Shown here in pieces: positions 1-64,000 of a stretch of 64,000 nucleotides of DNA; position 1 is the first letter of the stretch, and each line of letters starts with the position of its first letter. The notes beneath the pieces are model-generated. The model had not been told where the DNA came from and did no database searches. It was given only the letters and a program-made list of their open reading frames with translations. The position numbers were made by a program, and so were the translations under genes. Source of the DNA: Laetmonice hystrix (taxonomy: Eukaryota); NCBI GenBank assembly GCA_965235115.1, contig OZ249436.1, forward strand, positions 27,344,001 through 27,408,000, written 5' to 3'.

Positions 1-83
1 TACAGGGAGATAAATAGCCAAAATAAACCACCGCGAAAATAACCCAATCAACAGTATATAGAAATAGGGCTAAGCTCTCACTG

Positions 84-88
84 CCTGC

Positions 89-119
<31 letters not shown>

Positions 120-339
120 CTTCTCTCCCTCCCTCCCTCCCTCCCTCCCTCCTTCCCTCCCTCCCTCCCTCCCTCCCTCCCTCCCTCCCTCCCTTCTCTC
201 TCTCTCTCTCTCTCCTTCTCTCCTTCCCTCCCTCCCTCAGTCCCTCCCTCCCTCCCTCCTCTCTGCTGTGAGAAAGGAGAGAGGTGGGGGAGGAGGAGGA
301 GGAGGAGGAGGAGGAGGAGGAGGAGGAGGAGGAGGAGGA
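84..339. repeat. Compound microsatellite: (CTGT)n-(CT)n-(CCCT)n pyrimidine tract followed by (GGA)n purine tract
   Basis: Read directly; it accounts for the poly-S/REGG ORF at 70..417. Confidence 0.95.
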
Positions 340-3300
340 GAAGGCATGAGGCCTGACCGGCGGAGATGACTGACTATCTCCTGTCACCAAACAGTCGTGA
401 GACATGGATCTTCTCACAGCATGGTGAAAAATACACTAATGAACCATTACAGCAGAGCCAGACACAGTATCTGTTTACACGTAAAAAAACCTCGGCCCAA
501 TGTGATTTGGCGAGCGACCAGAGGGGGCATCGCTGGCGGCAGTCGTCCAGTGTGAGATGTGCCAGACCTGAAGTGCATGGCCGCTGAAAAAAGGTACGAT
601 GCCCTGCAGGCCATCTCTGAGCTCCAATAATAGACTGGCTGTGCACAGGCCGCACCACTGATCTGATTCGTGATTCCCTGTCATTGGGATCACGAACAGT
701 ACAAGCCATTGGCTGATTAGAAAGCCACATCATGGCAGGGAGGCATTCTCAGCGCAGATCTAGTCTCCCCCTTTTTTTCATCGCATGGGGTGAGAAATTG
801 TCAGCGGGGCGAGTAGACTAGAGATTAGTGGGATGCTTAGCGAGGTTAATGGCACCACCATCCCCCACTTCTCCCCCCTCCAATGCCAACCCAGCTTTTG
901 GCCGTCGCCCATTGTGAAGGGCCCATGGCAGCGAGAGGGTGTGGCCACGGCTTTGCTGTTCGTCCGCTGTACGGATGTACTCGGCTGTGTAGACATCGAG
1001 TTAACCAAAGCCAAATTCTGTCAGTTGCCAAGGCGGCAATTCATCCCTACTCGGCCAGACGTGCAAAACTGATTTTCTGCCGCAACTCACAAGTCACTTA
1101 GCACATTGATGTGCAGAGATTATGGTGAATTTCATCACGTGATAATCAATAGGCCTAAGGACGCGCCCCAGGCTTGGATGAAAGCGCGCACAAAGATGCC
1201 ATCTGTGTATATAACGGATGGCAGGCAGGCTTGCAGGTTGACTCTTTTACCGAATGCTGATAGCTTAAAATGTGCTTTCTGGGGATTTGTACAGAGACAA
1301 GAGGTGACAGAAAGCAGGCATGTAACAAGGCAATGTAGCATGAAGACAGATAACGAAGATATATTAGGATACGGAAATCTAAAAAGGGGGACATTTTCTT
1401 GACATATTAAGCAGGAACGCCATGTGGTACAGAACAGGATTCGTAGGAGCTTTTCATAATGTTAGATCAAAGAGGTACAAATTATCAACAGAACGACAAA
1501 TACCGCCACTCGCCGTTCTATAGCCAGGACAGGTTTTGAAGGTGTTAGAACGGCTAGGGAAGGAGAAAAACATGATTGATTGGAGTAACACCGAATTTTT
1601 TTGTACACACATTGTGGTTGTGTACTTGGGAATAGAATGTGGCTGTCTGAGCTGTAGCATTGTGAGTGTGGCTTACTGGAATCAGGAGGTGCACCATTTA
1701 ACATAACCAGAAAATCGGCATATGGAAAAAACTCGTTGGCCACCATGTCTCACTTTTGATGATAATGCAGGCACTAAAATGGGTAAATTCCGTTTTCTTG
1801 GGCTAAGAGAACTAATATGGTAATAAAATACATGCGTAATGTAGCCTAGATGTATTATTTTTACAGCGGAAGCTTCAACCCCCCCTCCCCCATTCCGCCA
1901 TTAATTGTATTGTCCGGTCTTGACACTTCATAATAAGTAAATCACCGAGTCACGTACAAAAAAATGTGCTGTGTATGTGGCGATCTTCATTTGGAGTATC
2001 AGAGGCAAAGAGTTAGCGAGCGAATGAACGTTTTTTTCTGTACATTTCCCTGATTACATGTACCCTTTTAATGTGTCTAGTAATGACTTAATGATAAGTA
2101 ATGTCTGGGGAGTCAGGAGCTGGTAATGAATGTGTCCAGGGTATGTCTCCCGAACCAGGGATGGTAAAAGCAGCCGATAAAAGGTTTCTGAGATGACATA
2201 ACGCAGAGAGTGCTTCACGTCCTATTATTACACCATACCAGGGCCTGCAGTTACTTTACCGTGCACTCAATGCTTCAACGCTATGCAGGGGGCATACCTG
2301 GCTAGATTTATTCACAAAAAGTAAATATATGAATAATGTAGAGAGTGTATGAGTCATTGTAGCAGCTGGTTATAAATCTTCCCATTATTGTCGTCACTGC
2401 CTGAGCTATAACTAAACTATTGCCGGTGTGCTCAATATATCAGGAAGATTTCCGCCAAAGTAAATTTAAAGGCACACTCTGTGGACAAGGAGGGTTGTAG
2501 TGAGAAAGAATGGATGGTGATATTAGTAGGTCGGTTGGCAGGGCTTGGTACCCAATTATCTTCTGTGTGGGCAGGTAGGACAAAGGAGGAGGATATGAGG
2601 ATGCGTTGATGTGGTTAGGCGCCTGGAATGTTGGTCCTAGATAAAGACAGGTGACTGGTGAGTATCCAGGTGGTAGGCATGCCGTCATCCATGCTCACCT
2701 ACTGAAGGGATGGCGGTGGGGGCGAGTCATGTGGAGATTTCTAAAACTGCGACCAGCGAGAAGGTGGAAGAATTGAAATGTGACGTCGTTAGCGGTTTTC
2801 TTTGCAACACTGCATCATGATTGCAAGGCATACATGGGCGCTGCCATTGTTAGAGGAAATGATTGAGGACAATTTTCTGTGAGACACCTGTTGGTTCCGG
2901 TTAGGAACGAGTGATTGATTGATGTTTTTGTGATCTATCCTTATCTCTGGTCGCTCCAATCATGGTAAGAAATCGGCAGTAGACCAAGTCAGACGGGGGG
3001 GGGGGCTATGAAATTATTTTTAGATTTTTATTGCGAGTACATGAGGATAACTCGTTTTAAAATCTCACAAAAAGGCAATCATGGAGCCGTTTTCTATCAG
3101 CTTGATATTCCTGTACGTGTACTTGCTATAGTTATTTAATAATGGGTCTCAGGTAAAGGGACAAAATGGATCTTTGATGCACATTTAAGTTGTTTTTTGT
3201 TTATGAAAAGGTTATGAAATATTTGTTATGGTAAATGGACATTTTAAAAATACAGAAAACTATTCATTGCTGGACAGGAGGGGCAAAAGGATAATGTGGG

Positions 3301-4400
3301 GGGGGGGGATCGGTACAAGAGATATTATTGCTAAATATAGAGAAAAGAATAAAATGAAAATACAAAACTTTACTTCCCGGGAACTTGCTGCTGTGGTAAT
3401 ACCATCAGTATTATGTGATCCGTCATAAGTAAGAAGGTTCTCATTATAATCAGTATTACTACTGCTACGTGTCATATAGTGATATGTGGAGGAGCTGATA
3501 ATAATTTGTAAAATCCAACTACGGGAGGATGTGTATAATTAGGCTTGTCAGACACCTGGGCCTTGACGTGTGTGACGTCTCTCCTCCCAGCACCCACAGC
3601 CTCCCGAATCGATGATGAATGGTTTGAGGGTTTGTTTTTGTCTCTCCTGATGCCCAGCTCATCATACTCTACATTATGCATGTGTTGGCGGTTGGAGGAG
3701 CCACTGAAAACGACAGCTCCCTTTGAAATGGGCTGAAGGAACGGCGAATGGCAATTTGCTGATTGCATATTCAGGTCTTTTTTTATGTGCTTCACCGAAT
3801 AGCGTTTGTTGCTGCTTCTTGATGAATCCGTGTAGCTGTGCGCATGCAAGCCATCTGAGCTGTTTTAGTTATGAGCAACAGACAATGCAGTATCAAGTAC
3901 GAAGGGGACTGGGTAATTTTTGTACGTCAGATAGAGAATGAATAACAAGGCTGCCTTTTATTATTGCTCTGATGGGAAAACTAAAAGAAGGGGAAGCCCT
4001 GTTGGTAGCGACCGGATGCAAATGGGTTTCTCTACATTGGGTGTCAGCTGTCTTTGATGTTTTTGTAGTTCTTTATGTGACGAATGACTGCGGTAATGGT
4101 GAAGTAGCCAGCATGGTGTCAGACTAGAAAGGAGGGAGGGAGCTCTCAGTCTGGGCGGTGCCAGCGGTGCCAGCTGGTGGTGCCGGTGGTTGTGGGGATG
4201 GTAGTCGTGGTGGCGCCCAAGGCTAAGGGCTTCCACTTGATTTAGTCCGTTCAGGCCCTACAGACACGTTCTACCGCCCCCTGCAATCAGGACGATGACC
4301 AATTGCCTCCAACAGCGAATCTGCACAAAACGGCCCCGCACGCAGCCAAGTGATAGATATCTATGGCTTCTGGAGTAGACCTGCCCCCTCCGTCCTGCTC

Positions 4401-4403
<3 letters not shown>

Positions 4404-4437
<34 letters not shown>

Positions 4438-4470
4438 TCCTCCTCCTCCTCCTCCTCCTCCTCCTCCTCC
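4404..4470. repeat. (CTG)n-(CTC)n compound trinucleotide microsatellite
   Basis: Read directly. Confidence 0.95.
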
Positions 4471-4910
4471 TTATGAAGAGAGATGTCCTTTCATTTCTAA
4501 CCGTGAGATGAATATTCTGCCGCTCGTCTCAGCACAGGGACATAAAAAGGCTTGTTGTAAGTGATGTATGCCAGGGAGTAATGGTCTGTTGCCGAAGGGA
4601 GGTTCTGGCAGTTATTGATATCGCTGCAGTCGTACTTGACGGGACCGAATTAATCCCTGTTTAAACTATATTTCTGTGAGGAGGTAGATTCTGTGCCGTC
4701 TACAAATAATTTCCCCTCCTCAGGGGTAATAATAACGTTATGGAGACGGTGGGCTTTTAAGCCATGGAGAGGATTTAGGAAGACGGCTATAGTTATACCA
4801 TGGAGACGATAGATCGTTCAGCCGGCTCCCTACAGGAGACCAAGCCCTCCAGGAAAACGGAAAGTGATGCTTCTCCTCCAGCCAAGACACTCCTTGGCTT
4901 CTTTCTCTGT

Positions 4911-4966
4911 CTCCTCCTCCTCCTCCTCCTCCTCCTCCTCCTCCTCCTCCTCCTCCTCCTCCTCCT
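4911..4966. repeat. (CTC)n microsatellite
   Basis: Read directly; it produces the poly-L and poly-R ORFs at 4800..5081 and 4793..5164. Confidence 0.95.
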
Positions 4967-6538
4967 CTGTCTCCTCTTTCCTCCTCTGACGATACTCTTC
5001 AAGATAAATCGCCCTGCATGCTGTCGACTCACTGCTCTCGTTCCGCCCTCAGCCCAGGCCAGGTGTAGGACTACGGGCTGAAATAGCAGGCCAATTACAA
5101 CGTCTGTGAACATCTGCGAACAGCCCCTTTTTCTACCTGAAATCAAATTGGTTATTTCCTGCATTGTTTTTTTTATTAATAATTATTCATTCAATAGGGT
5201 AGTTTTTCGAATTTCAGCCTGGCAAGGGTTTTTGAGGCTTGTGTTGCGGTGCTTGGAAGATGGAAGGGTCGCGTCGAATACATTCTGTGCCCCAAGGATT
5301 CTAACCCCCCCCCCCCCTCCTCCCCCGAGCCAAGGGAGGGCACTTCTTGGCCTTGTCATGAATGCATGAATTCTTTTTTATCGTCCATCAGATCTCCAGG
5401 GTTCCCAAGCTCAGCCATAAATGACTCTCTGCAAAACGAAAAACGGATGAGATTTTCATTGAAATTTAAAGATTGATCATGTATAACTTTGCTGCCTTTT
5501 AAAAGCAGGTCTTTCCTGGTTGGTTCGTGGGAGGAAAAATAACACTTTGAAATGGATGAGCCTAATGCCTTCTGGTTTGTCTCATTAGCTGAATCACAGC
5601 AATGATAAAGGTTCTTACGGAGGTAAGGCACGGCACGTTTGTAAGCTGGGATTGGCGTTGTTGCGTAGAGACGACGTCGCTCATTGGCTAGGTCACAGCT
5701 CGATGTCAGCTGACAACGCCCTGGGAACGCTACCATCAAATGTGAGATTTTAAAAAATCGAACATTCAAGGGGAGTGTTCCCAAGGATACCGATGATAAA
5801 ATAACAGTTGATGTTGGCAGGGGTACGGGGGGTTTTGTTGCTGGCCTCGCATATTGGCTGGAAGCGATTGTTTCTCGAGCCTCACCAACTGTGGCCGGCT
5901 CAGCCTTCAGGATCCTGCCTAGGGGCTAACCGGTTAAATGTATGCCGGATCCTAATTTATGACCGTTCCTCTGATTGCGATGAGCTCCCCCACCTCCCCC
6001 TCTCCACCCCCCACCCAACCTTCCTGTGTGATCAGTTGTCACCCTAGGGATACGCTCCCCGCCCAAAACAATGCTTCTCCTCATTCAAACCTTAATATGA
6101 CGCCTCCAATAATACTACCGGAGCTTAGAGGAACTACAAGATACGAGTCCCTCTGTGAGTGTTAGACGACTGTAAATTAACAGTGTTGTGTGATTCAGAC
6201 AGTCCCGCACAGGTGACATATAGCTTTCTTTTTAAAACACCGAGACATTATAGCAAACAAAGAACCCCACAGATATAAGGATATAAGTAAGCTACTTCTG
6301 CCATAATGCTTCACACAGTAACCAAACAAGCTCCCCATCTTATCGTACGGTACACTTGAGTGTCGTCGCACTTACAAAAGAAAACGTTCGAAACGGGAGA
6401 TGCTGTGCCTTAATAGTGCAGCCAGGCCCCTCGAAGATGAAATAAAGCAGCAGGCTTTGATGAACATCATACACACCTGATTGCCCCGGGTAAAGCAAGC
6501 ATTACTTGAGTCGTGGCGGGGTAAGACGAGATTCTATA

Positions 6539-6795
6539 GGCTTCATTACATGCCACACTGTAGAGACGCGTTATGATGAAACGCTACCGTTTATATACAC
6601 TTATCAATGCTACATCTATAAGACGACGCACATGACAAAACATAACCTTAGTAAATTTTTAGTTGCAAAACTGTCACATGTGACAGAATGCCAGTTTAGT
6701 GTGTTTTTATGCTGTCCGTACCAGACGTCACATGCGACGTCACGTATGTTGCAGTGATAAAAATATGTGACATTTCGTGCTCATGTAAAGAAGCC
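6539..6795. mobile_element. Putative MITE (about 257 bp) with 14-bp imperfect TIRs
   Basis: GGCTTCATTACATG (6539-6552) versus CATGTAAAGAAGCC (6782-6795) is a 13/14 inverted match. A near-central perfect palindrome CTGTCACATGTGACAG lies at 6671-6686. No clean TSD. Confidence 0.5.
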
Positions 6796-7049
6796 AAACT
6801 TCAGGAATGAAAGCCATGATGATATAACAGTAAGCACAGCAAAGGGCGTGTTTCGTGTTGTGATATTACAAGTAAACTCTATTGATATAGGGGCTGGTGT
6901 CTACCAGACAATTGATCAGACAGTTTGTAATCTAGGTTGCCGATTCGATGCTCTGTGTCCGAGATGATGTGCTGATTAGACACTCATTTATATTTATCGT
7001 CACTCATCTATAGACACACACTCGCTTTGTGTGCGCCCCACCGAGGCTG

Positions 7050-7160
7050 GGATTAGGACTGATTGATGGCTCCAATCATAATACTGGCCAGATGAGATTG
7101 AGCAGATTGGCGGTAATCCCAACATGGCGAGGCGGCCTCAGTAATCCAGTCAATCAATCA
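7050..7160. promoter_or_regulatory. Candidate enhancer: cluster of Pbx-Hox-type and K50-homeodomain-type motifs
   Basis: TGATTGATGG 7060-7069, ATCAATCA 7153-7160, GGATTA 7050-7055, TAATCC 7114-7119 and 7142-7147. Motif evidence only. Confidence 0.3.
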
Positions 7161-7571
7161 GCCAGGCTCCACTCACTCCAGTATCCTACAGTGGAGGGAG
7201 CTAGGACGTACTCCAGTGGGGCCCGTCATGTTAACAGGTATTACTCTGAGGTGTGGCATTGGAGCGTAGCTGAATACAAATGCCTGATTTACCCCCACCC
7301 TCCACCACCCCCACCTACCACCACACGCGCGCGCACGCTGAAAAAGGGGGCGGGGGAAAGGAGAAAAATCCCAGCGCACATAGGTAGAGGTAAAATGATT
7401 TTCTCCGGTTCCAGATAATCCATTCTAAAAGTCAATTCCCATTCTAAAACAAAATCAGACGTAAATCCAATTTTAGAACAAAATTTTAAGTGTTTTCTGA
7501 GAGTATGCGAGGTAAAACAGCAATTCTTGTTCTCTACCCCCCCTCCCCCCCCCCCTCCGTTTTATATTTCG

Positions 7572-7676
7572 GGCGGAGGTGCTGCTTTGTATGTCAATGA
7601 TTGCCTCAAGCCTTATTTCCACCTGACTCGCTGCCCGGTCACGGCGGACCTGCCTGTCGATGTATTGTGTTATAGG
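7572..7676 (+). mobile_element. Short possible LINE AP-endonuclease fragment
   Basis: Translates GGGAALYVNDCLKP...DLPVDVLC, resembling the GGGVALYV motif of CR1/L2 endonucleases. Very short. Confidence 0.3.
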
Positions 7677-10600
7677 TGACCTAGGTGGTAATCAGGCCAT
7701 TGTGACCGGGGGACATCCCATTGTGTGTGGGCGGCGGCAGCATTAGCAGCTGTAGACAGCTAGCTTTCCCTCAACGGCTCACACCCCGGCACCCTCCACC
7801 TCTGACCCGACCCTCCGCCCGGACACTGACTGGTAGGGGGGATGGTTGGAAGGACACTGGCCACTGGTCAAGTCCCCAGACACCTATTTTCTCCATGCAC
7901 CCCGTAATGTCTATCAGGGCCCCCGGGGGGTCGTGCCCCCTGCCTGACTGCGGGGTCACCCTGGCTATTATCAAATGTAAGGGTGTCAGGAGTGATAAAC
8001 TTTTTTTTAGCCAAACAGACAGACCACAGTGAAAAGGATTGAGGGCGCATTGAAGAGGGCAGTGACATTATGGTGATATCTTGGGTGTCAATTTACACTG
8101 GGTTTGGGAGTAGGCTTAGCTGGAGACCGTCATCATTCAACCAGATGACGTCTCTATGACATGAACCAACAGTGACCACAGTCTAGCGTCAGTGACCTTT
8201 CCAACACACACCCCAAGGATGATGCTCTGTATAGGAGGAAGAAGTAGTTTGTCTCCAGTCGTCGGAATGCACTTAGATCTTGCAGCTGATGAGGAATAGT
8301 GTACGAGGCGTACAGGGTGTTTTTATTATGTTACATCTATTATAAATATGTACCTTAGTGAACTCTGCCGCCCTACGAGATGGGCGTGTGTGTGTAAATA
8401 TTTGGCAATTTATAATTATTCTACTTTTCTTTTTGTTTAACTAGCCTAGATTCCATGGTTGTGCTTTGGAGTATCTATGATTCAGGCCAACATTATATCA
8501 ATCCTAATTTTAAAACATGATATTTTATGTGGAAACACAATTATTGTACACAGGCTGTTGGCAATTGAGGTGGGATATTTTTCTTCTTTCAGCACATATT
8601 ATTACAATTATTTTAAAGCTCTTTCCTCGATTCATGGCAAGATTACTATTTTTATTAGGCAATGGCTAATGTATTGTTGAATCAATTAGTTTAGAGATTT
8701 CTAAGCTTTTCATCAGATCCATGTTACAACCTTTTTTAGGCCCTTATTTTATTGGATGTCTATGAAACACCTCGCGGAATGAGTTCATATCAAGTCTACA
8801 GCAGTAAATTGATGGGGGTTTTACGCTCACGCCTAGAAGCGTCAGTCTCTGGGAGTGATTTATTGTTAATGGGCCTGAATCTGGTTTTAATATTCATTAC
8901 AAAAACTATTAGTTTTAACGAGAGGTCTGGTCTTTGACCATGGCATTTTCCAAGCATCATATCCCTTTCATTTGTTCTTTTACGTATGTTTCCCCAATTC
9001 TGTCTGAGTGCACGACTACCCTCTGGGGTCAAGCAATTACAGGGCATTATGTGTATTAAAGAGTGTTATTTTTCAAAATATCGTTAAAGTACAGTGATTA
9101 GTCAAAGCCTGTTGCTGTGAGAAAGGCCGACGGCATCTGTTACTTATGTCAGGCTTTAACAACAGGAGGAGTGAGATGTCGCCTTCCTTAATGACATCAA
9201 CTTTCAGTTCTTACCCGGCTCCGCTTTAGTTGACAATGACACCTGGGTTTCTTTCTAGATAGCAGCTCCCAAAGTGCTATGGGGCAAGACGAAGTAAATT
9301 AGCTCAACTAGGCAACGCTCCATACTTGGTCGTGACCGGAGGCTAAACGTTGGCCGGTCAAGCCAGGTGGAAACACTATGGAAACACCCATTCACACAGT
9401 TACATTATCATGGTTAAAACGAGGCCACCTCATGCCCATTGCTGTTAGATTTCAAATGTAAGCGAATATTGAGGCGCGCACATTTGAACTATTTACAGAA
9501 CATGCCGATAGCTGTAAGTGTCTTATTATTACAATTATTATTATCGATGTACATTGCCATTGTGGGAACATAGATCCATGTCGTAGTGGTACTTAATGTA
9601 TTCCGGCGTTTAGTGCATGGCGAAGTGTTTGAATATACGACCCATCTTCTTGTATGTAGTTTACATTGTGCCATAACGCTATTAAATTTATGTGTAAGCG
9701 TTTAATGTTGAATGATGTACCTGACCATTGGCCTCCGAGTGAAGACGTAAAAGCCATTTCGTGTTGGAGTTTTGATTAATAGGTTTTGTCAGGCAGGTCT
9801 CGAGTAGACAGGTGACGGGGATAAGTAATAAATGGCACCATAGTGGTCTGTCTAGCCGAGCTCCTGAACGTTCAAAACATCTATACAACTTTAGAACATG
9901 ATGTCGGCCCCCAGGCCTGACACGACGATGACTTGCTCCATCACGCATGCGGCCCGTGTTGTTGGGACGCGCAAAGCTATGTCATTACGTGCTAGTTTTA
10001 CGTGACGTGTGGAGCGTGTTTTTTTTAACGTGACGCAGGATTGAATCAGTCGAGGTCGAAGTGGATTTTGATCATGCCATTCATGGATCCCTGCTACATA
10101 GACAAACACGCCGCTATGTGGCACTGACTGGCTCCGTTTGGAGCGCGCATAAAACCCATCGTGCTCATTTTGTGTAAATACTAATGTAGGAAAGGAACGG
10201 CATCGATCTTTCACGAGGTGAATATTAGGCATGCATGGCAGTCAGTCGGAAACTGCCGTCTGATGTTGACTGGCTAACGTTGTTCATATTGGGTTCATCC
10301 CAGTTTGGTTGGTGGGGATAATTGGGGGGGGGGGGCGTTCAAAACGGACAGTGGGAGCTTCCGACTGGCTCTGTTGTCCGCGCTGCCAAACCAGTGCCGC
10401 TTCAGGGGAGTGGTGGTGGTGGCCACCGCCGCTCTTGAGGTCACCACTTCAGGAGCCACCACCTGTAGGTGGCTCTGGCGGCATAAGAGAAGGAGGTGCA
10501 GCAGCGGCTGACCTCTTGCTGTGTCATTTTGCCTGCTCGTGCCTGTGGAAGTCACAGCAGGCAGCCACCCGCCTTCCTATAATCGGCGCGTGATTAAAGA

Positions 10601-10789
10601 GATGGCGTCGGAGGGCTCACCTTTTGGTGCCTCGTGTCACAGGTGAAAGCCAGTCGGTGTGGTGAGAAATCAATTCTTTCTCACCTCCCACAGGTCGTTT
10701 ACAAATGTCATTGACTTGATGACAGGCACTCCGTTAAATACATGGGTCTCCAGCAACGCTGCTCGCCCAGGCGTTTAGTTAAGTTAGTT

Positions 10790-12157
10790 ATCTTCCCTGT
10801 CATTTCGGGGTCGTAAAAAGGTTTCCAATTTACCAATAAAGACGTTCGGAGTGGCGAGGCTTTCAGCGTGGTTTTTATGTACCTCTCAGTGTGGTAATAC
10901 TGACAGGAGGTATTGATTTTTTAAAATACATATTCTATGATGGAGTGAGTAGACCGATGTTGTATGTAGTCCTAAGTAAGTCACCTTCACGCTACGCACC
11001 AGTTGTATGCTGTGGCATCATTCATGTCCTTCCGAACTGTAGGTGAGCTTTAAATCTTGTTCATGAGACACCAGTATGGTTTATGAGAGAGACATAGCCC
11101 CTAGTAGGAAGATAGGTAGTGGTGACTCGCTAAGACCCACTCCCCCCTCCCCCGTGATGTACATCTACTGTCTAACATGTTATCCAAAGAACACGTGCCA
11201 GCCAAGCCGGAGGATGTAACAGTACCATAGGGAGAGATAGTGGCTGCCGTCGCCAAGGGCTGTGTCCTGATAGGGGTATCGGGAGACACGCCTCTAATTG
11301 GTAGAGACAGGAGACGGTGGGGGATGTATTCAACGGGCTTCGCTGCTCTTTACCACCCCTCCCGGTGTATGCCTGTATCAGGAGGACATTCCTGTATCAA
11401 TAGATTAATCCAGTATCAATACAACATTCATGTATCAATATAAAATCCGGCTCTGCTGAGTTGAAACATAATAATGGCAGTATAACATCAGAGGTACCTG
11501 GGTTCCCTACAATCTCCAATGAATTTGTACATTCGTTTTCACCTGTATTTTCTGTAGGCAGACCACTGTTTGACATTATATGACAGGAAATTGGTTATAT
11601 TACGTTACCTTATATCAGGATCTAACCGGTTTGATCCAGCGTGATTCAGTTTTTCCGCGATAATGTCACTAATATCCTCCTATAGACGACAAGGATCATT
11701 TTTAAATCTCGTCACAACTGATCCTTCTTGTTAATAACGTTAAAATGATATGTTTTACGGATTCAGTGACTACGGTAATAATGATTGCCAGACAGCGCTG
11801 ACGACAGGAAAGAGTCACATGAAATATTGTTTTGAGATTGAATTACGGTAGTGTTAAATTTATTGACCAAACACTATATATATACTGAATCATTTATTTG
11901 AGCATCCGGTCGCAGCATTATCCAAATGACCAAGAATATTCCGAGGTTTCGCCGAAAGCATTGATTTGGTTTACAACAAGAAATGGTAGATATTAGTTTA
12001 AGAAAGATGCTCTGAATGGAGAAACTGGCGGATAACAATTAAGATGAGAACAGATTGGCTTAGATAATCCATCTGGTGTCCGGAGAACAGGTAATATCTC
12101 AGCTCACATGATGCGGTCACAGTAATGGCAGTCTGTAGACAAAACTCGCAGTCATTG
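10790..12157 (-). mobile_element. Highly decayed CR1/L2-type non-LTR retrotransposon ORF2 (RT and C-terminal region), interrupted at about 11100-11400
   Basis: Degenerate motifs occur in the correct order on the minus strand: *LRVLSTDCHYC..AEILPV (cf. WIxSFLTDRxQRV..SExLPV) ~12157-12090; frameshifted SG.PxG ~12080; FGET (cf. FADDT) ~11955; W....LNP ~11790-11755; ITNFLS..W ~11600; DVILPLY...RILY (cf. VILPLYxxLVRPILEY) ~11490-11440. Many stops and frameshifts. Confidence 0.55.
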
Positions 12158-12233
12158 TCAGAGCAACGAGACTCTGTCTCGTCTCGTTGGTCAGAGCAAC
12201 GAGACTCTGTCTCGTCTTGTTGGTCAGAGCGAG
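12158..12233. repeat. 33-bp tandem duplication (about 2.3 copies) with internal inverted repeat
   Basis: TCAGAGCAACGAGACTCTGTCTCGTCTYGTTGG repeated; the unit contains ACGAGAC-TCT-GTCTCGT. Confidence 0.9.
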
Positions 12234-13193
12234 TAGTTAGCGTCGACAGTACAAGCAGTTTGAAACAGAACCCGGGGTACCTTTTCTTTCTCTTACTCAT
12301 TGTGAATAATTTCAAAATATAAATGAAGCTAGAGCGGTATTGGTCCTAGTCTAGATTACTGGAACCGGTTAAAGATACCTGAACCTTAATTGAAGCAATA
12401 GAAAACTGTCTCCGTGCATCCTCTTCTTGGAACCAGTCCATTGTAAAGCTAAAGATAGCAATGCCACACGCCATCTCAAGGAGGGACTGACTGTGCATGG
12501 AAGGAGGGCAGTGGGGGTCGAGGGACAGATTACTAGAGAATGCCAATCATTGACTTTCCGGACACCCCCGGTTTCCGTTGTTGCTGGCCAGGCCCACGAT
12601 GTGATTTCCCTCGCTAACTCGCCTTGTATAGAAAGGAATCTTAGTCCAGGAACAGACCGAGAGAGATACTGGCGTCAGCCGGCGCCGACAGAATGGATGG
12701 GTGGATGACCCGTCAAGTATTCTCACTAGAAACACACATACGTATGCAGGTGGCGAAATGCTGGCTGCTGGGGCCATTGAGGATGCGGAGCCTGAGGGGC
12801 ATACAGAGTTGGAAACACTGTCAGAAACATTCGTGGAACAAATAGTGAAAGGCCCTAAGGGTGGCCTTCCTGCGTGGCCGTCATGGTGAACAGTTTCACC
12901 CGTACAAGAACGCCATCTGAAGGCATGTGGCGGCAGAGCTTGATGTCGCCCCGGAACGATTCTTTTGGTCATTGTTGAGGTTCCATTGTGATGTATCAAA
13001 TTGAGACATACCGGGGGTATACAATGTACGTTTCTTTTTGAATACGAAATTAGAAGGAGTTTTTGTTTGAATATATGGTTTCTGAGTGTTAGGAATATGG
13101 GGGCACGAATGGCTTGTTTAACTCGCATTCTGTTATCGTCAGCAGCAGGATGTCTGGGCTGGGGCTCGCAGGGACAATAGGTTTCACCACCGG

Positions 13194-13444
13194 CAGGGTT
13201 TCCACCAGAGGGTAAAATGGGTAAAATTCCGTACCCTAAACTTTTTCCAGGGTACGGATAAAAATCTCCTGATGATGCCTTGAGCAACTTGAAGGAATCA
13301 AATATAATATCGTACAGTATATGCAGTCTTTATTTGATTAATTCACATATTTGTAACAGCAGTTAGGGTTAGGTTTAGGCTAACCCGAACCCTAACCCTT
13401 CCTCTGGTCCGTACCCTAATTTTTTTTTTCTGGCGGAAACCCTG
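13194..13444. mobile_element. Complete 251-bp MITE, 15-bp TIRs with CAG termini, 5-bp TSD (hAT5-like), telomere-like core
   Basis: Left CAGGGTTTCCACCAG and right CTGGCGGAAACCCTG match 14/15. ACCGG flanks both ends (13189-13193, 13445-13449). The subterminal motif CCGTACCCT(AA) is repeated, and GTTAGGGTTAGG...AACCCTAACCCT lies at 13361-13399. Confidence 0.85.
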
Positions 13445-13479
13445 ACCGGCCAACAAGACAAGTCGTACCGAATGTTTTC

Positions 13480-13506
13480 CTCTCACCATAGACTCTATGC
13501 TCTCAC
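13480..13506. mobile_element. Transposon footprint: 13-bp palindrome CATAGACTCTATG between 7-bp direct repeats CTCTCAC
   Basis: CTCTCAC (13480-13486) + CATAGACTCTATG (13487-13499) + CTCTCAC (13500-13506). CA...TG termini and 7-8 bp TSDs are typical of P-superfamily elements. Confidence 0.65.
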
Positions 13507-16479
13507 CAAGACGTAAAGTCAAGGCTGAGACGGACCATAATAAACAACTTACGAGTTATACAAAATGATATCAAAATTTAGCCAGAATATTTGAGTTTTG
13601 TAACACATGGCATTTTATGAAGCAGGATTCCACGGCATTTCTAGTTTTATCCACGTTTAACTGATTTCAGGCTGAATGTGCTAAAGAATTGAATGTTATG
13701 TAAGATACTTGTAGGCTGGCAGCTTTGAAGAGAGAGCATGCTTGATTGCACCCTTATACATAACAATCTTGCTGTCTAATGTTATTCAAGACATTTTAAG
13801 TCGTCGACTTCAGCATCAGATGTCGCTGTCTCACGGCCGTCATTTGAAATTAAATTGGCTGAAAAAAAAATTCATGGATGTGAACATGCAATTATACTGC
13901 AGCTGTGTTAAGAGAGGCACTCCACACAGAGTGACATCGTTTGTGAGTGTGGGACGGAGAGAGCTGTTGAACATAGTGCGGTTGGACACATCCCTTCCAG
14001 ACGTCTGATGTACAGAGCGAACAAGGCGGACTTTGCTGTGTCCCCGTCAAGCATAAATCCCAACCCAGCCGACTGCTACACAATTGCATCAAATGGAAAG
14101 GCAAGAAGTAAAGGGGAGAAAAAAACCAGTCGCACCTAATGGATGCTACTGACGACGTCCGTCGCTATGCTACTCTCTGTCAATCAGGGCTCAGAGGAGT
14201 AAGTGAAGATGGAGCTTCTGGGAAAGAAGGATGTGGGATGTCTGCAGCAGCAGCAGCAGCAGCAGCTATATACAGTTTAACATCAGTAGGAACAGGGTTG
14301 CATTAGAACCTAAACATTGTAAGGCCGTAAAATCGTCCTCTCTCCCGTTCAGACTGTGACAGACCTTTTTACAAATCAGAAATACAAGGTACATGTAGTA
14401 CACTTACAGATTATGATACTCTTGTTAAAGAAGAGCTGTATCGTGTTGAGCTCCGATGTACGCGGTTTTTACAGCATAGCGAAAGAGTAGACGTATCCGC
14501 CACTGGTTTGTTCTTTTATATTTCTATAGGACCGTTGTTTTGGCTAAATGTGCTTTCTGCTGTCAGAACATCTTATACCGTCTAATCTGTCTTCTTTAAG
14601 ATGTAGAGAAAGGAGGGACCAGCAGTCAGAACTTGAAGATCTATCCTACTCTTTCACTGAGAATGTTTTGAACATGCGAAACAGGCAGTTAGTTGTCCAC
14701 TACATCCATGACGTTCAACGCTTACACCTGCCCTGGTGTACCATGTATTATTGGGTGGTGCATTGAGACAATGTCCAGTAGTTTCGGGTTTGTCTGGCGT
14801 AGAGTATGACAAGTTAAGAAGTGATCCCACAGAGGATCCCGGAGTGTAGTCTGCCTCTGCCAGTAAATGATAGCAGTGGGAGTTCTCGACAGGAGCGTCG
14901 TCAGGCAGTGATCAGCACTGCCAGTGTAATTGGGCCAATCTTGAAATATCCCTCGCTCCCAACAGCGCCATTTGGCAGTGTCACCGCCGCCGTAATGGCA
15001 GCCATAAATATTCTCGCTAAAAAGACATAAGGTTTTCTGCTACTAGCCGTTAGGAAGGTGATTTTCTTCTTCAAGAACTGGCCACCCGCAAGCCCAGCTT
15101 CCAGAACTCGATAAAGAATCCATCCCAGTACTTAGTGTACCCATTAGGGCTGTTTCATAGTCTTTATTACTTCGCCGTGCGCAGAGACACTGCGGAGAAC
15201 TCCGGAGGGCAGACTTGGCAGACTTGAAAGAATCTGAATAACGTTCCACAAAGAGTACTTACTGAATGCATAGAGAAAATATTAGTAAAACTGCTTTGAA
15301 GCTTTGATTTTCTGTGTAGCTAATAGCGTTGGATATATATTATGCCGTACCAGATTGATGGCAGTGTAACAAATAACGTTTTTTTTTACTTACAAGCACC
15401 ATTGTGTTAGAGGCGTGGCGCGCTCTTTCTGGGTCACTCCGAACGGCCGTCATTAGCGATAAGTGCATGCAGACCACAAAAAATTTTAGTAGCTTCTAAC
15501 TAGTCAGGATAGTCGTGAGTAATGGTGAGTTTACAAGTAAACTCATTTTAAAGATAGTTTTGAACTGAACTGAACTGAAGTGTGAAGATGTCATTTTACA
15601 ATGTGTAGAAATTGGTAATCAGCTACAATATCCAATCGTCTATCTCGAGTTGGGTTATGTATTTTATTTTATTGGAGGAAAAGTACGAAGAAGATTGTTA
15701 CGTAGAAGAATAAGTTTTGAGCAATACATTTGACAAAATAAAGAAAAGATATAGGAGTCTGTCCGACTTCATTGTTTGACTCCATTCAGAGAAGTAAAAG
15801 TTAAGACACCTGAAGCTGCTGAAGGTGGCAGTAGGACCAAATGGATAATGTCAACTTACCAGTAGACCTAGTCAAGTAGTGAGGCCTGGCCAAAGGTTTG
15901 GTGCCGAGAAACGCATTTTTTCATAGTGTGGGCAGATTTTCAGGGTGGCATCAATGCTTGCACCACTCCATCCGACGACATCTTTCGCTCGAAAATATTG
16001 TTGGCGCAAGGTTTTCACTTTGACCTGAGTCTGTCCCTTCCGCCCATATCTCAATGGTGCACTAGTTATGCAAGCGAGCGTTCACGCTGCAGTTAGGTCG
16101 GGTAGGATTTGCTCCGACAGAGCTAAACCCCTGATTTAGCCGAACTCTACCCGAAGCCCACGTGGAGTAACTTATGTTGGGTAATTGCGTTCATATACGG
16201 CCGCTAGCCGAAACTTCGGGTGTGCTCCGGAACAAATCTCCAATGTGAACACGGGGCCTTACGGTTGCTGTTGGCCACACATGCAATGATTACGTGCGTT
16301 TGGGAGGGGACGGAATCCTTCCAATAAGTGTTTTCTGTTGCCAAGTCAAAAATATTAGGACAAGTTTAACAATTCTAAGGCCAGTGACTAAAAGGTCTGC
16401 GTTCTTCTACCAGGCCAGATTAAGTTCCCGGTACCAATTTCTTAGATGCTCCTGAAAGGTTCTGACGGGGCCACTTTCC

Positions 16480-16780
16480 TCATTTACATTGACTTTGGAA
16501 ATGCCAACCAGGTACTATTAGGGAAGCCTGTCGTAGTTCTGTACGACAGTTAAAAGCATGTTTTAAACTGTGCAGTCCAAAAGGCATTGGCAGACCAGGA
16601 AATAGCGCCTGTTAGGGCCGGTCGAGGCAGGAATCGCCCTGAACAGAGATAATATTTATTTGGCCACGACGGAATAGAATGCCCAATGGCTGATTTCTTT
16701 TGAAGCCAGTTACGAGACGTTTTGACAGCGTTAAAGGTTCCAGTGATGGTCGTTGTTGGTGGGCGAAATGTCTCTATAGA
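16480..16780 (+). mobile_element. Probable decayed hAT (ZBED/Ac-like) transposase fragment
   Basis: In one frame: HVLNCAVQKAL from 16557 (cf. hAT CxxHxLNLxVQxAL) and QLRDVLTALKVPVMVVVGGRNVSI from 16707 (cf. LxxVLxPLKxATxxLxGxxxVSIS), with two in-frame stops between them and shortened spacing. A frameshifted H-YID-WK-like segment lies at about 16481-16520. Confidence 0.4.
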
Positions 16781-18112
16781 GTTGGACGACGAATGCGACA
16801 GGATGGCCATGAAAGAGATGGATTGTGAAATTTGGCCCTCTGCGTGGTGCCGTGTTTAGCCTAGACCAACGAGTTGCCTAGACCAATGGGCCAGTCGTTC
16901 GGTTTGTGGATGGACCAGTTTGCCGTATTCACGTCGGGCCGCCTTCAGCCGACGTTTAGCCGTGCTCCTTCAGGCAAGGTCATTGGGGCATGGGTGGTTG
17001 TAACCGACTATGGTGTTGACACCTGGCGAGCCTCCTCAAGCGTAGTTAGAGGGCGTGGTCTGGACTGATAGACTGACTGTAAGGCGGTCATGTCTGCTCC
17101 ACTAGCCCGCATTGACTGGACAGTTTGAGATTGATTTGACGACATCATTCACGACCGGCTGTCGCCGTCATTCTCAGCTCTAATTACATCTGTATGTAGA
17201 GGTTGAAAGCTCACTTAGCTTGGCTTACCTGTATTTTATTACATGTCTAAGAACACATTTACTCCCCTATCTGTGTAAAAGCGATTCTTGTGACACAGGC
17301 ACGTTCTCTAAAGTCTCCCCGATATGGTCGGGTTATAAAAAGTCACTCAGACGTGTCTGGGACAAGAAACCATTAAGACAGCCTAGATTGTAACATCTAT
17401 AATGGGCTGATTTCTTTCAGAAACCATTTAAACTCACTTGTCAATAAGTCTGGTTCAGGCCGCAGGCAATTTAAGTTGAAAATCTGGCTGTTGCGATAGT
17501 TTCTATCTCAACACTGCTTGGGTGGCATCTGTCGGAGGTGGATGAGACGTGTAGGAACGGAGTGTATTCATGCCTCAGTAAACAGTTGAACATTAACTTA
17601 AAATTAAGTTCATTAAATTTAGACTGCCTGGGACAGGGATCATGTACAAATACATGCAGTGCAGGTGTAGCATTAGGTGTAAAATTCTGTAATAGGTCAT
17701 ACTGAAAATGTGGCAGTCACGATAGACATTGTGAGAGAAGATGTGACAGTCACATGTCACGGAGAATTTATTACCTGTCAGCATGCTCTTACACCTGATA
17801 GTAATTGCATTGTTTTCTTCGCCATATCAGATAGCGCGGAGCACAAGGCAAAATGGAACGATGCCAAGGGGGAGTGGGGGCGGCTAATTGAGAAATTCCA
17901 ATTTCTCAATCAAAATGAGGATGAACCTTTTTCATTGTTTATCAAGCAAATTGAATGGATCACTTTCCGTTTCCGTGCTGAAGGGGCAAAAGTACCGTAT
18001 TTGAATGACCGCAATTCATTCCTTTCACCATTGTCCATGGCACGCATATGTTTGATTGATTACCATTAATTTGAACGAATAATGCTGTCAGTAATTGATG
18101 TGGTTCTCTTTC

Positions 18113-18378
18113 GGAGATCATTGTATATAACCACTAATAACCCCGATAGGGAGGTCATTGCATACATGTATAACCACTAATAACCCTGATAGGGAGGTCA
18201 TTGTATATAACCACTAATAACCCTGATAGGGAGGTCATTGCATACATGTATAACCACTAATAACCCTGTTAGGGATATTATTGTATATAACCACTAATAA
18301 CCCTGATAGGGAGGTCATTGTATATAACCACTAATAACCCTGATAGGGAGATCATTGTATATAACCACTAATAACCCT
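18113..18378. repeat. Minisatellite, 7 units of 37 bp (two 43-bp variants)
   Basis: Unit GGAGGTCATTGTATATAACCACTAATAACCCTGATAG; units 2 and 4 carry a 6-bp insertion. Confidence 0.95.
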
Positions 18379-19597
18379 CACAAGGATTTTGCACGTACGA
18401 CCACTGAACTCCTAGAAAACACAGCCTGTTTGTGACAGCAAGCTAGGTGTCGTAAAAGATTAACATCTAGACTCAGATAGTAATCTCAAAATCGGGAAAT
18501 TATGCAGGCACCACGGCCTGTTGTAATACTAGTGAGATGATCATTGCTCACTGATACATTTCCATCATGCACGTTTAAAGGTGCTATTCGTCTCGCACAG
18601 AATGGCATTTCTCCTATCATACATTGTGCACATAGTACTAGAAAAAATTCCTACCGATACCATTGGCCTGATAAACCTTCTATTAGTTCATGTGCAGCAT
18701 TTGAAGCCTATCTCGGTGCGCACCGAGATAGAGCCATTTCCTATGGAGGGGCGTGTCAGGGTCTCCACAGGCCTTCTGAGAGAGCCCCATTTGTGCCGTT
18801 ATCCATGAACAATTTTGATTTCCTTTGTTGTGAATCTATTTCCATGATAGGTGGGATCACATAAACGTCAACAAAATAAAAAATATAAAAATTGAACTTT
18901 TTTTCACGAATAGCACCTTTAAATGAAATAGGAGCTTTAAGAATGAAAGTGCAGCAAAGTGATCATGTTGCGTGGGAGAAGCCTTGTACAAGCCAGGGCA
19001 ACTGCAGATCACCTTCCACATACAGTGAACCTGATTAGGACTGGGCGTAGAGAAGGGGACTGGACACTTGGCTTTGATTAGAAACGTGCAGTAAATGATG
19101 TCGGCCATGATGACGGCTGGCACATTCTGCAGGCTGACAAGTCGCATGGTGCTCGCCTTTCGGATATCTTCTCTGTGTCCGTGAGAGCCGCACCACTGTT
19201 ATAACAGTAGAGTAGACAGTATATTGTAGGTAATATTATTAATCACGCACCTGCCATTTGGTCTTAATTTGTTTGAGGAATTGTACTCCGGTTCTGGCAG
19301 GCATACATGATCAGTTTGTGACTGAATCCCCCAAGGTTGCCCGTTGTCTCGTCTCATTAAAGATGCTATTTACCATCGTGATTAGGAACACGGTAGACTG
19401 TTTCATGACTTCTTCGCTTGTTTATCTTCGCCTTGGTAGATTTACCTTCAGAGTGATGGGCCTGGAGTCTGGAATTGGTTTTAGATGTTAAGTTAGAAAA
19501 AAAAGTTACTATTGCCATGACAAATGGAAACGATTTGACTGACACTTTACCAAGAAATGTAAGCGTGCATTTGGTGTTTCTTTAGTCGACTACCTTT

Positions 19598-19960
19598 TTT
19601 AGTCCCCAACCCATTTGGCAATGGCAAGACAAAACGATCCCAATTTCTTTCAAATTTGTTTTAAGGCAGAAGAATATGGGGAGCAATGTATTATGTCAAT
19701 GTATTCCCAGTTCAGAGCAAATATGACAACATATTTGTTTTTTCTACCACCAAAATAACCCTGTTTTGGCTCATATCTTGAAAATGGTGCAAGATAACGC
19801 AATAGCTCCTATTATTGGCAGACAGGAAGTCATGTATGACATTTCGTATTACGCCATTTTCCATTACCATGAGTGACCTTGAAAGGTCAATCAAGGTCAT
19901 GTATATTGTCAGTAATCTTACGTAAAACATTACACAATGATCAGGGATAGTCTAAGATAG
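19598..19960 (-). mobile_element. Helentron/HINE-like interspersed repeat, copy 1 (internally deleted)
   Basis: Reverse-complement homology to 55150-55988. The ORF track shows a shared translation, YCVILHHF(Q/R)DMSQN..IL.V.KTNM. It begins with TTAGTCCCCAACCC, the reverse complement of the 55.98 kb terminal hairpin end. Confidence 0.7.
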
Positions 19961-20151
19961 TTTGAACATAGTCTGTGGAAGAAGATGTCTCTGTCGAACT
20001 TGAAGTTTTATACACTTATAAACGGCTACACGATAGGTCGGGTGGCGGTGCTTCAGATTCATTGTGTTAGCTGAAGTTCCTACATTCTGGTATGTGTTTC
20101 ATTCTTGTTACCGATATAATTTACTTATACTGATACTTTGTCTACTTGCAG

Positions 20152-20190
20152 GTAAGTACCCTGATTAACTCAACATCGGGTCTGGTACCG
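20152..20190 (+). other. Candidate 39-nt micro-exon / recursive splice (RS) exon
   Basis: Branch-like CTGAT at 20130-20134, then TTTGTCTACTTGCAG acceptor (AG 20150-20151) immediately followed by GTAAGT. A second donor CCG|GTAAGT is at 20191. Length is a multiple of 3 and only phase 0 is open (VSTLINSTSGLVP). Confidence 0.5.
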
Positions 20191-21870
20191 GTAAGTGTTT
20201 ACATGTTGTTTATAGTGACGTTGGTCTCGATGGACTCGGCAGTCTGTTCATCCCACTTTTTGGGGGTTTTTTGGTTTGTTTTTTGGGGTTATGAGGACAT
20301 GAATACTTTAGTGCGACAGCTGCTACACCGACTTAAAAAGTGAACTCATATTTGAGTCCCTTGCAGTAATTACATGTACACTTGTTTCAGCTGTTTCATG
20401 TGTGTTTGGAGGGGAGTTTACATGCCCTGGTACACCACAGGGAAACAGTTTATTTCTGATAACTCGAATCTGGGATAAACAACTCACTTCACTTTGGTTT
20501 CAAGTGAATAAACAAAAACCAAACATGATAAAGGTAAATATTTTTAACTGGTATACGTTTATGCGCTCTGTATAGCAAACAAGAGGTATTTTATCAGGTC
20601 AACAATACTACTAGATATAAGGATAGCAATGATAAATAAATCATCATTGCATTGCCGTGCACTTAATGCTATCCATTGACAAGTGAATGATGTTTGATGG
20701 CTGGGTAAGTTGTCATCTCATTAGGGCCCCAACAACAGCACAAAGATCAGTTCCAAGCCCTGACTACCTTTGCCCTTCTCCGAACCGCCATCAAAAATAT
20801 GGGTCGCGTTGAGACAGAGAGTCGGGCAGAAAACACCAGCAAAGGCTTGGCGCGGTGCCCGAGGTTAACATATACACCACTTAGGCCGGTTGTATACATG
20901 TAATTGCTAGTCTGTCTAGGCTGCATCACATGAATGAATTAGCAATGACTGGAGAGAAAGTTTGCGGCGGTAGGCCAGACATGGGGCGGTGGAAGTGATT
21001 ACAACACGTTATGGCGGCAGCCGAAGCCAGTTGATGATGATGAATATGGTTTATGGCATGTGAATTATGCGTCCAGTAACGAGTGTGAAAAGGACACATG
21101 ATGGCGTCATTAAGCTGTCACATGGTACACTGAGCATGACGGGAAGCCCGCTGAGGGCTGGGGGTGTGGGTGTGGGTTAGGAGTAGGTGAGGGACAACGG
21201 TGGGCGGCCTGAGGTTACTGACAGAACAGGACTCCTGGGGGACGGACATCCAGGCATTGTTGCTCATCACCTGAAATTATTAACATGGCGAGACCTTGTT
21301 TGCAGTATCTAAGATTTCATATAAGACCTGCATAATTTGCGAGGGGCATAGAGAAGCTCTCAGCACTACTCTCAGCTTATAATTTTTAGAAATAGATCAT
21401 TTTAAATTTTTTAATTTTTGCTATGTTTTGTTCACCATATTGAAACATGCCAGTGTGGCCAGAGCACAATCATTTGACCCATAACATGTGGTTAATGTCA
21501 ATGACCTAGTATTTTTACAATGTAGAAGGATGGCCAGGGAGTGAGGTAGAATGGAAGCTGTACTGTAGTATAAACAGTGCTGCGGTATACTGTGCTGTCA
21601 GGGCGGTTATTCTATCAGTTTTAGAGGGCGACGGCAAAACAAATAAATGTTTTCTTTTCTCAAATCGAGCCAGAAAAACGATTCCAGCTTCTCGAAGTTG
21701 AATTCCAATGGTTGCAACCGGGGTTCCCCCTCTCAGGTCGTGTGCTAATGAAGCCTTTGGTAGTTTCCTATGTCCCGAACAATGAACAACAGTATTACTG
21801 TGATAGGCAAACATATGTGTGACCAACACGGAGTATTACCGTATACCTGTAACGAGCTGTGATATCTCAG

Positions 21871-21986
21871 CCAGCCGCCCGGACGTGAAATTCAAAGCGG
21901 AGCTCATTTGCATCCCTATCCCTATCCCTAACTCTAACCCATTTTGAAGAAAATGGGGCAGGGGACAACAAACAAAGGGCGGCTGG
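21871..21986. mobile_element. Small inverted-repeat element with (CCCTAT/CCCTAA)n core
   Basis: CCAGCCGCCC...GGGCGGCTGG perfect 10-bp IR around ATCCCTATCCCTATCCCTAACTCTAACCC; no clear TSD. Confidence 0.4.
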
Positions 21987-24464
21987 ACAGGTGATTGGTT
22001 AAGTTAAATACGCTTTGGTCCCGAGTTTGCGTAGGAATAAAAATTTCGCTGCCCGGACACGCCCCCCCCCCCTCCGCCCGCCGGCGGTCGGTCAGAGGTG
22101 ATATTCACCTCAGTATGAGCTGGGATCAGGATGACCCGAGGGATCAGGTTGAACTGACACCAGATGAACAAAGTCGGTTAAAGTCCCGAGGCTGGCATAA
22201 ATAGGCCTACATACATAACAAACATAACCCACCTACAGTAGACAGTGTAGCTGATTAACTGAGTTCCTTCTACCGTGCTTCCCCGACCAATTATAATGTG
22301 TCACCCGATCAGTTGATTGCTTTCCATAGCATTCAGGGATTTTGCCATAGATAAAGCCGGGATTTAGTGACCTCCACGTGGTAAGTAGTGTGACAAGGTT
22401 AGGGATATTGTACTCTGCGTGAGGTCTTGATTCATAACTGATTCTCTCTCCTCATTATAAACCTGTAAGACCGTGCAGCCAACCGACCACCTGGCTTTGT
22501 ACAAATACACCAATCTGTACCTGAGGCAGGACCGTGGCTATTCACCAGACAATGGTTAGACTGCAGCCCCACCACCGCTGCTGCTGCTGCTGGTTAGCTA
22601 ACCGTCATCGTCAGCCTCCAGAATGGGAAAGTCAAACACAATATTGACTCGCTAGACCCAGTGCAGAGTAAATGGGGCTCGACTGGATGAGGTGTCAGTG
22701 GTTTGGTGTTTAGTCAGGCCGCTTGTGGACAGCTTCCGGAGACTGGCTGTCGAACCACTGTATCAGCGAATCTCATTGGTCGATTAAGGGCGTCGGGAGG
22801 GGGGGGGGGCAAAGTCAGCTTTTCCTGTGTCAGAGCCCAATTTGAGGTTGGCATAGTGATAATGGTTTCCAGTATTAACTATCAATATTGATTCTACTGT
22901 AAAACCACTCTTTTTACTGGGACATTTTACATTTCTCTAGCGCATAATGACACTGACAGCTGACATTGAAAATACCTGCTCTCTACTTTTCACCATAAAT
23001 ATTTCATCCGTGTTCACCCAAATGTTATTTTAAAAATAGGACTCTAGAAGTGAAAATGTTTGTTAGAGCATTAACCATGAATATTTAAGTAGTACCTGAA
23101 ACGATGGATGTTTTTCAGCAAGCCAGTTTGTCAGGCAGGCATTGTGGGTAAAATCAGTTACATTTTCATGTCAATTGTAAATTAGTTCCAATGATCGGGC
23201 ATGTCAAGATGCCAAATATAGGTGCGGTACACGATACACAAGTTAACCATCACTCATTAAGATATTGGCTTCCACTAACTCCCGATACGGATAGAGACCC
23301 CCTTTATTTATGACCATGCAAAAGCTGGCCGTTATCGACCACGAGGGAAGTTTTCCGTGATGGCAGGCTTCTATTCACATAACTCAAGTTTATATCATTA
23401 AAGCCCATCGCTTTAAGACATCGGGCGCATAGGTAAACCAGTTTTATGTGGACCAACAAAATAGAACTGAACAGAGCGATCACAACAGCTGGGTTTTTTC
23501 CTACGCAGACACTGCATGTGTTAGGTGTTAAAGAACAGAAAAAACTCGATATTATGGCCAGTAAATTATTTACAGGCATTATGCGAATTTTCTTTTAATT
23601 TTCTGACGAGCATCATTAAAGCGCATGTTTGCTACTCCCGTAATGGATGCCTGTCGAATGGATAAGTTACATGCTGCTTTTGAAATGAAAATGTTGTTCT
23701 GCAATTTAGAACGAAAATTGAGGGACAATTGATCCTTTCTTCCGCCCGATTTCCAACAGACTACTGCGCAATCCTTAGAAACCGGAGGCGGTGTTTAAAC
23801 TTGTTCACACCCATTTTTTTATCACCGTGTCATGGGTCTGCCAATGTCAATACAAAATTGTGGGAATATTTTGTTGGCAAAATATCAGTGACTAGATGTT
23901 GTATATTGAACCGTAATAAAGTCTGACATCACCAGTGAACTCTAACGTGTCTATACCACGGTCTGGTGACTCAGTTGTACAAGTATATCTTGGTACTTCC
24001 AGGCAGACACGTTCATTAATTTCACTCCTGTCATTTGTTTCTTGTTATCTAGTATCTTCATGCAGTGATCCAAAGGCGGCATTGCTCTTGGCAGATTACT
24101 CGTAATACAAAGCCGTTCTGAGAGGCTCTGACCTATCTAATGATAGCAAAGTCAGAGTATGCCGATATGCCTATGTTTCAGCCCCGTTAACATGCCCACT
24201 TAATTAAACGCAGTGTTTGGTGTCCAGACTCCTCTCATAACTTCTACTTGTCACTCTGCCTGCGTTAATTTCAACATATTCCTATAAAAATCTCACTGTA
24301 ATATCACAGGTACAAGAGTTAGAATAAGCGAACTGACAATGCCTGTTCCAGTGTCCACCATTTTGTTTAGTGTGGTAGATTCGCTGCTCGGAGGCTGCAG
24401 AAGTTTGAACTAGTCGATCACTTCACGCCGGCTAGCACCTCACTCGGAACGACCGAGGCTGCTT

Positions 24465-24718
24465 CTGATTGGCTGTTTCACCAGGATTTGCGTAAAGTCA
24501 TGTCAAGCGGTCGCGCATGAATATGAGCAGTAAATCTAGCTAAACCTAGCCACCCACACACCCCACCCCCAAACATGGCGCCCTCCGTTGTACAGCCGAC
24601 ACATGACGAAGTCAGTCGAGGGTGAGCCGAGTGCTATGACGCGGGAATTAGACAACTGTAGAAGTGATCCGTTGGTAGCCTCTGGCCGTTCATACTCACT
24701 TCCGGTTCAAACATGGCG
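24465..24718 (+). promoter_or_regulatory. Promoter-like motif cluster (CCAAT, two YY1-like, ETS)
   Basis: CTGATTGGCT 24465-24474, AAACATGGCG 24571-24580 and 24709-24718, CACTTCCGGT 24697-24706; CpG-rich. The second YY1-like motif overlaps an ATG at 24713. Confidence 0.4.
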
Positions 24719-25770
24719 TCAGAAAATAGAGTAATGCCAAAGGCTGGCGAAAAACGGTTGGATTACTAGTCAACTCAAAGGATTTACAACTCTGCAAAGG
24801 CCGGAATCTCAAAATATATGTAGTTTAGGGACGGATGGGTGAAATGGTCGAGTAGAAATCATAGAAAAGAATAGCAGTGCACTCGATCCCTCGGAATGGG
24901 ATAGGCATCTCGATCTATGCAAAGCTATGGGCCTAGTTGCTATCCCTAAGGGTATCATGGAAAGAACGTCTTTTCGCATAGGAAATCACACACCGCTTAG
25001 ATATGGTTTTTAATACCAGGAGCATATGACCGTTAATAAACTAGCAAGCGGGACCCGTCTAAACGGAAGAGATCTCGTTTCTAAAGGAGCTACAGACTAC
25101 AGTTGGTTCGGATGTGACTGTCAGCGGTCTTTTCGTGGAAGCTGCCAGACGCCCGGATACGGCCAAGGAAATAATACGAAGGGCGAGTAAATTTTGTAGA
25201 AACTGGCAAACTCGTTCAACGAAAGTTGTTTCCTCCATCATGGGTCCAAACTTCGGGAACACCCTGTATGTGATGACTGTCATGGCGTGTTAGCCATTTC
25301 ACCGAGTCTCAATGACAACAGTCAACAGTATCCATGCCCAGAGCCTTCAAGTAAAGAAACGCCGAAATTGTTTTGCTCCAGTGATTGAAAGGCTTTAATG
25401 ATGACGGAAGGCAAGCTGATAACATGCTGTGCAAAGTTACTGGAGAAGAAGCCAAAACTCCAGGGCAGGAACTGATAAGAACAATTCTCCCAGGGTCTCC
25501 GAACAATACCGGCAAACCTGGCTTCATCACTTGAGACCGGCGTTTTCTTCACGAGCACGACGGGACATCAATCTTCTTCAATCGGTTGCCAACTTATCAC
25601 TTTTTTCAAATTGGGGAAACACCACAATGAACGGACTTTGGGGCTCAAATTACAAAGTTTAGAAGATGTTCTGTTAAAATTTCAGTCAAATTATCAAATC
25701 CGGAAAATAGGGGAGGACGTTAATGACACTGCAGATATCCCACAGTCCTTTCGCTGTGAAAGTAATTGAA
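24713..25770 (+). pseudogene. Decayed intronless coding-like region of unknown family (possibly transposon-derived)
   Basis: Starts MASENRVMPKAGEKRLDY*. Successive protein-like segments are broken by stops and frameshifts: GRVEIIEKNSSALDPSEWDRHLDLCKAMGLVAIPKGIM; TEEISFLKELQTTVGSDVTVSGLFVEAARRP; KLANSFNESCFLHHGSKLREHPVCDDCHG. No family recognised. Confidence 0.35.
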
Positions 25771-28700
25771 AAGAGAAGAACCTTGTAAGGCCTTGGTTAG
25801 AAGCAGCTTCCTGAAGTTATTCATCTTCCTTTTTTTATGTATAACACGGATTTCGTGTAGGCTTCAGTATGGCCTGTACATTAGAGGCGGTGCTTAACCT
25901 TCACAGCATCACGTTGACATATGGGTTGTAGTACGATGATTGATCCGACACATTTATTATAGTTTGTGCCGGATGGACCTGTGAAGGGGAATTGGCCAAC
26001 CCTGCCGGGAGAGACAAACCCAGCCTAGTTCGGCGGCCTTCCATCATTCGGTGAGTGGTCGGCCAACAGAGGCTACTGGCCGTCATTGTGAACTCAGAGA
26101 AGTGTTTGCTGAGAAATCGGTTCATTAACACATAGGAGAGCCAGGAGTTAAGGAAGGTTGGAAGGAGGATGGTTCCTCGCAGTTTCTCCTTAAAATAGAG
26201 ACATGATTGATGGTTTCACCATTTATAAAAAAGGGACATCATGGGGAAATCAGATCTAGAGAAGCAAAGGGCAACAAGGAGGGGAAAACGGGACTTGCCT
26301 CATGCTATGTTACGAGACTGTTGGGGCGGATAGGGTGTAAAACGTATTTACCTACGTTTAGCCTACCCGGTTTATCAACAGTCGCATGCCTGTCACCCTA
26401 GGCTGAATATATTGTATACTCACTTAATTACTGCGGATAACGCCCTTTTCATGTGTGCTATAACCTGGCATGTGTTTTGGTAGTGTTTTTGTAAGCAGCG
26501 CTTGAACTTTTTGTAATACCATTCTCGCATTTAAGCGTGGAACCTGTCTTTAAAAACAGTACCGTCGGTAATAATGATACCAAGACGGGGAAAAACCAAA
26601 CTAGTAGTCCCACCAATATATCACGTTGGTAATTCATGTTGGGCCAATTCAGGCACATGCGTCGGTACATTTCAGAAAAGAAAGAAAACTCGAAGAGAAG
26701 GAGAAAATGATCTGTTTCTTCGAAGAGTACACGTTTATATCAAAGTTTTAACAACCAGTTCTCGACGAAGAAATGAAATAGGTAAAACAAGAATAGTTCT
26801 AATGATGCTTCTGAGGATTCTTGCATACTGGGAATGGTCATTTCATCGTGTCTTTTTAAAACCGGCTTCTTGTACCGTGTGGATCTAGTGATTAGCACAA
26901 GGTCCATATCTTGCCTGAAAATAAATGCTTAGTCTGCAGTATGTATCAGTGCTACAGCTACTATACGACACATCATAAAGTAGATCCAGAAGCAGAATGT
27001 TCTTTGGACGCTTGCGTACATATATGTAATGTGCCAAAGTCGATATTTTCTCCATTTGTCGGAACACTGAGGTTGAATCATTCATTGTGTACTTGATAAA
27101 TGGCGAATACAGTGGGATATATGGAAGTGAGTACGGATGAGGGAACGATGTAATAGTGAACAATGGTAACGTTCACTTCGTTATTTCTTGGAATTCTCAA
27201 CAGCTCAAGTCGAGTGATAAAAACAGCTACCGTCAACATCGCACTTCAGGTCTTTCGACGGTGAGGAAAACACGGCCTAAACGAGATTAGATCGTGCCTA
27301 ATTGCATGAATATGATTTATCTCTCAAAGGACAATTAATAAAACAGCCAGCCACATTTCACAGCAGAAAAGTTGTCATTGTTTTCGGTGGAAGCAAGAAG
27401 CGACGCTTTGCGTGGGCCAGCCCTGGAGGTAGACAAAGCGAAGAGGATGATGCATGAGCACGCTCACGGTGCGTGCCGACTGACGGACGGCTGCCATAAC
27501 AAAGACTCCACACCATGGCCACATGTGGTCCGGCAGCAGGACCTCCTTCACAATGCGAACTGTCAAAGAAAAAGAGCAAGACTCAAAACAGTCTTTCTTC
27601 ATATTTTCAAAAAATGATTTTTGTATCATGTATTTTCTATCATTAAGGGACGGTGGGGAAATGCATAAACAGACTTAACAGGACGTATTCAGATTATTTT
27701 TATGGTGCGTCGACTAAGCATTGTTTTGATCTTTTTCTGTACATAATATTATGTGATATCCAGGTTTAGTGGATACGGGTACCAGCTGAGCATAGGATTT
27801 GTGTTGAGTGTTACATCATGGAAATAAGTGTAGCAAGGAATTGTTTTTATTCAAACATTACACATGTGGGGCATGGTGAATGTGTACCAATACCAGATGT
27901 TGACTAAATTGAATGCCGTACTTGTGGCAGGTTGTAGGTGGTATTTCTTCCTTTCCTTTTCTTTTTTTTTGGTCTTTATTTCCTTTCCTTTCTTCCCCTT
28001 TCATTTCCTTTCTTTTCCTTTTCCTCTTAATGGAAGTAATGCATGCAGTGCTTGGTTGAGGGCCATTTAGGCTGTTGGTTGCCAATGATAACGCAAGGGA
28101 TGAATTTCTAGTGCACAGAGACTGGAAAACAGGTTATAAACTGCTGCCAATGTTGGACGTTCTCATTCAATTTCTTTTTTTCTCTTTTTTTTCCAGGCAA
28201 TATTGGGTATCGTAGATAAGGAATTTCGAATTTATCTTTGTTTCATACGCAATAAAGGGTTATATGAAATTGTACATGCCACAATGATTGAAAGGGAAAT
28301 TTTATTTCCATGCAGCGATTATAGAAATTGTCGTTGGAATTGGCAGTTGACTATACATATTATCTTGGGAGAGTGCCCAGTCCTAAGTGACAACTAACAG
28401 AAGTCATATTTCCCTATAGTAAGACTATTGCTTTTCATAAAGCGTACACGAATTCACAGTGGGGCATGATAGGGCTCAATGCATAAAGATTGATTGATTG
28501 AGCCTGTACAAGGGACCCAGGAAAACAGCAAAACAGATGAGACAATCAAATTGATTGAAGCCGTTCACTCACGGCCGTAGAGGTGATGAACAAATCGGTG
28601 CACTGAGGTACGCACAATGTCAACTAAATCCTGACTGTAAAGACTTTGTTTGTATTGTCAGACCAGAAACATGGCCTTCCTAGACCACGTTATTAGAAAC

Positions 28701-29219
28701 ATTCATAAAGGCGTAGTCCGTCTATGTATGTTCACCAAAGGATAAAATAACCTTTAAATGACCGTCGACGGATGTAGCATATGCAAACCATACTGCCCTT
28801 TCAAACTTCAAGTGCCCTGCATGCTTGTATTGTTGGAAATGGCAGGCATAAGTGGTACTTAATGCCCGTATTTCACTATCGCTCATGGATGGATATATAT
28901 ATTGTCAGTGACCGACACGTTCATAGAACTTTCTTTTCAATGAATGTATTTATCGAGAGACAGCCAGCGTTTAATTTGACACAGTACTCACCTGCGACAG
29001 GCTGTTTGAGTGACCTGCTCAACAGGTCATGCGGACTGTGATTTTCCGAGTTATAAATCCACTTCCATAAATGGACTCTGATATTGCTGCTCTCTGGCTG
29101 ACTTGTATGGCTCGTTCCCGTTACGTTCTAACGGTAAACTACGATGGGGCCTCCGTCAGAGATTAACTGACAGATGGGTAGATAGCGGAGAATAGCGTTG
29201 TCTGCAGACCAGGAGGTCT

Positions 29220-29785
29220 AACCTGTGTTCGCGTGACGATCTCATGGGGCGAGCGTGACAATCTCATGGGGCAAACCGGTGTTCGTGTGATGATCCCATG
29301 GGTCAAACTGGTGTTCGTGTGACGTTCTCATGGGGCAAACCAGTGTTCACCTGATGATCTCATGGGGCGAACCAGTGTTCGCATGACGATCTCATGGGGC
29401 GAACCGGTGTTCACGTGACGATCTCATGGGGCGAACCGGTGTTCGCGTGATGATCTCATGGGGCGAACTGGTGTTCGTGTGACGTTCTCCGGGGCAAACC
29501 AGTGTTCACCTGATGATCTCATGGGGCGAACCAGTGTTTGCATGACGATCTCATGGGGCGAACTGGTGTTCACGTCATGATCTCATGGGTCAAACCGGTG
29601 TTCGCATAGTGATCTCATGGGGCGAACCGGTGTTCGCGTGACCATCTCATGGGGCGAACCGGTGTTCGCGTGACCATCTCATGGGGCGAACCGGTGTTCG
29701 CGTGACCATCTCATGGGGTGAACCGGTGTTCGCGTGACAATCTCATGGGGCGAACCGGTGTTCGCGTGACAATCTCATGGGGCGA
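29220..29785. repeat. Minisatellite, about 17 units of 32 bp
   Basis: Consensus GAACCGGTGTTCGCGTGACGATCTCATGGGGC; GCGAAC-CGGT-GTTCGC forms a hairpin in each period. Confidence 0.95.
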
Positions 29786-31729
29786 TATCAAACCATGACG
29801 TAATCTGCTGTCGTCATATAACAATCTTTTGAGGAGACACATTGTGGCGATCTGAGCTTCACCATAAACGTGTGCTCCCGAGGCGTCAGGATGGAATATG
29901 CGCAAAGTAAATTCCCAATACTTTCCACGCTTCTCTCTCAAAACACGTAATTGCAAAAACTGTGAGGAGCATGAAAGGGACATGCGTGTTTCTGCTTGGT
30001 AGGGAGTTGATCGACACTCGGCAATATTCGGTCGACGATGCCCCGTGAGGGTCTCCCGGAGTCTTGGCATTCACATATTTCCATCAAATGCTCTGGAGAC
30101 TGTATAATAAATACAAGCCAGGTGCAGGATCGTAACGGGGGCAGCTGGGATGGGGTTTTTGTTGGGTACGGTATGCGGTTATGGATGTGGTGAGATCAGA
30201 TGTAATATTGTTCGCAGGGACCTTTTACTCGAGGCAATGGAACATCACTTTGCACACCGGATCTGCCACATTTCTGATCATAGTTGCAGGCCGAATGCCA
30301 GATTCAGGGAGACAGAAAAACTATGTTCATTCAAGGTTGGGAAAACCAAGGCAGATTACAAAAGACCGAGGGCCGCCCAAGGGGGGGGGGGGGTGCGGGT
30401 ACCTGGGAAACCTCAGCCAACAGTCCCCCGACAGTACTGAATAAATAACTATAGGCAACATCCACTGGATCACTTTCACAGAGTGCTGAAAATGGAGCGA
30501 AAATATGTTTCCTTGCCCCAGCCATCATTCCAGATGAGGTAATAAAATCGTTGTCTGCACCATGTGGAGAGTTAAAGCCTCGGGCCGCGCCATGATTGTG
30601 ATTGCCCTTAGCAGATGTATGCAGTCTCCATGTTGACTGCTGCTTACTCGGCCTACTTTGCCTGGTATGTCTGGGTTGGGTGGGTGTGGGCTGGCAAATA
30701 GAAGCCACTATGGGTGCTCACACTGCAATAAAACCGACTCCATCAAATGAAAGATAGGCCGAACTGGGGATTTTTTCTCTATCTGTATCACGGCCAAGTG
30801 AAGGCTGTGCCAGACCAGCTGTGATAGTGTTGCCTCCGGCCAAACAAGATGGCCAAACAAGATAGCACCGACCTGAGCCGTGGACTTGCAGGGTCGACAC
30901 TCAAAGACAATCCCAAATACAGCTGTCAGCCTGCGGACCAGTAAATCACACCTTTATGCCAGGGCAGCCTGCCCTCAGACACGTTATTACTGGAGACCCG
31001 CCCAACCTGCCACACGAACTTGAAGTCGGCACGGCCAAGTGGAACATGTATCATTTACCAGATGCGTATCCTGGTCTTATCGCGAGAGACAGTACTGTCA
31101 CTGGGCAAGTCAGGCCAAAAAACACCTAGAACCTATATTGTATTTGTCAGAGTCAGTTTTCACCCGTTGAGAAACAAAAACTACCAGTCCACAGTATCTG
31201 TTGCGGCCCTAATGACCAGAATGTGTTTGAATTCCAAACTTAGTAGATGTCACAAATTACCAAGTTCTCTGAGGTTCAGGCAGTTTAGCAGTTAGGTTAA
31301 ACAAACAGGGCACTAAGTAAAAAGTTGGAGTTGGTCCATAAACGCCATCTGTTTATGATAGCTAGGCTGGAAACAGATAAAACTAACGCTCAGAACCAAC
31401 ACAAATTTAGCCCCTCCCCCCCCCCCAAAAAAAAGGAGGAATTACAACTGACAGGACAAATTCTGTACTTTATCAAGGAGAGTATCTACTTCCTCTTTTA
31501 ACTCGTATTAAAAATGGTGTGTTGTTATTTGCTTCATTTTACTGCTTATGGATAAAAGTTAGAATTAATGATCCGGTTAAATAACTCCAGGCATAGCTGT
31601 TTGAATAGTCCAGTGAAGCCTATTAAACGATGTAAATATTTGGATGTATGTAAAATGCACTTTCGACTTCATCCCCGGGATGAAGTGTAGAAGCTAAGCA
31701 ACGTTTAGTGTAGATTCTATATGCATGTA

Positions 31730-32260
31730 CAGACACCGGACATAAATTTAGCCCCATTTTCTTTAGAACGGCTTAACGTAACAGACTGTCGTACATTTCA
31801 ACTGTAAAAAGTTTGTTCTAAGACCCTTTGTTAAAAGACACCACTGTTGTTACTTGGGCACAATACTGATAAACATGTCCACTGAAAATAAGATGCAAAT
31901 TCTAAAGGCGTGGGATGTAAAGCGGATATGGCCGAGGTACAGCGCCAGGGCATCATAAAGAAGAGGCAAGTTGGAGTAACCGTCAACAGGATCGCGCAGC
32001 AGCTGAATGTCTCCAGATGGGCCGTTTCAAGAGTATGGAGGAGGTTCTAAAAACTAGATTGTAAAAAGCTCGAAAGCGACGGTCGGGTCGGCTGCCAAAA
32101 ACAACAGCCAGAGAGATGACCGAGTAGGCCTACTCCGACGCTTGGTGATGCAGCATTGATTTGCACCTGTTGCAAGAATCAACGTTCTACGGAATGAAAG
32201 AATTCAAGTTCAGACCTTGAGAAAGACCACCAAACATTGTGTGAAACGTCTGGCCGCATT
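31730..32260 (+). mobile_element. Tc1-family transposon remnant: left end plus disrupted N-terminal DNA-binding region of the transposase
   Basis: TA|CAGACACCGGACATAAATTTAGCCCC is a Tc1-style terminus (TA at 31728-31729). From 31910: VGCKADMAEVQRQGIIKKRQVGVTVNRIAQQLNVSRWAVSRVWRRF*, then with frameshifts KRRSGRLPKTTARE / DDR..LLRRLVMQH*F. This matches the paired-like HTH and GRPR-like linker of Tc1 transposases. The DDE domain is absent. Confidence 0.8.
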
Positions 32261-32359
32261 CAGCAGAATTTCTAGTCTCGATACACCAGACCCTTTTCCC
32301 CGCTAGAGGCCGCTAGTCCTCCTATCCTGGTCGTCGAGTCTACAGAATTGTCATCTGCC

Positions 32360-33180
32360 AAAATGGCTTGGCAGCCATCTTGTGTGTCAACGCATTTCGA
32401 GCAATAAGTCAGACAAAACGGTCCCGATTTCTGTCAAATTTGGGGCAAGGTAGGAGCATCTGAGAGGCAATGTTTATGCCAATGTATTCTTAGTTCAGAG
32501 CAGATTTAGTGACATGGCGGCCATATTTGCTTTTTGACCCCCAAAAAACACTGTTTTGGTTCATATCTCGAAAATAGTGCAAGATAACACAATACCGTAG
32601 TTTATATGAAGTTTCGTTTGGCGAAATTTTCCATGACCTTCTGTGACCTTGAAAGGTCAATCAGAGTCATGCATATTTATCTGGTTTTCTTTCAAACTTG
32701 GTGAGAAGAGAAGGCATATATGAGCATATTTTGTGTTCAGATTAAATATAAGTGAACAAGGTAACGATACTTTCTATAAACTAAGATTAAGATCGTTATA
32801 TTAGGTTTCATTTGTCACTATTTCACTTTACATTCAGTGACCTTGTGAGGTCAGTTAAGGTCAGGGACGTTTTTGACGATTCATATCTAGAAAACACTCC
32901 AAGATAACTACTAACTACAACTGATTCCTAAAGACAAAGTTTCTTTGTGACTCAAGTATGTGACGGATGTTCTCACATGGACTGTACCTCAAAAATACAA
33001 AATACAATATATTTCCTATACCCCCAGCGCCGTGAAGATGGCCTTAGAAAGGTCATGCATATTCATCTGGTTTTCTTTCAAACTTGGTGAGAAGAGAAGC
33101 CAGGTGAGAGGCAACAAGCGTGCCAATTTATTTTGTGTTCAGATTAAATATAAGTGAAGAAGTTAACCATACTTTCTATA
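32360..33180 (-). mobile_element. Helentron/HINE-like interspersed repeat, copy 2, with internal ~130-bp duplication
   Basis: Homologous to 19690-19910 (same strand) and to the reverse complement of 55620-55832. Segments 32651-32778 and 33047-33180 are related copies. Confidence 0.7.
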
Positions 33181-33202
33181 CTATGTTAGGAGGATAGGAT
33201 GA

Positions 33203-33243
33203 CATTAGCAGCGTAAAACCACAATTACTCACTCACTCACTCC
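33203..33243 (+). mobile_element. Possible retroposon (SINE/LINE) 3' tail ending in (ACTC)n
   Basis: GCGTAAAACCACAATT followed by (ACTC)4. Simple-repeat tails of this kind are typical of invertebrate SINEs. No head seen. Confidence 0.3.
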
Positions 33244-36200
33244 TATACCCACAGATAATTAGTCCCTGCCCAGTTGGGGGGTTGTTATTCCTGTTTTATT
33301 TTCCGGTGGGGTTCGGTAGAGTAGTTTGATGTTTAAGGTCACCGTGTGCAGTGATACGTTCATGTGTGCCTCTTTGTGAAGTAAAAGCATACAGGTATAT
33401 ATTTCAGTTAGAACAACGATCTCCTGTATGTTTTTTTACATTGTCTGCTGAAGTCTGCCTGCCACGCTAACAGCCAATGTAAGGTACTCTGTGGTAATAT
33501 TATAGATCGTTAGTTGCTGGCGGATATATCCAAGGTGTATTGTCCTACGCCTTGTTATTCACTAACCGTCTCAGCTGCACTTCAGTGCAGTGACAATGTG
33601 CTTGTATTTATCAAACGTAAATATCGCTTATGTTTTTGAAAGGACTATTGGACTATATTGTGCTGGTGACAAGTTTCAAGAAGAAACACTAAGTGCCATC
33701 ACACTTTGCCATACTCTCCCTTTTGTGATTGCGATCCAGGGATAGGTTGTGCGCTTTCATATATTCCTTGCACTGAGAAAACGTTATTGACACCACCGTC
33801 ATCATGAAATGGTTTGTGGAGTGCTGCTACCAGGCACCAGGCGGTGTCAACGGGCGGTCACAAAGAGCAGGGTCACATGTTATACCATGATATGATGTCT
33901 CAGACATCACACAGCAGTGAGCTCTGTAAGACACTGTTATAATGTAACCTGCAGGTGTAAGGCACTGGGCTTTCTCGGCCTTGATATATGGACGGTGCTG
34001 TAATTACTTCGCGTAAATGGAAATTCCGAGTGTGCTTGGAAGTGGAAAATTACTTCGTTTGTCAGCCATTTCACAGCTGAGACGATGATGTGTTCATATG
34101 ATGTCTTTATTATAATCAGTATACAGAAATCAATTGTTTCTATTGTACAGAATATAAAGACGGTAAAGGTTTTTGCTGCTTAAAATTGTTGAGGGCTTCC
34201 AGCACGGAGGTGTTTGCTTGTGTAATGTAGGTGCAAACACGGTGTAACTGTATAGGAGGTGGTACACTTGCTGACTTGTCCGATGAGGAACTCGCCAGGA
34301 GTCTAAACGTGCATTCATTTCAATCGTATGAACAAACGTAGAAAATGAACTCACTGTGTTGTGATGTATAGTAAAGAGTGTTGAGCTGCACATATATACC
34401 GGAAAGAAAGGGACGACGCCCCCCCCCCCCCCCACTATCACCACCGTCCGAAGCAAACAAACAAACAAACAAGCAGGAATTCGTGATTCAGTCGTGAATA
34501 TTTCAATTTAATATATTTAAGTTTTTCATATTTTTATCAAAATGAATTATTGTATATGAAGTGGTTGTGATATTGAAAGGTAAATTGAGAAAGGTTCCAA
34601 AAGGCGCTTTAAAATAACATTTTAAACGGTTTAAGATTGATGCACGTCATTTTTATATGATGAGCAAACACATGTACATGTATAGATTTTTTGCCAGACC
34701 TTTTTAAAAATGGAGTCGCCAGAAGTAAATTTAATAATGCATGTTGATCTCCTCAAAGGACATTTGATAGTCATTTGGAAACGGAATTTGGCAACTTCAA
34801 CAGAGCACTTCACAATCACAACTCAAACCAAGTAACTTGACTTGTCAGGATAACGGTAAAACTCCATCAAGATCCGGATCACATTTTGCCAGAGATGCAA
34901 ATCGAATCTTCATTCACGGGGTAAATTGAATTACGATGAACAGAATATGAAAGCGATGTCATTTTATGAAACGATCCGATGCCATTTTACTAAGTATTGT
35001 GACTTTCCGACTGCGTAACTCTCAAATCGTGGTTTTCTGTTCTTGGATTCCCAGCGGGCGATAAGCGAGACATAGGGCTGACAGTCGACGATCTCCTGAG
35101 AGCCTACGTTATGTAATTGTCGGGAGATGTGTCAAGATTAGGTGTGCAGCCATGCTTATGAGGAAACTCGACAAACTAGAAAAATCATGGACTTGACGAG
35201 AGTTTATGGGGAAAAAAAGACCAAGCGGAAATGAAATTCGTCAGGGGCAGTGAGCACACACTATTGGTTCGCAACACAAACACGAATTGCATGTAGTAAA
35301 TAATTTAGCATTGAACAAATCACTCGTACCTCACACCTAACACACACGGATCTGTTTCACTGGGCTGCGTTGGCTCGAATACAAACACTCCCAGCTGATA
35401 CACTGCTTCATACATCATACATTGTCCCAGTAGATGTTGAATCATACTATAAAAGCAGCCTGTGCTGCATTGGTGCATTGTACCATGCATAAACTGTAGG
35501 AGCTGAGGAAGAAGGTGACTAAATGGTGGGGGAAGTGAAAACATGGGTGAAAACATGGGTGAGCAAATTGCAAATAGGTTACCTAGCTATAGATTGTCCA
35601 GTGTTACTTCTGCCATCTCAAATAGTTATGTATTTTTAAATGCAACAAAATTAATTTTAAATTCGTATTACATGATTTGGGAAGTATAAGGTGAAAAGTC
35701 TGTTTGGGGTGCAAATGGCACGCCCAGTCCTTTACCCCCTACCGTGGTACATAGTGGAGGAGAGCCGTTGGGTGTCCGGGTCAGCAGTGGTCCAGACACC
35801 ATGGCCGCCCACCCTGCCGCCTACCAGGTGTGAATCCAGATCACTCACCCAGCCTCTGGCCATCATCGACCACACTGACCACAGACAACCTGCTGTGGCA
35901 ATCAGCCCGACAACAGACCCAGCCCTTCCATTCGGGTGGAACACGTCGGCACAGAGCGACAAATGGGCCCTTAATTATACTCCACCACCACCCACAACGC
36001 CCACTCCTTTCCACTCTCACTCATTTGGAACAGAACGGCACCACTGTTTGTAGGGCAGTTGAACACGTCAGTGATGAATAAATCCATTCTGAGGTGATTC
36101 CTGTTCGAAGGTCCTTGATAGTCCAGCCTTTGTGATCGCTGTGTTGAGCATGAGGCACGGGCAACTTTTTCATATGACCTCTGACATTCTAAAAATAGTC

Positions 36201-38494
36201 AAAAGACTACGCTTTGTTAAGTGTATAATTAACTTCCCCCTCCTTGTATGCGAGTTAAAAAGTTTCCTTTTAGCATTGCTTAAAATAGAAATTGAGGTAT
36301 GATAAACGGACACGTAGGATTTTTTTCTAATGGTGTAAAAGTGTCGACCGTGGCAGTTGAGTAGAATTCCTGTTTAAAATATCGGTTGCTATTTGTACGA
36401 TTTGTAAGAGTTATGTATAAACAGACTATCGTTAAGTTCGGGTACCAGAAAAAAAACACTGACAGGAGTTTTATTTGGCACGAAACCATCGCTTGTAAAT
36501 GAGGAGCCCACTGCTGATTGTGATTTTCCATGTAGGACAGTCATAACGACCTGTCAACATGGCAGTAATGGCTATATAAACCGGCAATGGAGTGATGTTT
36601 AATTTAGATATTGCATGAATGGGCCATAAAAGCCTGTTCCTTCTGGTGTCATCACTTTTCATTCCCAGTCAGGGAGTAAAACATTGCGGGACACGTTTTC
36701 AATGGGCTTTACTCTCAGCAACGGAAGTTCATTGTAGCTTGTGTGATAGCTTTTTTAGTGGGCGGGATGGGGTGGGGGCGGTTTCTTGACAAGTTCCAAC
36801 TGTAGAAAGTCTCTTGAGGACCTTCAGTCGGTGGTTACACCAGCCGAACCATTCACTCGTACTGGGACTCTGAACTACCATCAAAAACAGTCCCATTTGG
36901 CCAGGCTTTCAAAATCCATCTGGCTTCAGCCGACGAGTGTCCCCCAGGGTGTCCCAGGTGCCTGGGGCTGGAGGAGTGTCCTTCAGGGTGTCCCAGGCGC
37001 CGCTACCATGGCGCCTGAGGCTGGAAGACCGAGCAGGATGAAGCCTCAGGCGGCCTTTCTAACAGCAATTGGTCGCTTTAACACTTAGGGTGATCATTTT
37101 CTTAAATTAAGCCGTGTTAAATCTCATGCAGAATTACCTTAGGTACGATGGTGACAGGCCTTTGGGGTGGAAGGGGGAGCAGGGAGATTAAAAAACAAAT
37201 CCTAACATCACCGAACATATGTTTGTGTTTGATTGATCGTATTGACACTATTTCACTCTCCGTTGAGCATTTGTTTAAACGATCTCTCATAATCAACCTC
37301 CCTTTGTTCTTGTAGTCGGTCCGAAATAACACACTCTGTTGACATTTTAAAGGACGGATATGTCCCTCGGAGGCATTACCCCATTAGACTACTATGTCCG
37401 ACGTCAATACGCTCGAATGCACAACACCGCAAAGCTTATATTATACAAAAATTCCTACATATTCCTCCAAGGTGGCGCTAACAGCAGTTAAAATCATGTG
37501 TAAACCTCACACATTGCCGCCAAGGTGTCTCTTGATGCTGTAGACCTGCCGCTGGCTGTATTTTAAGTGATTTCTATCGCCCAGACACCACTTGTGGGTC
37601 GGACGTGGAGAAAGAGTGAGGGGCATTGTCAAACGCCACCACAGGCAATTATGTCATGAAGAGCGAGGGTCAGGGGGCCGTGTCAAAGGGCGCGCCGGTT
37701 TCCGGCGTACACCCTTCTTACCAATTGACCTTTACCCCCCTCAGGCAAGGGATACGCAAGGGTGACAGCAAATTACATGCTGGCTTTGGTCGTATTTATT
37801 TTCACTCAAACTGTGGATGTAGGCCCGTAGAGTGCTAGGACCAAAGAGATGACTGGAAATAAATGGAAATGACCCTTCTTGTTGGGAGAAAGCGAATTTG
37901 GAAAGGCATGGTAGTAACTTAGATGTTTTTGAAGTAGCATTGTGTTCATTTGAAAGTGTACTTTGTGAATTGAAGTTACATTAAGTAAACACAGTCAATG
38001 ATACAGGAAATATTCTTTCAACAGAGAAGACAGTGGGTGTACTCCTCGCTATCGGCAGACGATTGAATAAAACGAGAGGTCACACTATTGTTGATATTCA
38101 TGTTTAGGGTGTATTTTTTTGTTTTTCAGAGAAAATCTGACTGCCGTAATGTGTCGAATTATAGTTTGTATTACAATTGCCCTTGAAAAAAGGTTGCAAT
38201 GTTCAACCAACATTGGTGAAAAAAACTTGAACCGTGTCCTTGGCAGAGAGACGAGGTAGTTGTCAGGGAGTTTCTGTGCAAGGATAGATGCCTCATTGTC
38301 ACAACGAGACTAGATTGTCATGAGAGGGAGTACACTGAACAGCAACCATCCCCACGGGGTCCAAGCACGAACAAAAGCACGTATCGAGCTCTGTGCCACC
38401 ACCTGACACGATGCCTCCCAAAGTGTTTGGGTCAGGAAAATTACAGAACTAAAGCCGGGCGCCGAGGTCAGATCGCCTGTGGTCAGGTGGGCGG

Positions 38495-38563
38495 GCGCCT
38501 AGCATAAATTCTCGCTCGCTAAAATTGCCATTGAATTAAGCGAGCGGGGATTTATGTCAGGGC
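38495..38563 (+). ncRNA. Candidate structured RNA / pre-miRNA-like hairpin
   Basis: 38502-38520 pairs contiguously with 38539-38557 (19 bp including three G:U), plus an apical AAUU/AAUU stem, a 7-nt loop and a short basal extension. No match to conserved miRNA families I know. Confidence 0.3.
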
Positions 38564-39280
38564 AGGGACCGGTTGCACCTAACGTGTCGTAAGTGCTTGT
38601 AAGATTTAAGTACATCTCTGAGACATGTCGTAACTGCTGTTGCACTAAATTTCTTACGCGTGTCCCAAACTTCGTATCTTTCGACATGTTTTAGGACATG
38701 GACTAAGTGAAGAACTCGGGCAGGGCTGACCGTGGGGCCACGTGCAAAGCTCCAACCTCAGGAATATGCTAGTTGCCAATAAACAAAATAATAAACCACG
38801 CCACTCAACATGGAAACCATCCATTAGGAAATTTAATTAAACATCTATGTGTGCACCGAGAGGCCTAGAAATGGTCTTCGCTGTGTTCTTACTGTTGCAG
38901 ACTGAATGAATATAAAAAAGGCATCAAAAGCAAAATAAAAGGTGTTAGTGAAATAGGTCAATGTGGTTCTTCCCCCTCGCTCCAATATCTATCCTAAACT
39001 AATTATGAATTTCATTGGCTGTTGAAGTCAATCAGGTCAACAAACAGACATGAGACGATCACTTCATATAGCGACAGCAGGCAACTAGAACGTTGAATTT
39101 CATTAGATTTTCCCATTTCTGTGGGTATACATTTATTGATTTTTACCGAAATGTACCGAATTAATGTAATCTAAGACCATAGCCATGTGTGCATTTTGGA
39201 GTCATTGAAATAAAAGATAGTCGGTGTTTGCTTTAAGTCACCTCACACCACACGCAGCCAGCTTTCTGTCGCATGTCTTA

Positions 39281-39440
39281 TGTTGCGTTGGTGCAACGGC
39301 TTCACCGGCTGTTGCACCAACCGTTGCACCAACTTGTTAGAACACACGTTTAAAAAGAGATGCCGTAAGTCGTTGGTGCAACCCATTTTCGTGCGTAACT
39401 TTAGGACAACACTTACAACCTTTTCTGCAACTGGCCCCTG
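39281..39440. mobile_element. Truncated TIR element with four GTTGCACCAAC motifs in both orientations
   Basis: GTTGGTGCAAC at 39287 and 39372; GTTGCACCAAC at 39311 and 39323. It ends in the TIR-like TGCAACTGGCCCCTG; the partner end was not found. Confidence 0.4.
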
Positions 39441-40311
39441 GACAGAGCTACCGACCTTTAATGACAATTCAGGTCCATGTAGTCTGGTTCAGACATGTCT
39501 GCGAGCCAGCCAGCAGAACCATCTGTTAGTTATTGGAGCGGCCCACTGTAATTGTGCAGTTTTGTAGGCCGGACCAACAGACTGCCTCAAGGGCACCCAG
39601 ACTTGGATTGTCACCCTGACATGTATGTGGTTGGTCCCAGTCCCGATGTCAGGACCAGCAATGCCGGCGTCAGGTAACCAGACACCAGGTCAGGACATAG
39701 CATGTCCGTGTTGTTGGGGTTCTTTTTAAACAATGTGTTGTTTCATTCTTTTTACACGTAGCCACAGTCGGCAACATGGCATGTGTATCATGTACCATGC
39801 CGCTGTAGTTCTAGATCGCAACCCCAGTCCACAAGGAATGTGTCGACCAACAACTGATGTGACAAAACATATCACGCCATTGTCAATAATTATAAAGTCA
39901 CTGCCGCCAAACACAACCCGACTGCCCGCGGAGCAATTGCTGTGTCGATGAATAGACAATCAGTGAGGCCTTACAGCTGTTGGAGAATAAAAAAAGGTTT
40001 CCCGCTTGGATGTTCCTCCAAAAGTCGCAATTTACTGTGAATGAGCCAAGATGAGGCCTGTGTGAGCAGTGAGCTGCCACATGGCTGGAATTCCTTCGTT
40101 GCTAATGGCGGAACGTCATCGTCTGCTACTGTCAGACGAACAGACAGACGGCGAGTTGTTCATTCCTGATGATTTGACCAACACTTGTCTTGATGGATGG
40201 GACATTGAACATTTGATACATGTCTATTTAAGGGATAAAGTTAACCTGAACTGTAGACGATTCTTTAGGGGTCCTTCGGTCTAATAGCAGTTGAAAATTA
40301 TCCCCATTGAT

Positions 40312-40501
40312 AGGTTATTCACCCATGATAAATTTCCCACATAATTTGTGTGCAGGGGGTCGTGTTAAGTTCAGAGATAGGCAAAGGGATGGGATAGGGA
40401 TATGTTTTGGGAAGTGTAGGGACTAGGGATAAGGTCAGGACTATGGATCTTTACTTTCGACCAAATTTCGTGGGGTTTAAGTTATCATGGGCGATGTACC
40501 T
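40312..40501. mobile_element. About 190-bp MITE with imperfect TIRs, TSD and degenerate (TAGGGA)n core
   Basis: AGGTTATTCACCCATGATAA versus TTATCATGGGCGATGTACCT. ATTGAT flanks both ends (40306-40311, 40502-40507), or alternatively an 8-bp CATTGATA/TATTGATA TSD with GG termini. Confidence 0.7.
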
Positions 40502-41235
40502 ATTGATACAGAGACCATAGATTTTGAACCTTGTCTGACCACCGCACATGCACAGACTACCGAAAACATTGTTTAACTAATATAATATTGAGAACTGTAA
40601 TCAGTTCGACAAACTGCATAACAGAAAAGTGTGACCGTTTTTACGAGAGATCAGGACAATTAGGTTGGTCCGAACTCTTATAAGTGTAAGTATATTAGCA
40701 GTGTTTATGTTGTACTCTCTGCATAAACTGCAGGGTATACACGTATTTCACGGGTATCTACATGTATACAGTGGGTTTAAGTGCATACATGCCCTAAGCT
40801 TTTCATGCTCCTCGCCCTTCCACACCCTGAACCCCGCACCCACCCAAGCCGACAGAAACAGCATCTGTCATTTAGCGAGTTTACAGGCGGTAGCAGTTGG
40901 TGTGCCATATCACAGGTGTAATCATATCGGGCCAGCCAGGTGCGGGGCTGCCCGAGTCAGGTTCGCTGCCACTTAGTCGTCCATTGTGCTCCCAGCTAGG
41001 CTTGTTTTGTGTGCACTCCAACCTTGTCGGTTTGCCCATTACTCCATTCAGACATCTTCAACGCTTTCAATTGCAAAAGGCACAGTGGTAAAATTTCCAC
41101 TCCCTTTGCCTGCCGAGTAAATCTGTATTTATGGCGGGATTATCAGTTCTTTTTTTAGCGTTCAATTACCAGCTAAAGGGGTTGAATGTTGAGGTAGTGT
41201 CAGGTCGTAGGAGAGTTATTTGGTGTGTGTTTTTG

Positions 41236-41465
41236 ATGGGAGAAGCGGGGGTTGGTAAGTAAGGGACGATACGTTTACTGTGAACATGAATGGGAGAAGC
41301 GGGGGTTGGTAAGTAAGGGACGATACGTTTACTGTGAACATGAAAGGTGTGAGATGAGGAGTAAGGTTAAAGATGGTGTGATCAAACTCAGGCACTGCCC
41401 ACACAAGTCTGATCAAACTCGGGCACTGCCGACACAAGTCTGATCAAACTCAGGCACTACCGACA
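41236..41465. repeat. Adjacent short tandem duplications: 54 bp x2 and 31 bp x~3
   Basis: ATGGGAGAAGCGGGGG...GAACATGA at 41236 and 41290; TGATCAAACTCRGGCACTGCCSACACAAGTC from 41379. Confidence 0.9.
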
Positions 41466-43252
41466 GTAGTCTCAGCCACACGTCAGAATGTCCGGACTCA
41501 AGTAAAGAGACGTGGTCCGTACGCTCCCTTTGATTCTAATTCGTCTCCATTAAAGCATGTCAGTCAAAGGAAAAATGAGACTTTTTGATGATTATCCTGT
41601 GAATCATTTTTCCCAGTCAAGTTTATCAAAGGCATTTTTAAGCCCATGACTTTGTTTCTTCACGTGGAGTATATTTTCCTTACCTAACAAAGAACCCCGC
41701 CCTTGCCACAAGCCGTTGACAGTTCAGGTGTAGTGAAGACATTGTGAGGTGAACAGGTGTTGTCCTTGATGCCAGGCGAAGGGTCTATTGTCAACAGTTA
41801 ACACTACATACAACGTCACGCTGAAATCTGAGTCAGATTTCTGTAATTAGGAAACTCTGGCACCTTGACTGATGGTCAGTTACAGCCAATCAGATCCTGG
41901 CCATGACATCCCAATAAAAGTAGTACCATCAGTATATTCTTAGAATTGGGTATCTCACAGAATACTAAATATTTATGAAGTGCAGGGTTACTACAAAATG
42001 ATAAGCACATTTGAACGTGCACAAATTTTGATTTTGATTTTTTGTAATTGTGTGGTTATTTCCTATTGGGGACTGATATTAGGGGGGGGGGCAAAAAGAT
42101 TTTTAACATCGATTTATTTAACCTACACGTAGTTCGACCCTAAACATTGCATTTATTAGGGGCCAACCCTTCTAAATTTGTATGATCTTATAACCAGTAA
42201 ATCATGGAAACAGTTGGATGGAACATATTCATGGACTTTAGTAGTTCAGGATCAGTGATACCGTACAAAAAGTGGAAATACGAATACAGCGGTGGTGTTT
42301 ATATTCACAAGTTTTTTCTTCTTTTTTTTCTAATTACCATTCTTTGCCCACATTTTCATTGGTTAACGAATATTGAAAAAGTGTATTAGAAAGCATGTTC
42401 ATACCTGGCCCCCAGGTTGTTGATGGGATTTTCTACATTGTAAATTGCATTAAATGCTAAATGCTCGGCAATATTCTGCCTGAGAACTGTAGCAAGAAAT
42501 GCTCTAAACGACATCAAAGGTCCGTGGCTAGCTTCTGATTTCTCTGTCGACAAAGATTCTTTGCCAGGGTAATTGGGGTGGGGTGGGAGTGGGGGGTGGT
42601 GCTAGCTTTGAGTACTCAGCCATACGTTTTCATTCTCATCCAATTCTTGCTCAATTAGTCTAATTGGATCATCGAGGAAACATGTGATGAATTTTACCTG
42701 CACTCTCTTTTAAGTTTTTTAAAAGTCGCCATTCAGTTGTCATTTTTTAATAATTATTTGAAAATTAATGGGAAGATCTGCATGCCTGGATGGCAGAGAA
42801 CAATCATTTAAAACAACAAGTACTCAACGATCGTGATGTTTGCCGTGTTGAGGGTGGAACAGGGACCTGGGCATAGAATTAATGATGAGGTGCAGGGTGG
42901 AAAAACCCCTTCTTCATTCATAGTTCTGTGAAACAAAAGAACAAAACATGCCAAGCCTTCGTGATTTGGCAAATGAAAAGGAACTCGGGAAATGTAAAAT
43001 GTGTTAAGTCTGTTATCTAATAATTGTTTTAATCTGTTAAAATGAAAGTTGCATTCTAAACGGCCCATCTTTCCCAACTAACAGTAGTAACGTGTACATT
43101 GTGAATAAGAAATGAAATGTGACAATTTAGGAATTGAATAGCAACATTTAGAGGTAATTGGTTGTTCTTAGAAGTCGGTTGTAGAGGGAGAGATGTAGAG
43201 TTAGAATAAAAATCTTAATCAACTAAACCCAAGAGATGAGAGGATTTCCTTG

Positions 43253-46200
43253 CTTACGTCAAGGGGAACGTGATGCTATAGTCTACTCTACTCTCCCCAG
43301 TGGTGGGTCTGGACTTACGTCAAGGGGAACGTAAGGCTATAATCTACTGTACTGTCCTCAGTGGTGGGTCTGTAGGTTCGCTCTCAAGACTTACGTCAAG
43401 GAGAACGTAAGGCTACAATCTACTGTACTGTCCTCAGTGGTGGCTCTGTAGGTTCGCTCCCAAGACTTACGTCAAGGGGAACGTAAGGTTATAGTCTACT
43501 GTACTGTCCTCAGTGGTGGGTCTGTAGGTTCGCTCTCAAGACTTACGTCAAGGGGAACGTGAGGTTATAGTCTACTGTACTCTCCTCAGTGGTGGGTCTG
43601 TAGGTTCGCTCTCAAGACTTACGTCAAGGGGAATGTAAGGCTATAATCTACTGTACTGTCCTCAGTGGTGGGTCTGTAGGTTCGCTCTCAAGACTTACGT
43701 CAAGGGGAACGTAAGGCTATAATCTACTGTACTGTCCTCAGTGGTGGGTCTGTAGGTTCGCTCTCAAGACTTACGTCAAGGGGAATGTAAGGCTATAATC
43801 TACTGTACTCTCCTCAGTGGTGGGTCTGTAGGTTCGCTCTCAAGACTTACGTCAAGGGGAATGTAAGGCTATAATCTACTGTACTGTCCTCAGTGGTGGG
43901 TCTGTAGGTTCGCTCACAAGACTTACGTCAAGGGGAACGTAAGGTTATAGTCTACTCACTCTCCTCAGTGGTGGGTCTGTAGGTTCGCTCCCAAGACTTA
44001 CGTCAAGGGAACGTAAGGCTATAATCTACTGTACTGTCCTCAGTGGTGGGTCTGTAGGTTCGCTCTCAAGACTTACGTCAAGGGAACGTAAGGCTATAAT
44101 CTACTGTACTGTCCTCAGTGGTGGGTCTGTAGGTTCGCTCTCAAGAATTACGTCAAGGGAACGTAAGGCTATAATCTACTGTACTGTCCTCAGTTGTGGG
44201 TCTGTAGGTTCGCTCACAAGACTTACGTCAAGGGGAACGTAAGGCTACAATCTACTGTACTGTCCTCAGTGGTGGGTCTGTAGGTTCGCTCTCAAGACTT
44301 ACGTCAAGGGGAACGTAAAGCTATAATCTACTGTACTGTCCTCAGTGGTGGGTCTGTAGGTTCGCTCACAAGACTTACGTCAAGGGGAATGTAAGGCTAT
44401 AATCTACTGTACTGTCCTCAGTGGTGGGTCTGTAGGTTCGCTCACAAGACTTACGTCAAGGGGAACGTAAGGTTATAGTCTACTCACTGTCCTCAGTGGT
44501 GGGTCTGTAGGTTCGCTCTCAAGACTTACGTCAAGGGGAACGTAAGGCTATAATCTACTGTACTGTCCTCAGTGGTGGGTCTGTAGGTTCGCTCTCAAGA
44601 CTTACGTCAAGGGGAACGTAAGGCTATAATCTACTGTACTGTCCTCAGTGGTGGGTCTGTAGGTCGCTCACAAGACTTACGTCAAGGGGAACGTAAGGCT
44701 ATAATCTACTGTACTGTCCTCAGTGGTGGGTCTGTAGGTTCGATCACAAGACTTACGTCAAGGGGAACGTAAGGCTATAATCTACTGTACTGTCCTCAGT
44801 GGTGGGTCTGTAGGTTCGCTCACAAGACTTACGTCAAGGGGAACGTAAGGTTATAGTCTACTCACTCTCCTCAGTGGTGGGTCTGTAGGTTCGCTCACAA
44901 GACTTACGTCAAGGGGAACGTAAGGCTATAGTCTACTGTACTCTCCTCAGTGGTGGGTCTGTAGGTTCGCTCACAAGACTTACGTCAAGGGGAACGTAAG
45001 GCTATAATCTACTGTACTGTCCTCAGTGGTGGGTCTGTAGGTTCGCTCTCAAGAATTACGTCAAGGGAACGTAAGGCTATAATCTACTGTACTCTCCTCA
45101 GTGGTGGGTCTGTAGGTTCGCTCACAAGACTTACGTCAAGGGGAACGTAAGGCTATAATCTACTGTACTGTCCTCAGTGGTGGGTCTGTAGGTTCGCTCA
45201 CAAGACTTACGTCAAGGGGAACGTAAGGCTATAATCTACTGTACTGTCCTCAGTGGTGGGTCTGTAGGTTCGCTCACAAGACTTACGTCAAGGAGAACGT
45301 AAGGCTATAATCTACTGTACTGTCCTCAGTGGTGGGTCTGTAGGTTCGCTCACAAGACTTACGTCAAGGGGAACGTAAGGCTATAATCTACTGTACTCTC
45401 CTCAGTGGTGGGTCTGTAGGTTCGCTCTCAAGACTTACGTCAAGGGGAACGTAAGGCTATAATCTACTATACTGTCCTCAGTGGTGGGTCTGTAGGTTCG
45501 CTCACAAGACTTACGTCAAGGGGAACGTAAGGCTATAATCTACTGTACTGTCCTCAGTGGTGGGTCTGTAGGTTCGCTCTCAAGACTTACGTCAAGGGGA
45601 ACGTAAGGCTATAATCTACTGTACTGTCCTCAGTGGTGGGTCTGTAGGTTCGCTCACAAGACTTACGTCAAGGAGAACGTAAGGCTATAATCTACTGTAC
45701 TGTCCTCAGTGGTGGGTCTGTAGGTTCGCTCACAAGACTTACGTCAAGGGGAACGTAAGGCTATAATCTACTGTACTGTCCTCAGTGGTGGGTCTGTAGG
45801 TTCGCTCACAAGACTTACGTCAAGGGGAACGTAAGGCTATAATCTACTGTACTCTCCTCAGTGGTGGGACTGTAGGTTCGCTCACAAGACTTACGTCAAG
45901 GGGAACGTAAGGCTACAATCTACTGTACTGTCCTCAGTGGTGGGTCTGTAGGTTCGCTCACAAGACTTACGTCAAGGGGAACGTAAGGTTATAGTCTACT
46001 CACTCTCCTCAGTGGTGGGACTGTAGGTTCGCTCACAAGACTTACGTCAAGGGAACGTAAGGCTACAATCTACTGTACTGTCCTCAGTGGTGGGACTGTA
46101 GGTTCGCTCACAAGACTTACGTCAAGGGGAACGTAAGGCTACAATCTACTGTACTGTCCTCAGTGGTGGGTCTGTAGGTTCGCTCACAAGACTTACGTCA

Positions 46201-46330
46201 AGGGGAACGTAAGGTTATAGTCTACTCACTCTCCTCAGTGGTGGGACTGTAGGTTCGCTCACAAGACTTACGTCGATGGGAACTCAAGGGTTTAATCCAC
46301 TCTACTCTCCCCTTTGTTGGGTCTGTAGTT
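43253..46330. repeat. Satellite-like tandem array, about 40 units of 76 bp
   Basis: Consensus GACTTACGTCAAGGGGAACGTAAGGCTATAATCTACTGTACTGTCCTCAGTGGTGGGTCTGTAGGTTCGCTCWCAA; period measured from 43312 to 43388. Terminal units are degenerate. Confidence 0.98.
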
Positions 46331-47034
46331 GGCTCGGTCTACAAACTACAAGATCGATAGGGACTTGCATTCTCAGAATCATTGGTGAAGCGGTTTTTTT
46401 TTCTCGTTTCATAGGAGAATCCAGATGAAATGTACATGCAGTATGAAGGATAATGGTGGAATTTGACGTATTACATTACTACCGAACTTCTATGTAAATG
46501 TCAAGTCTATGTGGAAATTCACTTCGACCTGCTTGTTGGTTTAATCCTAGCTTTTCCAGTCTCAGAAAGCATGGACTTGAATACCGACTTATTTTGACGT
46601 TTCCTGAAAACGCAAAATATCGTATTGGTCTGGTCTGGAAAGCCTGTGCGTGGTTTCCGCCCCGTCGAGGAGACCGTTGGAATTCCCGGGACAAGTCGAA
46701 AGTCCTGGTTATCCGTGGCGTGCTGATCCGAGACAAGAGCCTGAAAATCCTGGGATTAGTGAGGATTTTCACGCTTTCATACTGAGCCAGGATAGATTTT
46801 TACCATTGAAATAGTATGGCATCTGTTTGCATTATGCGTCCGCGTTTGTGGACAGAAGAATCTGTACATTTTTATTGGTATCCTAAAATAAAAATAAATT
46901 ACCGGCATGCCTCTTCACCTGAGTTCACTTGCTACGCTCATTCACTCTGACCTTAGACTGACCCCCCCCCCCCACCACTCAATCAACATTGCTGTCATCA
47001 ATATTCACCAAGCGATCTGACGTTGACGGTAAAG

Positions 47035-47036
<2 letters not shown>

Positions 47037-47076
<40 letters not shown>

Positions 47077-47211
47077 CTCCCCCCTTCCCCCTCCCCCTCC
47101 CCCCTCCCCCTCCCCCCTCCCCCTCCCCTCCCCCCTCCCCCCCTCCCCTCCCCCTCCCCTCCCTCCCTCCCTCCCTCCCTCCCTCCCTCCCTCCCTCCCT
47201 CTCTCTCTCTC
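47037..47211. repeat. Pure polypyrimidine tract (CT)n-(CCCCCT)n-(CCCT)n-(CT)n
   Basis: Read directly; explains the poly-P/poly-G ORFs at 46979-47273. Confidence 0.95.
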
Positions 47212-47212
47212 T

Positions 47213-47357
47213 ACATTTCGTAGACTGGTGGTATAATGGGGCGGCTGTCATTTCTCGGGCAGACATTTCGTAGACTGGTGGAAAATAATAGGGCGGCTGT
47301 CATTTCTCGGGCAGACATTTTGTAGACTGGTGGTATAATAATGCGGCGGCTGTCATT
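47213..47357. repeat. About 50-bp tandem repeat x3
   Basis: ACATTTCGTAGACTGGTGG...GGCGGCTGTCATTTCTCGGGCAG repeated. Confidence 0.9.
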
Positions 47358-50300
47358 AGCTCTGAAATAACCTTATTGAACAGTGGGAGTTCCGTCTAAA
47401 TTGGGTCATAACTAAAGTAATATGTTGGCCGCCTTCTCAATTGTGTGATGTCACTCTAGTTTGGCAGCCCCAGTTGTCTGTGCCCATATGTCCCCCGGTC
47501 CCCTGTTGTTCGGCCTTGGCCCGGTGTCTGAAAGAGTGATGCATGTTCCACATCATGTGACTGAGGGAATCAATCATTAAGCTAGATCACAACGGGACCC
47601 AGGTCAAACCAAGGACACGTGACTCTAGTCTGGCAAGTCAAACACAAGTCAGGCATGAGGCAAGGTCAGCAAATAGGCATGCTACACTCTTCCCCCCTCC
47701 TCCGAAAGTACTTAATAATAAAGCCTCCATTGACAGAGTGCCGATCTGGTTGACAATGTTTGTATTGGATGTGGTGGTGGTGGTGGTGGTGGGGGGGGGG
47801 GGGGTACTGCCGCCTGAGATCAAGTCTGAAGCAGTGATATAGGGCATGCCATGGGCATGTTCGGGGTGGGAGGGGAGGGGGTGGGGTTGGTACACATGAC
47901 AGATGACCTATGCAGTAGTGAGACACCAGGTGCAACAACACACAATATAGGACCCGTGGATGCCACCGAAATGCCGTTTGGTTCTGAGCCACAACGTTTA
48001 CACATTACAACCGCCTCGACCTAGGCACTAGGTGCATGTAATCGAGAATTTTTTCCCCGCAGTGTACGAACCCCCCCCCCCCCCCCCCCCTTCAGAGAAG
48101 AGTGAGTAACGGTAGAAAGAAGTGGTTTAAACCCGGTTGACCCAAATACGTTGTAACATTTCGACATTGTCGGCGTAACAGCTATGAGAGCCTTTTGTCT
48201 CAGGTTCTACAACTAACAGCAGAAACACATGTGTTTACTGCAACAATAGAAAAATTGTAATTTTTCTCGCGAAACTTTCCCTTCTAGCTTCCACAAGGGC
48301 ATTTATCTTTGGGCTCAAAGGGAACCGAACCCAGTTTTAAAACCGCTGTTCACATTCTCAGGTGTCCTTGTAATGCTTAACGAGTAACAGGACGCGATCC
48401 CGGCCATAAATTGGTATCATTATCATTTCTTTATCTCCGGAGAAGGGATTACCTTAAGGTCCCTTTGGTTTCTTTTTTTTCATATTTCCATTGATACGTC
48501 GAGGTTTGTACGCCCTGGGAGCTCAGAGGGGAAGGATAGACGTTTTATCCATAACCTATGAAATTTTACACCTCTGCGATTCAGAGAACTCGGCGGTTCA
48601 GAACAATTGTGTTGCTATTGTTACATGTTTGCGTGTAAATTGTTTTATTTTATGCTTCACTCCTTTCTTCAAGGAGATGGAAAAGTCAACGATTGATGCC
48701 ACCGTTTGTGAGATCACTCATAACTTCATAATTCATTCTCATGTAGTTGATTTACCTCCTGTGTATGCATGGTTGCTATATTCTTGTTTGCAGGCCGGTG
48801 AGACACGCTTCAAATGCGACTGTTAATTCTTTAGCATTGAGGGGTTTGACTGTTAATGCTTCCGGAATTGGTAATAATTTTTTTTTTTTTGTTCTTGATG
48901 TTACAGTTATCGGCAATCACTGTTAATGTTTCAGAAGCGTGGCTGCGACTGTTTATAATGTAGGAATAGTGTGTGAATGTTATAGCTAGAGCTCAGTCGA
49001 TGCTGCAGAGTTGAAAAGCTACTGTCAGTGCTGCAGGGTATGAAAACTCATAGACTCATAGTTTCAGGGATCTGCTCAAACCGATAATGGCTATACAGGA
49101 GGGTGATTGTGGTTCCGTCCTCCCAGAGTCGTACATCAGAGGAACCATACCCCCCTCTCATGGCACACGTTACATGTCTGTGGGCGCTGGTACGTACGCC
49201 CTGCCTTGGCAATCTATTACCCGCTGAGACAATGGCATAAGCAATGGCATGCCCGCATCATTGCAAAAATACCACTCAACATGTTCATTCTGCTCTGATG
49301 AGTCTGCCAACGGGCAGCAACAGGACAACAGCTGTCCTTGCCAGTCAGTGTCTATTATATGTATGTGTGAGCCAGGCCCCAGTTTGTAGACTATATGTAA
49401 TAGGTGATGTGTGTTTCATCAGTGGCTGACGTGTGTTTCATCAGTGGCTGACGTGTGTATTAACGGCAAGGCCCACAGCGGCGCTGACACATGACAAGGG
49501 GACGCGATGCTCACCCGACCGGCCTCGCTCATCCATCTTTCAAACCATAATGACGGCCCTAGAGCAGCAGCCTTAGCGAAGCAGCTGCTTTTTACGATAG
49601 AGATTCGCAACAGAAGCATCGAATGCCTTGCTCAGTGTTGCAGTATGTAGGGAGGAGATTGATGATGGCAGAGGAATGACATGATAAGATCTGCGCTCAC
49701 AATCTGCGTGCATAAAAAGTTCAAAACGCGATGCCTCAATGTAAAACTGTCTCTGAGGCTGCGCGTTTGAATTTAGGATGAGGCAAGGATTAACATACAG
49801 TTGAAATCGCTCTCCTTTGGACAAAAATTTGCTTTTAGTAAATAACAAGAACGCAGCTAGATTATATCAGTAGGGAAGTGTAATAAATATAAGTAGAAAT
49901 GTATATTTATGAGCATATAATGTGTCACTAGGACGGGAATGGATATTTGTAAATTGTTTTTATGTTAATGGAAGTACCTTAAGGCAGTGTATATAATGTT
50001 GCCAGGTTGCCTATCTAGTACATCATTAACTGACTTCAGATGTAATGGAGTGTAATATAATGCGCAGTGTAAACATGAATAATTTTGCAGTTATGGAGAA
50101 CTGATAGGCTTTAGGATTACCACTACATGTACTCCTCTATTCTCCCAGCCGAGATGGAGTCATGTGTTTTCTGTACCAACAGCTCGGGCCTGACTAAAAG
50201 TGACGAGATTGGTAGACGAGCCTGGGCGTCACGTGTTATACGGACCCATGGCTTCTGTTTGTGGCGGCAGGTCGCTGAAAACCTCAAGGACGTTATGGCC

Positions 50301-52159
50301 TTCATATTTACAGCACAATGTCTTTTTTACACCGCTCCATTGTTCGGGGGGGGGGGACTATTCGCCGGCGCTTCATGATTGGCGCTCCCTACCGGGTAAG
50401 GGAAGGGGGTGCGACAGAGTAGACAGGAGGGGGTGGTTCGACCCCCCCCCCCCTACTACACACACCCCGCCAGTAGCCGGCTCACACAATCAGCATGGCG
50501 TGTCCCACCCCACACCCCCAATACGGATTTGAATGGCTGTTTCATCTTTACCTCCTCCATTGCCTCAGTAATCCCTTTGAGTACAGAATAAAGGCAGACT
50601 GACGCTGCGTGGGGAAAAAGAGGGGGAGCAGATTTCCTGATGTGGAGAGTCTTTATTTAGTAAGCTACTACATGACATGGTGGTTGTGTCGGGGGCCTGA
50701 CATTTAACACCGAATGACAGTGAGCAACCGAGCCAGCCAGGAGCGTGACATTTTGTCTCGAAGACAACACTAGGGGGGGGGGCGTTCATACAGTGACTGA
50801 AAGCTTTTAATACAGCCATCCACTCACCTCGGCCAGGTCGCTTTATAAATAAACACACTAATAATCACAGAGACAAAAGGAGGATGCAATGCAAATTGTG
50901 TCGGATGCTGAAAGGAACTATTTTCTTTCTTTTTCTCTCTTTCTTTCTTTTTTTCTTGTCTCCATCATTTTATTATTAACGCCCATGTAAATCAGGTGAA
51001 GTCTCGAACATCAAAAGCTAGGTGACGATGTGATATGACGTTGAACGTGACATTCAGTGCCGTTACCGGGTGCCGCACTATAAACGACATGGCATGATTT
51101 GACGTCCATCTTGATAATGCCATTTGATATAATTTTATCAGGCTTGGCATACAAAGGAGCATACGGCATTGTTTTGGCATGATGCAGTAACTGCACCGAG
51201 AGGGGGGGGGGGGTCGGTCTGTTATATTATACGGTATGCATTCTCTCCTCCCATATGCGATATTCAAGTCTCCCGTATATTGGTATAGTCAACGAGACGT
51301 TGGTATATTATACGCTTTTTGTTCTGTGGGCCCGCAGATTCGATAGCATCTAAGCAGGTTCCAGTTAGTGAGATTATTCAGTCTAGCTACCAGATGCATG
51401 GTTTAGATTAACATGAAGTATCGAATCAGTACAGGCAATTACAAAGGTACGTGTGCACAGTTGTTACATACGTACAATACAATATATGTCACAATGGAAT
51501 TTTAGAATGGTATACATCACGATGACTTTATTGTTATGCGTTCAGAGTGGTCATGGTGTAGTTTTTCTAGTGTAGAATCGGTGTCTGGTTTTCAGTATGC
51601 AATGGCCTTCCTCTCAAAATGGATATGGTCTAGTTTTCAGTGTGACTTTATTCTTGCTGTCTGATTAAAATTGAGTTGTAAATTACAGATTAAATCGAAT
51701 ACATAGCAAGGATTATTATAAGCAATATGATATTAACCCAAAAGCATTTCAATTTTGTTTGTCCCTGCATACACAACAGAACAATACCAATAAGCTCTTT
51801 ATTTTTCACTAGCAGCTTCTTTACATGTGAAGGTCCGTCCCCTGTGTTTTTTTACTCAGTAAAACGAATTTTTTAATGACACTATTTTATTTTATAGTCT
51901 ATCACACTTTAAATACTAAAATACGTACATGTAATAATCGTACCCGCGTTTTTTAGAATTAGGATTTCAAATTATGGTAGGTGTATTTCGAGCTCATCCC
52001 CTTCATTCAATTTCCTATAGTATACCAGTCATATCTACTTAGATACTAGGGTTCATCCTTACTGAAACGACTAGCCAAAAATTCTCCCCATTTCATGAAT
52101 CTACACGCTACAGGATGACGATGTGACCGCTGTCACAGTGTGGCTTTGTACGTCCAGCC

Positions 52160-52302
52160 GTCCCTACGTACAGCACACACGCACTGTGACTGAGGGCCGA
52201 GGGGGGAGTCCCTCCGTACAGCACACACGCACTGTGACTGAGGGCCGAGGGGGGAGTCCCTCCGTACAGCACACACGCACTGTGACTGAGGGCCGAGGGG
52301 GA
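52160..52302. repeat. 48-bp tandem repeat x3
   Basis: GTCCCTCCGTACAGCACACACGCACTGTGACTGAGGGCCGAGGGGGGA repeated. Confidence 0.95.
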
Positions 52303-53699
52303 GGGGGGAGGGGGGGGCGATCAATACGGAGCGGCCCGACCGCCCCCGGCGGTCCCCACTTGTCACCCGACAGTGATGTAACACTGATTGAGAATCTGAA
52401 GATTAAAGGACTTGGGTAGAGTCGGTAATCACCCCGCCCGTCTCGGTAATCCCTAGCGGCTTGTCCTCACCAATTGATAATGTTTGTGATGAGTGGACCG
52501 AGGCAGGACAGTATAAGAACCGAATTCATCATTTATGTTGATCATTTACCATGACAGGCAGATGTCTAAGAGTATTGTGGGTTGGTGTTTGGAACGGAAG
52601 AATATTATAGTTCTTTACATAGCCGGTTATGACTTGGGCTCCTTGGTAGCGCCTTTTGTTAAAGTGATTGATCTTCAGAGGGGGAAGCGGAGGGGTTGCC
52701 CCCATTTTTCCTTCTTCCACAGACCGGGTTGTTCAGTGAGGCGGTGACCATAGCAGCCGATATGTCTTCATCCTACATCTCATCGCTCAGTGGAGGGAAG
52801 CTGAGAGATAATGAAGGACCTCCAGTCTACCAGACAGTATAGAGGCTCGACCGACCGGCTGGCATACCTCGGACATACCAACAACTGCCTCATTGGCTCT
52901 CTGCCGCACATTTTAATCGATTCAAGGAGCTGGTGCGATTGAAATAAACATAATTATAAAATAAAGAGATACAAAGTAAATAAATAGATAAATAAATAAG
53001 TAATAACGTGGGAAAAGATATGTTGAATTCACCTTGAGATTATTATATACAGCAGGGATAACATTGCAGCATTAGTGACGAATTTATAATTCGCGTTATA
53101 ATATATGTGCTAGTCTATTTTCCAAATTAGATTATTTTTCAAACTGATTTCTCTACCCCATTGTGACTGATAGTGCCTATACGTTGAGGAACCCAAAGGA
53201 ATTATAATATGTGAACAGAACTGGCAATATTTCATTTAGTCAATGCTGTCTAGATCAGCGACCATAAAAGATTGCCTTTCGAGTCCTCATTGTGAACCCT
53301 TCCGATTTCTATATGGACGCGGTATTCAGGAACATGGTATGTATAATCATTGTATTGTTCGTATATAAACATGGTTGAGGTCATGGTTTATTTAAAATGG
53401 TTAGCTGGAACGTTGTATTTTCCAAACGGGACTTTTTGTTATTGAAAATCTCCCCGCAGCCATACTGTCATTCCACAGGAAGTGAAATCCAATAACTCAC
53501 CACTAGATTCGTTTTTTTAGGGAGTGTTATTTGCCATCTACGTTTAGCGGCTCGGATTGTACTTGATGATTTTTTTTTCTTTCTTTCCGTTCGTGATGTT
53601 GGAGTAATTAAATTGTTAGTCAAATAGAGGCGGTGTTAGTGGTATGTGTGATAGCAGTCAATGTGATGTTAGCAGCGTGCCAATGTTAAAGCCTCGCCA

Positions 53700-53875
53700 G
53701 CTCTATTAATATATCATTATTATGGCCGGCACCGCTCACTATAGCTCAAAGGGACACACAAGTGCTGTGTCCCACAATGAGCAATAAATCAATCGGCAAG
53801 TAGTGGTAATGCATGCTCTAATGGCGAGCGCAGTTGTAATAATGATTGTCTATACATTGTCATTGTACACAATGA
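53700..53875. promoter_or_regulatory. Candidate enhancer: Sox, Pbx-Hox, TCF and posterior Hox/Cdx-type motifs
   Basis: ACAATG 53774, CATTGT 53855 and 53861, ACAATG 53869 (palindromic pair CATTGTACACAATG), ATAAATCA 53784, TCAAAG 53746, TTATGGCC 53720. Motif evidence only. Confidence 0.35.
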
Positions 53876-55149
53876 GCCAGGCAGAGGAATAACTCGACAC
53901 CCATCTTTTATCTTCCGGAGCGGTTTTTTTGTTGGGGGGGGACAACATATAAGTAGTTGCTGAGTGTACGCCAGTTATCAAGCCCCCCCCCCCTCTCCCC
54001 CCCCCCCCCCCCCTCCCTCCCTCCATTTCCTCCTCGGCTAACCACCGCCAACTGCCAGGTCAGATCTCCCACTGCCAAGAGTACTGAGTGGAGCTGCCAT
54101 CTTGGCTGGAGACTTGCCAAGTGTTACTGTCATTGTTTGTCTCACTGAGATCTGATATTGCATGGGGCCAGTCGGAGAGGGCCTGGCCTTCATTGATTGT
54201 GGCTGGTATTCAGGGACCCTTTATCATGATTACCGACTACATAATAGCGGCTTTTAAGATGCCACTGCTGATACGGGGATCTACTGATAAAGCTGGCTGT
54301 TATTGAGTCAGGGCCGTGCGTCAGTATTGACTCAAATGGCGGCGCGATAGAAGCCGTTATGTACAAACCGATCTGTGGGCACCTCTGCAAAAAAATCACT
54401 CGAACACAGGTTAAACAAGGAAACGCACTCCTATTTCTACCGATAAAATAGCAGTGATCTCATCTATTTGGCATGATATATTATAACGCCCGTGCTCCTG
54501 TATAATCTATCCCGCCCTGCGGTTAAATCACGGCCAGCAAAGCGTCGTTCGCCTCTAATGGAATCTCTCTCAGCGCCTTGAGGAAACCAGAACGGTGTCT
54601 GTCTTCCTGCCCATCCAGTGGTTTCTTTTCAGAGAAAGCCGACGGAATCTGGTGGTTTGGTCGACTTATCTTTGAGGCGGTGAGGTAGAGGGGTTGTGCT
54701 AGGGAGTGGCCCATTTAACCCCGCTCGACTCACGCTGCTGGCGGGGTGAAGACTGACAGGGAGAAGACATTTGGGCAATCAGGGCCGTGATATACTCTGT
54801 ATAGACGGTGCTTGACCCCGACCAACCTCTTGGGTGAGGGGGTGGGTGGAGGGCCTGCTAAATAAAGCTGGGGGGGGGGGGGAGGACGGGGGAGGATACT
54901 CTTACCTCCACGATCTGAACCTCTGGAAAATGCCAAAAGTGTCAGGCGATAGGGATCCTCCACCTAGAAGAAATATGGTTGTGAAGCTTACAGCCCCAAC
55001 AAGACCTATTCCTTCGTGAACATAGCATCTGATTGCCGCTATGTATTAGAAGGTGACTCAAGATTGAAGAAAAAAATCACAAATGAAAGTACACATGTAT
55101 GACTTTGTATCCATCACAAAGAGTAGTTATTATATGCGGTATATAGCCC

Positions 55150-55988
55150 TGAAGGTACAAGGCGTCCCTGATCATTGTGTAAAGTTTCATGCAAGATTAT
55201 CTGTCGTTATCTTTGAACTGTTTGGAGTAGTGGCCATTGAAAATATGCATGACCTTGATTGACCTTCAAGGTCACTCAAGTTCAAACTAAAGTTCATATA
55301 TGACTTCCTATCTCTCAATAATAGTAACTATTGCGTTATCTTTTATCAAATTTGAAAGAAATCGGGATCGTTTTGTCCAAGTTATTGCTCGAAATGTCCT
55401 TGCATCCTGGATGGCTACCAAGTGGCCATTTTGAACAGTATCAAAAATTTGTTTGACCCGCATCATTCTTAGGCTGTCCCTGATTATTGTATCATGTTTT
55501 ATGCAAGATTATATCGTTATCTTCAACTGGTTTGAAGGTACATACCATAAAAAATGTGCATGACCTTGATGGACCTGTCAAGGTCATATATGATTCCCTA
55601 TCTGTCACTAATAGTAACTATTGTGTCATATTGCACCATTTTCGAGATATGAGCCAAAACAGTTTAATTTTGGGGGTAAAAAAAACAAATATGGCCGCCT
55701 ATAATACATTGGCATTGCCCCTCATATGCTTCTTCATTGCACCAAATTTGGAAAAAAATGGTATCGTTTTGCTTGAGTTATTGCGAGAAATGTGCGTACA
55801 TGTATATCCAAGCTGGCTGCCAAGCGGCCATTTTGTTATCAAAAATCTATTTGACGTGCATCATCCTCAGACCGTACCTGATCATTGTGTAAAGTTGCAT
55901 ACATTTTGACCCATACACTTTTGAGAAATCGCTCTCTCCGGACGGAGGGCGACTTAGAAACCCCCGCCCCTTGGGGTTGGGGGCTAAC
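55150..55988 (+). mobile_element. Helentron/HINE-like interspersed repeat, copy 3, with 3' hairpin end
   Basis: Internal repeated modules (CCTGATCATTGTGTAAAGTT; TGACCTTGA...AAGGTCA), a remnant GGACGGA microsatellite at ~55939, then the hairpin CCCCCGCCCC-TT-GGGGTTGGGGG before an A-rich flank. This organisation is described for Helentron-associated non-autonomous elements. Confidence 0.65.
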
Positions 55989-56829
55989 AAAAACAGTGCC
56001 TTGCCACTGATACAAGCAGAGTTTGAAATGGCAGTATGTTGCATGGATCTGGGAATGTCAGGTAACGGGAAAACAAGCACTGGTCCTCGTCCAAGCAGAA
56101 GAAGGAATGCGTCCGGTCCACGGGCAGTGTTGATGTGTATTCAAAGGCGGCTTTGACGACTTGGGTGTGTGTGTAACCAGGTACTGGTTCTCCATGATCA
56201 GAGGTTTGCAAACAGGCTGACGGGTAGGGAGGGGGTCAGGCGGCAAGGGTGAATAGGAAGTGAAAGGTATACGGTGAAAGGTGCTAACAGGATGGATAGG
56301 GTGTGGCCAGCCAGCCAGCCAGCCGGTCGGTCGATGGGGCCTGGTTTACAACTACCACTCAGTCAGGTGGGTCCACAGACCACAACCCGGGAGGTGGTCT
56401 GGTGTACGTGTGGTCGTGTGGTTGGGTTGGGTGGGTAGGCGGGTTGGCACAAAGCCAAAACGGCCTGCCAAATCGACAGACACGTCGACCGTCACAGAGT
56501 CAAGAGCTGATAGTCTCGGATCATGTACAAAAGGAGCGTCGTTTAGTGTCACATGTTTCGTACGTTAACAGTAACCGGAAAGGGAAAAATTGGCCCCACT
56601 AAGCTAGGGTCTGGCTAAGGTTTAGAATAATGCCAGCATCTCCCACTTGAAAACTGTAAGATGCATTTAGAAATTCAGATGTAATTATGAGTCGCAGACT
56701 TAGCTGGATTGTGGATCGTCAGTTAATATGAAGTTGGATTAGACGTAGGGGGATACGATAATGGATGTAGAATCAGAAAAAGAAAGTGGAGTATTTTTTG
56801 TCTATGAGAATGTAGGGAAAATGCCTCTA

Positions 56830-57643
56830 GAAAAAAGGCACTGGAAAACATGGCACAGGAAAAAGTGGCACAAGGAAATTATATGGCACAAGAAATAATG
56901 GCGCCAAGTACAGATAGGAAAAACGTTTTTTTCCAAACATGACAAATTATAACAGAAACTGTGGAATGAGTCGTAGTATCAGTAAGTTGGTATCAGGAGA
57001 GAAACCCCTAACCTAACCCTAGCCCAGAAACTTTCTATAAGGGGCTGCCGCCGACAGCTGTGAAGTAACACATCCTCCTCCAGGCACCCAGCATTATGAG
57101 GAAGACTCAGAGTGAGAGACCTTCAGAACTGCAATTTAACTTTTTACATCACATTGCAAAAATACCTGAACGCGTTTGTGACTTAATTCTGACGCAACCT
57201 TGATTGTATCTTGGGTTTATTCTTGAGTTAAATCCCCGAGTACTTACCATATAATATGGGCTGATTTTCCTACATCCGTCCGACTAGGATGTGTCTTATT
57301 GGAATAAGCCTTATTGGGATTCGTCTAGGTCTAACTGGGATTTGTCTTATTGGGGTGAAACCGTGTTGGGGCCTCTGCCAGAGGGTGAAGTTTGTTTTTT
57401 TTTTGTTTATTTTCCAGGTGAACGACCCTCTCCCCTATCTCTATCTATCTCTCTCTATCTCTCTCTCAACCTCGCGTCATAATACAGTATGCTGCTCCGT
57501 AATTTGAGCATTGTGATTACCCGATGTGTCTTTTTAGTCTACACTTTGTGTCATTTTCCCTGTGCCATTTGTTCCATGTGCCATTTGTTCCTGTGCCATT
57601 TTTCCTGTGCCATTTTTTCCGGTGCCATTTTTTCAGGTTACCG
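56830..57643. mobile_element. TIR element with arrays of ~15-bp AAAAATGGCACAGG subterminal repeats in inverted orientation
   Basis: (GGCAC..GAAAA)n at 56831-56905 versus (TTTTCCTGTGCCA)n at 57550-57632, ending in TCAGGTTACCG. Internal CCCTAACCTAACCCTAG at ~57005. The left terminus is eroded. Confidence 0.65.
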
Positions 57644-59507
57644 TCTATGCACAACATGATCCGTTTGTGGCCACCTGCCACTTCTATTGCTTACTAGCGT
57701 TCGGTGATGTCGTGCTGTAGAAATGCTGCTGTCTGCCTGAAAGACTTGTATCTAGAAAGGCATATGGTGCCCTTTGATAATGAAAGTATGAGTATAGAGA
57801 ATAAATTGGTTGTAAGCAGCCGCCGCCGTACGTTGCTGGTATATAGCACGCCATGTACGGTAGGATGGATGAATTGATAAGATGATCGATATCGGTGTCT
57901 GGCATTGTTCACATTCCCTATAGTTATTATTCATCACAAGGTTAGGCCTGTCAATGGCCATATGACAGAGCTCGCGTGAGGTGCCCTGCTGCAGTGTTTG
58001 ATACAGCTGTCACTGCATGGAGGTCAGTCCACAGGGAGTGTGCCTCTAGGTGCATCATGAGGAGGTAAGTCCGTACCTGGATTCCTGCTGGACGTCCGTA
58101 CCTGGATCCCTGCTGGGAGCTGCTAGGTGGCTTCACCGCCTCGAATCGGACATTGACGTCTTCCAACGTTATGCAAAACAATGGGACCAAACCCATGTTT
58201 CTACATGATGTTCTTTCACTGTTCTATCTCATGATTATTTCCTGCTACTACAGCAACCACACTGCAACCTGTCATTGGTCCACCATCGCCATTTATACCT
58301 GTCTCAGGTACAACACGTGGGGACATAGTGTATCCCCTATAATGTTATGTAATGTAGGTGATAATTTACTTCGGTGAGGAGTCTATTATCAACTATTATT
58401 ATCAACCTCCAACAATGAGCCAACAGCTCTCCAACCAAACTACATGTACACATGTACACAGCCAGCAGTAAAGGGGGGGGGGGGGTTAGCAAATTATAGA
58501 AAAAGAGGGTCGACATCAACTTGTCATTGACTTGGCAGGCGGAAATGCAGATATGATATCCAAAGATTAGACTCTGTATGGGTACGAATGAAATGTATGC
58601 ACGTCTTTCTGGAGTGAACAAAGTTGGAACAACTGTTCCGAGTTTATAGTCCTCATCATGATGATCGTCCGCGACTGGTCTCATCCACCGTGTCCCATAT
58701 AGAGGGTAGAGAGTAGAAAAGGCATGAGATGTGTACTATCTATTCTCAAGTCACTTGGGCGGAAAATTTACCTGAGTTGATATGTAAACTAAGGATTATG
58801 GTAATAAATCCGTTTGATGTTTCGTGAGAGAAAAGCAGGCATCCATTGTTGAAAGTTGTATTTTTATAGGGTGTGTTATTCAGCTTACCCGGTTTTGTAC
58901 ACAGAGCCGTCGGGTGTTGATCTAGAGTCCATCAGGCGGTGGTGGTGGTGGTGGTGGTGATGGTAGTGGTGGGGGGGGGGGGGCACCGTGGGTGGTTGGG
59001 TGCTCAATGTCACCACGGGCGGTCAGGGGGGATGTTGTTGTACACTCCGAGGTGGTCCTTGGCTGCAGTGCCGTTTTTGTTCAGAATGTCTCTTTGTCTC
59101 AACAACTCGTTGGTCTCAATGACTGACTGGTTGGGGTGGGGGTGTTGGATGTGGGTGGTTGTTTTTAGGGGTTGTAATGTTTAAGTGGGGGAGGGGGCAG
59201 ATTTGTTGTCTGGGGTGACGAACATGATAGCAACAATGTTTAGACCTCTAGAGGCGATAGTCATGAGGCAGACAAACGGTCAATATCAGACTTTGGGAAA
59301 CGTGCTGATGTCAACAAGGCCTGACTGAGGAGGAGGTGGGGGGTTATTGGCTGTATGTCAGGATCTGTAGCCTACATGGGGAAGGGGGCCCGTAACCCTA
59401 GCTCACAACCCTCACCCGCTTTCCTTGGTTACTGAGGGTTCCGGAACACGAGGATGGATCGGTTGTGTGAAAAAAAGACATTTTTACTTCCGTTCTTAAC
59501 ATAGATC

Positions 59508-60364
59508 TTTTACATCGATATCTTGGGTGAGATTTCAATGTTATACGGTATTTTTTACATCGATATCTTGGGTGAGATTTTAATGTTATACGGTATTTTT
59601 TACATCGAGATCTTGGGTGAGATTTCAATGTTATACGGTATTTTTTTACATCGATATATTGGGTGAGATTTCAATGTTATACGGTATTTTTTACATCGAT
59701 GTCTTTGGTGAGATTTCAATGTTATACGGTATTTTTTACATCAATATCTTGGGTGAGATTTCAATGTTATACGGTATTTTTTACATCGATATCTTGGGTG
59801 AGATTTCAATGTTATACGGTATTTTTTACATCGATTTCAATGTTATACGGTATTTTTTACATCGATTTCAATGTTATACGGTATTTTTTACATCGATATC
59901 TTGGGTGAGATTTTAATGTTATACGGTATTTTTTACATCGATATCTTGGGTGAGATTTTAATGTTATACGGTATTTTTTTACATCGATATCTTGGGTGAG
60001 ATTTCAATGTTATACGGTATTTTTTACATCGATATCTTGGGTGATATTTCAATGTTATACGGTATTTTTTACATCAATATCTTGGGTGAGATTTCAATGT
60101 TATACGGTATTTTTTACATCGATATCTTGGGTGAGATTTCAATGTTATACGGTATTTTTTACATCGATTTCAATGTTATACGGTATTTTTTACATCGATA
60201 TCTTGGGTGAGATTTTAATGTTATACGGTATTTTTTACATCGATATCTTGGGTGAGATTTCAATGTTATACGGTATTTTTTACATCGATATCTTGGGTGA
60301 GATTTCAATGTTATACGGTATTTTTTACATCGATATCTTGGGTGAGATTTCAATGTTATACGGT
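59508..60364. repeat. Minisatellite, about 20 units of 45 bp (three 31-bp deletion variants)
   Basis: Unit TTTTTTACATCGATATCTTGGGTGAGATTTCAATGTTATACGGTA; produces the repetitive ORFs at 59398-60446. Confidence 0.98.
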
Positions 60365-61774
60365 TTTACAATGTAATCGACCGTTTGACCTTGCCACCAA
60401 ACCAACACGTTACATGTCCTGGAAGTCCGGACCACATGTCCTTTGATAGCTATCTGAATAATTTGGTCTCCAAGCATGACTCCATTCTTTGTATCTTTTG
60501 TTCCTCATCCATTGACACGACACTTAAATTTGTCGTGCGAGATTCCGAGCAGACCGGCCGACGGCAGGATTTAATTATTGTGGGCATGCTTTATGTTTGA
60601 GAATGAAGTCATTGTTTTGCTCGATGACCCTGGTATCCAAGTACATGGCCTGTGATATATCTGTACGATTACGATAGACAAGGCGTCACTGAGCCCACAC
60701 CTGGATACATATTGAATAAGTAAATTCAGACCAGACCTGTAGACCAACATTCATCATAATATACTAACATTGTGGTTGACAAGGCCAGGGGAGGGTATGG
60801 CCAGCCGTTATAGGCTGGGGGAGGCCTCAGGCCAACCAGTCCCCAGGCTAGGACCTACTATGTACTGTTGCTATGGTGACAGCTGGTTAGCAACCACACC
60901 TGCTTAACAACGCACAGATCATGTAGGAAGAACGCATACAACCTTCTTGTTCTTGCTATATATTTGTTTCAAGTTTCGGGTGTGTGCGTCTTTGTTCCGT
61001 GCATTCATGTCGCCATCATCCAGTGCATGGTTCCGTACCACCGACTTATTCGGACAGAGAATACAATAGAAACGCTCTCCCATGTCAAAATATTTCATTC
61101 TACCGTGTTGTAGCTTTGGACTTTATCCTGAATTTTTCCCAGTTATAGAGTTTAATGAAAAAGGATTTTTTTTGTAGAAAGAGTTTACTCGCAATAACTG
61201 TACATGCTGGTGGGATACGTTTTTACTCGTGCATTTGTATTTATTTCTAAGCGGATAGCATTTTTCTCCCCATCTCACCAGTCCTCTCAACTATAATATC
61301 CTGAGGACGAAAATATTTATATCAGTACAAAATCAAGTATTTATGATGATAGCACACACCATGCTTGAGACCTTTAATATTTTCCTGCCTGAAATAATTC
61401 ATGTACATGGTGACCTTATATTTATTCCACTAAAAACTGTCCCTTAGCCCTCGGTGATTTCAAGTGTAAATGGTTGACCTTTAGTTGAGTCAAATGCCGA
61501 AGTAGTGTTAGTGAATTTTGGTGTAATTGTTGTGTCCGCCCTTCTGTGACTTGTTGAGTTATGTAGTATCGTGCTCTCGGCTGGTACGGAGTCTCCGTAC
61601 ATCAGCATTGCAGAATATGATAAACCCAAAAAAAAACCTGAAACATTGGAGCGTTCTTGTTCCCATAGAACACCGCTGGTTTCATGGAGTCCACAGCTTC
61701 AGTTAATAATTGCGTTTAATGGTACTTAATGGCCTTCATATTGGTTGAATGGTGATAGATAACATGGTAGGTAT

Positions 61775-62120
61775 ATTGGCCGGAGGCGAGAGGAACGGTG
61801 CGCCTGGCTGACTGCCGCTCCTTGTACCTGCCCCCACCTGAGCCGACTCGGCGGTGGGCCACGCTGGGGGAGGCCTGGCGGGCGGGCCTGGGCGGAGCTC
61901 GGGATGTCCGGCTGGGTATGCGGGTGGGAGGGAGGGTCCGGGCCGGGCCGGGCCGGGCCGGGCCGGGCCGGGCCGGGCCGGGCCGGGCCAGACGGTGACG
62001 GCCATACACAGACAGTGGCCGCCCCGCCGTGTACGCCGCGAGCCCCTTTAAGTGGAGTGTCGGCGGCCGGGACTGTGCAGCTGCAGGCGGAGCACGAACT
62101 GGCCGCCTTCCAACACGCCG
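61775..62120. other. CpG-island-like GC-rich block containing (GGCCG)n
   Basis: Abrupt GC/CpG-rich segment with about ten GGCCG pentamers at 61938-61988, flanked by AT-rich sequence. Confidence 0.7.
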
Positions 62121-64000
62121 TATACATTGCGTGTACATACATATATGTGGTTGTAATTTAACCGCCACTCCACGCGCTTCACAAACTATATATTACCACG
62201 GGCAGAACAGGAGGACAAAGAGGAAGGGATTATATGTACTCGCATGCAATAAGTCCCATGGAAATTACTCCTTCTAAAATAGCCATGGCGGCGGTATTTT
62301 ATGATTGCGATGGCTGGGTACTCCGTCTGAAGTGGGCCCGAGGTGTTGGTAATGGCACTGAAGGGTCGTCATTACCTGGTGTCATATTTACAAAGCGAAC
62401 CACTTACCTTCTTTTTATGAGGTCATATTGAAGTGGTATTGCATAAAAGAAAGTGATGGTATAGCTCCTTTTTTACCGAATACCTTGTTTGGTATACAAT
62501 GGAGTATACCATGGAGTATACATTAGTTGATAAAGCGGTAGTATAAATTATGTAAGTGAGAGGTATTTTTATTGCAAATGCTGTCGGTATTAAGTCACCA
62601 GAAACCACGCAGAGAGCAGATTAAAGAAAATATTTTTTTCTTTAGCCAGCGAGTAGGTCAGGGCATGTCTTGGAGTTAAGTCTTTGAAACTTAACCAGTA
62701 ATAGCAACGGTTGCTACATAGCCTCATGTAGTTTTGGAGACTGTGAGGAAATGTGTATATCATAAAAAAGAATGAGGACCTTTCACACAAATATATTCAC
62801 ATTGAAACCTTATAATATTACAGAAGTATTAAATTACATTCAGACCCGGACCGACATTGGGCACATCTTCTCTTCAGTGTTAAACAAATTTGAAATGTCA
62901 GGGTGCATTGTAAAGACTAGGAAAACCTATTGGTAATACAAAAATGAATGTTACTCATTGTTCACAAAGACCATCTGCAGATGGGGCTCTGTGCTATAGC
63001 ATATTATTTGAAGGCCGTTGAGAGTTCCACTCCAGTGTGAGGAGTTAAGAAATGTTGACGTTGACACATTCCACACCACCTGACACCATCCACACTGAAA
63101 ACACTGCATCCCGTCTACGTTATATTTTATACTCGCATTTCTTCTATATGAGTTCGAGTTCGGGGGGAGGGGGGATCCTAAGAAAATGAACAATGAAATC
63201 TGCAATTCCGATTTTAATCCATTTCCACATTGTATGTGTCCCTCGGAGATTACGCAGAAATCAGATTTCATACCCCAGAGTGCATCCCTGTCATAATTTA
63301 CTTCAATTTAAGTCGTCAATTAAGTTGTACATTCCACGGTATAAACTACATAGCTACAACAGCTGCAAGAAGTCCCGTTGCGTACAGATGTAAGCCATCG
63401 TACTTGGAGAAGGAATCGTTGGCAACAATGCATGATAAGGTAGCCGATACGGTATTAGCATTCAACAGATAGACGGCTATCTTATTCCGTTTGTGTTTAG
63501 AATTCCCTACAGTAATGTTTACATAAGACAGCTATGGTTCTACTGCCAGCCACGTTTTCTTTCCTCCGTAAACCGTTGCCAAGTATTTTCTTTTTCAGGT
63601 TCCCACTTGTCATTATGGACCGAGAAATGAGTAGCTCAGCTGGTTTAATAGTATTCCAACCAATCTACATTGCATCCATAATTCAAGTCGGTAGTTGGAA
63701 GTGGTTCCTATATGTAAATTGTACTGGAAGGATGTTTCAAGTGAAACAGCCAAGAGGTAATTTCTATCATTGCATCTGGAAGTATTTGCTTGGCACGAAC
63801 TGTCTCGGGCTGTAACTGACAATGAGGTCACTGCTGTGGATTTTGCATCATTTTGTAAACTTGAACATTTCCATGTTGAAAGGGAATTAAGCGTGGCGCT
63901 CCGTGGCAGGCTGTTGTGCTGCGACCAGGGTTCGACCTTAAAACCAGTGACACGATGGTGATCATACATTGTCCTTGGGTGTGTATGTGTGTGTAGGCAA

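What the first reader, a model, noticed from the sequence alone, without database searches (positions are those of the whole stretch)
20128..20196. Recursive-splice-type junction (CAG|GTAAGT) opening a 39-nt frame-preserving micro-exon
Seen: a branch-like CTGAT about 18 nt upstream of a pyrimidine-rich CAG acceptor that is followed with zero spacing by a perfect donor GTAAGT, and a second perfect donor 39 nt later. Known: this arrangement defines recursive splice sites and RS-exons in long introns of Drosophila (e.g. Ubx) and vertebrate genes. Inferred: the window lies in a very long + strand intron removed stepwise, with optional inclusion of VSTLINSTSGLVP in phase 0, or a poison exon in the other phases. 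Recursive splicing is little documented outside flies and vertebrates.
Basis: partly seen in the sequence, partly recalled or inferred. Interest (0 to 1): 0.7.

Follow-up and report, generated by a model that had tools for sequence, protein, structure and literature searches.

The report
Lone candidate splicing ratchet point
A single spot in a long gene-poor stretch of an invertebrate genome has the full sequence layout of the stepping stones that fruit flies use to cut very long introns out in pieces; whether it is used has not been tested, and the mechanism itself is already known.

Summary
The motif is present as described: a branch-like TACTGAT (20128-20134), an acceptor TTGCAG ending at 20151, GTAAGT at 20152, and a second GTAAGT 39 nt later. 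The core alone is chance-level (8 seen, 8.4 expected). The combination is rarer: 0.005-0.01 per simulated window with fly-type criteria, 0-1 in 1,972 windows with thresholds fitted to the site. It holds the window's best donor, has the -5/-6 TT of fly ratchet points, and lies on one contig per run, outside high-copy repeats. The best reading (0.55) is a ratchet point whose 39-nt cryptic exon defines the acceptor and is then usually skipped. Not shown: transcription, strand, host gene, intron length, splicing or conservation. No second convincing site lies in the 64 kb. The 13-residue peptide has no support. Rivals are chance (0.22), an included microexon (0.13), and a gene 5' end or a 62-nt intron from GTATGT at 20090 (0.10). 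The scan noted similar untested candidates in other animal genomes. This is at most a new member of a known kind; it would matter mainly if the animal is a spiralian, as unchecked earlier notes suggest.

The parts
20090..20095 (+). Upstream donor-like hexamer (CTG|GTATGT); with the acceptor it would bound a 62-nt intron, 20090-20151
   Evidence: 7 of 9 donor consensus positions. A similar hexamer lies 45-120 nt upstream of 253 of 3,261 and 212 of 3,042 simulated core sites, so it is not significant alone.
20077..20149 (+). AG-free, T-rich stretch before the acceptor (73 nt)
   Evidence: Previous AG at 20075; 1.1% of simulated AGGT sites have so long a zone; 20090-20151 is 47% T.
20128..20134 (+). 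Candidate branch site TACTGAT, branch A at 20133 (position -19); weaker YTNAY candidates put an A at -25 and -29
   Evidence: Sequence. CTRAY occurs upstream of 9% of simulated AGGT sites. The consensus used is recalled.
20133..20148 (+). Moderate pyrimidine tract with TT at -6/-5 (20146-20147)
   Evidence: 11 of 16 pyrimidines; TT checked; 196 of 197 fly ratchet points have it (10.1101/006163).
20149..20151 (+). 3' splice acceptor CAG
   Evidence: score within the top 1.2% of + strand AGs under hand-set weights.
20152..20159 (+). Ratchet-type donor GTAAGTAC directly after the acceptor
   Evidence: Highest of the 11 donors scoring 6.5 or more on both strands (8.9); only YAG|GTAAGT in the window.
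20152..20190 (+). 39-nt candidate cryptic (RS) exon, open in phase 0 only
   Evidence: Top of the 8 open-frame exon candidates (11.3 against 10.9 and 10.2). No Pfam match for its frame.
20191..20196 (+). Second donor (CCG|GTAAGT) closing the candidate exon
   Evidence: Score 6.7; 0.5% of simulated AGGT sites have so strong a donor 25-100 nt downstream.
20257..20290 (+). T/G-rich low-complexity run about 70-100 nt downstream of the second donor; possibly an intronic enhancer, possibly nothing
   Evidence: Sequence only; role is inference; skipped as a repeat.

Best explanation
A ratchet point (recursive splice site) in a very long + strand intron whose flanking exons lie outside the window. The 39-nt segment is first recognised as an exon, between the acceptor at 20151 and the donor at 20191. 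A distant upstream exon is spliced to 20152, which rebuilds a strong donor (upstream exon end plus GTAAGTAC). That donor usually outcompetes the one at 20191, so the 39 nt leave with the next intron piece and nothing is added to the mRNA. Shown: the signals and their rarity in combination. Inferred: transcription, strand, intron length and every splicing step.
For: All ratchet-point features coincide at one site: TT at -5/-6 (feature taken from 10.1101/006163), fused AG|GTAAGT, a branch-like site, a 73-nt AG-free zone, and a donor 39 nt downstream, close to the ~50 nt of fly cryptic exons (PMC8605326). Chance rate per window is 0.0045-0.0095 for the strict fly-type pattern, 1 in 120 for the summed three-site score, and 0 and 1 in 1,972 for thresholds fitted to the site. 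It ranks first of 429 AGGT sites by three-site score. The first donor is stronger than the second (9 against 8 of 9), the order that gives skipping in flies. No Pfam match at cut-off among 138 + and 143 - strand frames fits a long non-coding stretch. One contig per run covers the site, unlike the flanking repeats, so it is not a high-copy repeat motif. Base skew is the same on both sides (0.069 and 0.063), with no step at the site.
Against: The core motif occurs at chance level. Loose fly-type criteria give 0.02-0.08 such sites per window by chance, and the site was picked out after the fact from many windows. The acceptor is only moderate, and strong acceptors show no + strand excess (45 against 45). 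No second convincing ratchet point lies in 64 kb; the next candidate, 57417, has a weak donor and no downstream donor. The median fly segment is 16 kb, though the range reaches 64 kb. Strand is not fixed: the G-over-C skew is the vertebrate sign and fly introns are C-over-G (PMC5786239), T-over-A is weak (z 2.4), and AATAAA is not depleted on + (46 against 45). The best branch A (-19) lies just outside the -36 to -21 range of most mapped fly cases. Allelic differences are not significantly depleted at the site (P 0.27 for 20078-20200).
Confidence: 0.55

Rival explanations
1. Chance: an unused coincidence of splice-like words in non-coding DNA, noticed because many windows were read.
For: Core motif 8 seen against 8.36 expected. 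Loose patterns arise in 2-8% of simulated windows and the strict one in about 0.5-1%; a chromosome of over 24 Mb holds several hundred windows, so a few strict chance sites are expected on it. No strand excess of acceptors or strong donors. No fold signal (z from -1.41 to +1.14 for 6 stretches). No significant drop in allelic differences.
Against: Branch site, AG-free zone and second donor all fall at workable distances; that full set arose 0 and 1 times in 1,972 windows (fitted thresholds). The -5/-6 TT, taken from the fly paper after the site was chosen, is met.
Confidence: 0.22
2. An expressed alternative microexon of 39 nt (13 residues in phase 0, or an untranslated or poison exon) that begins with GTAAGT. 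It is included through the donor at 20191, perhaps in neurons by the eMIC/Srrm234 route, with the internal donor suppressed or used as a switch, as at Ubx mI/mII.
For: Length divisible by three and open in one phase. Best exon candidate in the window. Long AG exclusion zone and a strong branch sequence are marks of eMIC exons in flies (PMC8797185 passage).
Against: The donor at the exon's first base is stronger than the one at its end. The only TGC near the acceptor overlaps the acceptor itself, and the UCUC-rich tract is absent. The lead over the next exon candidates is small (11.3 against 10.9). No homologue or host gene was found for the peptide's frame.
Confidence: 0.13
3. The 5' end of a + strand gene or non-coding transcript. 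TATAAA at 20017 is the promoter, and CAG|GTAAGT is simply the donor of a T-rich first exon with alternative donors at 20090 and 20191. Or 20090-20151 is a 62-nt intron followed by a 39-nt second exon.
For: Three donor-like sites within 101 nt, the middle one the best donor in the window. TATAAA at 20017 and an initiator-like TCAGATT at 20053. 20090-20151 has donor, branch site and acceptor and no internal AG.
Against: TATAAA occurs 26 and 22 times on the two strands, and the initiator-like pattern about 100 times per strand. CpG observed/expected is 0.65 here against 0.70 for the window. Skew does not change at the site. An upstream donor hexamer is expected at 7-8% of chance sites. The joined short-intron model has stops in all three frames over 19960-20190.
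Confidence: 0.1

Closest known systems
Drosophila intronic ratchet points with cryptic RS-exons (kuz, Bx, Ubx, luna; 10.1101/006163, whole text read; PMC8605326, parts 1-2 of 6 read)
   Same: Fused acceptor and donor, TT at -5/-6, short downstream exon closed by a second donor, first donor the stronger, apparently long non-coding surroundings.
   Different: Fly sites are proven by junction reads, saw-tooth coverage, lariats and conservation; none is shown here. Fly cryptic exons are generally out of frame, this one is 39 nt. The pyrimidine tract is moderate and the best branch A is at -19. The organism is not a fly.
Expressed RS-exons: Ubx microexons mI and mII, and mammalian RS-exons held in by the exon junction complex (as described)
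   Same: Short exon, length divisible by three, starting with a consensus donor.
   Different: No expression, host gene or protein context is known here; the Ubx exons are 51 nt and begin GTAAGA.
eMIC/SRRM3/4-dependent neural microexons (PMC8797185 and 10.1101/2024.09.17.613571, passages read)
   Same: Short exon, long AG exclusion zone, good branch sequence.
   Different: No separate UGC between branch site and AG, no UCUC tract; a donor at the exon start is not among the features in the passages read.

Membership tests
Recursive splice site (ratchet point) | Acceptor AG directly followed by a consensus donor | tested here: met
   CAG|GTAAGTAC at 20149-20159.
Recursive splice site (ratchet point) | TT at -5 and -6 (196 of 197 fly sites) | tested here: met
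   T20146 and T20147; feature.
Recursive splice site (ratchet point) | Prominent pyrimidine tract and a branch point mostly at -36 to -21 | tested here: inconclusive
   Tract 11 of 16. Best branch A at -19, weaker ones at -25 and -29; fly range.
Recursive splice site (ratchet point) | Short cryptic exon closed by a downstream donor weaker than the ratchet donor | tested here: met
   Donor at +39, 8 of 9 against 9 of 9. The true strength of the rebuilt donor depends on an unknown upstream exon.
Recursive splice site (ratchet point) | Lies on the sense strand of a long intron (over about 10 kb) | tested here: inconclusive
   No Pfam match at cut-off in 281 of 408 frames scanned. Skew is uniform but its sign is ambiguous. 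No genome held.
Recursive splice site (ratchet point) | Junction reads into the site, saw-tooth coverage, lariats | not testable with these tools
   See Tried and rejected.
Recursive splice site (ratchet point) | Motif conserved in related species | not testable with these tools
   No animal genomes are searchable. The metagenome scans (0 hits; 11 hits without flank similarity) are not a fair test.
Expressed RS-exon or coding microexon | Frame-preserving length with an open phase | tested here: met
   39 nt, phase 0 open, phases 1 and 2 closed; expected 1 in 3 by length alone.
Expressed RS-exon or coding microexon | Inclusion in mature mRNA | not testable with these tools
   See Tried and rejected.
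eMIC-dependent neural microexon | Long AG exclusion zone and strong branch sequence | tested here: met
   73 nt; TACTGAT.
eMIC-dependent neural microexon | UGC between branch point and AG (74-79% of targets) and UCUC-rich tract | tested here: not met
   The only TGC overlaps the acceptor CAG, and there is no TCTC in 20135-20148; features.
High-copy repeat or transposon fragment | Many similar copies in the genome | tested here: not met
   At 80% likeness one contig per run covers the site (depth 54, 53, 30) against tens of contigs and depths of 25,000-700,000 in flanking repeats. No second copy in the window. Older, more diverged copies are not excluded.

The most novel reading that the evidence does not exclude
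A working ratchet point in a spiralian (probably annelid) long intron, with the same cryptic-exon design and -5/-6 TT as in flies. With flies and vertebrates it would place recursive splicing in all three main bilaterian branches. In the boldest form the in-frame 39-nt exon is a switch that can add 13 residues, as at Ubx (that part alone about 0.08).
Probability: 0.4. Interest if true: 0.6.

Novelty: new member of a known kind. Interest (0 to 1): 0.33.

Why it matters
The papers read document recursive splicing in flies, mouse, human and lungfish. Searches pairing the term with annelid (1 listing) and with mollus- (2 listings) returned only papers on other subjects, judged from title and abstract; most subscription journals are not in the library. 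A proven spiralian site would argue that ratchet points are an old bilaterian way of handling long introns. It would also make a cheap genome-wide test possible: sense against antisense counts of the pattern in long introns. One unproven site adds little on its own.

Tried and rejected
RNA evidence: no RNA holder listed for 18400-28300; 3 runs of one sample and one study held the stretch. This says nothing for or against expression. Laying those 3 contig sets on 18500-22500 showed joints only in the repeat at 19647-19928 among the 15 rows shown (43 not shown), as expected of DNA-like runs; they may be the window's own source. Host gene: no whole genome is held. Pfam on 138 of 191 + and 143 of 217 - strand frames of 55 aa or more gave 2 and 6 weak hits, all under cut-off; I sent the 150 longest per strand less 12 and 7 simple-repeat frames, left out frames inside the satellite, and did not scan shorter ones. 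The longest frame (12550-13329, - strand, 260 aa) gave no Atlas hit at 0.9 and one hit among 1.84 billion proteins, a repeat protein at 22% identity whose five weak stretches are summed; rejected as chance. Conservation: two metagenome scans gave 0 hits and 11 hits whose flanks match at 8-21 of 60 and 12-20 of 62 bases, i.e. chance. Earlier-finding look-ups near the site, by sequence and by relatives gave nothing. Structured RNA: no Rfam match in the window; the hairpin in the 39 nt is ordinary (z -0.31). Old 101-nt tandem duplication, suggested by a 21-nt likeness of the donors at 20090 and 20191: rejected, 408 and 606 of 2,000 shuffles and 55 of 488 neighbouring blocks score as well. Purifying selection from alleles: 16 differences in 19878-21448, none in 20013-20227, P 0.10 for that after-the-fact gap and 0.27 for 20078-20200; not significant. 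The bacterial promoter scan does not apply. The first composite count used a threshold the site itself missed (12 of 16) and was redone.

Full report
Observation. TACTGAT lies at 20128-20134 with its A at position -19. The acceptor TTGCAG ends at 20151, GTAAGTAC starts at 20152, and CCG|GTAAGT follows at 20191. The 39 nt between are open in phase 0 (VSTLINSTSGLVP) and closed in the other two phases. Three features went unreported: TT at -6/-5, no AG for 73 nt before the acceptor, and a donor-like CTG|GTATGT at 20090.

Is it more than chance? The core is not: YAGGTRAG occurs 8 times against 8.36 expected, and YYYNYAGGTRAGT once against 0.29. I scored all 429 AGGT sites outside tandem repeats with hand-set, approximate splice weights from recall. 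The site ranks second by acceptor plus donor (9.7 against 9.9 at 57417) and first once a downstream donor is added; 1 of 120 simulated windows reached that three-part score. With criteria modelled on fly sites, TTNYAG|GTRAG with a downstream donor arises in 5-8% of simulated windows. The strict form TTNYAG|GTAAGT with a downstream donor arose 15 and 19 times in 2,001 windows, and 9 and 9 times with a loose pyrimidine filter. With thresholds fitted to the site, plus branch site and AG-free zone, the count was 0 and 1 in 1,972 windows. A fair figure is about 1 window in 100-200. That is notable for one window, but a chromosome of over 24 Mb should hold a few such chance sites.

Surroundings. The window looks like animal non-coding DNA. 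No Rfam family matched, and no Pfam family reached its cut-off in 281 of 408 frames; short exons could have been missed. The longest frame gave only a chance-like hit. An exon scan found 12 candidates on + and 7 on -, 8 of them with an open frame; the 39-nt segment is the best, by a small margin, and its first donor is the best in the window. G exceeds C along the whole + strand (skew 0.065, z 10; T over A z 2.4) and equally on both sides of the site. This fits one long transcription unit but does not fix the strand, because the coding strand of introns is G-rich in vertebrates and C-rich in flies (PMC5786239, passages). AATAAA and strong acceptors show no strand bias. Earlier notes on this genome call the animal probably an annelid; I did not test that.

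Copy number and alleles. Three contig sets of one sample, possibly the window's own source, hold the region. Laid at 80% likeness, one contig per run covers the site at depth 54, 53 and 30, whereas the repeats at 18500-19035 and 19572-19973 draw tens of contigs and depths of 25,000-700,000. The site is therefore not part of a recent high-copy repeat, though it starts about 130 nt behind one. One run's contig matches the window; another differs at 16 places in 19878-21448, all listed, none in 20013-20227. I read this as the second allele, also intact; 4 gap letters in that contig were not located in the rows shown. The lack of differences is not significant (P 0.10-0.27).

Mechanism. The best reading is a ratchet point with a cryptic exon. 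By the fly model (PMC8605326, parts 1-2 of 6), the short exon is recognised between the acceptor and the downstream donor; the upstream exon is spliced to it; the rebuilt donor at its first base then outcompetes the downstream donor, and the exon is lost with the next intron piece. The site has each part. It has the -5/-6 TT of 196 of 197 fly sites (10.1101/006163, whole text), and its first donor is the stronger (9 against 8 of 9 consensus positions). Against it: the tract is moderate, the best branch A is slightly closer than most mapped fly cases, and no second convincing site lies in 64 kb, although fly segments range from 2.6 to 64 kb. The signals are shown; transcription, strand, intron length and all splicing steps are inferred. 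I put this at 0.55.

Rivals. Chance (0.22) rests on the selection argument above. An included microexon (0.13) fits the length and the long AG-free zone typical of eMIC exons (PMC8797185, passages), but the separate UGC and UCUC tract are missing (10.1101/2024.09.17.613571, passages). A gene 5' end with three alternative donors, or a 62-nt intron from 20090 (0.10), fits TATAAA at 20017, but that word is common, CpG is not raised, skew does not step, and an upstream donor is expected at 7-8% of chance sites. An old tandem duplication and a structured RNA were tested and rejected.

Comparison and novelty. The site would work like fly ratchet points; membership is not established, since the defining RNA evidence and conservation could not be tested. 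A 2026 review lists flies, mice and humans (PMC13149111, passages and section 5.2), and a preprint adds lungfish (10.1101/2024.12.11.627982, part 1 of 3). Fly sites are twice as conserved as control AGGT motifs (PMC6110457, passages). Searches pairing recursive splicing with annelid or mollus- listed 1 and 2 papers on other subjects; broader searches listed none on the point among their top 25, 20 and 15. These were seen as listings only, and most subscription journals are not covered. I opened no supplements; site lists in them could include other animals. The scan has noted similar untested candidates in other genomes, among them a sea urchin; those are unchecked notes, not support.

Verdict. 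A real and well-formed candidate of a known mechanism, single and unproven. Interest 0.33; about 0.6 if confirmed in a spiralian.

Noticed in passing
window 43253-46335: 76-bp satellite of about 40 copies at 95% identity; each + strand unit holds a 31-nt piece running from GTAAGG to CTCAG that looks like a miniature intron.
   Followed up: no
window 57391-57425 (+): Strongest AG|GT acceptor in the window (score 10.4, ending 57417), but followed by a weak donor GTGAAC and no downstream donor.
   Followed up: partly
window 28175-28196 (+): Strongest acceptor-like tract of the window (score 13.4) with no partner donor among the listed exon candidates.
   Followed up: partly
window 19625-19957, 32359-32778, 55160-55900: Dispersed repeat family with TGACCTTGA-type words, several diverged copies in the window and very many in the genome; one copy ends about 130 nt before the donor at 20090.
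   Followed up: partly
window 18500-19035: Second, even higher-copy repeat (summed depth 28,000-700,000), not identified.
   Followed up: no
window 12550-13329 (-): 260-codon stop-free frame, the longest in the window; no Pfam, Atlas or credible protein hit.
   Followed up: yes
window 41236-41344: Exact 54-nt tandem duplicate, each copy holding GGTAAGTAAG.
   Followed up: no
window 61760-62140: GC-rich stretch with ten CCGGG repeats (61938-61989) in otherwise AT-rich DNA.
   Followed up: no
whole window: Uniform excess of G over C on the + strand in all eight 8-kb blocks (z 2.3-6.1); cause, transcription or replication, unknown.
   Followed up: partly
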